Shown: positions 1-64,000 of the stretch, one piece after another
Layout of the letters: the number at the start of each line of letters is the position of its first letter
How positions within the stretch are numbered: position 1 is the stretch's first letter
Assembly (NCBI GenBank): GCA_965219345.1
Contig: OZ244732.1
Coordinates: 192,001-256,000, forward strand
Direction: 5' to 3'
Source: Nitrosopumilus sp.
GTDB lineage: Archaea; Thermoproteota; Nitrososphaeria; Nitrososphaerales; Nitrosopumilaceae
DNA length: 64,000 nucleotides
The notes under the pieces: generated by a model
Seen by the model: only the letters and a program-made list of their open reading frames with translations
The model's database searches: none
Told to the model about the DNA's origin: nothing
Program-made: the position numbers and the translations under genes

Positions 1-3000
1 CAGGCCTGACGGGAATGTGTCTTGTGAACCTACTGAGAAAGAGTCGACAAAGGTAGCAGTGGACACGTCAAAGGCGGCGGTTAGTGTGTACTGGTGTACG
101 GCATCGTTATCGCTACTAATACCAGTACTCACTACAAACATCCTTGTTCCGTCATTAGAGAAGGCCATGCCGGTTGATTCCGAGTCTTGTAGATCTACTG
201 GGAAGGAGCTGAGAAGGGGCGGAAGAGGGATGTCATCTATGCTGCCCGTGTTTCTGGTGTATGCCAGGAGGATGACATCATTGCTGTCAAGCGTATCGTC
301 AAGGGCAAGGGCTACCGTGTTGTTTGTAACAGCGGTGATTCCGGTCACGGCCGGGTCTGTGGATATGGTGCTGGACAGCGCAAAGTCTTCCGGTGCCGCA
401 CCGTTTATTGTGACGTTTTCGGACAGCACGATGTTAATTGTTGATGTGCTGGCAGTTGCAATGGAGGACACGGTTGGAGGCGCGTCATCGGTTGTGCCGG
501 TAAAGGTCTGGTCTGCTGCCGGGTTTGATTCCGCGTCAACCACGGTGCCAGGTGGAGCGATGTAAGTTATAACTGGAGCATCGGATGTTGTGATGCCGGA
601 GACGGTAAGGGTTATGGTGTTGTCCGTACCGGCGGGATTGGTGTTTGCCGTCACCGTTCCGGTGGAGAGGGTGAATCCTTCGCCGTTTGTGGTTGTGACG
701 TCTATGTCCTCGCTGTACGTCAGGAGTATCTCGGTAGCCGAGGTCACGGCGGCCGCGATGATTTCCGGTGGAACGGTATCATCTATTGGGGGATCAGTGC
801 CATCCGGTGGTGGCGATGGCGATGCAATGTTGTTTGTAACTGTAGTTGCCGCAAAGCTGGCAAGCGAGTTTGGCTGTGAGAATAGCATAAACGGCTCGGG
901 CAGCGCGTACCGGTATACGGCATTGCTGTCACTGCCTGCGACAAACATCTGCATTCCGTCACCGGAGAAGGTCAGGCCTGCCGGGGATGAGTCATGTGAT
1001 TCCACAGAGAAGGAGCCGACAAAGTCGGCATCGGATACGTCAAAGGCGGTGTCCAGCGCGTACTCGTTTATGTCATTGCCGTCATCGCCCGTGACAAACA
1101 TCTGCATTCCGTTGGCAGAGAAGGCCAGGCCGGTCGGGTTTCTGTCCTGTCGGACTACCGGGAAGGAGGTGTCGTCAAAGCTGGCAGACGATACGTCAAA
1201 GGGGGCGGTTAATGCGTACTGGTATACGGCACTGTTGCCAATGCCTGCGACAAACATCCTGGTTCCGTCAGCAGAGAAGGCCAGGTCCCGCGGATTTATG
1301 TCCTGTGAGGATATCGAGAAGGAGGTGACAAAGGAGACATCCGATGTGCCGGCGACATTGGATATGTCAAAGGCGGCGGATAATGCGTACTGGTGTACGT
1401 TACCGCCGCCGGCACTGCCCAGAACAAACATCTTTGTTCCGGTGGCAGAGAAGGTCAGGCCCCGCGGATTTATGTCCTGTGAGGACACGGAGAAGGAGGT
1501 GACAAAGGTGGCAGTCGATACGTCAAAGGGGGGAGTTAATGCGTACTGGTATACGGCATTGTCAGAGAGATCTACGACAAACATCCTGGTTCCGTCAGTA
1601 GAGAAGGCCAGGCCTATTGGGGATGAGTCTTGTAAGTCTATCGGGAAGGAGCCGGCAAGGTGGGCGGCAGGACCGTCACCTATGCTGCCCGTGGTTCTGG
1701 TGTATGCCAGGAGGATGTCATCGTCATGATCAAGCGTGCCGTCAAGGGAAAGGGTGACCGTGTCGGCAGCTGCGGCGGCAACCGTGATTCCGGTCACGAC
1801 CGGATCTGCGGTTATGTTACCAGACAGCACAAAGTCTCCGGGTGCCGCACCGTTTATTGTAACGTCTTCGGACAGTATGATGTCAATTGCACTTGTCGAT
1901 GTGCCGGAAGTTGCAATGGAGGACACGGTTGGGGGGGCGTCATCGGTTGTGCCGGCAAAGGTCTGGTCTGCCGCCGGGTTTGATGCGGTGTCTGTCACGG
2001 TGCCGTCGGATGCGGTATAGGTTATATCCGGAGTATCGGATGTGTCGGTAATGCCGGAGATCGTAAGGGTTATGGTATTGTCCGTACCGGCGGGATCGGT
2101 GTTTGCCGTTACCGTTCCTCCGGTGGTGGAAAGGGCGAATCCCATGCCGTTTGTGGTGCTGACATCTATGTTCTCGCTGTACGTCAGGGTTATGCTGGCA
2201 GCCGAGGTCACGGCAGCCGCGGTGATTGCTGGCGGAATAGTGTCCGGCGGAATGTTGTTTGTAACCATAGTTGCCGCAAAGCTGGCAAGGGAGGCCGACT
2301 GTGAGAACAGCTTGAACGGTTCGGACAGGGCGTACCCGTGTACGGCATCACTGGCATTGCCGGCATCGCTCACTACAAACATCCTGGATCCGTCATCGGA
2401 GAAGGTTAGGCCCCTAGGTGATGTGCCCTGGAAACCTAGCTGGAAGGAGCCGGCATGGGAGGCAGTCGATATGTCAAATGGGGCGGTTAGTGCGTACCGG
2501 TATACGGCATTGCTGTTACCACCCACTACAAACATCCCGTATCCGTCATTGGAGAAGGTTAGGCCTATCGGGAAGTCGTCCTGTGATTCCACCGAAAAAG
2601 AGATTAAACTGGAGGAGGCAGCAGAGGCAGTCGATATGTCAAAGGCGGTGTCCAGCGCGTACTGGTGTACGGCATCGTTGTCACTGCCCGTGACAAACAG
2701 CCTGGTACCGTCATTGGAGAAGGCCAGGTCCTGTGGCTCTGCGTCTTTTGAGACTATTGGGAGAGAATCAACAAAGGTGGCATCGGATATGTCAAAGGGG
2801 GCGGTTAGCGCGTACTCGTTTATGTCCTGATCAAAGGAACCTACGACAAACATCATGGTACCGTCGTTGGAGAATGTCAGGCCGTGTGGGGTCAGATCCT
2901 CGGAGGCCACCGAGAGGGAGCTGTCAAAGGTGGCAGTGGATACGTCAAAGGGGGCGGTTAGCGCGTATTCGCTTATGGCGCTGTTATGGACACCCGAAAC

Positions 3001-6000
3001 AAACATCCTCATACCGTCATTGGAGAAGGCTATGCCAAACGGCATTATGTCCTGTGATGCCACCGGGAGGGAGCTGTCAAAGGTGGCGAAAGGACCTTCG
3101 TCTATGCTGCCCGTGGTTCTGGTGTATGCCAGGAGGATGTCATCGTCATGATCAAGCGTGTCGTCAAGGGAAAGGGTGACCGTGTTGGCAACGGCGGTGA
3201 TTCCGGTTACGACCGGGTCTGCGGTTATGTTACCAGACAGCACAAAGTCTTCCGGTGCCGCACCGTTTATTGTGACGTTTTTGGACAGCACGATATCAAT
3301 TGTTGATATGCCGGCAGTGCCAATGGAGGACACGGTTGGGGGGGCGTCATCGGTTGTGCCGGTAAAGGTCTGGTTTGCTGCAGGGTTTGACGCGGTGTCT
3401 GTCACGGTGCCAGGTGGAGCGGTATAGGTTATGGCCGGAGCATCGGATGTGTCGGTAATGTCGGAGACGGTAAGGGTTATGGTGTTGTCCGTACCGGCGG
3501 GATCGGTGTTTGCCGATACCGTTCCTCCGGTGGTGGAAAGGGAGAATCCCGTGCCGTTTGTGGTGCTGACGTCTATGTTCTCGCTGTACGTCAGGAGTAT
3601 CTCGGTAGCCGAGGTCACGGCGGCCGCGGTGATTGTTGGCGGGGTGTCATCCGGCAGCGGGGTGGTGCCGGTAAAGGTCTGGTTTGCTGCAGGGTTTGAC
3701 GCGGTGTCTGTCACGGTGCCAGGTGGAGCGGTATAGGTTATGGCCGGAGCATCGGATGTGTCGGTAATGCCGGAGATCGTAAGGGTTATGGTGTTGTCCG
3801 TACCGGCGGGATCGGTGTTTGCCGATACCGTTCCTCCGGTGGTGGAAAGGGAGAATCCCTGGCCGTCTGTGGTTGTGACGTCTATGTTCTCGCTGTACGT
3901 CAGGAGTATCTCGGTAGCCGAGGTCACGGCGGCCGCGGTGATTGCTGGCGGGGTGGTGTCCGGAATGTCGTTTGTAACTGAAATTGCCGCAAAGCTGGCA
4001 AGCGAGTCTGGCTGTGGGGATAGCGTAAATGGATCCGATAGCGCGTACTGGTATACGGAATCATTGCCATTACCCACTACAAATATCCTTGTTCCGTCAG
4101 CAGAGAAGGCCAGGTCGGTCTGTTCCGAGTCCTGTGAATCTATCGGGAAGGATCTGTCAAAGCGGGCAATGGATACGTCAAAGGGGGCGGACAGTATGTA
4201 CTCGTTTATGTCATTACCCACTACAAACATCCTGGTTCCGTCATCGGAGAAGGCCAGGCCAAATGGGAATTTCTCCTGTGAAGACACGGAGAAGGAGGTG
4301 ACAAAGGAGACATCCGATGTGCCGGTGACATTCGATACGTCAAAGGGGGTGGACAGCGCGTACTGGTATACGGCATTGTTGCCATCACCCACAACAAACA
4401 TCTTTGTTCCGTTGGCAGAAAAGGCCAGGCCCCGCACGGAATTGTCCTGCGAGGATACCGAGAAGGAGTCGGCATGGGAGGCAGTGGATACGTCAAAGGG
4501 GGCGGTTAGCGCGTACTCGTTTATGTCATTGCCGTCATCACCCGAAACAAACATCTTTGTTCCGTTGGCAGAGAAGGCCAGGCCCCGCGGATCTTCGTCC
4601 TGTGATTCCACGGAGAACGACTTGCTACTGTAGCTGGCAGAAGATACGTCAAACGGTTCAGTCAGCGCGTACTGGTATACCCTATCTTTTTGACTGCCTG
4701 TGACGAACATCTTTGTTCCGTCGTTGGAGAAGGCCAGGCCTACCGGGGTCCTGTCCTGTGAATCTACTGGGAAGGAGCCGGCAAAGGGCGGAAGAGGAAT
4801 GTAATCTATGCTGCCCGTGGTCTTGTCGTATGCCAGGCTGATGACATCATCATGATCAAGCGTATCGTCAAGGGAAAGGGTGACCGTGTTGGCAATGGCG
4901 GCGATTCCGGTCACGGTTGGGTCTGTGGATATGTCGCCGGACAGCGCAAAGTCTCCGGGTGCCGCGCCGTTTATTGTGACGTCTTCGGACAGCGTGACGT
5001 GAATTGTTGATGTGCCGGCAGTTGCAGCGGAGGACACGGTCAGCGTCGTACCGCCGGTCGTATCGATAAAGGTCTGGTCTGGTGCCGGGTTTGATTCATT
5101 GTCCGTCACGGTGCCGTCGGATGCGGTATAGGTCACATCCGGCGTATCGGAGCCGGCGGCGATGCCGGAGACGGTAAGGGTTATGGTGTTGTCCGAACCG
5201 GCGGGATCGGAGTTTGCCGTCACGTTCCCGACGGAGAGGGAGAATCCGGTGCCGTCTGTGGCGTTGACGTCTATGTTCTCGTCATACGTCAGGACTATCT
5301 CGGTAGCCGAGGTCAGGGAGGATGCAATGATTGTAAACGGTGAAATGTTGTTTTTGACCGGGGTTGCCGCAAAGCTGGCAAGCGAGTTTGGCTGTAGGAA
5401 TAAAGTAAACGGTTCGGATACCGAGTATTCGTATACGGCATCGTTGTCATCGCCCGTGACAAACATCCTGGTACCGTCACCGGAGAAGGCCAGGCCCGAT
5501 GGCGCGCCGTCCTGTGATTCCACGGAGAAGGAGTCGGCATGGGAGGCAGTGGATACGTCAAAGGGGGCGGATAGTGTGTACTCGTGAACCGAGTCACTGC
5601 TGGAACCCACTACAAACATCTTGGATCCGTCAGCAGAGAAGGCCACGTCCCGCGGGTCTGAGTCTTGGAGGGATACCGTGAAGGAGATGTCGTCATAGCT
5701 GGCAGTGGATACGTCAAAGGGGGCGGCTAGTGTGTACTGGTATACGTCACCGCCGTTAAAACCCGTTACAAACATCTTGGATCCGTCGGCAGAGAAGGTC
5801 AGGCCCTGCGGGGATGATTCCTGTAATTCCACGGAGAAGGAGGTGACATTGGAGACATCCGATGTGCCAGCGACATTGGATATGTCAAAGGCGGCGGATA
5901 ATGCGTACTCGTTTATGTCATTGTCTCCGTCACCCAGGACAAACATCTTGGTTCCGTCGTTGGAGAAGGCCACGTCCCGCGGGGCTGATTCCTGATCTGT

Positions 6001-9000
6001 CACTGAGAACGCTATGTTGTCATAGCTGGCAGTCGACAAGTCAAAGGGAGCAGTCAACGTGTGCTGGTGTACGACACCGCCTCCGCTGCCCAAGACAAAC
6101 ATCCTTGTTCCGTCAGCGGATAAGGCCAGGCCCTGCGGGGTCGAGTCCTGCGAGGATACCGAGAAGGAGATGTCAAAGGACGGAGGGACGGGAATGTCAT
6201 CTATGCTGCCCGTGGTCTTGTCGTATGCCAGGTTAATGACATCATTGCCATCAAGCATATCGTCAAGGGAAAGGGTGACCGTGTTGGCGTCGGCCGTGAT
6301 TCCAGTTACAGCCGGATCCGTGGATATGGTGCCGGACAGCGCAAAGTCTTCCGGTGCCGCGCCGTTTATTGTGACGTCTTTGGACAGCACGATATCAATT
6401 GTTGATATGCCGGCAGTGCCAATGGAGGACACGGTCGGAGCTGTACTGTCGGTCGTATCGGTAAATGTCTGGTTCGCTGCCTGGTTTGATGCGCTGTCTG
6501 CTACGGAGCCGTCGGATGCGGTGTAAATCACGTTTGGAGCATCGGATATGGTGATGCCGGAGACGGTAAGCGTTATGGTGTTGCCCGAACCTGCGGGATC
6601 GGTGTTTGCCGTCACTTGCCCGTCAGAGAGGGTGAATCCCTGGCCGTCCGTGGTTGTGACGTCTATGTTCTCGCTGTACGTCAGGACTATCTCGGTAAGG
6701 GAGGTCACGGCAGCTGCGGTAATTGTTGGCGGGGTCGTATCTGGTGGTGCAATGTTGTTTTCGACCAAGGTTGCCGCAAAGCTGGCAAGCGAGTTTGGCT
6801 GTGGGAACAACGTAAATGGATCCGACAGCGCGTACTCGCGTACGGCACTGTTCGTATTATCTAGAAGAAACATCCTGGTACCGTCACCAGAGAAGGCTAG
6901 GCCTGTCTGGAATACGTTTGGTGAGCCTACTGGGAAAGAGCCGACAGAGGAGGCAGTGGATACGTCAAAGGGGGCGGATAATGCGTACTGGTATGCGATG
7001 TTATCATTATCTATAACAAACATCCTGGTACCGTCACCAGAGAAGGCCAGGCCTATCGGGAATGTGTCTAAGCCTATTAGGAAAGAGTCGACAAAGGTGG
7101 CGGTGGATATGTCAAAGGGGGTGGTTAGTGTGTACTGGTATACGGCATCGTTGTTACGGCCTGTGACAAACATCCTGGTACCGTCACCAGAGAAGGCCAG
7201 GTCTATCGGGAATGTATCCTGTGATGATGGTGGGAAAGAGCCGACAAAGGTGACAGTGGATATGTCAAAGGGGGCGGATAATGCGTACTGGTGTATGTTA
7301 CCATCGCCAGAACTACCCGTAACAAACATCTTTGTTCCGTCAGCAGAGAAGGCCAAACCTCGTGGTACTGTCTCTTCCGTTGCCACTGAGAAAGAGGTGA
7401 CAGGGGAGGAGGCAGTGGATACGTCAAAGGGGGCGGCTAATGCGTACTGGTATACGGTATCGTTGTTACCACTCAAAATAAACATCCTATATCCGTCAGC
7501 AGAGAAGGCCAGGTCCCGTGGGGGGCTGTTTTGTGGCTGCTGTGAGAAAGAGCCGACAAAGGACAGAGGGGCAGGACCGTCACCTATGCTGCCCATGGTT
7601 TTGGTGTATGCCAGGTTAATGACATCATCATGATCAAGCGTGCCGTCAAGGGAAAGGGTGACCGTGTCTGCAATGACTGCGATTCCGGTCACGGCCGGGT
7701 CTGGGGATATGGTGCCAGACAGCACAAAGTCTTCTGGTGCCGCGGAGTTGTATGCGACGTTCTCGGACAGCACGATGTCAATTGCCGACGTGCCGGCAGT
7801 TGCAATGGAGGACACGGTTGGCGGCGCGTCATCGGTTGTGCGGTCAAAGATCTGGTCTGCTGCCGGGTTTGATGCGGCATCTGTCACGGTGCCAAGTGAT
7901 TCGGCATAGGTTATGACCGGAGTATCGGATGTGTTGGTGATGCCGGAGACGGTAAGTGTTATGGTGTCGTCCGAACCTCCGGGATCGGTGTTTGCCGTCA
8001 CTTGCCCGACGGAGAGGGTGAATCCTGCGCCGTCCGTGCTGTCGGCGTCTATGTTCTCGCTGTATGTCAGGGTTATGTTGGTAGCCGAGGTCACAGAAGC
8101 TGCGGTGATTGTTGGCGGGGTCGTATCTGGTGGAATGTTGTTTTCGACCGAGAATGCCGCAAAGCTGGCAAGCGAGTTTGGCTGTGGGAACAACGTAAAT
8201 GGCTTTGGCAGCGCGTACTCGTTTATGTTATCGTTATCATCACCCACTACAAACATCCTTGCTCCGTCAGCAGAGAAGGCCAGGCCCCGCGTGGTGCCAT
8301 CCTGTGAACGTACTGAGAAGGAGTCGACAAAGGCGGCAGTGCCTACGTCAAAGGGGGCAGTCAGCGCGTACTGGTATACTTTATCGCCACCAGAACCCGC
8401 AACAAACATCCTGGTACCGTCGGCAGAGAAGGCCAGGCCAATTAGGAGTGGGTCTTGTGAAGCCGCTGAGAAAAAGGAGCTAGAGACGGCAGTGGATACG
8501 TCAAAGGGGGCGGATAACGTGTACTGGTATACGGAACTGTCAGCGATACTCAGGACAAACATCTTTGTTCCGTCGTTGGAGAAGGCCAGGCCCCGCGGGG
8601 ATGTCGTTTCTGTTGACACTAGGAAGGAGCTGTCAGAGGTGACATTGGATACGTCAAAGGGGGCGGCTAGTGTGTACTGGTATACTTTATTGTTGTCATC
8701 ACCCACGACAAACATCCTGGTACCGTCGGCAGAGAAGGCCAGGCCTATCGGGGTTTCGTCCTCATCTGCCACCGAGAAAGAGTCGACAAAGGTGACATTA
8801 GATATGTCAAATGGGGCGGATAATGCGTACTCGTTTACGTCATCGCCGTCATCACCCGTAACAAACATCCTGGTACCGTTGTTGGAGAAGGCCAGATCTT
8901 GCGGGAACGATTCTTGTGAGGACACGGAGAAAGAGTCGACAAAGGATGGACGAATAATGTCATCTATGCTGCCCGTGGTTTTGGTGTATGTCAGGTTAAT

Positions 9001-9576
9001 GTCATCATCATGATCAAGCGTGTTGTCAAGGGAAAGGGTGACCGTGTCTGCAATGACTGCGATTCCGGTCACGGCCGGGTTTGTGGATATGTCGCCGGAC
9101 AGCACAAAGTCTTCGGGTGCCGTGGAGTTGTATGCGACGTTCTCGGACAGCACGATGTCAATTGTTGACGTGCCGGCAGTGCCAACAGAGGACACGGTTG
9201 GTGGCGCGTCATCGGTTGTACCGGTAAAGGTCTGGTTTGCTGCCAGGTTGAACCCCGTACCTAACAAAGAGTCAGGTGAAGAGGTGTAGATTATATCCGG
9301 CCTGTCGGATGTTGTGATGCCGGAGACGGTAAGCGTTATGGTGTCTGCCGAACCTCCGGGATCGGTGTTTGCCGACACTTGTCCGACGGAGAGGGCGAAT
9401 CCTGCGCCGTCCATGCTGTTGGCGTCTATGTTCTCGCTGTACGTCAGGACTATCTCGGTAGCCGAGGTTACAGAAGCTGCGATGATTGTCGGGTGCTCCG
9501 CCGCATGTGCCGGAACAATGGACAAAGAGGCCAACATCAGCGTGGAAATTAAAATAACAAAGGAAATTCTCTCCAT
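1..9576 (-). CDS. Giant secreted surface protein (>3192 aa, 3' end beyond window); repeated Ig/SwmB-like domains with inserted 5-repeat beta-propellers
   Basis: Hand translation from ATG 9576 gives MERISFVILISTLMLASLSIVPAHA|AEHPTII..., a signal peptide with an AxA site. The same frame at 1-100 reads AVHQYTLTAAFDVSTATFVDSFSVGSQDTFPSGL. The main series of + strand shadow ORFs shares one frame and the track reports no minus ORF in this frame, consistent with no stop or frameshift. Repeats FDVS-x-F-x-SFS-x-P-x-GLAFS-x-DGTRMFV-x-G. Confidence 0.9.
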   Translation of the reverse strand, partial: MERISFVILISTLMLASLSIVPAHAAEHPTIIAASVTSATEIVLTYSENIDANSMDGAGFALSVGQVSANTDPGGSADTITLTVSGITTSDRPDIIYTSSPDSLLGTGFNLAANQTFTGTTDDAPPTVSSVGTAGTSTIDIVLSENVAYNSTAPEDFVLSGDISTNPAVTGIAVIADTVTLSLDNTLDHDDDINLTYTKTTGSIDDIIRPSFVDSFSVSSQESFPQDLAFSNNGTRMFVTGDDGDDVNEYALSAPFDISNVTFVDSFSVADEDETPIGLAFSADGTRMFVVGDDNNKVYQYTLAAPFDVSNVTSDSSFLVSTETTSPRGLAFSNDGTKMFVLSIADSSVYQYTLSAPFDVSTAVSSSFFSAASQDPLLIGLAFSADGTRMFVAGSGGDKVYQYALTAPFDVGTAAFVDSFSVRSQDGTTRGLAFSADGARMFVVGDDNDNINEYALPKPFTLFPQPNSLASFAAFSVENNIPPDTTPPTITAASVTSATNITLTYSENIDADSTDGAGFTLSVGQVTANTDPGGSDDTITLTVSGITNTSDTPVITYAESLGTVTDAASNPAADQIFDRTTDDAPPTVSSIATAGTSAIDIVLSENVAYNSAAPEDFVLSGTISPDPAVTGIAVIADTVTLSLDGTLDHDDVINLAYTKTMGSIGDGPAPLSFVGSFSQQPQNSPPRDLAFSADGYRMFILSGNNDTVYQYALAAPFDVSTASSPVTSFSVATEETVPRGLAFSADGTKMFVTGSSGDGNIHQYALSAPFDISTVTFVGSFPPSSQDTFPIDLAFSGDGTRMFVTGRNNDAVYQYTLTTPFDISTATFVDSFLIGLDTFPIGLAFSGDGTRMFVIDNDNIAYQYALSAPFDVSTASSVGSFPVGSPNVFQTGLAFSGDGTRMFLLDNTNSAVREYALSDPFTLFPQPNSLASFAATLVENNIAPPDTTPPTITAAAVTSLTEIVLTYSENIDVTTTDGQGFTLSDGQVTANTDPAGSGNTITLTVSGITISDAPNVIYTASDGSVADSASNQAANQTFTDTTDSTAPTVSSIGTAGISTIDIVLSKDVTINGAAPEDFALSGTISTDPAVTGITADANTVTLSLDDMLDGNDVINLAYDKTTGSIDDIPVPPSFDISFSVSSQDSTPQGLALSADGTRMFVLGSGGGVVHQHTLTAPFDLSTASYDNIAFSVTDQESAPRDVAFSNDGTKMFVLGDGDNDINEYALSAAFDISNVAGTSDVSNVTSFSVELQESSPQGLTFSADGSKMFVTGFNGGDVYQYTLAAPFDVSTASYDDISFTVSLQDSDPRDVAFSADGSKMFVVGSSSDSVHEYTLSAPFDVSTASHADSFSVESQDGAPSGLAFSGDGTRMFVTGDDNDAVYEYSVSEPFTLFLQPNSLASFAATPVKNNISPFTIIASSLTSATEIVLTYDENIDVNATDGTGFSLSVGNVTANSDPAGSDNTITLTVSGIAAGSDTPDVTYTASDGTVTDNESNPAPDQTFIDTTGGTTLTVSSAATAGTSTIHVTLSEDVTINGAAPGDFALSGDISTDPTVTGIAAIANTVTLSLDDTLDHDDVISLAYDKTTGSIDYIPLPPFAGSFPVDSQDRTPVGLAFSNDGTKMFVTGSQKDRVYQYALTEPFDVSSASYSSKSFSVESQDEDPRGLAFSANGTKMFVSGDDGNDINEYALTAPFDVSTASHADSFSVSSQDNSVRGLAFSANGTKMFVVGDGNNAVYQYALSTPFDVSNVTGTSDVSFVTSFSVSSQEKFPFGLAFSDDGTRMFVVGNDINEYILSAPFDVSIARFDRSFPIDSQDSEQTDLAFSADGTRIFVVGNGNDSVYQYALSDPFTLSPQPDSLASFAAISVTNDIPDTTPPAITAAAVTSATEILLTYSENIDVTTTDGQGFSLSTTGGTVSANTDPAGTDNTITLTISGITDTSDAPAITYTAPPGTVTDTASNPAANQTFTGTTPLPDDTPPTITAAAVTSATEILLTYSENIDVSTTNGTGFSLSTTGGTVSANTDPAGTDNTITLTVSDITDTSDAPAITYTAPPGTVTDTASNPAANQTFTGTTDDAPPTVSSIGTAGISTIDIVLSKNVTINGAAPEDFVLSGNITADPVVTGITAVANTVTLSLDDTLDHDDDILLAYTRTTGSIDEGPFATFDSSLPVASQDIMPFGIAFSNDGMRMFVSGVHNSAISEYALTAPFDVSTATFDSSLSVASEDLTPHGLTFSNDGTMMFVVGSFDQDINEYALTAPFDISDATFVDSLPIVSKDAEPQDLAFSNDGTRLFVTGSDNDAVHQYALDTAFDISTASAASSSLISFSVESQDDFPIGLTFSNDGYGMFVVGGNSNAVYRYALTAPFDISTASHAGSFQLGFQGTSPRGLTFSDDGSRMFVVSDAGNASDAVHGYALSEPFKLFSQSASLASFAATMVTNNIPPDTIPPAITAAAVTSAASITLTYSENIDVSTTNGMGFALSTTGGTVTANTDPAGTDNTITLTISGITDTSDTPDITYTASDGTVTDTASNPAADQTFAGTTDDAPPTVSSIATSGTSTSAIDIILSEDVTINGAAPGDFVLSGNITADPVVTGITVAAAAADTVTLSLDGTLDHDDDILLAYTRTTGSIGDGPAAHLAGSFPIDLQDSSPIGLAFSTDGTRMFVVDLSDNAVYQYALTPPFDVSTATFVTSFSVSSQDINPRGLTFSATGTKMFVLGSAGGGNVHQYALSAAFDISNVAGTSDVSFVTSFSISSQDINPRDLAFSADGTRMFVAGIGNSAVYQYALTAPFDVSSASFDDTSFPVVRQDRNPTGLAFSANGMQMFVTGDDGNDINEYALDTAFDVSDADFVGSFSVESHDSSPAGLTFSGDGMQMFVAGSDSNAVYRYALPEPFMLFSQPNSLASFAATTVTNNIASPSPPPDGTDPPIDDTVPPEIIAAAVTSATEILLTYSEDIDVTTTNGEGFTLSTGTVTANTNPAGTDNTITLTVSGITTSDAPVITYIAPPGTVVDAESNPAADQTFTGTTDDAPPTVSSIATASTSTINIVLSENVTINGAAPEDFALSSTISTDPAVTGITAVTNNTVALALDDTLDSNDVILLAYTRNTGSIDDIPLPPLLSSFPVDLQDSESTGMAFSNDGTRMFVVSTGISSDNDAVHQYTLTAAFDVSTATFVDSFSVGSQDTFPSGL
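3356..3954. repeat. Near-identical 309-bp tandem duplication of one Ig-like domain within the giant gene
   Basis: 3356-~3645 and 3665-~3954 are nearly identical; shadow ORFs at 3431 and 3740 are 309 bp apart. Confidence 0.85.
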
Positions 9577-9587
9577 CTCTTTATTTT

Positions 9588-9608
9588 CACACACACACCC
9601 CCCCCCCC
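9588..9608 (-). repeat. G11 homopolymer + (TG)5 microsatellite just upstream of the giant gene ATG
   Basis: + strand (CA)5 at 9588-9597 followed by C11 at 9598-9608. Confidence 0.9.
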
Positions 9609-9650
9609 GTTATTCTGTTGATGCTCACAAAAAATGGTAGTTAATGCTCA

Positions 9651-9660
9651 TATATATAAA
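9651..9660 (-). promoter_or_regulatory. Putative TATA box of the giant gene
   Basis: TTTATATATA on the minus strand, ~30 nt upstream of GTG 9628; ATGCTCA direct repeat at 9621 and 9644. Confidence 0.5.
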
Positions 9661-9844
9661 ATTCCAACTGACAGGACATGGAAATCATCAGCAAAACAGC
9701 ACAGGGGATCACACAGACCCTGTGGCAGCAGTTGCAGGCCAAGACGCGGTACGGCAGCTCAGTCCCCATGCAAGATTCTTCAACAAAAGAATCAAAAAAA
9801 TAGGCTTATCAGTAAATAACCCCAAAATATCAAGGAGGATAGCT

Positions 9845-11605
9845 ATGTGTTCAATTATTGGTTACTACGGAAAGAAGATTGCCGCGCCCATCATTGTAAA
9901 GGGATTAAAAAGAATGGAATATCGTGGATACGATAGTGTTGGGGTTGCAACAGAATCCAAAAATAAAATTGAGTTAAAGAAAGGCACTGGAAAAGTAAAT
10001 GAAGTAAATTTAAAAGTTCAGTTAGATAAACTTCCAGGAAAAGTAGGTATTGGCCATACTAGATGGGCAACACATGGAAAAGTTACAACTAACAATGCAC
10101 ATCCGCATCCGAGCAACTCTGGAAAAATTGCAATAGTACATAATGGAATTATAGAAAATTTTGAAGAATTAAAAAAACAATTAGAAAAAGAAGGATATAA
10201 TTTCAAAAGTGAAACAGATAGTGAAGTAATTGCAAACTTACTTCAAAAAAATTATGAATCAACTGGGGATGTTAAAGAAACAATTATGAAAACTGTTGCA
10301 AAACTTAAAGGGCATTTTGCATTTGTTGCAATATTTGAAAATGGTCAACTTGCAGCTGCAAGATTTCATGAGCCATTAATAATAGGAGTTGGGCGAGATG
10401 ACTTCTTTTTATCAAGTGATGTTTTGGGATTTATTGAACATACTGATGATGCAATTTACATAAAAAATGGGAATTTTGTTATTTTAGATAAAAATGAGTT
10501 TCAGATTTTAGATTTTAATGGTGAACATGCAAAATATGGGATAACAAAAGTTTCAAAAGAATTTGGAGATGCATGCAAAGGAGATTATGCACATTTTACA
10601 TTGAAAGAAATTTACGAACAACATGAAACAATTTTGAAAGCTGGAGAAAAAACAGCAGATGCAATTGAAAAAACAGCAGACTACATTAGACATGCAAAAA
10701 ATATCTATATAACAGGAAGCGGTACTAGTTACAATTCCGCGCTAATTGCAAAGCAAATTTTATCAAAATACGTCAAAATTAAGGCTGAACCAATCATATC
10801 AAGTGAACTCCAATTTGCATCAGACAGCATTGAAGAGAATTCCATTCTAATTGCAATATCTCAAAGTGGAGAAAGTGCAGATGTCTTAGACGCGGTAAGA
10901 ATAGCAAAAGAAGCAAATTGTAAGATAATATCTATTGTCAATTTGTTGACATCATCACTTGTACGTGAATCAGATGTAGTAATTGGCATGAATTGTGGAC
11001 CTGAAATTGGAGTTGCAGCAACAAAGAGTTTTACATCACAGCTAGTAGTACTCTACAAAATTGTACAAAAATTGAGTAAAAATGAAATAACAATTAATTT
11101 TGAAAAATTCTCTGAATCAATTTTAAAGATATTAGATGATCCAACAAAAATCAAACAGATTGCCAAGGAGTTAAAGAAAATTTCTGACATTTATGTTTTA
11201 GGTAGGGGAATAAATTATCCGATTGCAATAGAGGCAGCACTGAAACTTAAAGAATTAACATACATTCATGCAGAAGGAATTCCAGGGGGAGAATTAAAAC
11301 ATGGACCTCTTGCATTAATGGATTCAAACGTATTTGTGATAATTATCAATCCAAATGATTCAACATATTCAGATACGCTAACAAACACAAGAGAAATTAA
11401 AGCTCGTGGAGCAAAAATTATTGGAGTTTCGGATATAGAAAGTGATGTTTATGATTATTGGATAGAAATTCCAAAAATAGATGAAGTGTTGTATCCAATT
11501 TCAGAAATCATTCCAATACAGTTGTTATCTTACTATGCAGCACTTGAAAAAAATACAGATCCGGATTATCCTAGAAATCTAGCAAAATCAGTTACAGTGA
11601 AGTAA
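9845..11605 (+). CDS. glmS: Glutamine--fructose-6-phosphate aminotransferase
   Basis: N-terminal MCSIIG (catalytic Cys), GHTRWATHG, SQSGESAD, C-terminal PRNLAKSVTVK; AGGAGG RBS before ATG 9845 (ORF track start is too far upstream). Confidence 0.97.
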   Translation: MCSIIGYYGKKIAAPIIVKGLKRMEYRGYDSVGVATESKNKIELKKGTGKVNEVNLKVQLDKLPGKVGIGHTRWATHGKVTTNNAHPHPSNSGKIAIVHNGIIENFEELKKQLEKEGYNFKSETDSEVIANLLQKNYESTGDVKETIMKTVAKLKGHFAFVAIFENGQLAAARFHEPLIIGVGRDDFFLSSDVLGFIEHTDDAIYIKNGNFVILDKNEFQILDFNGEHAKYGITKVSKEFGDACKGDYAHFTLKEIYEQHETILKAGEKTADAIEKTADYIRHAKNIYITGSGTSYNSALIAKQILSKYVKIKAEPIISSELQFASDSIEENSILIAISQSGESADVLDAVRIAKEANCKIISIVNLLTSSLVRESDVVIGMNCGPEIGVAATKSFTSQLVVLYKIVQKLSKNEITINFEKFSESILKILDDPTKIKQIAKELKKISDIYVLGRGINYPIAIEAALKLKELTYIHAEGIPGGELKHGPLALMDSNVFVIIINPNDSTYSDTLTNTREIKARGAKIIGVSDIESDVYDYWIEIPKIDEVLYPISEIIPIQLLSYYAALEKNTDPDYPRNLAKSVTVK

Positions 11606-12665
11606 ACAATCGAGAGTATTCTTTTTCTGCTAACTCTAAAAATTTTGCAGTATCATTTCCTGTTTTGAGCATAGATGAAATAATACTGCCGCCGGCACCT
11701 ACACCTTCTTTTGCAAATCCTTCTGAAAATGCCCTTAGGCCAGAATATTGTGAATTTTTTAAACCTGGATTTACAGAAAATGCAGGAATATCTGAAATTT
11801 TTGGGACTAGGTTTTTGAAATTTGCACTTACATCATCTGTAATGTAAGAGGTTGTTCCAATTGCAGTATTTTCTTCATTAAATCCAATTTTTGATGCAAA
11901 TGCCAATACGGCAGTCATCTGGGTTCCGCCGGCCAACATTACTTTGGAAACATCAGAAGCAGAAGTCAACATTCCTGCAGCAAAAGGAATCATCGGATCC
12001 CCAACTTTTGCAACAATACTGTAAGGATGATCAGAGTCTACTCTTTCAAGTGCAGAATTAACAATTTGATTTTTTAATTCAACAGGATTGTTTGGGATAC
12101 TGGAACTCACTTTAGCATCAAAACCTAATGCTTTCAATACAGCTAATGCAGTGGTTGTCCCGCCAGGAATGCTCTCACCAATTATCAAACAATCAGTTAG
12201 AGATGCCATATTTCTTCCAACAATTCGACCATAATCAACAGCATCAGATACTTGGGAGTCAGTCATAGCATCTTGAGTTGAAATGTTTTTTCCAAAAGAC
12301 AATCCTGTTTCAACAAAGGGTAATTGAGGAGAAATTTTACTACCAGCGTTAATTGTTAAATGAGGGATACTTGCAGAGTCCAAGGCAGTTTTAGTTAATA
12401 ATCCAGGGGTTGGTTTTCCATCAGGAGTCATTGGAATACTATCAATTGTTTTACAATATCCATAGTGAAGATACTCTGCATCAGCTGGTGGAGTAAACTG
12501 TATTGAGTTCTTGTCTGCACCTGCAAAAGTAATTCCAGGAACTTCACAAGTCTCAGTATATGAAATTACAAATGAAAAAAGAAATCTTCCCGACTTTATA
12601 GTTTCAAGAAAATTTTCAGCCTTCTCAACATTACCAAATAGTTCAAAATTTTCCAAAAGGTTCAC
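11592..12665 (-). CDS. cobT: Nicotinate-nucleotide--dimethylbenzimidazole phosphoribosyltransferase (archaeal CobT)
   Basis: TPPADAE, PTPGLLT, GESIPGGTTTA, LAGGTQM and KEGVGAGG motifs. Confidence 0.9.
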   Translation of the reverse strand: MNLLENFELFGNVEKAENFLETIKSGRFLFSFVISYTETCEVPGITFAGADKNSIQFTPPADAEYLHYGYCKTIDSIPMTPDGKPTPGLLTKTALDSASIPHLTINAGSKISPQLPFVETGLSFGKNISTQDAMTDSQVSDAVDYGRIVGRNMASLTDCLIIGESIPGGTTTALAVLKALGFDAKVSSSIPNNPVELKNQIVNSALERVDSDHPYSIVAKVGDPMIPFAAGMLTSASDVSKVMLAGGTQMTAVLAFASKIGFNEENTAIGTTSYITDDVSANFKNLVPKISDIPAFSVNPGLKNSQYSGLRAFSEGFAKEGVGAGGSIISSMLKTGNDTAKFLELAEKEYSRLFTSL

Positions 12666-13273
12666 AAACCCATCATTTCAACAAACTGTTGTTCAGTTCG
12701 TTTTTGCATTATATGGTTGGTGGTTTTTTCTTGCCTAATAGTCGATGTTTCTGAATTGCCATAATTGTGACCAGAATATAACACCAAATCATCATCTAAG
12801 GTATAGAGAATGTCAAAAAGGCTATGATAAAGCTCTTTTGCACTTCCTCCAGGTAAATCAATTCTTCCACAATTTCCAACAAATAATGTGTCACCGGAGA
12901 AAATTTTGCCATCACCAGTAAGACAGATACTGTCCTTGGAATGACCTGGAGTATGAAGAACTTTTAGTTTTGAATTACCAAATTCGATAAAATCCCCATC
13001 CTTCACTGTTATGTCGTGCTTTAATTCGGAAAATTCATGTTGAATAATAGGAGCTTTAGTAGATTCGGCCATTGCTTCATTTCCCATAGTATGATCAAAA
13101 TGATGATGTGTGTTTACAATGTATTTTATTTTTAGATTATTTCTTTTTATGATCAGTTCTAATTCAACAAGTTCCCAAGACGGATCAATAAGGATTGCCT
13201 CATTTGTATCTTCATCTTCAACAATGTAGGTAAAGTTCTGCATATTTCCTACTTGAATTTGATGAACTTTCAT
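12662..13273 (-). CDS. Metallo-beta-lactamase-fold hydrolase (glyoxalase II-like)
   Basis: THHHFDH, HTPGHS, FSGDTLF, GH motifs. Confidence 0.9.
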   Translation of the reverse strand: MKVHQIQVGNMQNFTYIVEDEDTNEAILIDPSWELVELELIIKRNNLKIKYIVNTHHHFDHTMGNEAMAESTKAPIIQHEFSELKHDITVKDGDFIEFGNSKLKVLHTPGHSKDSICLTGDGKIFSGDTLFVGNCGRIDLPGGSAKELYHSLFDILYTLDDDLVLYSGHNYGNSETSTIRQEKTTNHIMQKRTEQQFVEMMGL

Positions 13274-13917
13274 AAAATGCCCTCTTCAGCTTCTAGAGGG
13301 ATTCCAATTTTTTCAGCATACAATTTCCCCGTCAAGTCTTTTCTTTTAGGAATTCCTTGTTTCATTTTATGAAATGTAACTGTCATGTCACATTTTGTAA
13401 AGATGTTTGCCGTCTCTCCCGTTTGTGGATCTAATCCAGAAGGCACATCTACAGCAAGCTTGTAGCAATCTGTTTGATTGATATAATTAATTGCAGATGC
13501 ATATGGCTCGCGAATCTCTCCCGATATTCCAGTACCCAAGATACCATCTATTATGACATCTGGTTTGAAATCAAAGTCAAAAGAATCTCCCGATATTAGT
13601 TTCACAGATGGCATTTTTTGCAAAATAGACCAATTCCAATTACTTTCCTCAGTTTTGATTTTATCAGGAGTGCCAAGAAGTATTACTGTAACTTTTGCGT
13701 TATAACCAGCTAAATGTCTTGCCATTACCAAACCATCACCGCCATTATTCCCCAATCCTACAAAAATTAGAATATTTTTTGATTCTAAATTTCCAAGTTT
13801 GTCAACTAATCGTCTAACTGATGCGGCACCTGCATTTTCCATCATGAATTTTTTTAAAAATCCCATATCATGACCTTTATTTTCAATTTGATACATTTGA
13901 TCAACAGTAATTTCCAT
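13270..13917 (-). CDS. nnrE: NAD(P)H-hydrate epimerase (YjeF N-terminal)
   Basis: MMENAG, GNNGGDG, DGILGTG, AVDVPSG. Confidence 0.93.
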   Translation of the reverse strand: MEITVDQMYQIENKGHDMGFLKKFMMENAGAASVRRLVDKLGNLESKNILIFVGLGNNGGDGLVMARHLAGYNAKVTVILLGTPDKIKTEESNWNWSILQKMPSVKLISGDSFDFDFKPDVIIDGILGTGISGEIREPYASAINYINQTDCYKLAVDVPSGLDPQTGETANIFTKCDMTVTFHKMKQGIPKRKDLTGKLYAEKIGIPLEAEEGIL

Positions 13918-14037
13918 AATTTACAAGAAAATCATATCCAAAATAAGAGCTTTGGGGATGTGTTTCAGGTAAAAAATAATTTTTATCTCAAAAATTCTAA
14001 TGATTTATCAACTACCAAGATCTAAAACCATTAGACA

Positions 14038-15324
14038 ATGGGTTCTGCAGGGAAAATAATAGGAATTGGAATTGTAGTCATCATAATTATTATTGGATTA
14101 GCTTATGTAATTGGAGGTTCAGATACGGAGGTTAGCGAATCTATAGATTCAACAGTTCAAGAAACTTCAGAATTGTCAGGTGTTGTCGATATAGGATTAA
14201 TTTTACCACTTTCAGGGGATTTAGCTACCCATGGATTAGAAAACTTGGAAGGCTCAAAATTAGGAGTAGTTGAGTTTAACAAGCATTTAGAGGAAATAGG
14301 AGCCACATGGACATTAAAAATGACTTCGGAGGATTCTGCAACTAACCCAGTCATTGCATTAGAAAAATTAACTTCGCTTAACGCTAAAGGAATTAAAATG
14401 ATAGTTGGTCCTGAAACTAGTTCTAACATTAGAAACATGAAGGGATATTCAGATTCAAACAACATGTTGCTAGTTAGTTGTTGTTCATCAGCTCCATCTT
14501 TGGCTATTCCAAATGATAGTGTGTATCGTCTAGTTCCAGATGATTCTAATCAGGGTACTGCACTTTCAAAGCTAATTCAACATGAAGGAATTAAAGTACT
14601 AGTTCCTGTTTGGAGAGGAGACACATGGGGTGATGGATTAAGTGATGCCACTGCTAGTTCATTTGTCCAACGTGGTGGGATTATAGATGAGGGTGTTCGT
14701 TATAATCCAGAGTCTCCAGAATTTTCTGCATCGACATCATTACTTGCTGAAAAAGTACAAGAATATGCAGATGAGTATGGAAAAGACAAAGTAGGTGTTT
14801 TATTTTTAGGATTTGCTGAAATTTTACAATTTACACAATCTGCATCACAACATGAGATTTTGGATGATGTTAGATGGTTTGGACCCGGAGCTAATACTAA
14901 AGAACATAAATTAATTGATGATCCAATTGGTTTAGAGTTCTCAACTAACGTTCAGTTTACTACGGTTCAATTTGCAGCATCTAAAATCACCGATACCGGT
15001 GCTGTAAATCCAATTTATGAGAAAGTGCAAGATCATCTAACTGAAACTTTGGGAACTGCACCTAACTCATTTGTGCTTTCTTCATATGATGCTGTATGGA
15101 TTATTGGCCTTGCAATACTTGAAACTCAAAGCACGGATGTTACTACAATAAAATCAGTAATTTCAGATATTGCAGAGAACTACAGCGGCGCAATTGGCCC
15201 CACAATACTCAATGAGGCAGGTGATTTGGCACAAGCAAATTATGAAGTCTGGGGAATCAGAGGCGGTGAATGGGCATTATTAGGACAATATACCCAGTCT
15301 ACGGATTCAATATCACTAATTTAG
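14038..15324 (+). CDS. Branched-chain amino acid-type ABC transporter substrate-binding protein, N-terminal membrane anchor
   Basis: Hydrophobic N-terminus; IGLILPLSG, IVGPETSS, YDAVW; next to livFGHM. Confidence 0.85.
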   Translation: MGSAGKIIGIGIVVIIIIIGLAYVIGGSDTEVSESIDSTVQETSELSGVVDIGLILPLSGDLATHGLENLEGSKLGVVEFNKHLEEIGATWTLKMTSEDSATNPVIALEKLTSLNAKGIKMIVGPETSSNIRNMKGYSDSNNMLLVSCCSSAPSLAIPNDSVYRLVPDDSNQGTALSKLIQHEGIKVLVPVWRGDTWGDGLSDATASSFVQRGGIIDEGVRYNPESPEFSASTSLLAEKVQEYADEYGKDKVGVLFLGFAEILQFTQSASQHEILDDVRWFGPGANTKEHKLIDDPIGLEFSTNVQFTTVQFAASKITDTGAVNPIYEKVQDHLTETLGTAPNSFVLSSYDAVWIIGLAILETQSTDVTTIKSVISDIAENYSGAIGPTILNEAGDLAQANYEVWGIRGGEWALLGQYTQSTDSISLI

Positions 15325-16052
15325 GAAATTCCCAAGTATAACTTTCCAAGTTCAGGATGGTTCAATAATTCATCAGGTTTTCCTTTGAACACACCCTTAC
15401 CATTAGCGAAAAGATAAACAAAATCACCCAAAGTTAGAGCCCTTTTGACGTTTTGTTCCACTAGAATAATTGTAATTCCAAAATCATCTCTCAATTGTTT
15501 AATTTTTGAGAGTACCTCATTAGCTAGTTTTGGAGAAAGACTGGCAGTTGGTTCATCAAAGAGCATAACATTTGGCCGTCTTATCAAGGCCATACCCATA
15601 GCAAGCATTTGACGTTCTCCACCACTAAGGGTATTTGATTTTGATTTTTCAAATTTTTTCAATATAGGAAATGTCTCAAATATTTCAGGCATTCTCTGAG
15701 ACACAAGTTTTGAATTTAAGGTGTAACTAGCCATAATGAGATTTTCCTTAATAGTAAGATTGGAAAATACGTTGTTCACCTGTGGAAGATATGCAATTTT
15801 TTTTCGGGCAACTTCATGAGGTGCAAGACCTGTAATTTTTTCACCATTATAACTAATTTCTCCAGAATATACGGTACACAAACCAAAAATACTTTTGAGC
15901 AAAGTACTTTTTCCGCTTCCATTTGGTCCAACTACTATAGTGATTTCTTTTTCTTTGGCATCAAAATCGATATCAAAAAGAATGTGACTATTAACATATC
16001 CAGAGTTTAGTGTATCCACATGAATAGTTGAATGGATGGTTTTTTGTGACAT
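15321..16052 (-). CDS. livF: BCAA ABC transporter ATP-binding protein
   Basis: GPNGSGKST, LSGGERQMLA, DEPT, LVEQN. Confidence 0.9.
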   Translation of the reverse strand: MSQKTIHSTIHVDTLNSGYVNSHILFDIDFDAKEKEITIVVGPNGSGKSTLLKSIFGLCTVYSGEISYNGEKITGLAPHEVARKKIAYLPQVNNVFSNLTIKENLIMASYTLNSKLVSQRMPEIFETFPILKKFEKSKSNTLSGGERQMLAMGMALIRRPNVMLFDEPTASLSPKLANEVLSKIKQLRDDFGITIILVEQNVKRALTLGDFVYLFANGKGVFKGKPDELLNHPELGKLYLGIS

Positions 16053-16811
16053 TTATTCTCCTAGATAAGATTCCATTACTTTTGGATGTTTAATGACATC
16101 ATCAGAACTTCCTTGTGCAATAATTTTTCCTCTATTCATTGCAAAGACATGATCTGCATATTGCAATGCGATGTCTAATCTATGTTCAACAATTAAAAAT
16201 GTAATTTTTTGTTTTTTACAAAGATCGGAAATTTTTTCAAATATCTCATGGGCCAATATTGGATTTATTCCCGCAATAGGCTCATCCATAAGAATCATTG
16301 AAGCATTAGACATCATTGCTCTTCCTAATTCAAGAAGTTTTTGCTGACCGCCGCTTAGATTTTGACTTATAGTGTCTTTTTTTTCCACAAGAGAAACCAT
16401 CTCCATAATTTCCATTGCCTTATCTACAATTCTTTTCTCATCATTTTTCCATTTTGATTTTAATGGTGCTATGAGAAATGATTCGCCAGCATTGCCACTG
16501 CTAGAAATCAAAAAATTTTCCATTGTTGTAAGAGTGTTAAATGGTTGAGGTATCTGCCAAGTTCTAACTAGGCCAGTCTTATAGGTATCAAACAATCTTT
16601 TTTGAGTTATATCAATTCCATCAAAAATTACCTTGCCATCATCAGGTTTTAGAAGACCAGAAATAATATTGATGAGAGTAGTTTTTCCACTTCCATTTGG
16701 GCCAATTAATTGATATAATTTACCTTGTTCTATTTCCATATCAATTCCATCTAAAACAGTCAGACCGCCAAAATTCTTTGTAATGCCTGAAATAGATAAA
16801 ATACTCATCAA
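16053..16811 (-). CDS. livG: BCAA ABC transporter ATP-binding protein
   Basis: KNFGGL, GPNGSGKTT, LSGGQQKLLE, DEPIAG, VEH, YLG C-terminus. Confidence 0.9.
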   Translation of the reverse strand: MMSILSISGITKNFGGLTVLDGIDMEIEQGKLYQLIGPNGSGKTTLINIISGLLKPDDGKVIFDGIDITQKRLFDTYKTGLVRTWQIPQPFNTLTTMENFLISSSGNAGESFLIAPLKSKWKNDEKRIVDKAMEIMEMVSLVEKKDTISQNLSGGQQKLLELGRAMMSNASMILMDEPIAGINPILAHEIFEKISDLCKKQKITFLIVEHRLDIALQYADHVFAMNRGKIIAQGSSDDVIKHPKVMESYLGE

Positions 16812-16861
16812 AAACTCAAAGGCGTAAAGAAATTAAGGGTTTTCGATCTTGGAATGATAAC

Positions 16862-17788
16862 TTGGCTCTTGATCCAATATTTTCTGATGCTATAATTTTT
16901 GCAAGTCTTTTGGCTCTACTCAGTATTGGACTTACACTTACATATCTTACAACAAGGGTTCCAAATTTTGCTCATGCATCATTTGCCACTATTGGCGTAT
17001 ACATTGCATTAGTTGCAACAAGAGTCTGGGATAGTACACCATATATTGCAATTCCAATCGCATTTGTAATTTCAGGAATAGTAGCGGTTGCCTTGTACAC
17101 TTTTATTTTAAAACCATTAATTCGCAAAGGTGCCTCTCAAGCAATTCAGATGGTTGCAACTTTGGCATTTGATTTAATAGTAATTGCAATACTAAATATT
17201 TTTGCAGATTATATCGTAAACACGTATCAAATTACATCCAGAGAATTTACACTACGAAGTTATGATATGGAGTTTATGGGGTTGCCATTGATTGTTTTTG
17301 CAGCTCCAATTACAATTGCTATTTTAGCAATTACGTTACACATCGTATTAAGGAAAACAAAATTTGGAATTGCAATGAGAGCTGCAACTGAAAATTCTGA
17401 CTTGTCAGGAATAGTTGGAATTAATGTGAAGTTAATTTTTGGCGTAGCATGGCTCTTGGGAGGCGGTATTGCAGGAATAGCTGGTGCTTTAATGGCATTA
17501 TGGTTCCAAGGAGATCCTAATTTAGGACCGCAGTTAATACCAAGTGTCTTTGCAGCAAGTATTGTAGGAGGATTTTTCAGCATTTATGGTGCAATAGCTG
17601 GAGGGGTACTAGTTGGATTAACTGAAGTTTTAGGAACACGATTTTTAGCAGGTGAATTTGGCTCTTGGTTGATTGCATATAGACCGCTAATTCCACTTGT
17701 GTTCATCGTTGTTACGCTACTATTAGCGCCACGCGGGTTAGCAGGAATAAACTGGTCAAGGTTGAGGAGACATGGTTCTAGAAGCTGA
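16862..17788 (+). CDS. livH: BCAA ABC transporter permease
   Basis: GLTLTY..NFAH, TKFGIAMRA, IVGG; multiple TM helices. Confidence 0.9.
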   Translation: MALDPIFSDAIIFASLLALLSIGLTLTYLTTRVPNFAHASFATIGVYIALVATRVWDSTPYIAIPIAFVISGIVAVALYTFILKPLIRKGASQAIQMVATLAFDLIVIAILNIFADYIVNTYQITSREFTLRSYDMEFMGLPLIVFAAPITIAILAITLHIVLRKTKFGIAMRAATENSDLSGIVGINVKLIFGVAWLLGGGIAGIAGALMALWFQGDPNLGPQLIPSVFAASIVGGFFSIYGAIAGGVLVGLTEVLGTRFLAGEFGSWLIAYRPLIPLVFIVVTLLLAPRGLAGINWSRLRRHGSRS

Positions 17789-18833
17789 GACAGTTTTCAT
17801 TGTGGACTTGCTTGCAATTTTTGCAATCTACCTTATTGTTAATCTAAGCTTAAACATGGAATTTGGATATGCTGGAATTCCAAATTTTGGAAAAGTTCTA
17901 GCAGTAGGTGCGGGTGCATTTGTTGCAGCATCAGTTCCAGGTAGGATTTTTGCCAATATTGCGGGAATTGAGGGAGATTACATTGAAAACAATTTGGCAA
18001 TAGTCTCTGAAATTAATGTCTGGCTAGTGGATAATACTGGAATAGGGTTTGTGGTATTCTTTTTGACACTAGGTATTGCTGCAGGAGTAGGTGGAGGTCT
18101 AGGGTTACTCACATCATTTCCTGCCATACGGCTACGAGGCGATTATCTAGCAATTTCATTACTAGCTTTTGGTGAAAGTATAAGAATAATTGGAAATAAT
18201 TTCACTCCATTAGTTGGCGGTACACTAGGAGTTCAGGTACCAGATCCATTATCATTTCTTCCAGGAGAACTACGATTCCCAGTAGCTACTATGGGATTAA
18301 TCCTAATCGCAATTGTTGTGTATGTGTATAGTGAAAAAATGATTCGTTCACCACTTGGAAGAATGCTTCGGGCAGTTAGAGATAATGAAGTAGCAGCTGA
18401 ATCGCTTGGAAAAAACACCACACAGATAAGAATTAAAATAATCATGGTATCTGCAGCACTTGCGGCCATAGCAGGTGCATTGTATGCATTTTATGTTGGT
18501 GGAACAATTGCCTTTGCGTACGATAGAGCAAGTTGGACTTTTTGGCCATTTCTTATGATTCTCATTGGAGGATTAGCAAATAACAAGGGAGTAATTATTG
18601 GAACACTTCTCTTTGTTACACTACGAAAATTCATCATATTCTTCAAAGATTCATTTCAAGAATATGTTCCATTTGATGTTGTTTGGCTTGACTTTTTGTT
18701 GCTTGGGATAATTTTACTTGCAGTTTTGTTATATAGACCACGAGGAATTTTTGTTGAAAAACCCACACCGACTATAGATGCAAATGATAAACCACCAAGA
18801 TTAAAGAAAATATTTAATTTCTTTTTTAAATAG
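17772..18833 (+). CDS. livM: BCAA ABC transporter permease
   Basis: RLRGDYLAI, SPLGRMLRAVRDNEVAAESLG, RPRG. Confidence 0.9.
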   Translation: MVLEAETVFIVDLLAIFAIYLIVNLSLNMEFGYAGIPNFGKVLAVGAGAFVAASVPGRIFANIAGIEGDYIENNLAIVSEINVWLVDNTGIGFVVFFLTLGIAAGVGGGLGLLTSFPAIRLRGDYLAISLLAFGESIRIIGNNFTPLVGGTLGVQVPDPLSFLPGELRFPVATMGLILIAIVVYVYSEKMIRSPLGRMLRAVRDNEVAAESLGKNTTQIRIKIIMVSAALAAIAGALYAFYVGGTIAFAYDRASWTFWPFLMILIGGLANNKGVIIGTLLFVTLRKFIIFFKDSFQEYVPFDVVWLDFLLLGIILLAVLLYRPRGIFVEKPTPTIDANDKPPRLKKIFNFFFK

Positions 18834-18895
18834 GTTCTCCTATACGAAATCGTCTCTTATCCTACTGCATGAAAGAATCAAATCTTGAATCATTT

Positions 18896-19026
18896 GGGGC
18901 AGAACCATGTCACGCAAATTTAACACCCACTTTGAATTACGACTCTGATGAATTTTGGCGATTTTGGAGAAAATTCAGATCATGCAAATTTAACGGGGCA
19001 AACTCCATGTCACGTATTTTTAACAG
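18896..19026. repeat. Subterminal direct repeats TCAYGYAWWTTTAAC x3
   Basis: tcacgcaaatttaac 18910, tcatgcaaatttaac 18980, tcacgtatttttaac 19010; longer ggggca...ccatgtcacg unit at 18896 and 18995. Confidence 0.7.
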
Positions 19027-19069
19027 TATCATAATTTTCTTCGTGTTAACTGCCGGGGCTTTTGGGATG

Positions 19070-19294
19070 TTACATAAACATTACATAAAGAATTTTTTTT
19101 GTAGAATTAACTAGAAAACTTACCTTTTGTCCCAAATTTAGAGTAAATTCTATTGTGTGTTCGGTTACTTGTAATTCAAGTAGGTGTGGCACAACGTTTG
19201 ATATGGAAATTATCAAGTTGTCAAGGTGAATTTGTTGTTCAACTGACAAATTTTTCCTTGTTTTCTTAAAATCATGTATAGGTTTTATGATCAT
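19070..19294 (-). CDS. Small RelE/ParE-like protein (putative toxin, 74 aa)
   Basis: MIIKPIHDFKKTRKNLSVEQQIHLDNLI...VSFLVNSTKKILYVMFM resembles the RelE layout; GAGGT RBS at 19300-19304. Confidence 0.5.
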   Translation of the reverse strand: MIIKPIHDFKKTRKNLSVEQQIHLDNLIISISNVVPHLLELQVTEHTIEFTLNLGQKVSFLVNSTKKILYVMFM

Positions 19295-19320
19295 ACTGAA
19301 CCTCAAAAAAATATAGTAAA

Positions 19321-19440
19321 TTATTTCTCCATTCCTTTCACATATTCTGTAAAAGAGTGATATTCACAGGATTCTATTTCACCTGACTCAACTTTGTCAA
19401 TGATCTCTTTTGGAGTCATATCTTTGAGAGAAATTGTCAT
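19321..19440 (-). CDS. 39-aa acidic microprotein, putative antitoxin
   Basis: MTISLKDMTPKEIIDKVESGEIESCEYHSFTEYVKGMEK; not in the ORF track; lies between the transposase stop and the RelE-like gene. Confidence 0.55.
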   Translation of the reverse strand: MTISLKDMTPKEIIDKVESGEIESCEYHSFTEYVKGMEK

Positions 19441-19447
19441 ATTATTT

Positions 19448-20581
19448 CTAAAAATATGTTGTATATATGTTAACCATACGTGCATTTTGGATTAAAATAA
19501 TCCATTTATTTTTACCCTTGATCTCAATACCTGCCCTACTAGCTGGTGTATCGCCGTCTAATCCCATATGTGGCCTGATGTAATTGTGGCATAGTTTGAT
19601 TCCAGTTATTGCAGGTGAATCATCAGATTTCAATCCTCTGAACATTTTTTCACGATCACGAAACTCTCCGTTAAGTCTCTCCTGAATGTTGTTGTTGTTT
19701 CTCTGGTTTTTGAAGTGAATCTCCCTGATATGCGTGCTGTCCTTGTGCAGGAAATTCTTTGGTGCAAACTCCTTCTTGAATGCGTCATTATACGCTGGTA
19801 AACCGTCTGTTACAAAAACAGAAGGCACTTTCTTTGCCGTCTCTTTTCCCATCTTCAAGAGGCTATGAGCATCATGCTTGAATTTTGAATCCGCAACCTC
19901 TTGAGATATCCAAAATCTGGTTTCATTGTCCATCATTGCAAAGAGGTATTTTCTGTCTCCCTTGACCTTGAGCCAAACCTCGTCAGCGTGCCATTCCTCA
20001 CCGACTTGTGGAGTAATCGTACTAAGATAATCATCCATGAGTTTGGTGTATTTCTTTATCCACTTGTAGATTGAAACATGGCTCATATCCACACCCTGAA
20101 GCTTCAGGAATTTTTGGACGCCTCTAAGGGATTCACCCGTGAAATACAACTGCATTGCAGAAGTGATAACCTGTGGTGAGGCATGCATCTTCTCAAATCC
20201 TAGATTGATTGAGAATTTCTTGTTACAACCCTTGCAGTAATATCGCTGGATTGAATGTGTCTTGTTCTTTCTAATTCCCTTTTTCTTGATGTTCTCAGAA
20301 TTGCAGAAAATACAACAGTCAGATTGTATCGGTTCTATAACAGTTTTTGATTTTACCTCCTGTCTTATCTTTAGTGAAATCTCAACTGCATGAATGTGTT
20401 TGCAACAAGTCCTTCTAAATCTATGATCCTCGCAGGAACAGGACCAGCCAGATTCAACAGCTATAACGTCATGCTGTCTGTCTCTGGATTGGGAGCTTAC
20501 GACATAGTGGTTTTCATCTATTCTTGTAATCTGGTCTTGTTTTTGTGTAATTTCTCTGCCTCTTTGCTCTCTGAAATTCAT
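19448..20581 (-). CDS. IS6-family DDE transposase with N-terminal SWIM finger and zinc ribbon
   Basis: SWIM CSCEDH..CKH; Zn ribbon CIFC..CKGC; HTH SLRGV..IYKWIKKY; DDE WHADE / VTDG / NNIQER; GAGGTG RBS; intact. Confidence 0.9.
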   Translation of the reverse strand: MNFREQRGREITQKQDQITRIDENHYVVSSQSRDRQHDVIAVESGWSCSCEDHRFRRTCCKHIHAVEISLKIRQEVKSKTVIEPIQSDCCIFCNSENIKKKGIRKNKTHSIQRYYCKGCNKKFSINLGFEKMHASPQVITSAMQLYFTGESLRGVQKFLKLQGVDMSHVSIYKWIKKYTKLMDDYLSTITPQVGEEWHADEVWLKVKGDRKYLFAMMDNETRFWISQEVADSKFKHDAHSLLKMGKETAKKVPSVFVTDGLPAYNDAFKKEFAPKNFLHKDSTHIREIHFKNQRNNNNIQERLNGEFRDREKMFRGLKSDDSPAITGIKLCHNYIRPHMGLDGDTPASRAGIEIKGKNKWIILIQNARMVNIYTTYF

Positions 20582-20618
20582 ACGTAATACACCTCAAAAA
20601 ATATTAGTGGGGGTTGAT

Positions 20619-20702
20619 CAAGAAAAGATGAGGGGTCAGAACTCTCCTGCTCATCACGGAGGTCAGAAGGAATGGAACTCATCATCCCCCTCATTTTTCT
20701 TG
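20619..20702 (-). ncRNA. Box C/D-type small RNA (C, D', C', D boxes; two guides; long terminal stem) in the transposase leader
   Basis: AUGAUGA-GUUCCAUUCCUU-CUGA-CCUCC-GUGAUGA-GCAGGAGAGUU-CUGA closed by CAAGAAAAAUGAGGGG / CCCCUCAUCUUUUCUUG. Confidence 0.85.
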
Positions 20703-20712
20703 TATTCATATC

Positions 20713-20777
20713 ATACTATACCTTGAACCCACACATATACTATACTTTTGATTCATATATGTGTATAAGTTATATAA
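20713..20777. promoter_or_regulatory. Divergent promoter region: palindromic TTATATAA and ATACTATAC direct repeats
   Basis: TTATATAA at 20770-20777, 28 nt before ATG 20798; ATACTATAC at 20713 and 20737. Confidence 0.5.
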
Positions 20778-20797
20778 GGGGTAATATACGCTGTTGT

Positions 20798-20941
20798 ATG
20801 AGTATGAAAGTGGATGGCGATTATTGGCGCCATGAGTGCAACAGATGCGGCAATATATGGTACAGTGTAAATGAATCTCCAAAAAATTGTGCTGGCATAA
20901 AATGCAAATCGCCGTACTGGAACAAGGAGAGGGTTCGCTAA
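20798..20941 (+). CDS. 47-aa C4 zinc-ribbon microprotein
   Basis: HECNRCGNIW...PKNCAGIKCKSPYW; TATA spacing fits a leaderless start; followed by hairpin acccaa-tcggtg-ttgggt (20963-20980). Confidence 0.75.
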   Translation: MSMKVDGDYWRHECNRCGNIWYSVNESPKNCAGIKCKSPYWNKERVR

Positions 20942-21081
20942 TATTGACTCAGAGAGAATCTAACCCAATCGGTGTTGGGTGACGACAGTTAACACGGATA
21001 AAATTTTCAGACAGGTGACTGTAAGTTAACAGAACCAGATTTAGCAAACGGCTTTATCCTAGTTTTTAGGCACTATCAAGC

Positions 21082-21696
21082 ATGACGTTAAAAAATGTAA
21101 AACCATCACTAAACAAGATTGCAAAATCTTTAGGCAATATTCAAGATTCAAGAGAATTTCTACTAAAAAATACAAGAGAAATAATTATTCTCTGTAGCAG
21201 ATCAATTATTGCCGTTCACAAAGGAGATCTAAAAACTGGGAAAAATAATTTAAAACAAGCAGACAAGTTGTTGAAAAAATACAAGAAAAAGGCGACAGGT
21301 GGACTTGGAAGATACTTAATCACCCCGGAACAAGAATTTGTCGAGGCTGCATGTCTTATTGCGATTGTTGAAAAAAAAGAAATTCCTTCAGATAAAAAGT
21401 TGTCAGTGATGCCAGAATCATATGTTTTAGGATTGTTAGATTGCATAGGTGAATTGAAAAGAACAGTATTTGACAGAATTAGAATTGGGAAGGTAGAGGA
21501 GGCCTCACGAGTTTTTGAAGTAATGGAAAATTTGTATCTTCATCTTTACACTTTTTCAATGTATGATAAAGTGGTAAAAGAAGCTAGAAGAAAAATTGAT
21601 GTAAATAGAATTCTAGTGGATGATGTCAGATCTGTAATTACAGAAGAAAAAAGGCGAACTGAACTAATCAGGACCTTGCAAAAACTAGAGAAATAA
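21082..21696 (+). CDS. Translin/TRAX-family protein
   Basis: QEFVEA, YVLGLLDCIGELKR, RRKID motifs. Confidence 0.85.
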   Translation: MTLKNVKPSLNKIAKSLGNIQDSREFLLKNTREIIILCSRSIIAVHKGDLKTGKNNLKQADKLLKKYKKKATGGLGRYLITPEQEFVEAACLIAIVEKKEIPSDKKLSVMPESYVLGLLDCIGELKRTVFDRIRIGKVEEASRVFEVMENLYLHLYTFSMYDKVVKEARRKIDVNRILVDDVRSVITEEKRRTELIRTLQKLEK

Positions 21697-21712
21697 TTTT
21701 CAAAATTGTGTA

Positions 21713-21797
21713 TGCGGGCGATGGGATTTGAACCCACGAACTCCTGAGAGACTAGCCCCTCAAGCTAGCGCCTTTGGCCAGGCTGGGCGACGCCCGC
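21713..21797 (-). tRNA. tRNA-Leu(GAG)
   Basis: GCGGGCG acceptor, CTAGC-TTGAGGG-GCTAG anticodon arm, long variable arm, GGTTCAAATCC. Confidence 0.95.
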
Positions 21798-21849
21798 AAC
21801 GAAATTCTCTTGTATGGTTTTTATAATCCTTGATTACTTTTTCGTTCGT

Positions 21850-22086
21850 ATGTTAATTCCTGTTAGATGTTTCACATGTGGAAATTTAATTGCGGATAAA
21901 TATGACGATTTTCAAAATAAGATAAAATCTGGAGAAGAACCAGATAAAGCTCTTGATTCTTTAGGAATTGAGAGATATTGTTGTAGAAGAATGCTTTTGA
22001 CCACTGTTGAGACAATTCAACAAGTAATTCCATTTTATGAAGCAATTCAGAGAAGAAACCAAGAAGTTCAATCTGAGTTAGAGTAA
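21850..22086 (+). CDS. rpo10: RNA polymerase subunit N (Rpo10)
   Basis: MLIPVRCFTCG...RYCCRRMLL. Confidence 0.97.
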   Translation: MLIPVRCFTCGNLIADKYDDFQNKIKSGEEPDKALDSLGIERYCCRRMLLTTVETIQQVIPFYEAIQRRNQEVQSELE

Positions 22087-22087
22087 C

Positions 22088-23326
22088 TTGACCAAGATTT
22101 CCTTTATTGAAGGACGGATTATTTACAATAGTAGAGGAAGTAAGACAATTGAGATAGATGTTGAGTCAGATGGAAAATTTCTCGGAAGAGTTTGCGCTCC
22201 ATCTGGCGCCAGTGTAGGAAAATTTGAAGCAGTCAGTTTTCCTAACGGAAAACCTGAAGAGAGTCTTAGAATTATACATGAAAATTCTCAAAAATTTGTA
22301 GGGTTAGAATCTTCAGATCTTAAAGGAATTCACGACACTCTGAAAAGGTTGGATAATTCTACAAATTATTCAGTAATTGGAGGAGCACTTGCTTTTGCAG
22401 TGACAATTGCATCAATGGAATCGGCATCAAAAGCAGCAGAGCAGCCATTGTTTAAAACACTCTCGCCAGAATCCTCATTCAAATTTCCATTTCCATTGGG
22501 AAATATTTTAGGTGGCGGTGCACATGCAGGGCCTGGAACTCCAGATATTCAAGAGATTTTGATTTGTGCAACAGGCTCAAAGAGCATAGAAGACGCTATT
22601 GAAACTAATTTATCAGTACATAAAGAATTACGTCATGTTTTAGAAAAAGAGGATCCCAACTTTGCCAATGGAAGAGGTGACGAGGGTGGATGGGCACCAA
22701 AATTAGAAAATCAAAAAGCACTAGAGGTTTCTGCAAAGGCTTGTGAGAATTTGGGATTTACTTTGGGAAAAGAAGTATCTTTGGGAGTAGACTTTGCATC
22801 ATCTACACAATGGAATGATGAAAAACAAAAGTATGTCTATGAGAGAGCTGAATTTGAAAATTCTACTGGGGAACAGATTGATTTTGCAGCAAGTATTATT
22901 GAAAAATTCAGATTGATTTATGCAGAAGATGCAGTTCATGAAGAGGCATTTGAAGACATGGCAGAGCTGACAGTCAAATTTCCAGATACGATGATTACAG
23001 CAGATGATTTAACTGTCACAAACAAAGAAATCCTGACAAAAGCAATCGGTTTAAAATCATGCAATGCAGCAATTCTAAAAGTAAATCAAGCAGGTAGTCT
23101 TTATGATGCTCTTGAATTTGCCAACGTCGCAAATCAAAACAATATTAGATTAATCACATCACATAGATCGGGTGAGTCTATTGATTCACAAATTTCTCAT
23201 ATAGGAATTGCAACAAAGTCAAAAATGCTCAAAGTTGGCACAGTTGGTGGAGAAAGAATAGCAAAACTAAATGAGCTATTACGCCTATCAGAGCATGATT
23301 TAATACGCGGTATGGCAGAGATTTAA
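22088..23326 (+). CDS. eno: Enolase
   Basis: NSRG, PSGAS, GDEGGWAP, KVNQAG, SHRSGE. Confidence 0.95.
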   Translation: MTKISFIEGRIIYNSRGSKTIEIDVESDGKFLGRVCAPSGASVGKFEAVSFPNGKPEESLRIIHENSQKFVGLESSDLKGIHDTLKRLDNSTNYSVIGGALAFAVTIASMESASKAAEQPLFKTLSPESSFKFPFPLGNILGGGAHAGPGTPDIQEILICATGSKSIEDAIETNLSVHKELRHVLEKEDPNFANGRGDEGGWAPKLENQKALEVSAKACENLGFTLGKEVSLGVDFASSTQWNDEKQKYVYERAEFENSTGEQIDFAASIIEKFRLIYAEDAVHEEAFEDMAELTVKFPDTMITADDLTVTNKEILTKAIGLKSCNAAILKVNQAGSLYDALEFANVANQNNIRLITSHRSGESIDSQISHIGIATKSKMLKVGTVGGERIAKLNELLRLSEHDLIRGMAEI

Positions 23327-23333
23327 AATCGTT

Positions 23334-23957
23334 ATGAGTCAGCAAGCGGAAGCAACAGACATCAAAAAGAAAATTCTAGCTACTGGGATTAGAGTAGGGA
23401 CACAAGTAAAGACAAAATTCATGAAACCATTCATCACAAAAGCCAGTCCTGAAGGACTTTACATGCTTGATCTAGACATAACGTTAGAGAAAATCAAAAC
23501 AGCAGCCAAATTTATCAATAGATTAGGAACAGACAAACTCATTGTATGCTCAGGCAGACAATATGCAGAAACGCCTATTGAAAAATTCTGCGAGATGTTA
23601 GACTCTAAGAAACTCATTGGTAGATTTATGCCAGGAACTTTGACTAATCCTTCATTACCATATTACATTGAACCAAAATTAGTCTTAATTTCAGATCCAC
23701 AAGTTGATGAGCAAGCAATTACAGAAGCAACCAATGCAGGTATTCCTGTCATAGGAATTGCAAATACAGACAACATTACATCAAATCTTGATGTAATTAT
23801 TCCAGCAAACAATAGGGGGAGAAAAGCTCTAGCAACTGTTTACTGGTTATTGGTACGCCAAATTCTCATTGAAAGAGAGGAACTTAAAGAAGATGATTCA
23901 ATGAAATATGAAATCGATGATTTTGAAACAAAGATTACAGAAGAGGAAATAGAATAA
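23334..23957 (+). CDS. rps2: 30S ribosomal protein S2 (uS2)
   Basis: GRFMPGTLTNP, IPANNRGRKAL. Confidence 0.96.
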   Translation: MSQQAEATDIKKKILATGIRVGTQVKTKFMKPFITKASPEGLYMLDLDITLEKIKTAAKFINRLGTDKLIVCSGRQYAETPIEKFCEMLDSKKLIGRFMPGTLTNPSLPYYIEPKLVLISDPQVDEQAITEATNAGIPVIGIANTDNITSNLDVIIPANNRGRKALATVYWLLVRQILIEREELKEDDSMKYEIDDFETKITEEEIE

Positions 23958-23983
23958 ATCAATCAAAATTCCAAAGGATTCAC

Positions 23984-24931
23984 TTGAAATCTAAAGCTTC
24001 TACACCAGGAAAAGTTATTCTTTTTGGAGAACATTTTGTAGTATATGGAGTAAGAGCAATTCTTTGCGCAATCAACAAAAGGGTTACCGTCACGGCAGAG
24101 AAGATTGAAGAAGAGAAAATTTCTATTAAATCAAATATAGGAGAATTAATTTTAGAGCCAAACAAGCCTATTTCAGAAATTGATTCCCCACTGAAACCAT
24201 TTTATTATTTAGCAAACAAAATGTTAGAAACACAAAATCAAACCACAGGGATTAAAATTACAGTGGAATCAGATATTCCAATTGGAGTAGGTTTGGGTTC
24301 ATCATCCGCTTGTTGTGTTGCAGGTGCTGCTGCAATTTCTAGATTATTTACAGAAACATCCAGGGAAGAAATTCTTGAACTTGCAATTGCAGCTGAAAAA
24401 ACAATTTTTCCAAATACTTCTGGAGCAGATTGTACTGTTTGTACATATGGAGGCATTATGGAATATGATAAGAAAAATGGATTTACCAAAATAAAATCTG
24501 AGCCTGATTTTCATCTAGTAATTACAAATTCAGACATAAAACATTCTACAAAATCAGTAGTCGCAGGAGTAAAACAATTTAAAGAAGAAAATGAAATAGA
24601 ATTTTCTAAGTTATGTAATGATGAATCCGAGTTAGTTGATGATGCTTTAAAATTATTAAATGACAATAACATTAAGGAATTGGGTCAGAAGATAATCCAA
24701 AATCAGGAATATCTTGAAACAATTGGAGTTTCAAATGAAAAATTGAGGGATATGATCCTGGTGGGACAAAAGTCATCGTTTGGGGCAAAAATTACTGGTG
24801 CAGGTGAGGGTGGATGTATCTTTTCCTTGACAGATGAATCAAATTTGAAACAAACCATCAGTCAATTCAAAGATAAGAATTACGAATGCTTTTCAGTAAA
24901 AATTGATTTCAAAGGACTGGATACTTTTTAA
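23984..24931 (+). CDS. mvk: Mevalonate kinase
   Basis: PGKVILFGEHFVVYG, PIGVGLGSS, KITGAG.GG. Confidence 0.95.
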   Translation: MKSKASTPGKVILFGEHFVVYGVRAILCAINKRVTVTAEKIEEEKISIKSNIGELILEPNKPISEIDSPLKPFYYLANKMLETQNQTTGIKITVESDIPIGVGLGSSSACCVAGAAAISRLFTETSREEILELAIAAEKTIFPNTSGADCTVCTYGGIMEYDKKNGFTKIKSEPDFHLVITNSDIKHSTKSVVAGVKQFKEENEIEFSKLCNDESELVDDALKLLNDNNIKELGQKIIQNQEYLETIGVSNEKLRDMILVGQKSSFGAKITGAGEGGCIFSLTDESNLKQTISQFKDKNYECFSVKIDFKGLDTF

Positions 24932-24954
24932 TTGACTACACAATTTGGAACAAC

Positions 24955-25707
24955 ATGATTCTAATAAAATTAGGCGGCTCAATTATCACAAATAAAGAAA
25001 AACCGTTGTCAGCTAGAAGAAAAACAATAAACAATCTTACTAAGAGTTTGAAGAAAATTAATGAGCCAATGATTATTGTTCATGGTGGCGGTTCCTATGG
25101 ACATTATTGGTCTGTAAAATTTGGTATGCATACTAAAGAAAGAAAGTATGATCTTAGAGGAGTTGCAATTGTAAAAAATTCAATGATTGAGTTAAACAAG
25201 ATAATTTTAGATTCATTATTAAAAAATAGATTAAATCCATATTGCCTTCCACCAACCTATTTTATGTCAGGAAATAAACCGATTTCAAAGAAAGTTAAAG
25301 AGGTTGAAAAAATTGCAAAATCAGGCTTAATTCCAGTCACATATGGAGATGCATTGTGGTATGGCCAGAAAAAAACATACATCTTATCAGGTGACAAGAT
25401 CATGACTCATCTTTCAAAAGTCCTAAAACCAAGACTTGGTATTTTTGTTCTAAATGAAGATGGATTGTATTCGGATCTCAAATCAAAAAAATTAATTTAT
25501 GAATTAAGGGGTAAACGTCCTTCAATTTCAGAAAATAAGATGGATGTTACCGGTGGAATGACTAGAAAAGTAAAGGAAGCATTAAAGATTTCAAAAATTG
25601 GAATGAATGTCTTTTTTGTAAATGGGAATAAACCTGAGAGAATTGTGAAGGCAGTTAGAAACAAAAAATTTGAAGGAACGTTGTTTAGGGGAAAAGGAAA
25701 TGTCTGA
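24955..25707 (+). CDS. ipk: Isopentenyl phosphate kinase
   Basis: KLGGSIIT.K, HGGGSYGH, SGD, DVTGGM. Confidence 0.92.
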   Translation: MILIKLGGSIITNKEKPLSARRKTINNLTKSLKKINEPMIIVHGGGSYGHYWSVKFGMHTKERKYDLRGVAIVKNSMIELNKIILDSLLKNRLNPYCLPPTYFMSGNKPISKKVKEVEKIAKSGLIPVTYGDALWYGQKKTYILSGDKIMTHLSKVLKPRLGIFVLNEDGLYSDLKSKKLIYELRGKRPSISENKMDVTGGMTRKVKEALKISKIGMNVFFVNGNKPERIVKAVRNKKFEGTLFRGKGNV

Positions 25708-26350
25708 AGAATTTGTAATTTTAGTTGATGAAAATGATAATCCCATTGGTACTGAAGAAAAAGTAAAGTGTCATTTACCAAATGGTAAACTACACAGAGC
25801 ATTTACTACTTTATTGTTTAACAAGAATGGCAATCTGGTGCTTGCAAGACGAGCAAAAGAGAAGATGTTGTGGCCAGGTGATTGGGATGGTACATTTGCA
25901 AGTCATCCAAGAGAATCTGAAACTTATGTATCATCAGGAGAAAGAAGAATGCCAGAAGAATTAGGAATTGAAATAAAACTAGATTATTTGCACAAATTTG
26001 AATATCATGTGCCTTACAAAGATGTAGGTTCTGAGAATGAAATTTGTGGAACGTTAATAGGAATAATCGACGAAGTTTCAGAACCAAAAAAGATTGAGGG
26101 AGAAATAGATGAAATAAAATGGATTTCTGCAAAAAAGTTACTCTCAGAATTAAAGATAAATTCTCAAATATATTGTCCTTGGATGCTTATTGCTTTAGAA
26201 TTACTTAATAAATCTGAACAATCCATGCTCGAAAAGCATGAAAACGTCTTATCTACATGGATGAATAGTGAAGTTCATGAGGGATTGCTTGAAGCAATCA
26301 AGACTCATCTACCAAAAGATAAGTGGAGATTAGTAAATGAAAAAAACTAA
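25700..26350 (+). CDS. idi: Isopentenyl-diphosphate delta-isomerase, type 1 (Nudix fold)
   Basis: LHRAF, WPG.W, SHP, EELG, ENEIC, CPW. Confidence 0.9.
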   Translation: MSEEFVILVDENDNPIGTEEKVKCHLPNGKLHRAFTTLLFNKNGNLVLARRAKEKMLWPGDWDGTFASHPRESETYVSSGERRMPEELGIEIKLDYLHKFEYHVPYKDVGSENEICGTLIGIIDEVSEPKKIEGEIDEIKWISAKKLLSELKINSQIYCPWMLIALELLNKSEQSMLEKHENVLSTWMNSEVHEGLLEAIKTHLPKDKWRLVNEKN

Positions 26351-27317
26351 GCAAATCGAAAAAAATGCAAAAATAGTAAACAAGTATCTAAATTCAAAGC
26401 TAAAAGGAAATCCAAAGAAACTCTATGATGCAGCAGGGCATCTAATTATTCATGGTGGAAAAAGACTTAGACCATACATGGTAATTAGAAGTTGCCAAAT
26501 TTTAGGAGGAAAAGTTACCAATGCAATGCCAGCTGCAAGTGCTGTAGAAATGGTTCATAACTTTACTTTGGTTCATGATGACATCATGGATAATGATGAG
26601 ATGCGTCATGGGGTTCCAACTGTACATAAAAAATTTGGAATGCCAATTGCAATTATAGCCGGTGATGTTTTATTTTCAAAAGCATTTCAAATAATTACTG
26701 AATCAAAATTATCAGCAAATGCTACCACTAAATTAGTTTCTAGATTATCTAAAGCATGTGTGGATGTATGTGAAGGTCAGCTGTTGGATGTAAAAATGGC
26801 TGATGAAAAGAAAATTCCAACACAGTCAGAGTACATTACAATGATTTGCAAAAAAACTGCAGCATTATTTGACGTATCATGTGCAATGGGAGCTATCTGT
26901 GCTACAAACAAATCTAGTGACATTGCAAATCTCTCATCATTTGGAAGAAACTTGGGAATTTCATTTCAGATAACTGATGATCTCATAGGAGTAATGGGAG
27001 ACCCAAAAGTTACAAAGAAACCTGTTGGAAATGATCTTAGAGAAGGTAAAAAATCTCTTCCAATACTAATGGCAATAAAAACAGCAAAAGGTAAAAACAA
27101 AAAAATAATTCTAAAGGCATTTGGGAATTCCAAGGCAACAAGAAATGATCTAAACAAGGCGGTAAATGTAATTCGCTCTCTTGGAATTGAAAAAAATGTT
27201 AGAAAGCAGGCTCTAAAATATGCAAAAAAAGCTGAAAAATCATTGTCAAAATATTCAGGCTCTGCCAAAACAGAACTAATTGCATTATTGGATTTTGTGG
27301 TAAAGAGAAGCGTATAG
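26337..27317 (+). CDS. Geranylgeranyl diphosphate synthase / polyprenyl synthase
   Basis: GGKRLRP, HDDIMD, FQITDD, GNDLREGK. Confidence 0.92.
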   Translation: MKKTKQIEKNAKIVNKYLNSKLKGNPKKLYDAAGHLIIHGGKRLRPYMVIRSCQILGGKVTNAMPAASAVEMVHNFTLVHDDIMDNDEMRHGVPTVHKKFGMPIAIIAGDVLFSKAFQIITESKLSANATTKLVSRLSKACVDVCEGQLLDVKMADEKKIPTQSEYITMICKKTAALFDVSCAMGAICATNKSSDIANLSSFGRNLGISFQITDDLIGVMGDPKVTKKPVGNDLREGKKSLPILMAIKTAKGKNKKIILKAFGNSKATRNDLNKAVNVIRSLGIEKNVRKQALKYAKKAEKSLSKYSGSAKTELIALLDFVVKRSV

Positions 27318-27337
27318 TATCAATAGGTAGATCTAGT

Positions 27338-29047
27338 ATGGATGAAGAATTAAAAAAAGAAATTAGAAAAATGTCTCTTCAAAATGCATTTGAGCATGGG
27401 GGGCAAACTCAAGATAAAATAATTTTGGGAAAAATTCTTGGAATAAAGCCAGAATTTAGAACCAAAGTAAAGGAGATCACAGGAGACATTTCTGAAATTG
27501 TTTCAAGAGTTAATCAGTTATCATCTGAAGAACAGAAAAAAGAAATTGAAGAAAACTTTCCAGAAATTTTAATACCTAAAGAAAAAATTGAAGAAAGAGA
27601 AGGACTTCCAGAATTGGAAGGTGCTGAACAAGGAAAAGTTGTTACAAGATTTCCTCCTGAACCAAATGGTTATCCTCACATAGGACATGCAAAAGCTGTT
27701 ATCATTAATTCAGAATATGCAAAGATGTACGGTGGAAAATTTATTCTGAGAATGGATGATACAAATCCAGAAGCAGAGAGAATGGAGTATCATGCAGCCA
27801 TCAAAGTGGGACTAGAGTGGTTAGGAGTAAAATTTGATACAATAAAGAGCACTTCAGATGACATGGAATTATTTTATGAGAAAGGTATGGAATTAATAAA
27901 TTCTGGAAAAGCTTACGTTTGTACTTGTAATAGAGACAATATCAGCAAAAACAGAAGAGAAAGAAAACCATGTAAGTGTAGCATGGAGGATGTTGAAAAA
28001 AATAATAAAAATTGGGAAAAGATGCAAGTCAAATTCAAACCTGGTGATGCAATTGTAAGGTTTCGCGGAGATATGAAAGCAGACAATGCAGTCATGAGAG
28101 ATCCAGTATTGTTCAGAATTATTGACGAAAAGCATTACACATTAGGCGAAAAATATAGAATTTGGCCTAGTTATGATTTTGCTGTTGCAATTGAAGACAG
28201 TATTGATGGAATTACGCATGCTTTTCGTTCTAAAGAATTCGAACTAAGAAAAGAGCTAATTGACGCAATCTTAGATGCGTTAAACATGAGGAAACCATAC
28301 CAGGGATTTTTCTCCAGATTAGAATTCAAAGGAATGCCAATTTCAAAAAGAATCATCAAACCTTTGATTGAAGAAGGTAAGGTTTCATGGTATGATGATC
28401 CAAGACTGCCGACTCTTGAAGCGCTTAGAAGGAGAGGAATCAAACCTGAAGCCATCAAAAAATTCATCTTGTCATTAGGGTTTACCAAAGCAAATACTCT
28501 TGCACCATTTGATGCACTTGAAGCATTTAATCGAAAATTTGTAGATTCTGAAAGTATAAGGTTATTCATGGTCAGTAATGCAAAAAAATTGACAGTAAAA
28601 AATTTGTCAATCTCATCAATTGAAATTCCTAATCATCCAACTAATGATTTGGGAAAAAGAAAAATTGAGATTGATAATAATTTCTACATTTCTGGGGATG
28701 ATGCACAAAACATCAAACAAGGAATGCAGGTTAGACTTTTAGGATTAGGAAATGTTTCCATTACAAAAGATGGTGCAGAATTTGAAGGAGAGTTTATTGG
28801 TGAAGGTGAGATAGCAAACATACTAAAAATTCAATGGGTTCCGCAAAAAACAGCACATGAAATTAAAATGATTATTCCCAAAGTATTATTCAATGGAGAA
28901 GAGTTTAATGAAAAAAGTTTAGAAGAGTTAGATGTTTATACAGAACCACATTATCTGCAATTAAAAGAAGGAGATGAGATTCAATTTGTCAGATTTGGAT
29001 ATTGTAGAAAGGATTCACAGAATCAAGCAATTTTTACACACAAGTGA
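27338..29047 (+). CDS. gltX: Glutamate--tRNA ligase
   Basis: RFPPEPNGYPHIGH, DDTNP, ISKR, QFVRFGY. Confidence 0.96.
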   Translation: MDEELKKEIRKMSLQNAFEHGGQTQDKIILGKILGIKPEFRTKVKEITGDISEIVSRVNQLSSEEQKKEIEENFPEILIPKEKIEEREGLPELEGAEQGKVVTRFPPEPNGYPHIGHAKAVIINSEYAKMYGGKFILRMDDTNPEAERMEYHAAIKVGLEWLGVKFDTIKSTSDDMELFYEKGMELINSGKAYVCTCNRDNISKNRRERKPCKCSMEDVEKNNKNWEKMQVKFKPGDAIVRFRGDMKADNAVMRDPVLFRIIDEKHYTLGEKYRIWPSYDFAVAIEDSIDGITHAFRSKEFELRKELIDAILDALNMRKPYQGFFSRLEFKGMPISKRIIKPLIEEGKVSWYDDPRLPTLEALRRRGIKPEAIKKFILSLGFTKANTLAPFDALEAFNRKFVDSESIRLFMVSNAKKLTVKNLSISSIEIPNHPTNDLGKRKIEIDNNFYISGDDAQNIKQGMQVRLLGLGNVSITKDGAEFEGEFIGEGEIANILKIQWVPQKTAHEIKMIIPKVLFNGEEFNEKSLEELDVYTEPHYLQLKEGDEIQFVRFGYCRKDSQNQAIFTHK

Positions 29048-29053
29048 TCAATT

Positions 29054-29923
29054 ATGAAAATAGCACGATTGTTAAATGGAAATAATGAGACATATGGTTT
29101 TGTTAAAGGCGACAAAGTAGCCACAAAAGATGAGATAATTTACCTAACAGGAGTCCCAATTCCGCTTAGTGTAAAAGATTTTCTTTTTGATGGATGGTAT
29201 GATGAAATTAAAAACAAGATTGAAGATTTGTCGTATGAAGAAAATCTTTCAGAATACAAAATATTAACGCCAATTGTAAATCCAAACAAAATAATCTGTT
29301 TGGCATTCAACTATAGGGACCATGCCAAAGAACAAGATCTGAAGGCACCAGAAGATCCGGTCATAGTAATGAAACCACGAACAGCACTTACTAGCACTGA
29401 TTCAAACATTGTATGCCCAGATTTTGTTACAAAATTAGACTACGAGATAGAACTAGCCGTAATAATTGGAAAAAACTGTAAAAATATCAGCATAGAAGAT
29501 GCTTCAAGTGCAGTATTTGGATATATGATATTCAATGACGTTTCAGCAAGAGACATTCAATTCAAGGACAAACAGTTTACTAGAGGAAAGAGTTTTGATA
29601 CATTTGCACCATGTGGGCCATGGATTACAACAGCTGATGAAATCCAAGATGTTCACAATCTAAAGTTGACAACCAAAATTAATGGAGAAATAAGACAGAA
29701 CTCTTCTACAAATAAAATGTTCATAAAAATCCCAGAAATTGTTTCAAAAATTTCTAAAGTCATGACTTTGGAAAGAGGTGACATTATTGCTACCGGAACA
29801 CCAGCAGGTGTAGCATTAAGGAATCCAAATGTAGAATTTTTGAAAGATGGAGACAGAATTGAGATGGAGATCGAATGTCTTGGAATTTTAAATAATACAA
29901 TAAAATTTGTTAAATCAGATTAA
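29054..29923 (+). CDS. Fumarylacetoacetate hydrolase family protein
   Basis: NY.DHA.E, DYE.EL, NDVSARD, GKSFDTFAP.GP, TGTPAGV. Confidence 0.92.
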   Translation: MKIARLLNGNNETYGFVKGDKVATKDEIIYLTGVPIPLSVKDFLFDGWYDEIKNKIEDLSYEENLSEYKILTPIVNPNKIICLAFNYRDHAKEQDLKAPEDPVIVMKPRTALTSTDSNIVCPDFVTKLDYEIELAVIIGKNCKNISIEDASSAVFGYMIFNDVSARDIQFKDKQFTRGKSFDTFAPCGPWITTADEIQDVHNLKLTTKINGEIRQNSSTNKMFIKIPEIVSKISKVMTLERGDIIATGTPAGVALRNPNVEFLKDGDRIEMEIECLGILNNTIKFVKSD

Positions 29924-30705
29924 GCTAAAGATTTCCTCATCAAATGAAATGAAATTCTATGTTCCAATAAATCAAAAAGTGGTAATTGTTCTTTAGTCAA
30001 AATTTGTATTCTTTCATAGTTTTTTTCAATACCATAATTTTGTAAAAAGGAAATTATTTGTAACGTATTGTTTTTTGAGCCTGAAAACAATGTAACAATT
30101 AAGGTTTTGTCAAAATGTTCGGAATCAGTAAGAATTGCTATTGAATTTTTGCCATCTAAATTAGATCTGATAATCTTATTTTGTTCATAAAATATAGATA
30201 GTGTGGCATCATCTACAGGAAGCCATCTCCAAGATTTTACATAATGGGAATGGAATTGACGATTTAAGAATTTTTCAAAATGAATATCATCATAATTTGA
30301 ATTTCTTTTTGGCATAAGAGAGTAGAAATTCCAAGTTTGAAATGTGTTATAATCTAAAGAGTTTGCCATTGTGACAGATGAAGTATTTTCAGTATCAATT
30401 AACATAAAGGAAAATGAAATATGCTTACCTTTTCCTATTGATTCAGCATGTTTTACTAGTTTAGATGCAATTTTTTGTCTACGAAAATGTGGATCAATCC
30501 TAATTCCTTCAATCCAAATTTGATCTCCTGAGAAAAATGCATGACAGATTCCCACTGGAGACTGTTTTTCAAATAGAAACAAATTACCTTCGCGTAACCA
30601 GGGGTCCCAAACTTGATCTATATAGTCTCCCCAAGAAAAAGTATCTTTACAAAATCTCAAAATTGGAGCTTTGTCTAAAGAATTTGCTTCTCTAATCATC
30701 GTCAT
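29920..30705 (-). CDS. GNAT-family acetyltransferase
   Basis: IREA, WGDY, WIEGIRIDPHFRRQKIAS; start shortened so it does not overlap the ferredoxin gene. Confidence 0.8.
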   Translation of the reverse strand: MTMIREANSLDKAPILRFCKDTFSWGDYIDQVWDPWLREGNLFLFEKQSPVGICHAFFSGDQIWIEGIRIDPHFRRQKIASKLVKHAESIGKGKHISFSFMLIDTENTSSVTMANSLDYNTFQTWNFYSLMPKRNSNYDDIHFEKFLNRQFHSHYVKSWRWLPVDDATLSIFYEQNKIIRSNLDGKNSIAILTDSEHFDKTLIVTLFSGSKNNTLQIISFLQNYGIEKNYERIQILTKEQLPLFDLLEHRISFHLMRKSLA

Positions 30706-30750
30706 CACTTTGTATAAAAAAATATTAAGAACAATCAGATAAAAACTAAA

Positions 30751-31059
30751 TTGGGAAAAATTATAGCGGGTAAAATATCGGATATTCCTTCTGGAAAGAT
30801 GATCAAGGTGTCTATTGATGGAAAAGATATCTTGGTTGCAAATATTGATGGCAAATATTGTGCAACAGATGATACTTGTACTCATTCAGGTTCTAGTCTA
30901 TCGGAAGGGAAATTAGACGAATGTACAATCACATGTGGTTGGCATGGGGCACAATTTGATTGTAAAACTGGAAAATTAATTAAATTCCCGGCAAAAATTA
31001 GAGATTTGGCATCATACAGTGTCGTAGTAGAATCAGACACTGTGTTTGTGGAGATGTAA
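30751..31059 (+). CDS. Rieske [2Fe-2S] ferredoxin
   Basis: CTH...CGWHGAQFD. Confidence 0.92.
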   Translation: MGKIIAGKISDIPSGKMIKVSIDGKDILVANIDGKYCATDDTCTHSGSSLSEGKLDECTITCGWHGAQFDCKTGKLIKFPAKIRDLASYSVVVESDTVFVEM

Positions 31060-31095
31060 CTATATACCTCTAATTTTTAAGAAAATGTGTAAAAA

Positions 31096-31365
31096 ATGGC
31101 AGACGACGCTCAAAATAAAGAATCGATGAAAGGTGCAATTGAAACATTGAATCTGATTGCTTCCAATAACTCTACTCCAAAGACAATAAAAAAATTAATT
31201 TCAGATTTGGTCGCAGATTTGAATAAAGACGAATATTCACTATCAGTAAGAGCGGCAAATACAATTAGTCTACTAGATGATATAACACAAGATCCTAACA
31301 TGCCTTCATACGTAAGAACACAGTTATGGCAGGCAGTTTCAAAATTAGAAAGCATAAGAGAATAA
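31096..31365 (+). CDS. UPF0147 family protein
   Basis: TPK.IK, RAA..IS.LD.ITQDPNMPSYVRTQLW. Confidence 0.85.
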   Translation: MADDAQNKESMKGAIETLNLIASNNSTPKTIKKLISDLVADLNKDEYSLSVRAANTISLLDDITQDPNMPSYVRTQLWQAVSKLESIRE

Positions 31366-31390
31366 ATTCTCTCGTGTACAAATAATACCA

Positions 31391-32152
31391 TTGAAAATTG
31401 AAGAATATTTAGGAACACTTCCAGAAAATTTACTTAGTGGAGAAGATGTCCAGCTATCAGAAAAATCTTTTAGAGAAATTTTCAAGTTTGCAGATGTAGG
31501 CGAAAATGATGTTTTTTATCATTTAGGTTGTGGTAATGAAAAAGGAATAGAGATAGCAATAAATGAGTTCAAAGTGAAAAAAGCCGTAGGAATGGATAAC
31601 AATCCTGAAAAAATTCAACACGGAAAAGAAATTCTTAGACAAAAAAATATTCAAGGACAGCTAATTTGTAAGAATATAGAAGAATCAGACATCTCAGACG
31701 CTTCTGTAATTTTGTTTTGGTTTACAGATGATAAAGTGATTAATCAAATGTTGAAAAAATTTGAAAATCTAAAATTAGGAACAAAAATAATTACAATTTG
31801 GGGACCGCTTCCAGATTGTCTTCCAGATAAAGTAAATTTCCCATACATAATCAACAAAATACCTTTCAAAAAAGCACAAAGTATGCAAGAACAGGCATTA
31901 GCAATCTTTGGAGTAAAATGTATAGATTTTGTAACAGCATGGGAATTTGCAGAAAGATACACAAAATCCATTGGGACTCCTGAAATTAGAAATGATCGAT
32001 TTTTGACAATCATACAAACCTTGGTAATTTGGATTAATGCAAGAAAACTAGGAGTAGCGTGTAGTGAAGAAATTCCAGAACCTATTCAAACTTATATCAA
32101 TATCATGAAAATGCAGTTTGACATAGATTTTGAATATCTTTTAAAGGAATAA
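31391..32152 (+). CDS. SAM-dependent methyltransferase-like protein
   Basis: VFYHLGCG motif I, followed by AVGMD. Confidence 0.75.
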   Translation: MKIEEYLGTLPENLLSGEDVQLSEKSFREIFKFADVGENDVFYHLGCGNEKGIEIAINEFKVKKAVGMDNNPEKIQHGKEILRQKNIQGQLICKNIEESDISDASVILFWFTDDKVINQMLKKFENLKLGTKIITIWGPLPDCLPDKVNFPYIINKIPFKKAQSMQEQALAIFGVKCIDFVTAWEFAERYTKSIGTPEIRNDRFLTIIQTLVIWINARKLGVACSEEIPEPIQTYINIMKMQFDIDFEYLLKE

Positions 32153-32192
32153 TCTGTATAATCCTTTTATTCTGTTTTGAAATAAAAAGAAT

Positions 32193-32540
32193 ATGGAGAC
32201 TAGGATTAACATCAATGTTTCTGCAATAGATTATGATAAAACAAGTAAAGCATTAACTCAGCAGTTATCTCTTTTGGAAGAAGTGGCTCACAGTCAGGAA
32301 GATTTTGTCATGACTGATTCAGAATTTGCTTTTGGTTGGCACTTTTTTGTATTAAGTGTAAACAAATCACTTGTTGAAAAATTAGTTGAAATGATGGGTA
32401 CGGATTTTAATAAATTAAAGGGAAAAGGAATTGAAAAGAAATTTCTTACATGGTTAACAAAGAATGTAGAATCCAAATCTCCTCGGTTCAAGCTTGCTAT
32501 CAAAGAAGAAATGGAATCTAGTAAATTCGGCATTTTCTAA
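32193..32540 (+). CDS. Hypothetical protein
   Basis: 115-aa ORF with genome-typical composition, co-oriented with neighbours. Confidence 0.7.
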   Translation: METRININVSAIDYDKTSKALTQQLSLLEEVAHSQEDFVMTDSEFAFGWHFFVLSVNKSLVEKLVEMMGTDFNKLKGKGIEKKFLTWLTKNVESKSPRFKLAIKEEMESSKFGIF

Positions 32541-32550
32541 AAATTATGTA

Positions 32551-32623
32551 GGCCCTCGAGGGGAATCGAACCCCTGTCCGGGGATCCACAATCCCCTATA
32601 CTAGCCACTGTACTACGAAGGCC
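32551..32623 (-). tRNA. tRNA-His(GTG) with encoded G-1
   Basis: G-GCCTTCG...CGAGGGC-C; GGGGA-TTGTGGA-TCCCC anticodon arm; GGTTCGATTCC. Confidence 0.95.
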
Positions 32624-32717
32624 ACCAGAAAGAAAAATTATTAATCCCGTAATAATCTTTGATTTCCATCTAAAAATTATACTGTAGACTTATTATTGAC
32701 TAGTTTGGATTTGAAAT

Positions 32718-32798
32718 ATGCGTTTGTGGTGGATTGCAATGGCAATAGCAATCGGACTTACATGGATAGGAATGAATTATTTACTTCCGTTCAAATAG
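32718..32798 (+). CDS. Putative 26-aa single-TM micropeptide
   Basis: MRLWWIAMAIAIGLTWIGMNYLLPFK; below ORF track cutoff. Confidence 0.5.
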   Translation: MRLWWIAMAIAIGLTWIGMNYLLPFK

Positions 32799-32894
32799 CC
32801 TCAAATTCAAGAATGTTTTTCAGTTTCACAACTAAAGTTTTCACACAAGTAATAGCGATCGCTTTAAATTTGTTGTACTAGGGTATTTTTCGAC

Positions 32895-33917
32895 TTGAAA
32901 AAAGGATTCATTAGAAATAGATTACGTTCGAGTAGGAAATTGGCAGAGATTTCTGTCGATCGTAAAATTGAATCCATTCCAGGTGAAAAATTTGTATGGA
33001 TTAATTTACAAAATCCGGATAGAAAAGATGTTGAAAAATTAGCTGAAAAATACAATTTCAATAAATTAAACATTGAAGACTGTATGACCAAATTTGAACT
33101 TCCAAAGCTGGATAGCTATGATGATCATTTCTTTGTAATTCTACATTTTCCACCATTATCACAAAAAATAGAAATATCAAAAAATAGTCAGTTATCTATA
33201 TTCCTTGGAAAGGATTTCCTAGTCACAATCCATCAGGGAGATCTAAAACCTCTAGTTGAATTAGAAGAAATATGTAAAACAGGTTCAGATCAACAAAGAA
33301 AAGATAGACTATTAGGAAAATCCTCGGGAGCGCTGCTTCATGAAATCATTGATGTGCTGGTAGATGATCTTTTACATACTTCTAGAAAGATAATTGCAAA
33401 TCTAGATGAAATGGAAGATAGAGTATTTGATGAAAAAAAACCAGTAGCAAGAAGTATTGCTCTGCTTAGAAGAGAAATTAACAGATTAAGAAGAATTGTC
33501 AACCCATTAAAGAAATTTGTATTAGAAATTGCAAAAAACATTAAAAGATTTTCTGAGAGAGAGGATACAGAACTCACGTTATTTTTTGATGATATTATTG
33601 ACCACATAGACAAAGTAATTGAAACATTAGAAGAGTCAAGGGAGACCATGGAAATTTACAAAGATACAGACTTTGTGTTAAGCACTGAAAAAACAAACAA
33701 AGTACTTGCTGTACTAACTATTATCTTCACATTAGCAATTCCATCAACCGTAATTGGGACATTTTATGGAATGAATGTCAATTTGCCAGGTGGAAATGGA
33801 GATAATTTAATGATCTTAGGTCCGTTTTCAGCTTTCATAATCATTATTATTGCATCAGCTATTCCTGCGATCTTGATGTTTGCATATTTTAAAAAATTGG
33901 GTTGGATTAGCAGTTAA
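32895..33917 (+). CDS. corA: CorA-family Mg2+/Co2+ transporter
   Basis: YGMNV signature after a TM helix; WINL..P; PKLDSY. Confidence 0.93.
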   Translation: MKKGFIRNRLRSSRKLAEISVDRKIESIPGEKFVWINLQNPDRKDVEKLAEKYNFNKLNIEDCMTKFELPKLDSYDDHFFVILHFPPLSQKIEISKNSQLSIFLGKDFLVTIHQGDLKPLVELEEICKTGSDQQRKDRLLGKSSGALLHEIIDVLVDDLLHTSRKIIANLDEMEDRVFDEKKPVARSIALLRREINRLRRIVNPLKKFVLEIAKNIKRFSEREDTELTLFFDDIIDHIDKVIETLEESRETMEIYKDTDFVLSTEKTNKVLAVLTIIFTLAIPSTVIGTFYGMNVNLPGGNGDNLMILGPFSAFIIIIIASAIPAILMFAYFKKLGWISS

Positions 33918-34012
33918 AACAAAAATGTTTGAATTTTTCACAAATTCCACTAAAATTATGGTAAATTTGAGCTAAGCACCCTAGATAAATATAAGAAGAT
34001 TTTACTTATTTT

Positions 34013-34282
34013 ATGGTCAAAATAAAAATCCGTTCCGGAAGAGGAACTAGAGTTATTGATGTTGACAGTGATGCTACAAAATGGACTGGTGCTGAGTTTA
34101 AGGCAATCCAAGAAGCAAGAAAGAAGGCAGCAGGAAATGTATCCATCTCTGGCAGTAGAGGAACTAGTAGAAGAAAATTAAGTGATATTCCTGAGCCAAA
34201 AAAACGATCCAGTACAGTTGGAATGACCAGAAGTACAGGCAGAGGAACTGGCACAAGGAAAAGTCGAGGCAGCAAGAACTAA
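34013..34282 (+). CDS. Small, highly basic R/K/S/G-rich hypothetical protein
   Basis: 89 aa; AT-rich TATA-like sequence upstream; T-rich terminator-like tract after the stop. Confidence 0.65.
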   Translation: MVKIKIRSGRGTRVIDVDSDATKWTGAEFKAIQEARKKAAGNVSISGSRGTSRRKLSDIPEPKKRSSTVGMTRSTGRGTGTRKSRGSKN

Positions 34283-34343
34283 TTCAAAAACCATTATTTT
34301 TTAATTTAGATTTTTTATTTTTTAATTAGAATTGTTGATTTTG

Positions 34344-35009
34344 CTATATTTTGATGTCAGGATTTTCAGATTTGAGCTTTTCCCAATCCGCAAGAAAGTT
34401 TTCTAAACCAATTTTTGTCAACGGATGTTTCATCATCTTGTCCAAGACTGCAGGAGGCAAGGTTACTACATCTGCCCCAATTTTTGCAGCATCAATTACA
34501 TGTACCGGATGACGAATGCTTGCAACAAGTATCTTAGTTCCAAAATTATAATTGGAAAATATTTCTTTGATTTCTTTAATTATATGCATTCCATCTGCCC
34601 CGATATCATCAAGTCTTCCAATAAATGGACTAACATATTTTGCACCAGATTTTGCAGCAAGCAAAGCTTGGTTTGGAGAAAATATCAGTGTAACGTTAAC
34701 AGGAATTCCCTCTGATGAAAGTGATTTGCATGCCTTCAAACCATCAGGAGTCATAGGGACTTTAACGACAACATTATCGCCATATTCACGAAGACGTTTG
34801 CCTTCTTCCATCATTCCAGAATATTCTGTACTTACAACTTCAAGACTTACATCACCTTTGATAATTTTTGTAATCTCTCTCATTGCATCCTTGGGATTGC
34901 CACTTTCTTTAGACAATAGAGAAGGATTAGTTGTGATTCCATCAAGTAATCCCATATCATTGAATTTTCTAATTGATTCTAGATTAGCAGTATCAAGAAA
35001 TATTTTCAT
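34344..35009 (-). CDS. tal: Transaldolase (TalC/Fsa type)
   Basis: FLDTA, GITTNPSL, VVKVP, NVTLIFS, YVSPFIGR. Confidence 0.95.
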   Translation of the reverse strand: MKIFLDTANLESIRKFNDMGLLDGITTNPSLLSKESGNPKDAMREITKIIKGDVSLEVVSTEYSGMMEEGKRLREYGDNVVVKVPMTPDGLKACKSLSSEGIPVNVTLIFSPNQALLAAKSGAKYVSPFIGRLDDIGADGMHIIKEIKEIFSNYNFGTKILVASIRHPVHVIDAAKIGADVVTLPPAVLDKMMKHPLTKIGLENFLADWEKLKSENPDIKI

Positions 35010-35980
35010 AACTTTTTATTCCTAATTTCTTTGACTTGTTTTGCCATATTAAAAGCTGTTATTCCATGCTTCTCTAAAAGTAAGGGAACCTCATTATCTC
35101 TAGCAGATTCTCCAAACATATCCTGAGCCCCAATTCTCTTTATGGGTACAGGATATGATTCAGAAACAGATTCTGCAACAGCAGAACCCATTCCGCCAAG
35201 AATATTATGCTCTTCAGTGGTAACTATACAACCTGTTTCCCTTGCTGCTTTTTCTAAAATTTCATTGTCAATTGGCTTTATTGAAAACATGTCCAAAACC
35301 CTACAGGAGATTCCTTCTTGCTGTAATGATTCAGCCGCATCTAACGCCATTCTAACAGTAATCCCACATGCTACAATGGTACAATCAGAACCATCTCTCA
35401 GAGCAATACCTCTTCCAATCTGAAAATCTTGAGATTCTGAATGAACTATAGGAGTTTTTGATCTTGCCATTCTCATGTAAAAAGGGCCATATTCATTTGC
35501 CATTAAATGAGTCAATTTAGAAACCGAAATTGTATCAGCCGGAATAAAAACTCGGAAATTAGGAATAACTCTCATTATCGCAATATCTTCAATTTGTTGA
35601 TGTGAACCTCCATCAGGTCCAACAGATAAGCCTCCATGAGACACAACTAATTTCACATTAAGGCCTTTCTTGCCTTGTGGTGAAGGATAAGCAATATTAT
35701 TTCGAATTTGATCAACCGCTCTTCCTGGCAAAAATATTGCATAAGTACTAGCAAAAGAAATTTTTCCAGATGCTGCTAATCCAGCGGATACTGTAACAAG
35801 ATTTGCCTCAGCAATACCGACATTAAAGAATCTGTCAGGAAACTCTTTTCCAAAACCAGAGGTCTTCAGTGAATCGGTCGTATCAGCACCCAAAACTACA
35901 ACATTTGGATTCTCTTTTCCAACCTGAATCAAAGTTTTGGAATATTCTGAACGCATATCAGCCATTATTGGTTCATTCAA
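35006..35980 (-). CDS. Transketolase, C-terminal subunit
   Basis: GIAEAN, GPDGGSHQ, EEHN..GG.GS. Confidence 0.93.
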   Translation of the reverse strand: MNEPIMADMRSEYSKTLIQVGKENPNVVVLGADTTDSLKTSGFGKEFPDRFFNVGIAEANLVTVSAGLAASGKISFASTYAIFLPGRAVDQIRNNIAYPSPQGKKGLNVKLVVSHGGLSVGPDGGSHQQIEDIAIMRVIPNFRVFIPADTISVSKLTHLMANEYGPFYMRMARSKTPIVHSESQDFQIGRGIALRDGSDCTIVACGITVRMALDAAESLQQEGISCRVLDMFSIKPIDNEILEKAARETGCIVTTEEHNILGGMGSAVAESVSESYPVPIKRIGAQDMFGESARDNEVPLLLEKHGITAFNMAKQVKEIRNKKL

Positions 35981-37653
35981 ATGTATCCCGACTCCCGTGC
36001 AATTTTTTTAATTTGTTCCTGTTTTTCTCCTACAACATGCAGACCAATCCATTTGTTTACTAAATCAGCCCCACCTAATTCGTTGGCTTTATCAAGCAAA
36101 GCACTTCTTCTGGATTTTAAAGTCTCATTTCTAAATTCCCTGATTGCTGCCCGCACATCTTGCTGTCCAGCAATGGCACCACCTCCAACAAAGACACGGG
36201 CACCATCTGCAAAAATTGAGCCGATATTTTCAAGATTTACTCCCCCATCAGCCTCAATATAGCCTGAAAAATTATGTTCATTTAGAATAGGATTCAATCT
36301 AGCTATCTTTGCATGTGTTTCTTCAATGAATTTCTGACCGGATTTTCCAGGAACTACAGACATTACAATTAGTTGATCAAGTGAAGGTAAGAATTTGTAA
36401 GACCATTCAGGTAATTCAGTGTCAGGGTTTATTGCAAAACCCACACCGACTTGATTTTGTTTTAGTAAATCATGAATTTCTCCAAAACTGGATTCATCAG
36501 TTACTTCAGCATGAATTGTAATAATGTCACTACCTGCATCAATATAATCTCTGACGTGTTTTACAGGTTCATTTATCATCAAGTGTGAATCAAATGGAAT
36601 TGCAGTAAGAGGCCTTAGTTCTTTGACTTTAGTATGATCAAAAGTTTTGTTTGGAACAAATTGACCATCCATTACATCAAGATGAATATAGTCAGCTCTT
36701 CCAGAAACACATCTTTTAATTTCATTTGCCAGATTTGTCATATCGCCGGCAATGATAGATGGAGCAATCATGAATTGTGAGTTCAGTTCATGATTAATTA
36801 TAGGGACTATATCAGAGTCAGGAGCTTTTCCATGCCATTGTGGGTTATCCTCCATATGTTCTACGGATTTGCCTTTAATTGTTCTTGAAATTATTATGGT
36901 AGGTATTCCTTTTGTTGCATTTGCTTTTGCAATGGCAGCATCAATTTGTTCAACTCTATGTCCATCAATTTCAATGACGTTCCATCCAAAGGATCTCCAT
37001 TTATCACCAGTCTTCCAACGGGATGCGTCTTTCCACATTTCAGAAAGATCATCACCTTCTAACTTTTCATCTAGTGGCATTATTTGTTCAGTATAGGAAT
37101 CTTGTTGAATGAAATTTCTATCAAGAAAAGCAGTAAGATTATCAACCTTGTATTTTGCAGCCGTCATTGCAGCCTCCCAAATTTGACCCTCGTTTGATTC
37201 TCCGTCTCCAATGATAGTGTAAACGTGATAATCTTTGGAATTAATTTTTGCAGCAAGTGCAACTCCTACAGAATAAGATAATCCAGTGCCTAAAGATCCA
37301 CCGCAGAATTCCACACCTGGGCATTTTAGGTCAGGATGCCCTTGTAATCTACTACCAAATTTTCGTAGGGTTTCAAGTTCAGATTCTGGGAAATATCCTG
37401 CAACTGCCATGTTTGAAAATAAACCAGGAGCAGCATGGCCTTTGGATAAAACTAAACGATCCCTGTCTTCCCACTGAGGATTATTAGGATCAAATTTCAA
37501 GTATTTGTAGAATAAACAGCCCAAAATTTCTGCCATAGAGAAAGAGCCTCCAGGATGGCCTGAACCAGCAATATTAGTTCCCTTAATCACTAATTTTCGG
37601 GCTCGAAGAATATTCTTCTTAATTTGATAATAATTAAGCCCCATCTTGATCAT
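35977..37653 (-). CDS. Transketolase N-terminal subunit fused to ribulose-phosphate 3-epimerase
   Basis: SGHPGGS, LSKGH, GDGESNEG in the N half; IAPSI, HLDVMDGQFVPN, DSHLM, EADGG in the C half. Confidence 0.92.
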   Translation of the reverse strand: MIKMGLNYYQIKKNILRARKLVIKGTNIAGSGHPGGSFSMAEILGCLFYKYLKFDPNNPQWEDRDRLVLSKGHAAPGLFSNMAVAGYFPESELETLRKFGSRLQGHPDLKCPGVEFCGGSLGTGLSYSVGVALAAKINSKDYHVYTIIGDGESNEGQIWEAAMTAAKYKVDNLTAFLDRNFIQQDSYTEQIMPLDEKLEGDDLSEMWKDASRWKTGDKWRSFGWNVIEIDGHRVEQIDAAIAKANATKGIPTIIISRTIKGKSVEHMEDNPQWHGKAPDSDIVPIINHELNSQFMIAPSIIAGDMTNLANEIKRCVSGRADYIHLDVMDGQFVPNKTFDHTKVKELRPLTAIPFDSHLMINEPVKHVRDYIDAGSDIITIHAEVTDESSFGEIHDLLKQNQVGVGFAINPDTELPEWSYKFLPSLDQLIVMSVVPGKSGQKFIEETHAKIARLNPILNEHNFSGYIEADGGVNLENIGSIFADGARVFVGGGAIAGQQDVRAAIREFRNETLKSRRSALLDKANELGGADLVNKWIGLHVVGEKQEQIKKIARESGYI

Positions 37654-37720
37654 TGTTTTTGTAAATTTAATAAAAATCTATTTCTGTAAAATTTTAATTT
37701 GATCGTCGCTAATAGGTATT

Positions 37721-38098
37721 ATGGAAATAGAAGAAAATGTTCCAATTGTAGTTTTTGATAATCAGTGTTACCTGTGTGTAAAATTTGCGAAATTTGTTGA
37801 TTTTTTTGCAAGAGGTAAAATGACAATGGTAGGACATTATTCAGATTTTGGAACAAAGATAAGAAATGAAATTCTAGGTGAATCTGCCTTAGACATGTTT
37901 TGGTTTATTGATAAAGAAAGGGCATATGGCGGAAGAGCAGCATTATTTCCATTAATGAAATCAATTTTTTCTAAAAAAACAGAAAAATCATCATCTATGA
38001 GAGTTGATGAAAATTGTCAGCAAGACTGCAGAACTGTTAAAGCGGTTTTTTTGAGGTCGTCAAGTCTGTTCACAAATAGCAAAAAAATAGATCTCTAG
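37721..38098 (+). CDS. DCC-family thiol-disulfide oxidoreductase-like protein
   Basis: VVFDNQCYLC (DxxCxxC). Confidence 0.75.
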   Translation: MEIEENVPIVVFDNQCYLCVKFAKFVDFFARGKMTMVGHYSDFGTKIRNEILGESALDMFWFIDKERAYGGRAALFPLMKSIFSKKTEKSSSMRVDENCQQDCRTVKAVFLRSSSLFTNSKKIDL

Positions 38099-38199
38099 CA
38101 TATCTAAATAAATGACCCAATAGCCCATTTATTTTGAAAATAAAAACAAGTTTATCGACAATTAAGATTGATTTTAGATTATTTGCAAAGCCTGTAAAA

Positions 38200-38337
38200 C
38201 TAATAACCTCTACTATTTCTATCAGGTTTGCCAACATTTGGATTTCTAAAACCATGTTTTTCCATCATATGATTTAAAAATCTAATATCATCTGAAAATG
38301 CTTCACCGCATACAGTGCAATTTTGCATTGAAATCAT
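38200..38337 (-). CDS. 45-aa C2H2 zinc-finger microprotein
   Basis: MISMQNCTVCGEAFSDDIRFLNHMMEKHG... (C-x2-C-x3-F-x8-H-x4-H); not in ORF track. Confidence 0.65.
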   Translation of the reverse strand: MISMQNCTVCGEAFSDDIRFLNHMMEKHGFRNPNVGKPDRNSRGY

Positions 38338-38386
38338 AATCAAACCAATTTATTGAATATTAAAAGATTGATTAAGAAATTAGAAA

Positions 38387-38503
38387 ATGCCAGCACTGCT
38401 GCTTCCCAAGGGCTCTCGCATCTTAGTAGCACAACAGCGACGTCAGGTTTGACTTCCAAGTTCGGAATGGGATTGGGTCGCACCCTAACGCTATGGCCGG
38501 CTT
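38387..38503 (-). rRNA. rrf: 5S rRNA (stand-alone)
   Basis: GCCGGCCATAGCG...CCCATTCCGAAC..GAAGTCAAAC...GTGCTGGC; ends approximate. Confidence 0.93.
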
Positions 38504-38596
38504 GAAAAATGATGTCAGATTCTCATCTATTAACGTAACGAAAGATCCAAATGTGTTCAAAATAGGTATAAAGCAAAGAAAATACCGAGTTACGAC

Positions 38597-40384
38597 ATGA
38601 CACACAGAGTTGCTGTTTTAGATAAGGAGTTATGCCAGCCAAAAAAATGTGGTTTAGAGTGCATAAAGTACTGTCCAGTCAACAAATCAGGCGCGGATTG
38701 TATTGTTCTAAATGAAGAATCCAAAAAAGCCCAGATCGACGAAGATATCTGTAATGGTTGTGGAATATGCGTCAAAGTATGTCCATTTGATGCAATAACT
38801 ATTGTCAATCTTGCAAGTGAACTAGCTACAGACAAAATTCATCAATATGGTCCAAATTCATTTAGACTATTCAGATTACCTACTCCAAAAACAGGAGAAG
38901 TTGTTGGACTGCTAGGAAGAAATGGAATGGGGAAAAGTACGGTGGTAAACATATTATCAGGAAACTTAAAACCGAATCTTGGAAGATATGAAAACCCACC
39001 TGAATGGGATGAGATCTTAAAATATTATAGTGGAACTGAACTTAAACAGCATTTTGAAAAGATTGAACAAAAACAAATTTGTGCATCAATAAAACCACAA
39101 CAAGTTTATCAGATTACAGAAGCATTTGGCGGAACAGGAAAAGAACTTCTTGACAAATATGATGAAAGGGGTGTATCTAGAGAATTAATCAAAGAGTTAG
39201 GACTAGAAAATTCTATGGAGCAAAGTTTGAAGGAACTTAGTGGAGGCGAACTACAAAGAATAGCAGTAGCAGTAGCTGCAGCGAAAGATACAGAATTTTA
39301 TTTTTTTGATGAGCCATCATCATACAATGATGTTTTTCAAAGAATTGGAGTTGCCAGAGTAATCCAGAGTTTAGCTAAAATTGGAAAAAGTGTCATGGTA
39401 GTTGAACATGACCTGACATTACTAGATTTTCTCAGTGACTTTGTAGAAGTATTATACGGCGAACCTGCCGCATATGGAATTGTTTCAAATGTTCTATCTA
39501 CTAAAGTAGGAATCAATGTTTTCCTTGATGGGTATTTGCCAACCGAAAATGTCAGATTTAGAGATAAGAAATTTTCTTTAGACGTATCTTCTTCGCCAAC
39601 TGACATATTTCAAGAAGGGAGTGACGTTGTAACTTACCCAAAACTTGAGAAAAAATATTCTTCATTTTCAGTAACTATTGAGCCTGGTCGGGTGAGAAAA
39701 GGGGAAGTTTTAGGCATAATGGGAGGAAATGCTCTAGGAAAGACAACTATGATGAAGATGATTGCAGGAGTTGAAAAACCAGACTTTGGCAGTATTGATA
39801 AAAAAATAAAGATAGCATACAAACCACAGTATCTTCAAAATGATATTGATGTAGAAGTTATTGCATTGTTAGAAAAAGCAAATGGAAATCCAATTGAAGG
39901 AAGCCTTGAAGAAGAGCAGATACTTGAGCCATTAAAAATTAAAAAAATCTACAATAAATCTGTCAAGAATCTTTCTGGGGGAGAATTACAAAAAGTTGCG
40001 GTTGCATCCTGTCTGTTACAAAAAGTGGATCTGTATGCATTAGATGAGCCCTCAGCATTTTTAGATGTAGAAGATAGAATTGCAGTTGCAAAATTTTTAC
40101 AAAAGTTTGTTCGTTCTTTTGGAAAATCAGCAATGGTAATTGATCATGATTTGCAGTTGATGGATCTAGTTTCCGATACAATGATAATCTTTGAAGGAGA
40201 ATCAGGAGTAATTGGCCAAGCTACAGCTCCAATGCCAAAAGCTGACGCTATGAATAAATTTCTAAAATCACTGGATATGTCCTTTAGAAGGGATGAAAGA
40301 AGTCTCAGACCCCGTGTAAACAAATTGGAAAGTAGATTAGATAAAGATCAAAAGGCATCAGGAAATTACTATTACAAGAATTGA
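38597..40384 (+). CDS. rli1: Ribosome recycling ATPase ABCE1/Rli1
   Basis: N-terminal Fe-S CQPKKC..C..CP / CNGCGICVKVCPF; two ABC domains. Confidence 0.97.
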   Translation: MTHRVAVLDKELCQPKKCGLECIKYCPVNKSGADCIVLNEESKKAQIDEDICNGCGICVKVCPFDAITIVNLASELATDKIHQYGPNSFRLFRLPTPKTGEVVGLLGRNGMGKSTVVNILSGNLKPNLGRYENPPEWDEILKYYSGTELKQHFEKIEQKQICASIKPQQVYQITEAFGGTGKELLDKYDERGVSRELIKELGLENSMEQSLKELSGGELQRIAVAVAAAKDTEFYFFDEPSSYNDVFQRIGVARVIQSLAKIGKSVMVVEHDLTLLDFLSDFVEVLYGEPAAYGIVSNVLSTKVGINVFLDGYLPTENVRFRDKKFSLDVSSSPTDIFQEGSDVVTYPKLEKKYSSFSVTIEPGRVRKGEVLGIMGGNALGKTTMMKMIAGVEKPDFGSIDKKIKIAYKPQYLQNDIDVEVIALLEKANGNPIEGSLEEEQILEPLKIKKIYNKSVKNLSGGELQKVAVASCLLQKVDLYALDEPSAFLDVEDRIAVAKFLQKFVRSFGKSAMVIDHDLQLMDLVSDTMIIFEGESGVIGQATAPMPKADAMNKFLKSLDMSFRRDERSLRPRVNKLESRLDKDQKASGNYYYKN

Positions 40385-41216
40385 CTCGAATGTTAAAAAA
40401 GGTACTGGAGGATAATCTCACACCAAAAGAAAGTGATGAGTTAATCTCAGCCTTTGATCAGATTGGAGACATAATCGTTGTAAGAATTCCTGATTCACTT
40501 TTATCAAAGAAAAAAATCATTGGCGAGACTTTACTAAACGAAGTAAAAGTTGCTAGAAGTGTTTTTATCAAGCATCAGATGTAGAAGGAGATTTTCGTAC
40601 AAGAAATCTGGAGATTCTTGCGGGGGAAGACAACACTGAAACAGAATACAAGGAATTTGGCTGTAAATTTCTAGTGGATGTTGAAAATGCATTTTTTTCA
40701 CCTAGGCTTTCTACAGAGAGGGAAAGAATTGGAAATTTGATTCAGGATGGAGAGATAATGACCAATATGTTTGCAGGAGTGGGAATGTTTTCTATAATGG
40801 CTGCAAAAAAGAAAAAATGCACTGTTTACAGCCTTGACATAAACCCAGCCGCATCAAAGTTATGTGTAAAAAATATCGAATTAAACAAACTTGCTGGAAA
40901 AGTAATTTCCATAAACGGTAATGCATCAGAAATTATCAAAGAGCAATTAGTTGATAAATCGGATAGAACGTTGATGCTGTTACCTGAAAGATCTGATGAA
41001 TTTTTAGAATCTGCAGTCAGTACAACTAAAAATGGAGGAATGATTCATTATTATTCACATATTCATGCTGACAAAAAATCAGAAGCTGGAAAACTTTCAG
41101 AAGAACATTATCTTCAAGTTACATCTGTACAGTCAGAAATTCTAGGTTCAAAAATTGTCAGAGCAGTGGGTCCCAGATACTATCAGACAGTAGTAGATGT
41201 AAAAATTTCAAAGTAA
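40381..41216 (+). pseudogene. Trm5/Taw2-family tRNA methyltransferase, frameshifted at a T-run (40562-40566)
   Basis: FDQIGDI in one frame, then FRTR.LE, FFSPRL.TER, MFAGVG.F, DINP in another; one extra T restores VFYQASDVEG; may be an assembly error. Confidence 0.75.
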
Positions 41217-41217
41217 A

Positions 41218-41436
41218 CTAATCATCTGATGTGATTGATGCAGATGAAGGTTTTGTTGTTGCCATAACATATCCAATCCATGCAATTATTCCAAGAATAC
41301 CTCCTGCAATCATCAATACAGACAATTGCAACATAATGGGACTCCATTCAGAGAGCATTAACAAATATGCATAAAGAAAGAATGCAGCAATACAAAGCAC
41401 AAAAATGGTAATACCCATTCCTTTACGCTTGTTCAT
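41218..41436 (-). CDS. Small 2-TM membrane protein
   Basis: Two hydrophobic helices; WIGYVMATT.P. Confidence 0.7.
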   Translation of the reverse strand: MNKRKGMGITIFVLCIAAFFLYAYLLMLSEWSPIMLQLSVLMIAGGILGIIAWIGYVMATTKPSSASITSDD

Positions 41437-41473
41437 GAAAAAGAATTTTTCGTGAGTTATTTATTGGTTTGAA

Positions 41474-41971
41474 CTAATCTAATTCAATTGCCATAAGGTA
41501 TGCATCCTCACCATCTCGATAGTAGGCATTTAGTTGTTGTCTGATTACAAATCCAAGTTTTTCATACATTCTCACGGCCTCATTGTTACTACACCGTACT
41601 TCAAGGTGGAATTCGTCACATTTTTTTGATTTTATGCCCTTGATGGATTCTTCAACAAGTACACTTCCAATTCCTTTCTTTCTATAATCATCAAGAACTG
41701 CAACAGACACCATATGACCTTTTTTGACAAAACCTAATTTCTTAAAATTTGAAAAACCATATTCGGTTTTACACATAATATAACCAACATGTTTTCCTCC
41801 AATTTCTGCAACTATGAATGCCTCAGGAATTTCTGCAAGTAAGCTTTCATAGAAATAATCAGAATAATGCTCAGGAAGTGTCTTCAAATTAATTTCCATT
41901 ACAGGAATCAGATCGCTTATTTCTGCTCGTCTAATACTGCAGTCATCCAATTCTCTGAGAATTACTTGCAT
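41474..41971 (-). CDS. rimI: N-terminal acetyltransferase (Ard1/RimI)
   Basis: LPEHY, GH.VSVAV..YRKKGIG, LEVR.SN, YYRDGEDAYLM. Confidence 0.9.
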   Translation of the reverse strand: MQVILRELDDCSIRRAEISDLIPVMEINLKTLPEHYSDYFYESLLAEIPEAFIVAEIGGKHVGYIMCKTEYGFSNFKKLGFVKKGHMVSVAVLDDYRKKGIGSVLVEESIKGIKSKKCDEFHLEVRCSNNEAVRMYEKLGFVIRQQLNAYYRDGEDAYLMAIELD

Positions 41972-42046
41972 GAAATGTGATATATGCATCAATATTTAAT
42001 TTTAAACCAGAAAACCATTTAATGGAAAGACTTAGTCTTAAACAAG

Positions 42047-43153
42047 ATGGAAGAACGCACAAGAGAGAGGATTATTTCACTAGTAAGTTCCATATTTGAG
42101 GTCAGTGAATTTACAAAGGCGGAATTTTCATTGGAATTTAGAATTGAAGATTTGGAGTTCAAATCCAAGTTTGTGTATTTGGCAAGAAAGTTAGAAAATA
42201 TGAGTTATGTCTGTAAATTAGAAGAGATAAATGGTGCAAAATTCATCATCATTCAAAAATTTGCTGTAAAAAAACAGAGAAAGTGGATGAATGCTGCATG
42301 GACTCCTCGAGTTTTGTTTGCAATTGTAATTTCATTTGTAATGATTGACGGATACTATAGAACGTCTGGAACAAATTCAGTTGTAGAGATTGGAGATCCT
42401 TTGGAGATGGCAGTAATCTATACACTGTCATTATTAGGGATTTTAGGAATTCATGAGCTTGGCCACATTATTGCTGCCAAAGCACATAATCTAAAAACAA
42501 CTTGGCCTTACTTTATTCCAGGATTACCTATAATTGGCATTCCAACATTTGGCGCATTTATCCAATCAAAAGGGTTGACCATTAATCGAGAAATTTTATT
42601 TGATATTGCAATTGCAGGGCCAATTGCAGGACTAGTAATTGCAGTAATAGTTTCAATTTATGGGGCATATACCGCACCAATTTTAGATCAAGAGATTGCT
42701 ACAGGGTTGTTTGCCGAATCAAGATTGATGGAATGGGGTCAAGGTGAACCATTGTTAATGACTGCCAGTTTAGCATTGTTTGGCAAGGGAGGAGCTGGAC
42801 ACCAAGTCATCATGACTCCTGTTATGTTTGCAGCCTGGATTGGATTTTTAATTACATTTTTGAATTTACTGCCAGCGTGGCAATTAGACGGAGGACATAT
42901 GTCACGGACATTACTTGGTCCAAAGATGCACAGATATGCAACTTATGGAAGCATGGCAATTCTTGTTTTGTTAAATTATTGGTTAATGGCAATCTTAATC
43001 CTTGTAATGAGTTCAAGAAATCCAAGTGCATCTCCACTGGATGATGTTTCACCGCTTTCAAGAAACAGAAAACTTGCATACGTTGGAATCATAGTACTAG
43101 CAGTTTTATGCGCACCGTTACCACCAGATTTGCTACCAGGCATTTTACCTTAA
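42047..43153 (+). CDS. Site-2 protease (M50)
   Basis: HELGH, IAGP, NLLPAWQLDGGH. Confidence 0.93.
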   Translation: MEERTRERIISLVSSIFEVSEFTKAEFSLEFRIEDLEFKSKFVYLARKLENMSYVCKLEEINGAKFIIIQKFAVKKQRKWMNAAWTPRVLFAIVISFVMIDGYYRTSGTNSVVEIGDPLEMAVIYTLSLLGILGIHELGHIIAAKAHNLKTTWPYFIPGLPIIGIPTFGAFIQSKGLTINREILFDIAIAGPIAGLVIAVIVSIYGAYTAPILDQEIATGLFAESRLMEWGQGEPLLMTASLALFGKGGAGHQVIMTPVMFAAWIGFLITFLNLLPAWQLDGGHMSRTLLGPKMHRYATYGSMAILVLLNYWLMAILILVMSSRNPSASPLDDVSPLSRNRKLAYVGIIVLAVLCAPLPPDLLPGILP

Positions 43154-44227
43154 CAAAAGTCTAGCACCGTCTGTAACCACTGCGACTTTTTGTTTTGTAC
43201 CTTGTGTTTTTAGAATATAGTCTAGAGAGTATTTTATGCCTTGTAAAGAAACCATGTCAAGTTTCTTTGCATAAAATTCGGGAAGAATCGATACTAAACC
43301 AATTTGAAAATTCTTTTGTACTTGTGAAAGAAACAACAGGTCCTCCATGCCACTAATGTATTTGGTAGGATTTTGAAGTTGTTCTAAAGTTAATCTATCT
43401 TCAATGAATTGTTGAATTGCGTCAGAGCCCAAACCACCTTTACATTCAGCCACTAAAATGGCAAGACCGTCTTTTTTGATGGCATTTGAGCAATTCCAAA
43501 GTGAAGAGAGAGATTTTCCAAGATTGTCATTACTTGAATCTTTTCCGGTACTAATTACCATAGTTTTATGTTGACCTATATCTTTGATTGAGTGTGATTC
43601 CATAATTTTTGTTGCAGAAAGAGTTTCTGAAGGATGACCTATAGAAAAATCAACTATGCCTTCGGAATTTGCAACTATTTCAATTCCTTGAATTTCAAAA
43701 TTATTGGTAAATTTTTTGGCTTCTTCCAGACTTTCAGGATATTGTCCGGGAGTAGGAAGGTTTCCTTGTCTTTTTGCATACGCTGAAAGCATGGATTCTA
43801 GACCAAATTTTTTGATCAGACGGGTTGAAATGGTTTCATAGCCAAATAGTCCATCAAATTCCATTTCAGCCATGAATACAAGGTTTGAATTTGAAATTTC
43901 AACATCATCAAATTCATTAATTGAACTTCCTTCAGGCAATCCTGCTTTGACTAAATTCAGGATTTTTTTATCAGTTAGAATTTTTGGGAATGGTTTTGAT
44001 TTTTGCTCACATAGAGCAAATAGTGATGAAATGATTTTTTGAATGGATTTGGAGTTATGTAAAACTACAAGTTCCGTTGGTTTTGACAAGTCAAGTGTGC
44101 TGAGTTTTTCATTGATCATTGAATCTTCCAAAATTTTTCCTTCAGAATCAATTTTTTGCTCTAAATTCTCGGCTCCTATGTCCAAAACAACGTCTGTAAT
44201 TCCATAATTTAACCAGATTTCAGGCAT
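43145..44227 (-). CDS. LarA/DUF2088-like domain protein
   Basis: WLNYG N-terminus; LVAECKGGLG C-terminal motif. Confidence 0.55.
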   Translation of the reverse strand: MPEIWLNYGITDVVLDIGAENLEQKIDSEGKILEDSMINEKLSTLDLSKPTELVVLHNSKSIQKIISSLFALCEQKSKPFPKILTDKKILNLVKAGLPEGSSINEFDDVEISNSNLVFMAEMEFDGLFGYETISTRLIKKFGLESMLSAYAKRQGNLPTPGQYPESLEEAKKFTNNFEIQGIEIVANSEGIVDFSIGHPSETLSATKIMESHSIKDIGQHKTMVISTGKDSSNDNLGKSLSSLWNCSNAIKKDGLAILVAECKGGLGSDAIQQFIEDRLTLEQLQNPTKYISGMEDLLFLSQVQKNFQIGLVSILPEFYAKKLDMVSLQGIKYSLDYILKTQGTKQKVAVVTDGARLLLR

Positions 44228-44277
44228 AATTCATACACAATACAAACCAAAATAAAACCAGTGTAGTTAATTTTGGT

Positions 44278-44883
44278 ATGGAATTTGTTAAAGAGTTTGC
44301 GACATTTTTGCATCAGAATGGTATTATAAAATTTGGAGACTTTACACTTGCTAGTGGAAAAACGAGTTCATACTATGTAGATCTGAGGCTAGTTCCAAGC
44401 TATCCTCATGAATTTAGAAAAATGGTAAAATATCTTGAAAATGAGATTGCACAAAACATTGGATTAAACAAATTTGATTCTATTGTTTCAGTACCAACAG
44501 GTGGCTTGGTTATTGCATCAGCACTAGCTATAGAAACTGTCAAGCCACTAATCTATGTGAGAAATAAACCAAAAGATTATGGAACTTCAAAATCAGTTGA
44601 AGGGAAAATTCATGAAGGAATGAAAGTAATCATGATTGATGATGTTGCAACTACGGGAGGTTCAGTTGTAAATGCAATAAAATTACTAAAAGAAGTCAAC
44701 ATTTCGATAAAAGATGCATATGTAATTGTTAATAGAATGGAAGGAGCTGATGAGGCTCTGTCTGAATTAGGGGTAAAGATGCATTCAATTCTAAATATCT
44801 TACAAATTACAGAAGCATTATATGAACAAAATCTTGTGGATGAAAGTATTTTAGAAAAAGTAAAAAATCAAATCAGTAAATGA
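44278..44883 (+). CDS. pyrE: Orotate phosphoribosyltransferase
   Basis: FTLASG.S.YYVDLR, K.YG, IDDVATTGGS. Confidence 0.96.
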   Translation: MEFVKEFATFLHQNGIIKFGDFTLASGKTSSYYVDLRLVPSYPHEFRKMVKYLENEIAQNIGLNKFDSIVSVPTGGLVIASALAIETVKPLIYVRNKPKDYGTSKSVEGKIHEGMKVIMIDDVATTGGSVVNAIKLLKEVNISIKDAYVIVNRMEGADEALSELGVKMHSILNILQITEALYEQNLVDESILEKVKNQISK

Positions 44884-45028
44884 GTTATGGCAGCTCAGAC
44901 AAATGCCTTCCTATCATCATTCAGATATAACTCTGATTCTTCATCGCGGCCAATGAATTTTGGATTTGCTTATTTTAAAACTAATGGAATAACATGGGCC
45001 CGAAGGGTATCAAAGCATATTATTCAAC

Positions 45029-46507
45029 AGAGATTATGCGTAATCGATCATAACGTCAGCACAATACGTGGTTTTACGACACACACACGTCAGCGGCAGA
45101 ACGGCTTGCAGCCAGATAATCCGCACAACACATGAACAAAAACGCCAGAATCCAAAATGCGGTGCGCAGCCCTGCAGCACCGCCGCGTGCCCCGAGATCA
45201 CATCGTCAATCCGGTGGCACCCGCTGCCACCCGCGGCGCTAACCGAGAAATCTTCTGCGCAGCTTGGGGCTTCCCTGTGAAGCGTCCTCATCAGGTGCAG
45301 GTTTACCAGGCCCGCAACGACATTCATCTCGCAGTTGAGCTCGTCCTCGGTGCCGCCGTACGGCTCTGTCATCCGGGCATACTGCTTTATCCTGCCTATG
45401 CTGTTCTCCACTGTTATCCTGATGCCGCCTGCCTTCTGGTTGCGCTTCTTTTGCCCATCTGTCAGATTTCGGGCCTCCTCCTTCTTCTCTCCCTCTCTTT
45501 TTCCCGGTCTTTTGTGCGGCATGATTACGTTTGCGCCCGGAAGATCCTTTTGCATTCCCTGATACCCAAGATCCATGTATGCGGTAAACCTCTCGCTTTT
45601 TGGATTGGACTCGTCGTGCATTTTTTCAGCCCACCTGCCAAACGGAATCGGATCTTCCCTGAGCAGTGTTATGTCATGGGTCTTTCCAACGACGGTGCTG
45701 CCGATTCCCAGGATGATGTTGTTGTTTGTAGCGGACACTGGTTGTGTTGAACGTATGCCTCTTTTTCTTGCCTGAATACATCTCCTTTCTTCTGTCCTTC
45801 CTGCCGGAACGGCGCACGGGTATGTGGGTGCCGTCGACCAGCAGCGTTCTTGTGCCCCTGCCCGGAATGAACTCCTTTAGCTCCTTTACGGTCTTGCATT
45901 CTGATACCGCCTCTGAGATCCTGCGCGGCGTCGGAAGTATCGTCCCAAGCGTCTTATTGCAGAACTGAAGGTACCTGCATACGTTGGACTGGTCTATCCC
46001 AAAGAATGCCTCAAGGGTTCCCTGCGTCGGATTGTCCTTGAGGCGCAGCAAGCAATGAGGAGCGCGTGCCTTGGATAGAGGCCGCAGCGGTTGCCGGGAT
46101 CGTCTGATCTCATTTCGTTGTTGCGGAACAGCGGCGCGCATCCTCTGACTTTATGATTGCCTCCTCAAAAACCTCTCCAGGATGTATTCGAACTCTTCTT
46201 TGCTGTGCAGCGTTGCCGCATGAAGCAGCGCCCCGTCATTTATTATGCCATCTAACGTCTCAAACCTGTGCAGGAGCGCTGCCCTGCCTGCGTCCACTGG
46301 GATGTCGATGCCATGTCTGGTCTTCCACAGGCCGCGCTCAAGATCCAGCTCCCTGCCTTTCTGCCCCCGAGTCTTCCTTAGTTTTTTGATCTCCTGTTGC
46401 AGCTGGCGTATGGTTTGATCAGATGAATCTGGCATTTGATGTGTGGCGTGATCGTGTCTGATCTAAACTTATCGGCGTGGGGTTTGGAGGGATTACGCAT
46501 AATCTCT
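45029..46507 (-). mobile_element. IS5-superfamily (ISL2-like, HTH_Tnp_4 + DDE_Tnp_4) IS with multiply frameshifted transposase
   Basis: Perfect 17-bp TIR AGAGATTATGCGTAATC (45029-45045 / 46491-46507), AC on both flanks; fragments FGIDQSNVCR, VDGTH..YSGKKKRH, HD, DLGYQG, RITVENSIGRIK; GC-rich. Confidence 0.88.
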
Positions 46508-46749
46508 ACATATTATCTGATCTTGTTGCGTGGGGGAACAATCGAGGGAGTGAACCTGATGGAGTAATTTCAATGGATGCAACAGATGCAATTGAAACAA
46601 AGCCAAGACATGATTTTAAATGATAGAATGGCCGTAACTGCACGGCCCCTGACACCAACACTGTTAGTTCAGGGGATTCAATTACGGCTACTCATAATAA
46701 CGTCATACGAATATAATAAGATTCATGCGTAAATTTTGAGATTTGTATA

Positions 46750-46961
46750 ATGTCAGATAAACCTATGAGATCATATTTTGCTCAAACTATCAAATGCGAG
46801 AAAAGATCGGCGAGAGGCCATATGAAGTCACAAAAAAAGACGGCATGTATGTAATCAAGTTCTATCCAATGATAAAAAACGCCAAAAAACCAGACAAGGT
46901 GCTGTTCTGTCTGACAGTCTCAAAACAAGAGTTTGGCAAGCTAGCTTCCAAGATAAAATGA
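46750..46961 (+). pseudogene. Possible frameshifted small hypothetical gene
   Basis: MSDKPMRSY... switching frame to YEVTKKDGMYVIKFYP...KLASKIK*. Confidence 0.3.
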
Positions 46962-47019
46962 CTGTAAGGATGACGGCAGATGGCAAATACATTTTTAGCC
47001 ATATTGCGTAATCAACATC

Positions 47020-48420
47020 ATGTCGTACTGGTTAAAAGTTCCACCACGTAGGCAGATCTCAGAGTTCATAGTGTTTGCTCTTGGTCAAAATGGAATGACT
47101 GTGAGCCAGATAGAAAAAGATATCGGCAGACAAATTCCCGGAAGCTCAACACAGCATCAATACAAAGACATGCCGGTATGGCATCGCAGAAAAGACATAA
47201 TAGAATATGTTGCACAAGAGATGAAACTGCATCAAAGCATGTGGGGGGACAAGAGAACCTCAAACGAGTTTTACAGTGCAGCAGATCAAGAGATATCCAA
47301 ACTCAAACAAAAAAACATCATGATAAACTGGCACAAGTCTGGCAATGTGGCGATATTCCGCCTAGATCCAAAATACAAGATGTCCGCAAAGCCGGCCGCC
47401 AGTCTAGAAGCTGCAACATCTCCAACACTCCAGGATTCTCGAACAGACGACATGAAAAGGATATTTCTATCAATAATCACACAGTCTAGAAAGGACAATA
47501 CATACAAGTTTGCGCTTGGAAGGGTGCTCTTGGAACATTGCTATGATAGCAGTGCCGGTGAGAATTCCTATAAAATTCCGTACACGCATCTTGCAAAAAA
47601 ATTTCTGGAATATTATTGGCATCAAGAGTGCAAGTTTAAGATAAAACAGGATTTTAAAACTAAAAGCATCCCCAAGGTCATCCATGCAATACGGTATGTG
47701 TTCGGAGAAAACACACCTGGTGATTTCAGTCTAATTGATGAGGACGATAAGGCCAAGGCAGAAAGCAAAATACTTTGTAATGTCTTTGGCCATGCAAGAT
47801 CAAAGACGTCATTAGTGGTTCCAAGATTTCAGAAAATAATGGCCGGCAAATACGGCGTAGAGAATCAGATATTTTATGATTATGACGACGATGAAAAGAT
47901 GATCTATCTCAAACCGGAAGCATTTGATTTTTTCAAGACCAACTATGGAATATTATCCAAAGCCCTTCTTGCAGAATGGGCCAAATTCCTCGAAAAGATC
48001 AACGGGTCATTGCCAAGACTGGTGGCAAAGATAGAACAAGACGAGTTTGAACGAGGATCCCTGACTCCATTCAGAAAGGCCTATGCCAAACATACGAATC
48101 ATTGTTTTTACTGCTGTGACAAGCTAGAACACAGATATACCCATGTGGATCACTTTCTTCCATGGTCGTACATATTCGAGGATCAGGCATGGAACCTGGT
48201 CTTGGCCTGCCAGGAATGCAACTGTAAAAAGAGCAGCTCTCTTCCGCAACAGGAGTTCCGTGATATGTTGATCAGAAGAAACCACGAATATGAAAATCAG
48301 ATTCCGCTTTTGAGAAAATCCTTGGCATTCATAGACACCAAGATTGGCTGGAGATCTGAGATAAAGGGACACTACAAAAACTGCGAAGAGTATGGATTCA
48401 ACGTCATTAAAATGCCTTGA
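47020..48420 (+). CDS. HNH endonuclease with N-terminal putative DNA-binding domain (defence/type IV restriction-like)
   Basis: NTYKFAL motif; CFYC, HVDHFLPWS, WNLVLACQECNCKKS. Confidence 0.85.
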   Translation: MSYWLKVPPRRQISEFIVFALGQNGMTVSQIEKDIGRQIPGSSTQHQYKDMPVWHRRKDIIEYVAQEMKLHQSMWGDKRTSNEFYSAADQEISKLKQKNIMINWHKSGNVAIFRLDPKYKMSAKPAASLEAATSPTLQDSRTDDMKRIFLSIITQSRKDNTYKFALGRVLLEHCYDSSAGENSYKIPYTHLAKKFLEYYWHQECKFKIKQDFKTKSIPKVIHAIRYVFGENTPGDFSLIDEDDKAKAESKILCNVFGHARSKTSLVVPRFQKIMAGKYGVENQIFYDYDDDEKMIYLKPEAFDFFKTNYGILSKALLAEWAKFLEKINGSLPRLVAKIEQDEFERGSLTPFRKAYAKHTNHCFYCCDKLEHRYTHVDHFLPWSYIFEDQAWNLVLACQECNCKKSSSLPQQEFRDMLIRRNHEYENQIPLLRKSLAFIDTKIGWRSEIKGHYKNCEEYGFNVIKMP

Positions 48421-48503
48421 TGATCTGGATTCGCTGCCATGCATTGCATGGCTTTAATTTGACTGCTTTTGGTTTTTCTAAACTACGAATAGTTATATTC
48501 ATT

Positions 48504-49246
48504 GTAACTGTTCACGTCATTTGACCCCCCCCCCCCGTCTAGACGTATTTTGCCATCTCTGCGAGGTAGCGGTCCAGCCCCGCGCTCTTCCACGTCGCAA
48601 AGCATGTGAAGATGTTGCCCATCTGGTCTGCAGTCTTCTCTGACCGCAGCGCGCCGCGAATCTTCCTGTGGACCACCACCTCGCGCAGCCCGCGCTCTGC
48701 GGCGTTGTTCGTAGGCGGGACGCGCGGGTCCAGCACGAATGTGAACAGGTCCGGCAGCGCGCGCCCGAGCTTGGCCATGAATTGTTTTAGCAGCGGGTCG
48801 CTGCCGTACCTTGACATGATCCTCCTGATGCGCAACACGAGCAGATCTCGCGCGGCACGCCGCTCCCCGACGGGCCTCCTGCCCTTGGCGTCATCGAATA
48901 TGCGGCGCAGCCGCACCAGCACGTCCCCTGCGGCCTCGGAATCCGGGTTTGCCTCGGACAGGTGGCGCGCCTCCCTGATGACGTGGGCCCAGCAGCGCTG
49001 CACTTCTTGTGCAGGTCCTCGCTGGTCTTGTGCAGGTCCTCGCTGGTTCTGCGCATCTCCCTGCTGGTCTTGTTGCTTATTTCCATGACTTGTTTGAGCT
49101 TGATGATTTCAAGCCTTGATTGTTTGTACAGCTTCTTGTAGTTGGCCTCTGCCAATATGGTGACTTGGCTGTGGCATATTTAGATCACATGATCCATGCA
49201 TGCTTACACTTTGAAGGATAAATTTAGGCACGACGTGAACAAGTAC
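48504..49246 (-). mobile_element. Internally deleted IS66-family element (743 bp)
   Basis: TIRs GTAACTGTTCACGTC / GACGTGAACAAGTAC; C-terminal QRCWAH and PPTNNAAERGLR joined to an N-terminal coiled coil; C12 tract at 48525; 21-bp tandem repeat ~49006-49047. Confidence 0.85.
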
Positions 49247-49701
49247 GAATTTTCTATTACAGAGAATGGTGGGGGGAAATCACAATTATTAAAAAAATAA
49301 TAACGATATTTCTTCTGACCATTCTTCATATGTAACACGCTGTCAGTCATTTACTGACAATTCTGAGAATCAGGCAATTAAATTCTTAAAAAGAATGCTA
49401 CCAGTTACAATATACTCACAATGCAGGTTTGGGAAATGACCTCTTCTGTTCCATGACATTCACGCACCAAAAAGCATTGGTAACGGTCTAACCACTGCAG
49501 ATGCCAGCTAGTCTCACTTGGAGGTGAAAAATCACAAATTGGCAAATCAAATTTCCCCATTAAATACAAAATCTTCTCAACAAGACATGTATTCACCATA
49601 TCATTATTTTGAATCAAAAAAACAGACCTGTGACAAACATTTGTCAGGGGTTACAAAACCTTGTGAAGATTAATATTTTCAATAATACCAATAAATCAAC
49701 G

Positions 49702-51054
49702 TTGGAGAAACAGAAATTTCTCATTGTCGGAAGTGGAGGGCGTGAAAGTGCTTTTGCACTACAGCTTGCGCAAGACACACAAGTTTATGCAGTTATCTCT
49801 CACAAAAATCCGCTCATTATTCATTGTGTGATACAGTCAGGTGGCAAATATTTGGTCGGTGATGCCGATGATCCGCAAACAGTTCTGAACTTTGCAAAAG
49901 AGAACAACATAGATTACGCTTTTGTCAACGCAGACCAGCCATTGGCTAATGGTGTTGTTGATGTTCTGCTTGATAATAATTTTAAGGCAATTGGTGGAAC
50001 AAAGGATGCAACACGCATAGAGTGGGATAAAATTTACTCCATTCAAATGATGCAAAAAATGTGTTCGGAGTTTACGCCATTTTACAAAGTTGTTTCAAAA
50101 ACAGAAGAACTACCAGATGCAATAGAATCATTTGAATCAAAAAGACTAGAGATAGTGGTAAAACCGCAAGGACTAACAGGAGGCAAAGGTGTCAAAGTAA
50201 TGCCTGAACATCTACCAACATATCAAGACTGCACCGACTATGCGTCTCTTCTTCTTGAGAAAAACCCTGACCAAAAGGTTCTGTTGGTAGAAAAGCTGCA
50301 AGGCATAGAGTTTACAATCATGGGAATTACTGATGGTACAAACTTGGTTGTATCTCCTGCAAGTTATGACTATCCGTTCAGACATGAGGATGACAAGGGT
50401 GCAGGAACCGGAGGAATGGGTTGCTTTACAAATTCAGAGAAAAAACTTCCGTTTATGAGTGACAAGGACTTGGATGATTGTAGATACATAATGCAAAAAA
50501 TAATTGATGAGATAAAACAAGACAATCTGTTTTTTAACGGTGTTATCAATGGTGGCTTTTTTAAAACAAAAAAAGGCATAAAATTCATGGAGTTTAACGG
50601 TCGCTTTGGAGATCCTGAAGGATTAAACATTCTAAGCATTCTTAAAGGATCATTTTCAGAATTGTTGATTCATCTTTGGAACAAGACGTTGTCTGATGAT
50701 GTGGTTTCGTTTGTCAAAAAAGCAAGTGTTGTAAAATATCTGGTTGCAAAGGAATATCCAGAGCGAAGCGACAAGGCAATCTCTTTTAGCATTAATGAAA
50801 AGGCAATTGCAGATCTTGGCGTAAAAACATTCTTTGCATCCTGCATCAAGACAGGAGCACAGCAATATGAAACCCTGAAAAAATCACGAGTTGTCGCATT
50901 CAGTGCACTTTCAGACAACATAGATGAAGCTTCGTCTTTGATAAATAAAATAATTGAAATGCATGTCAATGGTGATTTGGAGTACAGACATGATATTGGC
51001 TCTCAAAAGAGTCTGGAAAAATTAAAAAAAATCAATGCTGAATTAACTCATTGA
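49702..51054 (+). CDS. purD: Phosphoribosylamine--glycine ligase (PurD-like)
   Basis: LIVGSGGRE, VVKP.GL.GGKGV, G..TGGMG, EFNGRFGDPE, YRHDIG; TTG start inferred. Confidence 0.88.
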   Translation: MEKQKFLIVGSGGRESAFALQLAQDTQVYAVISHKNPLIIHCVIQSGGKYLVGDADDPQTVLNFAKENNIDYAFVNADQPLANGVVDVLLDNNFKAIGGTKDATRIEWDKIYSIQMMQKMCSEFTPFYKVVSKTEELPDAIESFESKRLEIVVKPQGLTGGKGVKVMPEHLPTYQDCTDYASLLLEKNPDQKVLLVEKLQGIEFTIMGITDGTNLVVSPASYDYPFRHEDDKGAGTGGMGCFTNSEKKLPFMSDKDLDDCRYIMQKIIDEIKQDNLFFNGVINGGFFKTKKGIKFMEFNGRFGDPEGLNILSILKGSFSELLIHLWNKTLSDDVVSFVKKASVVKYLVAKEYPERSDKAISFSINEKAIADLGVKTFFASCIKTGAQQYETLKKSRVVAFSALSDNIDEASSLINKIIEMHVNGDLEYRHDIGSQKSLEKLKKINAELTH

Positions 51055-51201
51055 GAAACCATACCATTTTAGAGATTCAAAAATACAGATAATCTTCATC
51101 TTTAAATTCAATTTTTTCTGTGTTTTACAATGCCAAAACTACAAGTATTCTCAAAAACAAAAAAAGAAAATTACGGAATACAAAGACATGATTCCTACAA
51201 T

Positions 51202-51724
51202 AGAGATTTGCGTAATCGATCATAATGTCAGCACAATACGTGGTTTTACGACACACACGTCAACGGCAGGACGGCTTGCAGCCAGACAATCCGCACAACA
51301 CATGAACAAAAACGCTAGAATCCAAAATGTGGTGCGCAGCCAGCAGACCCAAAGTAGTTTCTCGATCCTCGTGATAAAACAAAAACGCTAGAATCCAAAA
51401 TGTGGTGCGCAGCCCTGCAGCACCGCCGCGTGCCCCGAGATCACATCGTCAATCCGGTGGCACTCACTGCCACCCGGCGCTAACCAAGAAATCTTCTGCG
51501 TAGCTTGGGGCTTCCTCTGTGAAGCGTCTTCATCAGGTGCAAGTTTACCAGGCCCGCAACGACATTCATCTCGTAGTTGAGCTCGTCCTCGGTGCCGCCG
51601 TACGGCTCTGTCATCCGGGCATACTGCTTTATCCTGCCTATGCTGTTCTCCACTGTCACCCTGATGCCGCCTACCTTCTGGTTGTGCTTCTTTTGCTCAT
51701 CTGTCAGATTTCGGGCCTCCTCCT
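51202..51724 (-). mobile_element. Truncated second copy (3' end) of the IS5-like element
   Basis: Near-identical to 45029-~45484, including the TIR (one base missing); fused to an IS66 fragment. Confidence 0.88.
51305..51414. repeat. 37-bp perfect direct repeat flanking a 36-bp unique insert (CRISPR-like unit) inside the IS copy
   Basis: AACAAAAACGCTAGAATCCAAAATGTGGTGCGCAGCC at 51305 and 51378; a single copy with no insert in the sister IS at ~45135. Confidence 0.85.
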
Positions 51725-52099
51725 ACGGGTACCGCATGCCAATCAAGATGATATCTGAGAACAGCGGGAGGAACGCCGGCATACACATATCGACAGGAGG
51801 CGTCTGCAACATACTTTACAGGCTCGGGGCGTGCCTGCACATACCTGCACGCCGAATCCTTGCGTCCCTGCAGAAGGCAAGCGTACTGCACATGGACGAG
51901 ACGTCGTTTAGCATAAACGGGAAACTGTCTGGGTGTGGATACTGCTAAACCCGCACACCGGGGAGTCGTTTTACGCAGTACGGAAGAGCAGGGGGCAGGC
52001 GTCTTGCGGGAGCTGCTGCCCGGCTAGGACGGAACAGTGATGTGCGACGGATGGAGGCCGTACGGCATGTTCGGCGGGCCAAATGACGTGAGCAAGTAC
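51725..52099 (+). mobile_element. IS66-family transposase fragment (central part) plus TIR
   Basis: ISTGGVCN, LHMDETS, W.W, CDGW.PY; ends CAAATGACGTGAGCAAGTAC. Confidence 0.8.
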
Positions 52100-52452
52100 T
52101 TCAAGATTACTGTATGTCAGGATGTATTATAGTAGGCTACAGCGATATATAATGATAGGTAATTAATTACATAATAATAGGTATATAATTATATAATAGA
52201 TATACTAAGCATATCCATGATATCTGGAAATACAATTACTTTTAGAAGTAATTTTGTAAAAGTAGTATCACCAATCTATGAATTGTGGGGGTCGTGTGTC
52301 CAGTGAGTGCAACTTTAGAATCCAAAAAACATTCTGGAATAATTGATATATCTTCTAAAAATACTCTAGAAATTAAAGACAAGTTAGTATCATTGCCTAC
52401 AATGTCTATAGTAACCAAATCTGGATTAGGTAATGTTTCCAGAAATGAGGAT

Positions 52453-52782
52453 ATGGTTTCTAAAAATACTGAGAAAGTTCTAGAATGTGGACCTTTAGAG
52501 AGTGTATTTCCATGTTCTGAATCAAAGATTCTGGATTTCCTAGTCACATTTCAAGAATATGATTATTCCATATCAGATATTTCTAAAAACTCAGGAGTGG
52601 GATTCAAGACAACTTTAGGTGTAATCAAAGATCTGGAAACACGACAATTGATTTTTAAAAATAGAAATGTAGGAAGGGCAAAAATGTTCAAGTTAAATCT
52701 GGATTCAGCAGAGACTGTTATTATAAATAAACTAGCCCTAGAGATCGCCACAAAAAGAGCGATGAATCAAGCAATCACATAA
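52453..52782 (+). CDS. Winged-helix DNA-binding protein (start uncertain; frame open from 52285)
   Basis: KILDFL..DYSISDISKNSGVGFKT..VGRAKMFKLN; GAGGA before ATG 52453. Confidence 0.75.
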   Translation: MVSKNTEKVLECGPLESVFPCSESKILDFLVTFQEYDYSISDISKNSGVGFKTTLGVIKDLETRQLIFKNRNVGRAKMFKLNLDSAETVIINKLALEIATKRAMNQAIT

Positions 52783-52832
52783 GACAAGAATGTATACACA
52801 GAGTATATCAAAGCCATTTTATAATATCCGTA

Positions 52833-53458
52833 ATGACTGTTGTTCCTCCTCAGTCAGATACAAAACGATTCAATTGTCCTTTTGCAATGCATTTGCAGAT
52901 CAGTACTGAAGGCAATCATATTTTACTACAGAAACTGGTAGTGTGAATACTGGTTTTAAAATTTCGAAATGTAAGAGTTGCAATAGGATAGCTGCATGGT
53001 TTCAAGGGAAGTTAGTTTTTCCGGATGTAATCACTGCTCCTTTACCTAATTCAGACATGCCTGAAACAATTAAAAATGATTTTGAAGAAGCAAGAACAAT
53101 TTCAACAAGATCACCTCGCGGTGCATGTGCATTATTGAGATTATGTGTTGAAAAATTATGTATTCATTTAGGAGAAGAATCTGGAGACTTGAGTGCAAAA
53201 ATTGGAAACCTTGTTACTAGAGGCTTAAGACCAGAAATTCAACAATCATTGGATGCTGTAAGAGTGATAGGCAATGAAGCTGTACATCCAGGAGAATTAG
53301 ATGTTGGAGATAATCCTGAAATAGCAAATGCATTGTTTTCACTGGTAAATTTGATTGTTCAAACAATGATTACAGATCCTAAAAAAGCACAAGTAATTTT
53401 TGATAAAATTCCTCAGAATAAGAAAGACGGAATCGAACAAAGAGATAACCCTACATGA
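52833..53458 (+). pseudogene. DUF4145-domain protein, 5' part disrupted
   Basis: FEEAR..SPRGACALLRLCVE, RVIGNEAVH; the N-terminal CPFC Zn motif is frameshifted at ~52880 and followed by TGA. Confidence 0.7.
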
Positions 53459-53471
53459 TTTCAAAAAGTAC

Positions 53472-53676
53472 GGGACAAGAAATGATATTAGTTTGATATG
53501 GGACTTGGAGGCTTCGATCCATTTTTGAATTATTTGAAGAATAAATTAAAAAATTAAACTTTGTTACAACATCAAGACTCATTTTAGGAACGATTTGTAG
53601 TTGCAAAATAATCATTTGGGAAATCATGGGACAAGAAACAACTACACAGTGTAATGGGCCCGAAGGGCTTCGATCC
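53472..53676. repeat. Degenerate duplication of the tRNA-Ile 3' end and flank (att-like scar), 156-bp spacing
   Basis: GGGACAAGAAA at 53472 and 53628; ATGGG..GGCTTCGATCC at 53498 and 53654 (17/23 identical). Confidence 0.6.
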
Positions 53677-53728
53677 CTTGGCTCACCGGTTATGAGCCGG
53701 TTACTCTACCAAGCTGAGTTACGGGCCC
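53655..53728 (-). tRNA. tRNA-Ile2(CAT)
   Basis: GGGCCCG acceptor typical of archaeal Ile; ACCGG-CTCATAA-CCGGT; A73. Confidence 0.88.
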
Positions 53729-53769
53729 TAAGCAGATGAATTTTTTCTTAGGTATAAAATGTTGTGAGA

Positions 53770-54402
53770 TTAACAGTATTCCTCATAACAACTATCAAGC
53801 AACAAGTTTTGTGCAGAAATAGATCTGTCTGCAATTTCAAGCAAGTCATTTGAGTCAGTTGAAGATATTTCCAGAATATTTCTCCATGATGCAGTGTGTC
53901 TAATGTCGGCTTCGGTGTGGAGTTTGAAGTATTCTGTCGCTTCATTACTGGTCATTCCATAGAATTCTGCCAATCCATCAAGTTTTGTTTGACTGATTTT
54001 GGGGATTTCTTTTTCAAAAGCATACATTGCGCATGCACCACCTTCAAAGGTACTCATTAATTCATTCAAATCAGACACAGCTTTACGAGTTTTGGTTAAT
54101 CCAGCGTATGAGGTTAGTTCATCCTCAGATACGCCAAGTTCTTCTGCAAAGTAAATCCATGGCTTTACATGATCAGATTCTTCTTGTTGGTTTGCAACTA
54201 ATTCGCTGATTACTGAACCAGGTGCTTTTTCAATAATTGGAGTCATAAAAGATGGAACTGCTTTAACAAGTTGAAAATATTCTTTAGAATAACCTGCCAG
54301 AGATTCCTGTGTTAACTTTCCATCAGACCACATCCGGTAGAATGGATGTTTTAGTAAACTTCTTTCCCCAATCATCGTATCAATTTTTTTTATTATATTC
54401 AT
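53770..54402 (-). CDS. TenA/PqqC/CADD-like heme-oxygenase-fold protein
   Basis: LLKHPFY..W.DG.L, EE..H, YFKLH.EAD..H. Confidence 0.85.
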   Translation of the reverse strand: MNIIKKIDTMIGERSLLKHPFYRMWSDGKLTQESLAGYSKEYFQLVKAVPSFMTPIIEKAPGSVISELVANQQEESDHVKPWIYFAEELGVSEDELTSYAGLTKTRKAVSDLNELMSTFEGGACAMYAFEKEIPKISQTKLDGLAEFYGMTSNEATEYFKLHTEADIRHTASWRNILEISSTDSNDLLEIADRSISAQNLLLDSCYEEYC

Positions 54403-54482
54403 GTTTCATCTCCAAATCTGCTAATAAAAAAATCTTTGTGGTTTACAAAAGATTTTATGGTCAGAATACTGAATTTTCTTGG

Positions 54483-54576
54483 GTTCCAGTGGTGTAGACC
54501 GGTCAAGCATTTTGCCCTTTCAAGGCAAAGATCCCGGGTTCAAAATCTAACGATGAAAATCCCGGCTGGAGCACCA
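54483..54576 (+). tRNA. tRNA-Glu(TTC) with 15-nt T-loop intron (~54545-54559) and encoded CCA
   Basis: TTGCC-CTTTCAA-GGCAA anticodon arm; BHB motif TTCA-AAA-TC...GA-TGAA-AAT. Confidence 0.9.
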
Positions 54577-54617
54577 AGATTTAATTACTAATAACAAAGT
54601 TTTTTGATCAGGCCATT

Positions 54618-55469
54618 TTGGATCGAAAAAATATTGAGATTAATCCTTTGCTTGGGACATATGGTAAATATATTAAAAAAATAGATCAGGCATTAGATAA
54701 TGAACTAGATCTTTATTCTGAATCAGAATTCATTGAACCGATAAAGTATTCCTTAGACGGTGGAAAACGAATCAGACCTATTATTTTGACCTTGGCTGCG
54801 GAATGCGTGGGTAAAATTGATGAAAATACTTTTGCAGCATCTTGTGCAGTTGAGTTTTTACATATGGAATCAATCATCCATGATGACATTATTGATAATG
54901 AGACTATGAGAAGGCAGAAGGATCCATTCCATATCAAATATGGATACAATACCAGTGTCCTTACAGGAGACTTTGTTTTGGGATTAATTCTTGCAATATC
55001 TTCCAGATTGGACAATGTTAGAATTACAAAAGATTTGGCTACCACTGCCATGTTGATGAGTGAAGGGGAAATGATTGAAAGCAGGCTAGAAACCAGTGAA
55101 GATGTTACGTTTGCTGACTACCTTAAAGTAATTGAATACAAGACAGCAACGGCATTTGAAGTTGCAGCTAGAACAGGTGCAATTATTGCAAATGGAACAG
55201 AGGACCAAATTGAAGCATTAACCGGATATGGAAAAAACATTGGAATTGCATATCAAATTAGGGATGATTTGTTAGATTGGAAAAATGAAGACAAGTTGTT
55301 TAATATGTTAATCAAGAAAAGTTTAGACCCAAGGGATATTTTTGACAAAATGGAAGACATGTTAAAAGAATATTCTGAAAAAGCAAGATCTTATTTGAGA
55401 AAGCTTCCAGATAATGATGCGAAGATTAGTCTAGATAATTTAATCAAGTTTACTTCATTCAAGGCATAA
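54618..55469 (+). CDS. Polyprenyl diphosphate synthase
   Basis: GGKRIRP, HDDIID..RR, YQIRDDLLD. Confidence 0.9.
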   Translation: MDRKNIEINPLLGTYGKYIKKIDQALDNELDLYSESEFIEPIKYSLDGGKRIRPIILTLAAECVGKIDENTFAASCAVEFLHMESIIHDDIIDNETMRRQKDPFHIKYGYNTSVLTGDFVLGLILAISSRLDNVRITKDLATTAMLMSEGEMIESRLETSEDVTFADYLKVIEYKTATAFEVAARTGAIIANGTEDQIEALTGYGKNIGIAYQIRDDLLDWKNEDKLFNMLIKKSLDPRDIFDKMEDMLKEYSEKARSYLRKLPDNDAKISLDNLIKFTSFKA

Positions 55470-56943
55470 AGTCTAAACTGAAAACCGGAGTTGCAAATTC
55501 TACAAACTGTATGAGTGGTTCCGGATATACGCCAAATCCTATCAGGAAGATCATTGAGAAGATCATTACAGCAACAATTGATTTTGGTTCTTTAACTCGC
55601 TTCTCTGCTTCTCCTTCAAAGTACATCTTTCTTGTAATCCAGCCATAGTAAGCAAGAGACAAAGCACTGTTAAGTACACCGGCGATTGCAAGCCACGGAG
55701 CCCACCATAATGCAGAGCCAGCATCCAATGCACCGCCAAACAACATCAATTTGCTCCAGAATCCTGAAAGTGGGGGAACGCCAGCCAGTGCGAACAGTGA
55801 GATAACTAAAGCCAGAGCAGTAATTGGCATTCTTCTTCCCAGTCCCTGAAGTTTATCGAGATGAGTCACCGCAAGGGTCGTTACAATTCCCGCAATTGCA
55901 ATAAAGGCCATGCCTTTCATTACTGCATGATTCAGAATATGATACAAGGAACCTTGTAAACCGAGAGAACTATGTGGTGCAACCGCAAGCCCAATCAAAA
56001 TGTATCCAGCGTGTGCAATACTAGAATATGCCAGCATTCTAGTAAGATTCTTTTGCATGATTGCGGCAATATTACCAATTGTCATTGTCATGACTGCAAG
56101 AACACCAAGAGCTAATGTCCAGTCAAGATTTAGAACAACCATTCCAAGAACAATTATTCTTATTGCTGCGGCAAACCCTACTTTCTTTGTTCCTGCTGCA
56201 AGGAGAGCAGCGATTGGCGGTGGTGCGCCCTCATATGTATCGGGAAGCCATTGATGGAAAGGCACAAGTCCCATCTTGAATCCAAATCCTGCAATGAACA
56301 TTCCAACTGAAAGTAAAGCAAGTGGCAATAGGGACGGATCAAGTGTTGAATAGCCTTGAATAACTTCTCCAATGTTTGTAGAACCAGTCAATCCATATGC
56401 AACTGAAATTCCGTAAACAATGATTGCAGATGATAATGCACCAAACAAGAAATACTTTAGAGCTGCCTCATTTGAGCTTGGATTCTTTTTCATAAAGCCA
56501 ACCAAAATGTATGTTGGAAGACTCATGAGCTCCCAGGCAACAAACAACATTACCAGGTCAGTAGAATATGCCACTAACACCATACCAATTGTTGCAAGCA
56601 GAATTAGGGAATAGTATACGGCGGGAGAGTTATGTTTTCTCATGTAATTGAAAGAACCAACAGTAGTGAACAAAGCAACAATTAGCATTGCTATTGCAAA
56701 TAATCCGCCAAACGCATCATCAACAAGTACATCCTCCGAGAATAGAGCGGATGTCGTTACATTGTCATTTAGGAATTGATATCCAACATAGCCCATGGAT
56801 ACAGCTAATGCTGCAAAGGCAATTACGGCATAAAATGAGTTAGAACCTTGTTCTTTTCTTGCAATGCTAATGATTGGAATTATTATTCCAACGGTTCCCA
56901 AAATTGCCATTATAACCAACGGGGTGGAAGTAATCTCTAACAT
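55459..56943 (-). CDS. nuoN: NADH-quinone oxidoreductase subunit N
   Basis: EAALKYF, FK...VPFHQWLPDTYEGAP, RMLAYSSIAH. Confidence 0.95.
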   Translation of the reverse strand: MLEITSTPLVIMAILGTVGIIIPIISIARKEQGSNSFYAVIAFAALAVSMGYVGYQFLNDNVTTSALFSEDVLVDDAFGGLFAIAMLIVALFTTVGSFNYMRKHNSPAVYYSLILLATIGMVLVAYSTDLVMLFVAWELMSLPTYILVGFMKKNPSSNEAALKYFLFGALSSAIIVYGISVAYGLTGSTNIGEVIQGYSTLDPSLLPLALLSVGMFIAGFGFKMGLVPFHQWLPDTYEGAPPPIAALLAAGTKKVGFAAAIRIIVLGMVVLNLDWTLALGVLAVMTMTIGNIAAIMQKNLTRMLAYSSIAHAGYILIGLAVAPHSSLGLQGSLYHILNHAVMKGMAFIAIAGIVTTLAVTHLDKLQGLGRRMPITALALVISLFALAGVPPLSGFWSKLMLFGGALDAGSALWWAPWLAIAGVLNSALSLAYYGWITRKMYFEGEAEKRVKEPKSIVAVMIFSMIFLIGFGVYPEPLIQFVEFATPVFSLDFMP

Positions 56944-56953
56944 TTCATATCAC

Positions 56954-59050
56954 CTATATCAACAATATCAGAACTACGAATAGTAATCCTGCTCCAAATA
57001 CGAATAGATAGGATTGCGAGACACCAGTCTGCGTTCCCTGGACAACTTTTGCGCTCCATCCAACTGCTTTCTGGAATCCATCGTTCATACCATAATCTAT
57101 TGCTGTTCTTTCAAAGTATCTGAACACACCTCTTGCCAGCCATAATGGTGCTGCAACAAAGCACCAGTATATGACGGCATTAAGATACCATCTGTTTAAG
57201 AGAAGTTTGTGAATACCATAAAAGAACAGGTTAGAGTTAACAAATTTTACGGGATCAACCCATCTACCAATATAGAAGATGTAACCTAGTCCAGCTCCTA
57301 TTGCAAACGCTGCTAATGATGAACCAACTGCAGCAGGATTAAGCCCTTGCGGGAATGCTGGTAGAATTGACGCCTCTATTGCATAATGTTCGGTGTGTAT
57401 ACCAAAGGAATTTTCAAGATAGTCTGTAAACGTATGGTGAAGTCCTTCTTCCATTGATAATCCAATAAGACCGATTCCAATAGTAAGAACTGCAAGAATT
57501 CCATATGGGACCCACATTGATAATGGTGCTTCATGGATATGATGCCCATCTTCTTCCATCTTTTCAATGTGTCTGCTCTTCTTTCCAAAGAAGACCAATC
57601 CCATCATTCTTGTAGTATAGAAAGCGGTAATGACTGCAGTTACTACAGCAATTGTAAACAGTGGAAGTGCCCATTCATTTCCGGATTCATAGACAGCAGC
57701 AAAGATTGCATCCTTACTCCAGAAACCTGTTGTGATAAATGGAGCACCCATCAAACCAAGACCAGCTGCCCACATGAATGCATAGGTTTTCTTCATCTGT
57801 TTTCTTAGACCTCCCATATCTGTCATAAATCTAGAGCCGACAACATGCAACAGAGAACCTGCTGCCATGAATAACGAAGCTTTGAACATCGCGTGGGAAA
57901 TTAAATGGAAGAATCCTGCAGTGTAACCATCAACATATTGATAAGATAATCCTGCGACACCCAATGCCATCATCATATAACCAATTTGGGAACCAGTGGA
58001 ATAAGCAAGAACTTTCTTAATTTCAGGATTGACCATTGCTTGTGTTGCAAGCAATAGTGCCGTAATTGCGCCAACCCAAGCAACAATCTCGAAGAATTGA
58101 TCAGCAAGAATTCCTGCCGCTCCCAATGCAAATACAAGGGGGCCTATTCTTGCAACCAAGAACACGCCTGCCTTAACCATAGTCGCTGCGTGAATCAATG
58201 CAGACACGGCAGTAGGACCAGTCATTGCTTCTAACAGCCATTCATTCAGCGGGAATTGTGCTGACTTTCCAACAGCTCCTCCAAAGATTAAAACAAACGC
58301 AGGAACCAAAAGCCCTTGAGAGGCCATTGTAACTGCCCATTCAGTATCTCCGATTAATTCTTTGAATCCAAAAGTACCCGCATACAAGAATATCAGGAGC
58401 ATACCTGCAATCATCATTACATCACCAACCTTGGTCATGATGAATGCCTTCATGCCAGAATGGGTTGGAGAATAGTAATCCAACATACCAAGAACAGTAC
58501 GTCCCTCAGTACCAACATGATCTTTCTTCTTGTCACGATACCAAAAGCTGATCAATGCATACGATGCAAGACCTACACCTTCCCATCCAAAGAATACTTG
58601 AAGCAGGTTATCAGACATGACAATCAACTGCATTGAACCAATGAAGAACATCATCCAGAACCAGAATCTTGTAATGTCTTTATCGCCTTTCATGTATCCC
58701 GTACTGTAAATCAAAATGAGAAATGAAATCCAGCCAACAACGTTTGACATTATAATGGAGAGCGGATCCGCCAAGATGCCAGCCTTAAGGCCAAGTGACT
58801 CGATCCATGGAATTTGATTATGTATTTCGCCGGCCTCCAAGGCAATTGGGATCATTGATGCCGCAGATAATGTACTCATCAAAGCAAATCCAACTGCAAC
58901 ATACCCGGTTGCATGTTTTGAAAGGTTGTTAGTTGCGTGTTTGGATAATTTCCCAATTCCAGGTATGACAAGAGCTGCAACAAATGGGAGAATCCAAACT
59001 AACCAAGCACTTGTTGCCCCAATTTCAAACCCCATTAACTCAGCTGCCAT
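56954..59050 (-). CDS. nuoL: NADH-quinone oxidoreductase subunit L
   Basis: GKSAQFPL.WL.AM.GPT.VSALIHAATMV. Confidence 0.96.
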   Translation of the reverse strand: MAAELMGFEIGATSAWLVWILPFVAALVIPGIGKLSKHATNNLSKHATGYVAVGFALMSTLSAASMIPIALEAGEIHNQIPWIESLGLKAGILADPLSIIMSNVVGWISFLILIYSTGYMKGDKDITRFWFWMMFFIGSMQLIVMSDNLLQVFFGWEGVGLASYALISFWYRDKKKDHVGTEGRTVLGMLDYYSPTHSGMKAFIMTKVGDVMMIAGMLLIFLYAGTFGFKELIGDTEWAVTMASQGLLVPAFVLIFGGAVGKSAQFPLNEWLLEAMTGPTAVSALIHAATMVKAGVFLVARIGPLVFALGAAGILADQFFEIVAWVGAITALLLATQAMVNPEIKKVLAYSTGSQIGYMMMALGVAGLSYQYVDGYTAGFFHLISHAMFKASLFMAAGSLLHVVGSRFMTDMGGLRKQMKKTYAFMWAAGLGLMGAPFITTGFWSKDAIFAAVYESGNEWALPLFTIAVVTAVITAFYTTRMMGLVFFGKKSRHIEKMEEDGHHIHEAPLSMWVPYGILAVLTIGIGLIGLSMEEGLHHTFTDYLENSFGIHTEHYAIEASILPAFPQGLNPAAVGSSLAAFAIGAGLGYIFYIGRWVDPVKFVNSNLFFYGIHKLLLNRWYLNAVIYWCFVAAPLWLARGVFRYFERTAIDYGMNDGFQKAVGWSAKVVQGTQTGVSQSYLFVFGAGLLFVVLILLI

Positions 59051-59053
59051 ATT

Positions 59054-60607
59054 CTAAACCCCCAAAACCCCACTCATGTACGGAATTATTGTTTTGTAGA
59101 AGATGTCTGGATAAATTCCCAGAACAATTGAAAATCCTGCCAACACCATCATTGGTGCAGTCATGTACCAACTTCCTTCTTTTACATTTTCAAGGTGTTC
59201 AGGAGTTTTGCCGAAGAACACACGTTTCAGCATCCAGAGAAGATAAGACATTGTAAGGACAGTTGCAACAAGGCCCAAACCGAATCCTACTGCTCTAAGT
59301 GCAGAACCTTCCTCAAGTGCAGTCTCTAGTGCGCCGGCAAAGAGAATCCATTCTCCCATAAAACCACTGGTTGGCGGTATACCCATTATTGTCAAGGCAC
59401 CTATTACTGCACATACTGCTGTAATTGGCATCTTTCCAGCTAATCCTCCAAGTTTAGAGATACTTCTAGTTCCGACTTTAACGATAATAATTCCGGCCAT
59501 CATGAAGAGAATGCCCTTTCCAATAGCGTGTGTTACATACATCATCTCTGCACCTGTAAGGCCAAGTACGGAAATTGTACCAATGCCAAACAAGAGGTAA
59601 CCCATTTGGCTTATGCTAGAGTAAGCAAGAAGACGTTTCAGATCGTCTTGCATCAGTGCCATTGCACCGCCATAAATCATTGTAACAAGTCCCCAAATGT
59701 AGAACCATATTGAAAGGTCGGCAAATGTGGCAGGTAAGAATTCAACAATTAATCTGAAAATACCATAAGCACCAATTCCTATCATGGCTGGAGACAGCAG
59801 TGCACTAATTGGTGTTGGTGCAGCGCCGTGGACATATGGAAGCCAAATGTGGAACATAAAGACCGCTAGCTTAACACCAAGACCCAATGCAATCGCAACT
59901 GCGGAAAGCATTGCAATGTCCTGAGGGATTTCGGATTCATTGATATCCGCAAAGTCAAAACTTCCAACGGTAAGACCAATCATCAAAAAGCCCAACAGTA
60001 AAACAACTGCACCTGCGTGGGTCCAAAACAAGAACATCAAACCAATCTTTCTCCTATTACCTGCACCCCAAAGAGCAACTAGGAAGAAACCGGGAATCAG
60101 CATGATCTCAAAGAATACAAAGAATTCAATCAGGTTTGTTGCAAGAACGGTTCCAAGCATTCCCATTGCAAAGAGAAGATAAAGTGCAAAGTAGAGTCCT
60201 GACTTGGCATTTACATAATTTGAAAGAGCAGATGATTCAACCACCGAGGTTTGTCCACTTGTAGACGGGTTGATGCTATGTTCTTCCTCAAATTGATGGT
60301 GGAATATGTGAAGCATGTATGGTTTTGAGTAAAGTACCAGGATTGTAGATAGAACGTAAATCATTATCGCAAATGGTGATGCCAAACCATCCATCAAGAA
60401 ACCAAACTCACCAAACTGGCTTGTCCATGGATAATGTTCCTCGACAGTTCCAGAAAGTGCGGCATTAATTATTAGAATTGTGGTGTAAAGCAGGATTGCA
60501 AATGTAAACCACATTGCGGCTGTAGGACCAACCTTTCTTCCGATAATGTAAGCAACCGGAGCCAATAGGAGTGGCAGTACAACTGCCTGTAATAATGCAT
60601 ATTCCAC
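59054..60607 (-). CDS. nuoM: NADH-quinone oxidoreductase subunit M
   Basis: FFVFFE, HIWLP..H, DLKRLLAYSS, GF.GE. Confidence 0.94.
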   Translation of the reverse strand: MEYALLQAVVLPLLLAPVAYIIGRKVGPTAAMWFTFAILLYTTILIINAALSGTVEEHYPWTSQFGEFGFLMDGLASPFAIMIYVLSTILVLYSKPYMLHIFHHQFEEEHSINPSTSGQTSVVESSALSNYVNAKSGLYFALYLLFAMGMLGTVLATNLIEFFVFFEIMLIPGFFLVALWGAGNRRKIGLMFLFWTHAGAVVLLLGFLMIGLTVGSFDFADINESEIPQDIAMLSAVAIALGLGVKLAVFMFHIWLPYVHGAAPTPISALLSPAMIGIGAYGIFRLIVEFLPATFADLSIWFYIWGLVTMIYGGAMALMQDDLKRLLAYSSISQMGYLLFGIGTISVLGLTGAEMMYVTHAIGKGILFMMAGIIIVKVGTRSISKLGGLAGKMPITAVCAVIGALTIMGIPPTSGFMGEWILFAGALETALEEGSALRAVGFGLGLVATVLTMSYLLWMLKRVFFGKTPEHLENVKEGSWYMTAPMMVLAGFSIVLGIYPDIFYKTIIPYMSGVLGV

Positions 60608-60912
60608 TATCCTTTCAAACTCCTAAAGTCTGCAATATCGACATTTTGATACATGCGGTAAGCCACAATAATTAATGAAAGTCCAACTGCAACCTCTGCA
60701 GCTGCAATTGCAATTGAGAATAAGGCCAAAGTTTGACCACCGCTGTGGGGAATAAATCGGCCAAATGCGACAAGGTTGAGGTTTGCAGCGTTGATAATTA
60801 TTTCAATTGCAAAGAGCATTCGAATAAAATTACGTTTTACTGCAAGACCGTAAATTCCTATGCCCAGTAGAGCAACAGATACGAGTGTAAAGTCAATTAG
60901 TTCGTTGGTCAT
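60607..60912 (-). CDS. nuoK: NADH-quinone oxidoreductase subunit K
   Basis: IE..IN, AAAEVAVGL, LKG end. Confidence 0.95.
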   Translation of the reverse strand: MTNELIDFTLVSVALLGIGIYGLAVKRNFIRMLFAIEIIINAANLNLVAFGRFIPHSGGQTLALFSIAIAAAEVAVGLSLIIVAYRMYQNVDIADFRSLKG

Positions 60913-61405
60913 CTTCCACATCCACTCGTCTAGCTAAAACTAAAGCGCCAGTTACAGTACTTGCCAAAATTAAGCCCATCAAAATCAATGCAGGCCAGTA
61001 ATATGTTACAAAGTCTATACCAATATCTCTAAAATCAACTGGAGGTTCATCGGTAGTTATTGTTTTGATTCCAGAATCTATGAATACAGCACCCAATGAT
61101 ACCATTACTGAAAGCATCAATCCTATTCCTGCAAACTTTCTTCTCTTGTCTTCGATTTTTTTGAAGATGAGTTCTCTTTTTACCAACATTACAGTGAATA
61201 AAATTAGAACGGCAATAGAACCAACATAGACTGCAAGTTGGAACAATGCAACAAACGGTGCATCCAACAACAAGAAGAATCCAGCAATTCCGCCAAGAGA
61301 TCCCATCAAGGCAATTGAACCATAAATCAATGATCTCATTTCAAGTGCGGCAATTGCAGAACCAATTGTAATTACAGCTAAAGCAAGAAATGCAACATCA
61401 GCCAT
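60893..61405 (-). CDS. nuoJ: NADH-quinone oxidoreductase subunit J
   Basis: LL.A.FVA..Q..VYVG.IAVL.LF.VML. Confidence 0.94.
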   Translation of the reverse strand: MADVAFLALAVITIGSAIAALEMRSLIYGSIALMGSLGGIAGFFLLLDAPFVALFQLAVYVGSIAVLILFTVMLVKRELIFKKIEDKRRKFAGIGLMLSVMVSLGAVFIDSGIKTITTDEPPVDFRDIGIDFVTYYWPALILMGLILASTVTGALVLARRVDVEDDQRTN

Positions 61406-61895
61406 GTGATGCGCCTCTATCACTAATTACGATTTCACTATCTTGTGCAACGTATGGTTTTACCTGAAGTTGAGCAGGAGTGTAGATTAGACCTTCTTTA
61501 GAAAATGAAGATAGTTCATAGTCATTAGTCATATAAAGTGCATAAAACGGACATGCGTCAACACAAAGGCCACAGAAAACACATTTACCATAATCAATCT
61601 GAGGCATGATTGCTTTCTTGTTTTGTTTGTGTTCTTCCGGAACCTTTACCATTGCAATTGCTTCAGCAACTCCCTCACATGCAATGGAACATAATTGGCA
61701 ACCAGTACAGTTATCATGGAATAACATATGACGTCCCTTTAGTCCAGCAATTCCAACGCCAGTTGAGGGATCATATTGATATCCATCACCTACAAACTTT
61801 AGTTTCTCTTCAGGATAACGAAGTGTAAATCGCTTTATTGCAAGATGTTTAATTCCTGAGTTAAGTGCAAGGATAATACCCGTAGCAGTTCCCAT
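61398..61895 (-). CDS. nuoI: NADH-quinone oxidoreductase subunit I
   Basis: T.RYP, CTGCQLC..AC, CVFCGLCVDACP. Confidence 0.95.
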   Translation of the reverse strand: MGTATGIILALNSGIKHLAIKRFTLRYPEEKLKFVGDGYQYDPSTGVGIAGLKGRHMLFHDNCTGCQLCSIACEGVAEAIAMVKVPEEHKQNKKAIMPQIDYGKCVFCGLCVDACPFYALYMTNDYELSSFSKEGLIYTPAQLQVKPYVAQDSEIVISDRGASHG

Positions 61896-63193
61896 TATTG
61901 CAAACCTCCTGGTCCCAACACTCCAGCGTAAAGCAGACCCAGTGCAATAAAGATGTTAATGAAACAGAGTCCAATGAGCTTTGTCCAACCAAGATTCAAC
62001 AGCAGATCAACTCTAACTCTTGGGAACACGCCTCTTGGCAGTATTATAAAGAAGATTACTCCGACTGTTTTGAGAACAAACCAAAGTGCCCCATTAAGCA
62101 TTTCTTGTGAAAATATTGGCAATCCAGAAACTTTGAGAGTGATAGGGCCCATTTCGATTCCATCAGTAATTATTTCAGCTGGGAATGGAGGTACAACCAT
62201 TGGGCCATTCCAACCGCCAAGAAACAAGACAACAAACAAAGCTGCAAATGCATAAAGTTTCAGATAGGAGCCTAATTGAACAAGGCCATACATCATTCCA
62301 GATAGCTCTGTCAACCAGCCGGCTACAATTTCACTTTCCGCTTCTGGCAAGTCAAATGGAATTCTTTCTAATTCTGCAAGCATTGTGATAAAGAAGACAA
62401 TGGCGCCAATTGGCAAAAATATAATCCATGGAAAACTGGATTGACTTTCTGTAATTTCAGACAGGTTTAGGGTTCCAGTCAGCATGACAACCCCCAGCAA
62501 AGACAAGATTAATGGAATTTCGAATGAAACCATTTGGAACAAGGCCCGGATTCCTCCAATGAATGGGAACTTGCTGTTTGCAGACCATGCAGAAAGAATA
62601 GTAATGATTGGGAAGAATCCGATTACTGCAAATACTCCAAGTAGTCCCAAATCTATATCTGCAACTACCCAGCCGGGGGCAACGGGAATTAATGCAACAA
62701 ATGCAGCTGCAGTTGCAACAAAGAGTACTGGCGCTGCCCAGAAGATTGGCTTGTCAGCTTTGGCAGGAATGATAATTTCTTTAGAAATTAATTTTAGTCC
62801 GTCACCCATTAATTGTAAAATACCCTCAAGTTTTCCGCAGTAGAAAGGACCAACTCTTAGCTGTAGTTTTGCCATCATCTTTCTTTCAACGAAAATTGTT
62901 CCAGCAGCCAGTAATGCTGCAAAACCAAGTCCGGGAAATGCCATTACTCTAAATATGTCAGTTGTCATGAACGCTTGGATTATTGGAAGGGTACGTGAAG
63001 GATCTGCTATCCATGAATATGCAAGGAATGGGGTAAGTAGTTCTCCGTTAATTACAGGCATTTCAATTACGAACAGGATTACCATAGCTGCTGGAAGGCC
63101 AACTAAAACAAATATCATCAGGATCCAGAAGACATTATCAAATAATGATTTGATAAAATCACTCAGTTTGAATTTTGGTGCAATTAGTGACAT
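61895..63193 (-). CDS. nuoH: NADH-quinone oxidoreductase subunit H
   Basis: ERK..A..Q.R.GP, DGLKL, R.PFDLPEAESE. Confidence 0.96.
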   Translation of the reverse strand: MSLIAPKFKLSDFIKSLFDNVFWILMIFVLVGLPAAMVILFVIEMPVINGELLTPFLAYSWIADPSRTLPIIQAFMTTDIFRVMAFPGLGFAALLAAGTIFVERKMMAKLQLRVGPFYCGKLEGILQLMGDGLKLISKEIIIPAKADKPIFWAAPVLFVATAAAFVALIPVAPGWVVADIDLGLLGVFAVIGFFPIITILSAWSANSKFPFIGGIRALFQMVSFEIPLILSLLGVVMLTGTLNLSEITESQSSFPWIIFLPIGAIVFFITMLAELERIPFDLPEAESEIVAGWLTELSGMMYGLVQLGSYLKLYAFAALFVVLFLGGWNGPMVVPPFPAEIITDGIEMGPITLKVSGLPIFSQEMLNGALWFVLKTVGVIFFIILPRGVFPRVRVDLLLNLGWTKLIGLCFINIFIALGLLYAGVLGPGGLQ

Positions 63194-64000
63194 TTACCTA
63201 TCTGCCTCCACTGGCCAATAATTAAGGCTCCAATAAACTGCTGGCATGTTACCAAGTTTTTCGCCCTTGAGAAGATATGGCAGTGCAATCAGGTTTCTAA
63301 ACGAACCAACACTCAACTTTAATCTGTATGGTTCCGGTTTGGCATCAGAGACAATATAGCAGCCTAAAGAGCCTCTGCCAGATTCCACGCGTTTGTATAC
63401 TGTATCAAACACTTTCCCCTTTGGATTTGGTTTCAGTTTAACCCTAACAGAACCGGACTTTGGCATTCTTTCTAATGCATGTCTAATTATTCTACAACTT
63501 TCCATCATATCAAGCCATGGTACTTTAGATCTTGCATAAGAGTCTCCTTCTTTCATCACAATAGTTTCGAAATCCAGCTCATCATAGACATCATAAGGCT
63601 CCTTCTTTCTTACATCATAATCAATACCACTTGCACGAAGCACAGAACCAGTCGTTCCAAGTTTAATTGCATCTTGTCGTGACAGTACGCCGGTATCTTT
63701 GGTTCTCGAAATTAGAATTGGGTTATCATAAAAGACTGCGGCATATTCTTTGATACGTTTTTCAAAATAGTTGACTTGACGTAGACAAACATCTTCAAAG
63801 TTTGCAGGTAAGTCATTCCTAATTCCGCCAGGAACAAAATGTGAGTGTGTGACTCTGGCACCAGTCATTTTTTCCATCAGATCAATTAGGAGTTCACGAT
63901 CACCTGCAGGCCACATGAACATTGTGGAATGTCCTAAGAAGATTCCATAAATTGCAAGCCAATACATTATGTAAATACATCTGTTTATCTCAGCTCCGAT
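63194..64000 (-). CDS. nuoD: NADH-quinone oxidoreductase subunit D (5' end beyond window)
   Basis: TGAR, PGG, G..LRASG, GDSYAR, ES.RG, EADR C-terminus. Confidence 0.95.
   Translation of the reverse strand: MGAEINRCIYIMYWLAIYGIFLGHSTMFMWPAGDRELLIDLMEKMTGARVTHSHFVPGGIRNDLPANFEDVCLRQVNYFEKRIKEYAAVFYDNPILISRTKDTGVLSRQDAIKLGTTGSVLRASGIDYDVRKKEPYDVYDELDFETIVMKEGDSYARSKVPWLDMMESCRIIRHALERMPKSGSVRVKLKPNPKGKVFDTVYKRVESGRGSLGCYIVSDAKPEPYRLKLSVGSFRNLIALPYLLKGEKLGNMPAVYWSLNYWPVEADR

Follow-up and report, generated by a model that had tools for sequence, protein, structure and literature searches.

A box C/D RNA within the overlapping upstream reading frame of an IS6-family transposase in Nitrosopumilus: a candidate gate on transposase translation

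The window analysed here, a stretch of 64,000 nucleotides from Nitrosopumilus sp. (assembly GCA_965219345.1, contig OZ244732.1, positions 192,001 to 256,000), contains an IS6-family element whose transposase gene is preceded, on the minus strand, by a box C/D-type RNA and by a short open reading frame (ORF) that runs through this RNA (Table 1). A Pfam search of the transposase returned only the DDE domain PF13610 and a weak rve match, and no Nop-like or RuvC/TnpB RNA-binding domain, which bears out a preliminary description of the locus in which the protein was said to have no visible Nop domain. The transposase possesses an N-terminal CxC...CxH (SWIM-like) motif and a CxxC...CxxC motif, and the Cys and His residues of both are invariant in the transposase alignment (A1). 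Two passenger ORFs lie 3' of the transposase gene, and a divergent small ORF lies where sister elements have an AbrB/MazE-like gene; Pfam gives no match for any of these ORFs.

The IS6-family elements of this genome are 2.8-3.4 kb in length and include passenger genes; one sister copy carries a restriction-modification pair. Sister elements are bounded by GG-tipped inverted repeats of ~50 nt and by target duplications of 7-8 bp. The copy at c1730 (element 1729074-1732317) has an exact 8-bp duplication, the copy at c1035 (element 1033406-1036785) has a duplication that matches at 7 of 8 bp and encloses its RNA ~2 kb inside, and c1009, a sister copy free of the RNA, has a clean and exact 8-bp duplication. 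Sisters of the same architecture, bounded in this manner, uphold the earlier proposal that the RNA resides inside a mobile element. GG tips with an internal TGT motif are present at the near end of the window's own copy and at both ends of sister copies, and the near end is spanned unchanged by one contig of run X6. The far inverted repeat retains only its inner part, with the tip missing or replaced; a paralogous contig has an intact repeat tip as a loose end at 19033, and neither a clean repeat tip nor a target duplication was found at the far end of this copy. The contigs of four sequencing runs showed neither an empty insertion site nor transcripts, and a search for RNA runs covering 19400-21100 listed none. 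The degeneracy of the far repeat means that this copy may have lost its mobility. The transposase had been described as intact, a term that fits the gene but not the element to which it belongs.

Table 1. Features of the element and of the RNA-bearing region upstream of the transposase gene (positions in the window)
Feature	Position	Strand	Basis or remark
Box C/D RNA with closing stem	20619..20702	minus	boxes read in sequence, folded, covariance model R1
5' stem half	20702-20686	minus	
C box	20685-20679	minus	fits RUGAUGA
D' spacer, 12 nt	20678-20667	minus	
D' box	20666-20663	minus	fits CUGA
Loop, 5 nt	20662-20658	minus	
C' box	20657-20651	minus	fits RUGAUGA
D spacer, 11 nt	20650-20640	minus	
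D box	20639-20636	minus	fits CUGA
3' stem half	20635-20619	minus	
Upstream ORF, 43 codons + stop (protein P0001)	20578..20709	minus	translation
Conserved 17-nt leader	20590..20606	minus	motif recurs before paralogous transposase starts
Shine-Dalgarno-like purine hexamer	20595-20590	minus	end of leader, 8 nt before transposase ATG
TATA-like A/T box	20735..20744	minus	by eye, compared with RNA-free sister copies
IS6-family DDE transposase, 377 aa	19448..20581	minus	ORF; PF13610 at E = 2.3e-14, residues 196-334
Near inverted repeat, GG tip at 21036	20977..21036	minus	family-wide end motif
Far inverted repeat remnant	19026..19055	plus	inverted-repeat pair I1, 80% complementary
Divergent small ORF, 47 aa, two CxxC pairs (zinc-ribbon-like)	20798..20941	plus	ORF list
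Two passenger ORFs 3' of transposase, 19324-19440 and 19073-19306	19073..19440	minus	ORF list

All four boxes of the RNA match the consensus in full, and the sequences flanking the C and D boxes pair to form a closing stem of ~16 bp, a terminal helix that joins these two boxes. Re-reading of the sequence and folding of the stem confirmed the perfect boxes, the 12- and 11-nt guides and the stem length reported in the preliminary description, as well as its assignment to the canonical archaeal C/D layout, to which boxes, loop, spacers and terminal helix all conform. In the predicted fold the stem consists of 8+8 pairs with one bulged base and reaches slightly beyond the two flanks, and the fold energy of the RNA as a whole is unremarkable (z = -1.7). 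A terminal helix of ~16 bp is longer than is typical of archaeal C/D RNAs. The strict two-guide C/D pattern occurs at three sites in the 1.91-Mb genome when both strands are searched, two of them upstream of paralogous transposases, and at none in each of five mononucleotide shuffles. The RNA has no Rfam match at gathering scores; a permissive Rfam search gave as its best match the generic archaeal C/D model RF00095, which aligned end to end at 33 bits (E = 1.9e-5; gathering score 45), and the covariance model R1 scores the RNA at 88.6 bits. The copy at c1035 has spacers of 12 and 12 nt. The IS6-family element harbours an authentic RNA module of box C/D type.

The upstream ORF begins 7 nt before the stem, spans the whole RNA, a T-rich tract and the leader, and ends in a TGA that overlaps the transposase ATG (20581) as ATGA. 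The end of the stem is separated from the Shine-Dalgarno-like hexamer by 23 nt, and the 17-nt leader motif is found ahead of transposase starts both here and in 14 further genomes of the genus. Among 29 leader-bearing copies, 24 have an ATG-started ORF of 35-64 codons that crosses the whole RNA and stops in the ATGA overlap, its length varying between copies while the frame is kept; the transposase genes of the remaining five are all broken. The frame of the C box is open through the entire RNA in 12 of 16 IS-linked family members versus 1 of 30 non-IS members. Homologue starts that have an ATGA-type overlap and are RNA-free or unclassified number 43, and at least 35 open upstream codons were found in only four of them, two of which proved to hold a tRNA-like or C/D-like RNA. 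These counts, which come from copies that share descent and are not independent, point to a reading frame that is kept under selection. Frame conservation could partly reflect recent common descent, for damaged transposases are found among the copies with the ORF: c1035 has a stop at codon 6, and L131, L135 and L139 are deleted or truncated.

The TATA-like box lies 26-35 nt before the ATG of the upstream ORF, a distance that fits a leaderless transcript, and a 9-nt direct repeat is present in two copies around it (20745-20737 and 20721-20713). This arrangement suggests that the repeats are operator-like and that the transcript would start, leaderless, at the upstream-ORF ATG. Other routes to the transposase are conceivable: the leader's own Shine-Dalgarno-like hexamer could permit translation that is independent of the upstream ORF, and the A/T-rich leader could act as a second promoter, a role for which its spacing to the ATG (~22 nt, by eye) is short.

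C/D and tRNA-like RNAs swap in the same position of sister elements. In this genome, each of the nine leader-bearing transposase starts is preceded by a structured RNA or its remnant: three C/D RNAs, three degenerate C/D RNAs, two tRNA-Leu-like RNAs and one other tRNA-like RNA. Searches of other genomes with the leader pattern gave 26 matches, of which 23 were examined and 22 of these precede a transposase start; every one of the 22 starts lies behind a C/D-like (17) or tRNA-like (5) RNA. Homologues devoid of the boxes, which the preliminary description had named as evidence against its proposal, prevail among the closest transposases of other species, 78 of 80 being without the RNA, and related IS copies carry it. 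The strict C/D pattern and aragorn, applied to the 300 nt upstream of the best 80 homologues, found no RNA (0 of 80), and a stem-aware scan and the covariance model R1 each found one, L012. The presence of the RNA on the transposase tree is patchy, with at least three changes forced, and two of the three closest relatives of the window's own transposase do not have it. The RNA and leader are far more alike than the proteins that they precede: mean column identity is 80% for the RNA and leader of the own, c1035 and c1717 copies, whereas the own and c1035 transposases share only 38% amino-acid identity.

A search with R1 identified long-stem members of this RNA family in 14 of 151 genomes of the genus, and the leader search adds two genomes, giving about 16 with the family. 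Its members precede IS6 transposases, form tandem arrays or stand alone. Related IS copies share the same boxes and stem and have different spacers, and the stem covaries at the RNA level across the family: over 46 members, 94% of cells in the stem are paired, as against 41-59% when the partners are slid, and compensatory changes are present in 10 of 12 stem pairs, with the observed values reached by none of 500 shuffles. Conserved boxes, a covarying stem and variable guides had been proposed as the signature of a programmable system; the signature is there in related IS copies, but the absence of any target excess in rRNA, tRNA or the genome and the swapping of the slot speak against programmability. 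In many members the C'/D' boxes are degenerate and tens of nucleotides are inserted. Arrays and solo loci contain members of the family with no transposase beside them, and the family must therefore serve another function, or possess another way to spread, outside cis-regulation of the transposase; a syntenic chromosomal sRNA in IS-free relatives, put forward earlier as grounds for regarding the RNA as captured by chance, is matched in part, in that relatives of this RNA also lie at non-IS loci. Three of the five R1 matches in this genome are IS-borne, only two conserved host C/D RNAs were seen, and the C/D-type RNAs detected in the genus lie mostly on or beside mobile elements. No target duplications were found around the RNA itself. 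By eye, the 5' half of the stem and the C box resemble N-terminal transposase codons that have been duplicated.

The guide complements, which the preliminary description had proposed to search against host rRNA and tRNA, gave nothing above shuffled controls. Six IS-borne spacers scored 9.5-10 of 11 against rRNA, 5S rRNA and 52 tRNAs, and 60 shuffled spacers scored 8-10 of 11 against the same targets; of the four host C/D RNA spacers, three reach 10-11, two with matches in tRNA anticodon regions. The six spacers gave only chance-level matches in the whole genome at no more than one mismatch, and by eye they could be paired with neither the inverted repeats nor the c1035 insertion flanks. Scans within elements returned the self match and a single internal site, in the window's own copy only: the D' spacer pairs with 19327-19337 on the transposase strand (10 Watson-Crick pairs and 1 G-U of 11), where passenger ORF 19324-19440 ends. 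The shuffle count applies to the score of 11, which none of 40 shuffles reached and which belongs to the trivial match of the D' spacer to its own complementary strand; the internal site scores 10.5, and the shuffled maxima averaged 8.99. Spacer sequences recur between distant loci, genomes and contexts (L102 and L132, for instance, contain sequences almost identical to the D' spacer of the window's own copy), which could reflect a conserved target in trans. In 5S rRNA no complement to the recurrent cores was found, and two 7-nt cores match SSU or LSU rRNA at three sites in total, which we take as chance. A genomic excess of one 8-mer core arises from repeats in giant surface-protein genes, in the same sense as the spacer, and is irrelevant. 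These comparisons are best read as indicating that the guides are orphan, with spacers that are probably largely free to drift while the boxes, stem and reading frame alone are held.

We propose that a swappable structured-RNA module, lying in a coupled upstream ORF, gates translation of the transposase, and we assign this reading a probability of about one half. The RNA most likely throttles transposase production and is probably not an RNA methylation guide. Control of transposase translation is the best fitting of the three roles considered in the preliminary description, and the coupled upstream ORF, which had escaped notice there, would be its likely route.

The IS might instead carry, as a passenger that borrows the promoter, a working guide for 2'-O-methylation of host or mobile-element RNA in trans. 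Spacers of canonical length, perfect internal boxes and the sRNP proteins of the host are what such a guide would need, and the recurrence of spacers in other genomes and contexts, the pairing of the D' spacer with a site inside its own element and the existence of family members away from transposases are in keeping with it. We consider it unlikely, given that no rRNA, 5S or tRNA complement beats shuffled spacers whereas those of host C/D RNAs do, that genome-wide matches are at chance with only two chance 7-mers as core matches in rRNA, and that the degenerate C'/D' boxes and long inserts of many members are unlike a strict dual guide; a trans-acting guide also leaves unexplained both the open frame confined to IS copies and the tRNA-like occupants of the slot. 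Rather less probable still is a neutral hitch-hiker, a captured C/D gene or repeat fragment kept by descent and recombination and of no function to the element. Its patchy distribution on the transposase tree, the RNA-free state of close relatives and the degeneracy of many copies would be expected of such a fragment, and Pyrobaculum calidifontis is reported to possess C/D-like miniature elements flanked by inverted repeats (PMC6009581). Neutrality accords poorly with boxes and a stem that are kept through compensatory changes while the spacers diverge, with a frame that is kept across length variants and in IS-linked copies only, with the greater conservation of RNA and leader than of the transposases, and with the use of an identical slot by two unrelated RNA classes.

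Two further explanations can be given very little credence. RNA-guided selection of target or donor, in which the spacers would pair with target DNA or with the element ends, draws on analogy with the IS110 bridge RNA, in that a structured RNA with two variable loops stands upstream of a transposase, and on a proposed evolutionary link between Nop5 and IS110 (bioRxiv 10.1101/2024.06.21.599552). This role, raised in the preliminary description, is disfavoured by an IS6-type DDE transposase in which Pfam finds no Nop-like domain, by the clean 8-bp duplication of the RNA-free sister c1009, by spacers that match neither inverted repeats nor c1035 flanks by eye and that match the genome at chance, and by the replacement of the C/D RNA with tRNA-like RNAs in sister copies. 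It is just as improbable that the 43-codon ORF encodes a functional small protein, with the RNA features incidental. An open frame that starts with ATG and keeps its position speaks for a protein, but the peptides resemble one another only where the nucleotides are dictated by boxes, stem and leader, the products of C/D-type and of tRNA-type copies would be unrelated, and the stem covariation acts at the RNA level.

Translational gating by the RNA module can be outlined from the order of the parts. Downstream of an operator-flanked promoter, the transcript would have an ATG at or near its 5' end, the RNA in frame within the short ORF, the T-rich tract, the Shine-Dalgarno-like leader and, finally, the ORF stop overlapping the transposase start. 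Transposase would be made mainly by ribosomes that load at the 5' ATG, unwind the RNA, read through it and, on terminating at the overlap, reinitiate there. This route would be blocked or cut whenever folding and capture of the nascent RNA came first. The C/D version would be captured by L7Ae, Nop5 and fibrillarin, all of which the host genome encodes, and the tRNA-like version by tRNA-processing enzymes; the T-rich tract may, in addition, end many transcripts early. The outcome would be a low transposase output that is tied to the RNP or processing capacity of the host, and a stable small RNA would be set free in the process. In this scheme we infer that the RNA and the transposase gene share a transcript, that proteins bind the RNA, and that the effect is to lower transposase output. 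Archaeal precedents are reported for two of its steps, the repression of translation by L7Ae through k-turns in mRNA leaders (PMC5539422, PMC6298567) and termination-reinitiation coupling at ATGA overlaps (PMC6728339).

Several known systems resemble parts of this arrangement. The Pyrobaculum C/D sRNAs that overlap the 5' ends of genes likewise place a sense C/D RNA at the 5' end of an mRNA, and these guides are mostly orphan, as are the IS-borne guides here: 88% of those overlapping in sense at 5' ends are reported to have no rRNA or tRNA target, and possible effects on mRNA stability and translation are discussed (PMC6009581). Unlike the Pyrobaculum cases as described there, the RNA in Nitrosopumilus lies wholly in a separate short ORF that is joined by an ATGA overlap to the downstream gene, this gene is a transposase in a mobile element, tRNA-like RNAs can occupy the slot instead, and the terminal stem reaches ~16 bp. 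The MITE-like elements of P. calidifontis also form a multi-copy C/D-like family, theirs with conserved flanking inverted repeats, and have been proposed to spread C/D genes or modules; in that account they are short and non-autonomous with no transposase assigned, whereas the RNAs here are a fixed internal cargo of IS6 elements and also occur in tandem arrays (PMC6009581). Leader repression by L7Ae similarly involves a k-turn-forming element upstream of a start codon, and the present RNA is a candidate L7Ae site. The cases presented in those reports are simple leader k-turns, including that of the L7Ae mRNA, whereas a full C/D RNA with two k-turns, whose binding is predicted, is found here inside an upstream ORF (PMC5539422, PMC6298567).

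The elements share with the IS6/IS26 family an IS240-type DDE transposase and, as seen in sister copies, GG tips, an internal TGT motif and 8-bp duplications, and differ from the account given in the family review, in which inverted repeats measure 15-20 bp and only one member carries a passenger gene, in their ~50-nt repeats, their length and their passengers, to which they add a zinc-finger N-terminus and a structured-RNA slot (PMC7986276). Bacterial IS200 and ISPpu9 provide examples in which a structure in the leader limits transposase post-transcriptionally and may yield a stable small RNA; they belong to another domain of life and other RNA classes, with no C/D or tRNA-like fold, and an ORF running through the structured RNA is not described in the available portions of these reports (PMC4513863, PMC8450116, PMC5435999). 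The IS110 bridge RNA and the IS200/IS605 omega RNA are, like the present RNA, non-coding RNAs beside a transposase or recombinase gene, but as characterised in the sources they base-pair with DNA of the target or donor and are bound by a dedicated domain of the recombinase or nuclease; here no such complementarity and no such domain was found (PMC11208160, bioRxiv 10.1101/2024.06.21.599552). A survey of the Thaumarchaeota mobilome lists IS-like transposons of one or two genes and does not mention sRNAs in describing them (PMC6563490). No published account of an IS6 element with a C/D RNA, or of a transposase whose upstream ORF contains one, emerged from our literature search.

More tentatively, the IS6 transposons of ammonia-oxidising archaea as a group may use a modular structured-RNA switch housed in a coupled, leaderless upstream ORF, with C/D and tRNA-like versions interchangeable, in which a race between RNP assembly or tRNA processing and the first ribosome sets the amount of transposase; the elements would also be the vehicle that brought the long-stem C/D family into arrays and solo loci, a possibility that we judge doubtful in its full extent. 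IS6 elements may be the birthplace of this family. The module is short (~130 nt) and self-contained. If translational gating holds true, it would represent a new form of transposon self-limitation, in which an RNA fold recognised by the host lies inside the ORF that delivers ribosomes to the transposase start, and a natural case of a complete C/D RNA acting in cis on translation. It would also help to explain why many archaeal C/D guides are orphan, and the finding that the C/D-type RNAs detected in the genus are situated mostly on or beside mobile elements bears on the origin and spread of guide RNA genes.

The C/D RNA of the window lies on the minus strand (20702-20619, closing stem included), upstream of the transposase gene of an IS6-family element. 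All four boxes (C, D', C' and D) match the consensus, and the flanks form a helix of ~16 bp that contains a single bulge; the fold as a whole has an unexceptional energy (z = -1.7). The preliminary description was accurate in its account of a two-guide layout with consensus boxes, spacers of 12 and 11 nt and a ~16-bp stem, and equally in placing an intact IS6-type transposase downstream, a 377-aa ORF with a match to the IS240/IS6 DDE domain. In the 1.91-Mb genome, a strict two-guide C/D pattern occurs at three sites, both strands counted, and at none in each of five shuffles. No Rfam family matches the RNA at gathering scores; RF00095, the generic archaeal C/D model, covers it end-to-end when settings are permissive, at 33 bits against a cut-off of 45.

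Features of the RNA module, the element of the window and its sister copies (window coordinates, except for the sister copies)
Feature	Position	Strand	Basis or remark
C box	20685-20679	minus	read from sequence
D' spacer, 12 nt	between C box and D'	minus	read from sequence
D' box	20666-20663	minus	read from sequence
D'-C' loop, 5 nt		minus	read from sequence
C' box	20657-20651	minus	read from sequence
D spacer, 11 nt	between C' and D	minus	read from sequence
D box	20639-20636	minus	read from sequence
Upstream ORF (P0001), 43 codons	ATG at 20709	minus	translation
Transposase ORF, 377 aa, intact	19448-20581	minus	IS240/IS6 DDE domain match
Near inverted repeat	ends at 21036
Far inverted repeat	19026-19055		only inner part surviving
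Sister copy c1009	1007879-1010720		target duplication exact 8 bp
Sister copy c1730	1729074-1732317		target duplication exact 8 bp
Sister copy c1035 (L003)	G000 C1:1033406-1036785		target duplication 7/8 bp

The transposase, whose N-terminal third carries CxC...CxH and CxxC...CxxC motifs that are invariant in the alignment, has about nine full-length paralogues and many fragments in this genome. The element family is bounded by inverted repeats of ~50 nt with GG tips, and sister units with target duplications span 2.8-3.4 kb and carry passenger genes, which are exceptional in the IS6 family according to a review (PMC7986276). Copy c1035 amounts to a restriction-modification transposon: its inverted repeats enclose a BglII-like restriction endonuclease, an N6/N4 DNA methylase and a small MazE/AbrB-like gene, and its C/D RNA lies ~2 kb within the element. 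The copy in the window may be immobile, because only the inner part of its far repeat survives. Just beyond its near end lie a Translin-family gene (PF01997; 21082-21696, plus strand) and a tRNA (21713-21797, minus strand). Right behind a permease gene, a 36-nt sequence (18832-18868) has five further genomic copies at 94-97% identity; it begins a 74-nt stretch (18833-18906) that has at its two ends sequences like the IS inverted-repeat tips, in opposite orientation, and that may represent a miniature derivative or else a solo end. In another genome, locus L131 (G136 C1, about 647900-648360) is an internally deleted, MITE-like derivative, in which the C/D RNA, a leader and the first ~50 transposase codons are joined to the gene's final ~25 codons and to the far inverted repeat.

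At the same position a C/D RNA is also present in two further paralogues in the genome, c1035 with perfect boxes and c1717 with one change in the C box; the three RNAs share the stem and have quite different spacers. A covariance model built from these three copies finds five matches in this genome and matches in 51 of the 151 genomes of the genus at E <= 0.01. The matches fall into two groups: two conserved host C/D RNAs, found in most genomes of the genus at about one copy each (here C1:447042-447122 and C1:41065-41141), and a long-stem family that includes the window RNA and occurs in 14 genomes by model search and two more by a search for the leader. Long-stem members are found upstream of IS6 transposase starts, at solo loci, and in tandem arrays lacking a transposase: two arrays of ~7 units with a 129-nt period in G147 (L102/L141), four units ~240 nt apart in G120 (L099), and others in G113 (L146) and G121 (L108/L143). 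Spacers differ between units of one array, and some solo loci adjoin, by eye, actin-like genes, which suggests integrated elements. Across 46 aligned members, 94% of stem cells are paired, versus 41-59% after a shift of the 3' partners by 1-3 columns; the observed values were reached by none of 500 shuffles. This alignment was fitted to the model, which somewhat favours structure, and compensatory stems are still plain in the raw sequences. Related RNAs keep their boxes and a covarying stem, with changes on both sides in 10 of 12 stem pairs, and vary their spacers, a pattern for which the preliminary description had suggested looking.

The same description had proposed looking for the boxes upstream of homologous SWIM-IS6 transposases: among the 80 best homologues from other species, covering Nitrosopumilaceae, Nitrosotalea, Bathyarchaeia, Methanoperedens and others, automated searches detected a C/D RNA at only one (L012). 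By eye, L037 has a degenerate C/D copy, and L015, L035 and L079 have tRNA-like pieces. A quick maximum-likelihood tree of 91 transposases scatters the copies that bear an RNA, forcing at least three state changes, and on it two of the three closest relatives of the window transposase are without RNA. The RNA and leader of the window copy and c1035 are far more alike than their transposases (38% amino-acid identity), so the RNA module has passed from one IS lineage to another.

A subset of copies has, before the transposase ATG, a conserved leader of 17 nt with a Shine-Dalgarno-like hexamer at its end. All nine leader-bearing starts in this genome are preceded by a structured RNA or its remnant: three C/D RNAs, three degenerate C/D RNAs, two tRNA-Leu(CAG)-like genes, which have only 71% identity with chromosomal tRNA-Leu(CAG), and one class-II-like tRNA-like RNA of 91 nt. 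Elsewhere in the genus the leader pattern occurs at 26 sites; three that looked like chance matches were left out, and 22 of the 23 examined precede a transposase-like start. Every one of these 22 starts has an RNA in front of it (17 C/D-like and five tRNA-like, as assigned by model, aragorn and by eye). The slot upstream of the transposase can hold RNAs of classes other than C/D. Next to IS6 transposase genes, fragments and ends, aragorn also predicts tRNA genes, 83-91 nt in length, whose variable arms are long but whose anticodons are those of Ile or Arg (G000 C1: 334078, 903933, 951658, 969887, 1038939, 1235416 and 1718374). These seven share only 58-70% mutual likeness, are unlike canonical tRNAs, and look like a mobile-element-associated class of tRNA-like RNAs.

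An upstream ORF, absent from the preliminary description, runs through the entire module: its frame spans the stem, the four boxes, both spacers, a T-rich tract and the leader, and its TGA overlaps the transposase ATG. Of 29 leader-bearing copies, 24 show this arrangement, C/D-type and tRNA-type alike, and indels have preserved the frame, since the ORFs range from 35 to 64 codons; the remaining two frames are shut within a few codons in most of these copies. In all five exceptions (c1717, c1264, L155, L158 and L159) the transposase gene is frameshifted, stopped or truncated. When the C box is translated as two Met codons, the frame stays open through the entire RNA in 12 of 16 IS-linked members versus one of 30 array or solo members, rows that represent ~14 loci, array repeats not being independent. 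An ATGA-type overlap is found at 43 of the 80 homologue loci, only four of which have at least 35 open codons upstream, and two of those four (L035 and L037) hold a tRNA-like or C/D-like RNA. By eye, a TATA-like box precedes the transposase ATG by ~25-30 nt in RNA-free copies, and in RNA-bearing copies the same spacing leads to the upstream-ORF ATG (window box, 20744-20735); this spacing would be that expected for leaderless mRNAs, with RNA-bearing transcripts presumably starting at the upstream-ORF ATG. Between the divergent small gene and that ATG (window 20713-20745), every copy has operator-like repeats, each with its own short sequence repeated 2-4 times, direct or inverted, around the TATA-like box (by eye); they look like putative operators, each set for the small DNA-binding protein encoded divergently in its own copy. 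The first ~10 codons of the upstream ORF, comprising the 5' stem half and the C box, resemble by eye the transposase N-terminus, and the two Met codons of the C box align with a Met-Met pair of several transposases, hinting that the 5' half of the IS-borne RNA may derive from a duplicated transposase start.

The main rival to a role in cis is a passenger guide RNA acting in trans; in its favour, the spacers have canonical lengths and recur across loci, and the RNA family also exists outside IS elements. The preliminary description had suggested searching host rRNA and tRNA for guide complements, and none stood above the level of shuffled spacers. Scored out of 11 against rRNA, 5S and 52 tRNAs, the six spacers of the three IS-borne C/D RNAs reach at best 9.5-10, compared with 8-10 for 60 shuffled spacers; the four host C/D spacers score 11 and 10.5 (D spacers, at the anticodon regions of an intron-containing tRNA-Met and, around position 34, of tRNA-Leu(CAA)), 10 (a D' spacer, at large-subunit rRNA near position 2599) and 8.5. 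Among recurring spacer cores no 5S complement was found, and only two 7-nt cores match SSU or LSU rRNA, which is chance level. The IS-borne spacers thus look orphan. A weak lead is a possible pairing of the window D' spacer with positions 19327-19337 of the transposase strand, where the first small ORF after the transposase in the same element has its 3' end (10 Watson-Crick pairs and one G-U at 11 positions). Six spacers and two strands were scanned, and none of 40 shuffles (maxima averaging 8.99) reached 11, a figure that applies to the trivial pairing of the spacer with its own complement and not to this site, which scores 10.5. Against a trans guide, boxes, stem, frame, ATGA overlap and leader are held, whereas spacers, insert length and even RNA class vary. 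We consider the trans guide unlikely, a cis-acting module being the better fit to this pattern.

The module resembles two known kinds of arrangement, one in which a C/D sRNA overlaps the 5' end of an mRNA and one in which an IS regulates itself through its leader. For Pyrobaculum, one report (PMC6009581) describes C/D RNAs with orphan guides overlapping gene 5' ends and a MITE-like C/D family. RNA-guided transposition was rejected as a class for the window element, since genome-wide matches of the IS-borne spacers are at chance level only and sister copies hold tRNA-like RNAs in the slot. A literature search of abstracts and main texts found no C/D RNA at a fixed position within IS6-family elements, no C/D or tRNA-like RNA in a transposase's coupled upstream ORF, and no slot exchangeable between RNA classes.

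We propose, at roughly even odds (about 0.5), that the structured RNA within the coupled upstream ORF gates transposase output. Ribosomes would load at the 5' ATG of the upstream ORF; only by traversing the RNA would they get to the overlap and there reinitiate on the transposase. Nascent RNA that folds fast would be captured by abundant host machinery, either L7Ae, Nop5 and fibrillarin, all of which the host encodes, or tRNA-processing enzymes, and the read-through path would be blocked or severed; the T-rich tract may terminate many transcripts too. Such a mechanism would have archaeal precedent, because repression of translation by L7Ae via leader k-turns (PMC5539422 and PMC6298567) and termination-reinitiation coupling at ATGA overlaps (PMC6728339) are both known in archaea.

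Follow-up and report, generated by a model that had tools for sequence, protein, structure and literature searches.

A repeat-insert-repeat unit within an insertion sequence of Nitrosopumilus sp. as a likely footprint of off-target CRISPR spacer integration

The insertion sequence and its repeat-insert-repeat unit

The window analyzed here is a stretch of 64 kb (C1:192001-256000) from a Nitrosopumilus sp. genome of 1.91 Mb in two contigs (designated G000). Its first 9594 nucleotides are occupied by an open frame on the minus strand that runs off the window and exceeds 3,198 aa, with a G+C content of approximately 55% against 36% for the genome and matches to SWM_repeat, beta-propeller/lactonase-like and Big_5 domains; this frame (1-9594) probably encodes a giant surface protein. 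Farther along, a 466-aa open reading frame with an HNH endonuclease domain (47020-48420, plus strand) is found in a stretch of raised G+C content (43-46%), located between the first of two copies of an insertion sequence (IS) and purD (49609-51054). The two IS copies, A and B, bound this stretch on either side.

Four copies of this IS end, designated A to D, are present in the genome, and the element has a G+C content of about 55% compared to the 36% of the genome. Copy A (45029-46507, starting at C1:237029, minus strand), delimited by alignment and Pfam, is full length at 1,479 bp and retains both terminal inverted repeats, which begin AGAGATTATGCGTAATC; its transposase gene, also on the minus strand, is broken into three reading-frame pieces. 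These have weak matches to Pfam, namely to DDE_Tnp_4 at 25.6 bits (cut-off 24.8) and to HTH_Tnp_4 at 26.1 bits (below the cut-off of 27), on which the assignment of the element as IS5/Harbinger-like is based. Copy B, identified by alignment at 51198-51724 on the minus strand, is a truncated fragment of ~530 bp consisting of a terminal inverted repeat, a non-coding subterminal region and the 3′ end of the transposase gene, and the other copies extend past 51721-51724, where it ends. Copy C is located at C1:968415. Copy D (C1:37382-37844) is 463 bp in length, having kept both inverted repeats and lost its whole interior.

Copy B contains the 37-mer AACAAAAACGCTAGAATCCAAAATGTGGTGCGCAGCC twice, at 51305-51341 and 51378-51414, with 100% identity and a start-to-start distance of 73 nt; the 36 nt enclosed (51342-51377) bear no relation to either flank. 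A reading of the window made from the letters alone (the sequence-only reading) had described a 37/36/37 structure with this same 36-mer between identical repeats, and this geometry is exact. The bases bordering the two repeats are unequal at either end (G versus A on the left, A versus C on the right), which fixes the duplication at 37 nt and the insert at 36 nt. A perfect repeat of 37 nt cannot have arisen by chance within 64 kb, and exactly two copies of it are present locally.

Copy A carries the 37-mer a single time at 45135-45171, as the sequence-only reading had also reported, with C in place of the T of copy B at two positions in the alignment, and thereby provides the empty target site. 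The 37-mer is likewise found once in copy C, where the transposase frame ends ~70 nt ahead of it, so the target lies in non-coding subterminal IS DNA; placing the stop codon of copy B by reference to copy C puts it at ~51480-51482, 65 nt from the second repeat. Members of the IS family are otherwise only ~70% identical and conserve AAAATG..GTGCGCAGCC.TGCAGCAC in this non-coding subterminal region, as seen at window positions 45135-45190 and 51378-51433 and at loci L011 and L022 of a second species, G002. The duplicated target ends within this conserved core.

The unit is also present in copy D, where a repeat, the identical 36-mer and a repeat occupy C1:37490-37599; copies B and D are the only places in the genome in which the 36-mer is found, and both of these carrier copies are defective. 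Because copy D contains the same unit, the integration most likely predates the copying of this IS to a second locus, and the fresh formation proposed by the sequence-only reading, which had viewed the unit as a natural snapshot of the process, gives way to an older event preserved in a separately rearranged IS copy. The same reading had dated the duplication to after the divergence of the IS copies on the basis of two SNPs shared by both repeats. Both repeats of copy B do differ from copy A, however copy D blurs this dating: around an identical insert its two repeats read C/C, where those of copy B read T/T, and its second repeat carries two further changes. Upstream of the unit, two SNPs are common to copies B and D as opposed to A and C.

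Contigs from four public sequencing runs belonging to two studies carry units of the B and D types, providing sequencing support for the insert. In run X7, a 103-nt contig spans 51312-51414 without differences, although the source sample may be among these runs and this contig is therefore not independent support; run X11 yields a 56-nt B-type contig, and the D-type unit, deletion junction included, is found in runs X8, X10 and X11. Runs X1 to X6 were left out, fewer than one tenth of the sampled words being present in them. The depth of both unit types is near that of the unique flanks, roughly that of a single copy. The depth within the IS itself (window 51210-51736; X7, X8 and X10) is 10-40 times that of the unique flanks, indicating that the samples hold many more IS copies than the four in the assembly, with the additional copies possibly belonging to other organisms.

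The native type I-G locus and ectopic units across the genome

The genome encodes a 561-aa Cas4g/Cas1g fusion protein that contains no stops and matches NF049935 at 754 bits, and a Cas2 protein, both directly upstream of a CRISPR array of 164 repeats (C1:1641728-1653821). Genes for csb2, cas7g, cas8g/csx17 and cas3g follow beyond the array on the opposite strand, and this gene set identifies the locus as type I-G. A Cas1 fragment, an open frame of 83 aa, is located far from the CRISPR locus at C1:1123019-1123234. Native repeats measure exactly 36 nt, 163 of the 164 copies being identical and the remaining one differing by one base. The 163 periods of the array are distributed over 71 (8), 72 (37), 73 (35), 74 (34), 75 (23), 76 (13) and longer values (13), giving spacers that are mostly 35-40 nt after subtraction of the repeat. 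The IS-unit insert of 36 (or 37) nt falls within this range, and its period of 73 nt, at the peak of the distribution, is matched by 35 of the 163 native periods.

The sequence-only reading had pointed to cas1/cas2 and arrays with 37-bp repeats as what should be sought in this genome; intact adaptation genes and a long array are indeed present, however the native repeat measures 36 nt and not the 37 nt duplicated in the IS. The 37/36 arrangement fits a 36-bp duplication and a 37-nt spacer in which one terminal base is by chance the same as the adjacent base of the flank. The chance of one such coincidental end base was calculated in this analysis as ~0.44.

Perfect direct repeats 24 nt or longer, with periods of 40-200, were sought throughout the genome outside the array and tandem repeats. 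Nineteen of the 131 non-tandem pairs recovered fall into the single cell defined by repeats of 33-38 nt and gaps of 33-40 nt, while the neighboring cells contain 0-3 each. The repeats of these units are 36 (nine units), 37 (four), 38 (two), 35 (two) and 33 nt (two) in length, the periods are all 71-76, and the 19 units have 19 different repeat sequences distributed chromosome-wide, with 4, 5, 4 and 6 per 400 kb. Outside the window, the first repeats of the perfect units start at C1 positions 92343, 321414, 333443, 404166, 426365, 429362, 497370, 650323, 915773, 919312, 966989, 1135073, 1335276, 1339961, 1503080, 1504869, 1510756 and 1519410. A looser scan recovered approximately ten more well-formed units with 1-3 mismatches between the repeats, including that of copy D, the limits of these imperfect units being set by eye; examples are found at C1:43477, 88226, 601719, 869601, 1173661, 1248140, 1339320, 1638625 and 1824845. 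Five doubtful units with periods of 66-70 were also obtained. Every ectopic unit consists of exactly two repeat copies, and no multi-spacer neo-arrays are found among them.

These ectopic units are insertions, some of which split genes. The unit at C1:426365 divides a UDP-glucose/GDP-mannose dehydrogenase gene, the upstream and downstream fragments of which match positions 2-27 and 9-93 of PF00984, respectively, and the unit at C1:1503080 interrupts an IS1595-type transposase gene. When the unit at C1:1519410 is deleted in silico, open frames of 439 and 257 aa become a single frame of 666 aa; a Pfam search with both halves of this broken gene yielded an fn3 domain in one of them and nothing else. 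DNA searches of 80 congeners gave no match to this region and hence no empty site for it. Likewise, no clean orthologous empty site was identified in G000 for the four units of a related genome, G063, described below. The targets of the units at C1:92343, 404166, 1335276, 1824845, 919312 and 1503080 also occur singly elsewhere (3-6 copies in all), and these six units, like the IS unit, accordingly have paralogous empty sites in the same genome.

The units are clustered, with eight neighbor gaps below 6 kb against 2.5 expected (P = 0.0016), and tend toward G+C-richer stretches. Four units are found within 16 kb (C1:1503080-1519518) and three within 5 kb (C1:1335276-1340070), in regions that are G+C-richer than the genome. 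Such clusters may mark dispensable islands or preferred targets.

Cas1 is encoded by 56 of 151 genomes of the genus, ~11 of which have the long fusion form. The same scan was applied to the first 400 kb of each of six complete genomes from the genus. In the 1.2 Mb sampled from three Cas1-free congeners (G010, G106 and G118) no true units were found, the two hits representing one coding tandem repeat, whereas 12 units would be expected at the density of G000 (P = 5e-6). The three fusion-bearing congeners gave four true units in G063, which has the same native repeat, one in G170 and none in G164. Many congeners also contain Cas1 homologues in open frames of ~410-425 aa, in up to three copies (G169), which, judging by their length, we presume may be casposases.

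Inserts, flanking motifs and target sequences

In seven of the 29 well-formed units, the insert has a counterpart of 36-39 nt elsewhere on the organism's own chromosome, with no mismatch or one. Six of these match another chromosomal place and the seventh matches a multi-copy family; the insert of one doubtful unit also matches the host chromosome. One example is located in the window itself, where the protospacer of the unit at C1:1519410 (57804-57840, minus strand, 37 of 37 nt identical) lies within a core gene encoding a NuoL-like NADH:quinone oxidoreductase (56954-59050, minus strand; PF00361 and PF00662). In contrast, none of the 163 array spacers matches the host chromosome beyond two partial matches of 18-19 nt (Fisher P = 9e-7 for 7/29 versus 0/163). 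Such a difference would follow if a self-derived spacer killed the cell when expressed from the array and did no damage in a unit that escapes processing.

For the 36-mer of the IS unit, no match was found in viral contigs, in metagenome contigs or, allowing up to three mismatches, in 150 congeners, and with no protospacer, no PAM can be read for this unit. The seven protospacers of the other units have no sequence motif in common beside them, whichever way they are read. TTN, the PAM of a bacterial I-G system, fits two of the seven. The lack of a common PAM may slightly weaken the case for integration by the Cas machinery, or off-target events may use unselected prespacers.

The target of the IS unit has a best identity of 11/36 to the native repeat, which is at the level of random sequence; with such repeats, present locally in just two copies, the unit does not qualify as a canonical array of this genome. 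Over the targets of the ectopic units, the mean best identity is 12.5 of 36 against 10.8 in a control that was not matched for composition (P = 0.0002), and the duplicated targets are G+C-richer than the genome (43% versus 36%); this likeness is therefore not relied upon. On the minus strand, the IS-unit target is preceded by ...GCTGCAGG, with CAGG just upstream as its sole resemblance to the leader, and the native leader ends in ...TGACAGG. AGG lies at most one or two bases from the junction in 7 of the 23 units considered, compared to 7.7% of random sites, and in 4 of 19 units in G000; this enrichment was noticed post hoc, after the units of G063 had been seen, and is only a lead.

Origin of the IS unit and relation to known systems

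The exact geometry, the empty alleles, the intact adaptation genes, the recurrence of the unit throughout the genome and the self-derived inserts together make it very likely that the IS unit is the footprint of off-target spacer integration carried out by the type I-G Cas4/Cas1-Cas2 that this genome encodes, to which we would attribute the catalysis at this site. In the proposed mechanism, Cas4/1-Cas2 would miss the leader-repeat junction and direct two staggered attacks ~36 bp apart at subterminal IS DNA, joining a prespacer of ~36-37 nt to the target, and gap repair would then duplicate the sequence between the attacks. Integration would have occurred once, in the ancestor of copies B and D, and the filled IS lineage would have been copied to a second locus before decay left B truncated and D internally deleted. 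The repeats being unlike the native CRISPR repeat, the unit is most likely inert, serving neither crRNA processing nor defense.

Within this explanation, a single origin of the two units is strongly favored, even though the T/T of copy B and the C/C of copy D require an extra event under it, the homogenization of the copy-B repeats. The variant in which one and the same prespacer entered B and D in two independent integrations at a preferred IS site would account for this difference without gene conversion, however it requires an identical 36-mer with the same ends and orientation twice, and it leaves aside that B and D are closest relatives on the flanking SNPs, as a single origin predicts; we consider it unlikely.

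A duplication with filler DNA produced independently of Cas proteins, through a replication template switch or end-joining repair, with the CRISPR-like dimensions arising by coincidence, would be compatible with the absence of a protospacer or PAM for the IS-unit insert and with a target unlike the CRISPR repeat. Such processes give no reason for a peak at 36-bp duplications with 33-40-nt filler, and the genome nevertheless has such a peak, which stands well above the neighboring cells, matches the native array and is absent from the 1.2 Mb sampled from the Cas1-free congeners, making this origin very improbable for the IS unit.

It could also be supposed that the long form is ancestral and that copies A and C lost one repeat and the insert, given that half of the four genomic copies (B and D) are of that form and that recombination between 37-bp repeats is mechanistically easy. 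In the outgroup species G002, however, each of the three distinct and much more divergent IS copies contains a single homologous 37-mer and none further within 160 nt, indicating that the short form is the older state. The grouping of B and D on two flanking SNPs makes one gain as parsimonious as one loss, and the 18 other units with identical geometry at unrelated sites would be left unexplained, so that an ancestral long form appears highly improbable.

Residence on an IS that has spread to two loci, with one spacer between two repeats, recalls the mini-CRISPR arrays of viruses and proviruses (PMC8616872) and raises the idea of a functional mini-array that borrows host Cas proteins. According to that work, the known mini-arrays have repeats identical or very similar to those of the host and spacers that mostly have targets, whereas the repeats here are duplicated IS sequence resembling the native repeat no better than random sequence does, on IS copies that are both defective; a functional mini-array is hardly credible. 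An assembly artefact is practically out of the question, with the unit present at two loci of a two-contig assembly, a run contig matching it exactly over 103 nt and D-type contigs in three runs. The proposal of ectopic spacer integration made by the sequence-only reading is therefore supported: run contigs contain the insert, the lineage has both Cas1 and an array of corresponding dimensions, and the form with a single 37-mer is the older one.

Events of this kind are already known. Nivala, Shipman and Church (2018, Nat Microbiol), as relayed in 10.1101/148544, PMC6698737 and PMC11788318, found off-target integration generating neo-CRISPR arrays in E. coli, for which over-expression of type I-E Cas1-Cas2 was required, with only circumstantial cases in two other species. 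The units described here resemble those arrays, so far as these sources describe them, in that DNA of spacer length has entered a non-CRISPR site between duplicated stretches as long as a repeat, and as possible seeds of new loci. They differ in being natural, archaeal and of type I-G, in numbering ~29 in one genome, and in including self-derived inserts, gene disruptions and one unit riding on an IS. In vitro, Cas1-Cas2 of Pyrococcus furiosus also integrates off-target (PMC6698737), using non-CRISPR sites without other proteins and with a spacing set by the enzyme, as would be the case here; the sites used by that enzyme share repeat-like features, while the similarity of the present targets to the native repeat is marginal.

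A biochemical counterpart is the type I-G Cas4/1-Cas2 of Methanosarcina barkeri, which has the fused Cas4/Cas1 architecture in common with G000 and matures and integrates prespacers without other factors (Dhingra and Sashital 2023, PMC10504553). Its fidelity in vitro is 80-90% on the leader side and 60-70% on the spacer side, with some non-specific integration; the study uses a plasmid carrying leader and repeat, and genomic off-target sites fall outside its subject. A 2026 preprint lists off-target acquisition as one of three proposed origins of isolated arrays. A literature search covering part of the journals listed no natural genome with many ectopic units and none for ammonia-oxidizing archaea. 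What is added by the present case is that the event is natural, archaeal, located on an IS and one of about thirty in its genome.

More broadly, the integrase is probably promiscuous by nature in G000 and at least two fusion-bearing congeners, having made ~30 insertions over 1.9 Mb that have broken genes and seeded proto-CRISPR units, one of which was spread by an IS. The unexpressed units would then form an unselected archive of captured DNA, about a quarter of it self DNA compared to none in the array. According to the work cited above, off-target integration has so far been known mainly in over-expressing E. coli and in vitro, with only circumstantial natural cases, and this genome offers dozens of natural events together with empty alleles, protospacers, broken genes and relatives with and without the enzyme. 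It makes testable what Cas4/1-Cas2 recognizes away from the leader, how often self DNA is captured before selection, what adaptation costs the genome, and whether new arrays start in this way and travel on mobile elements. If the interpretation is correct, comparison of the ectopic units with the array would provide a natural measure of how autoimmunity filters CRISPR memory, and also of the mutational cost of adaptation.
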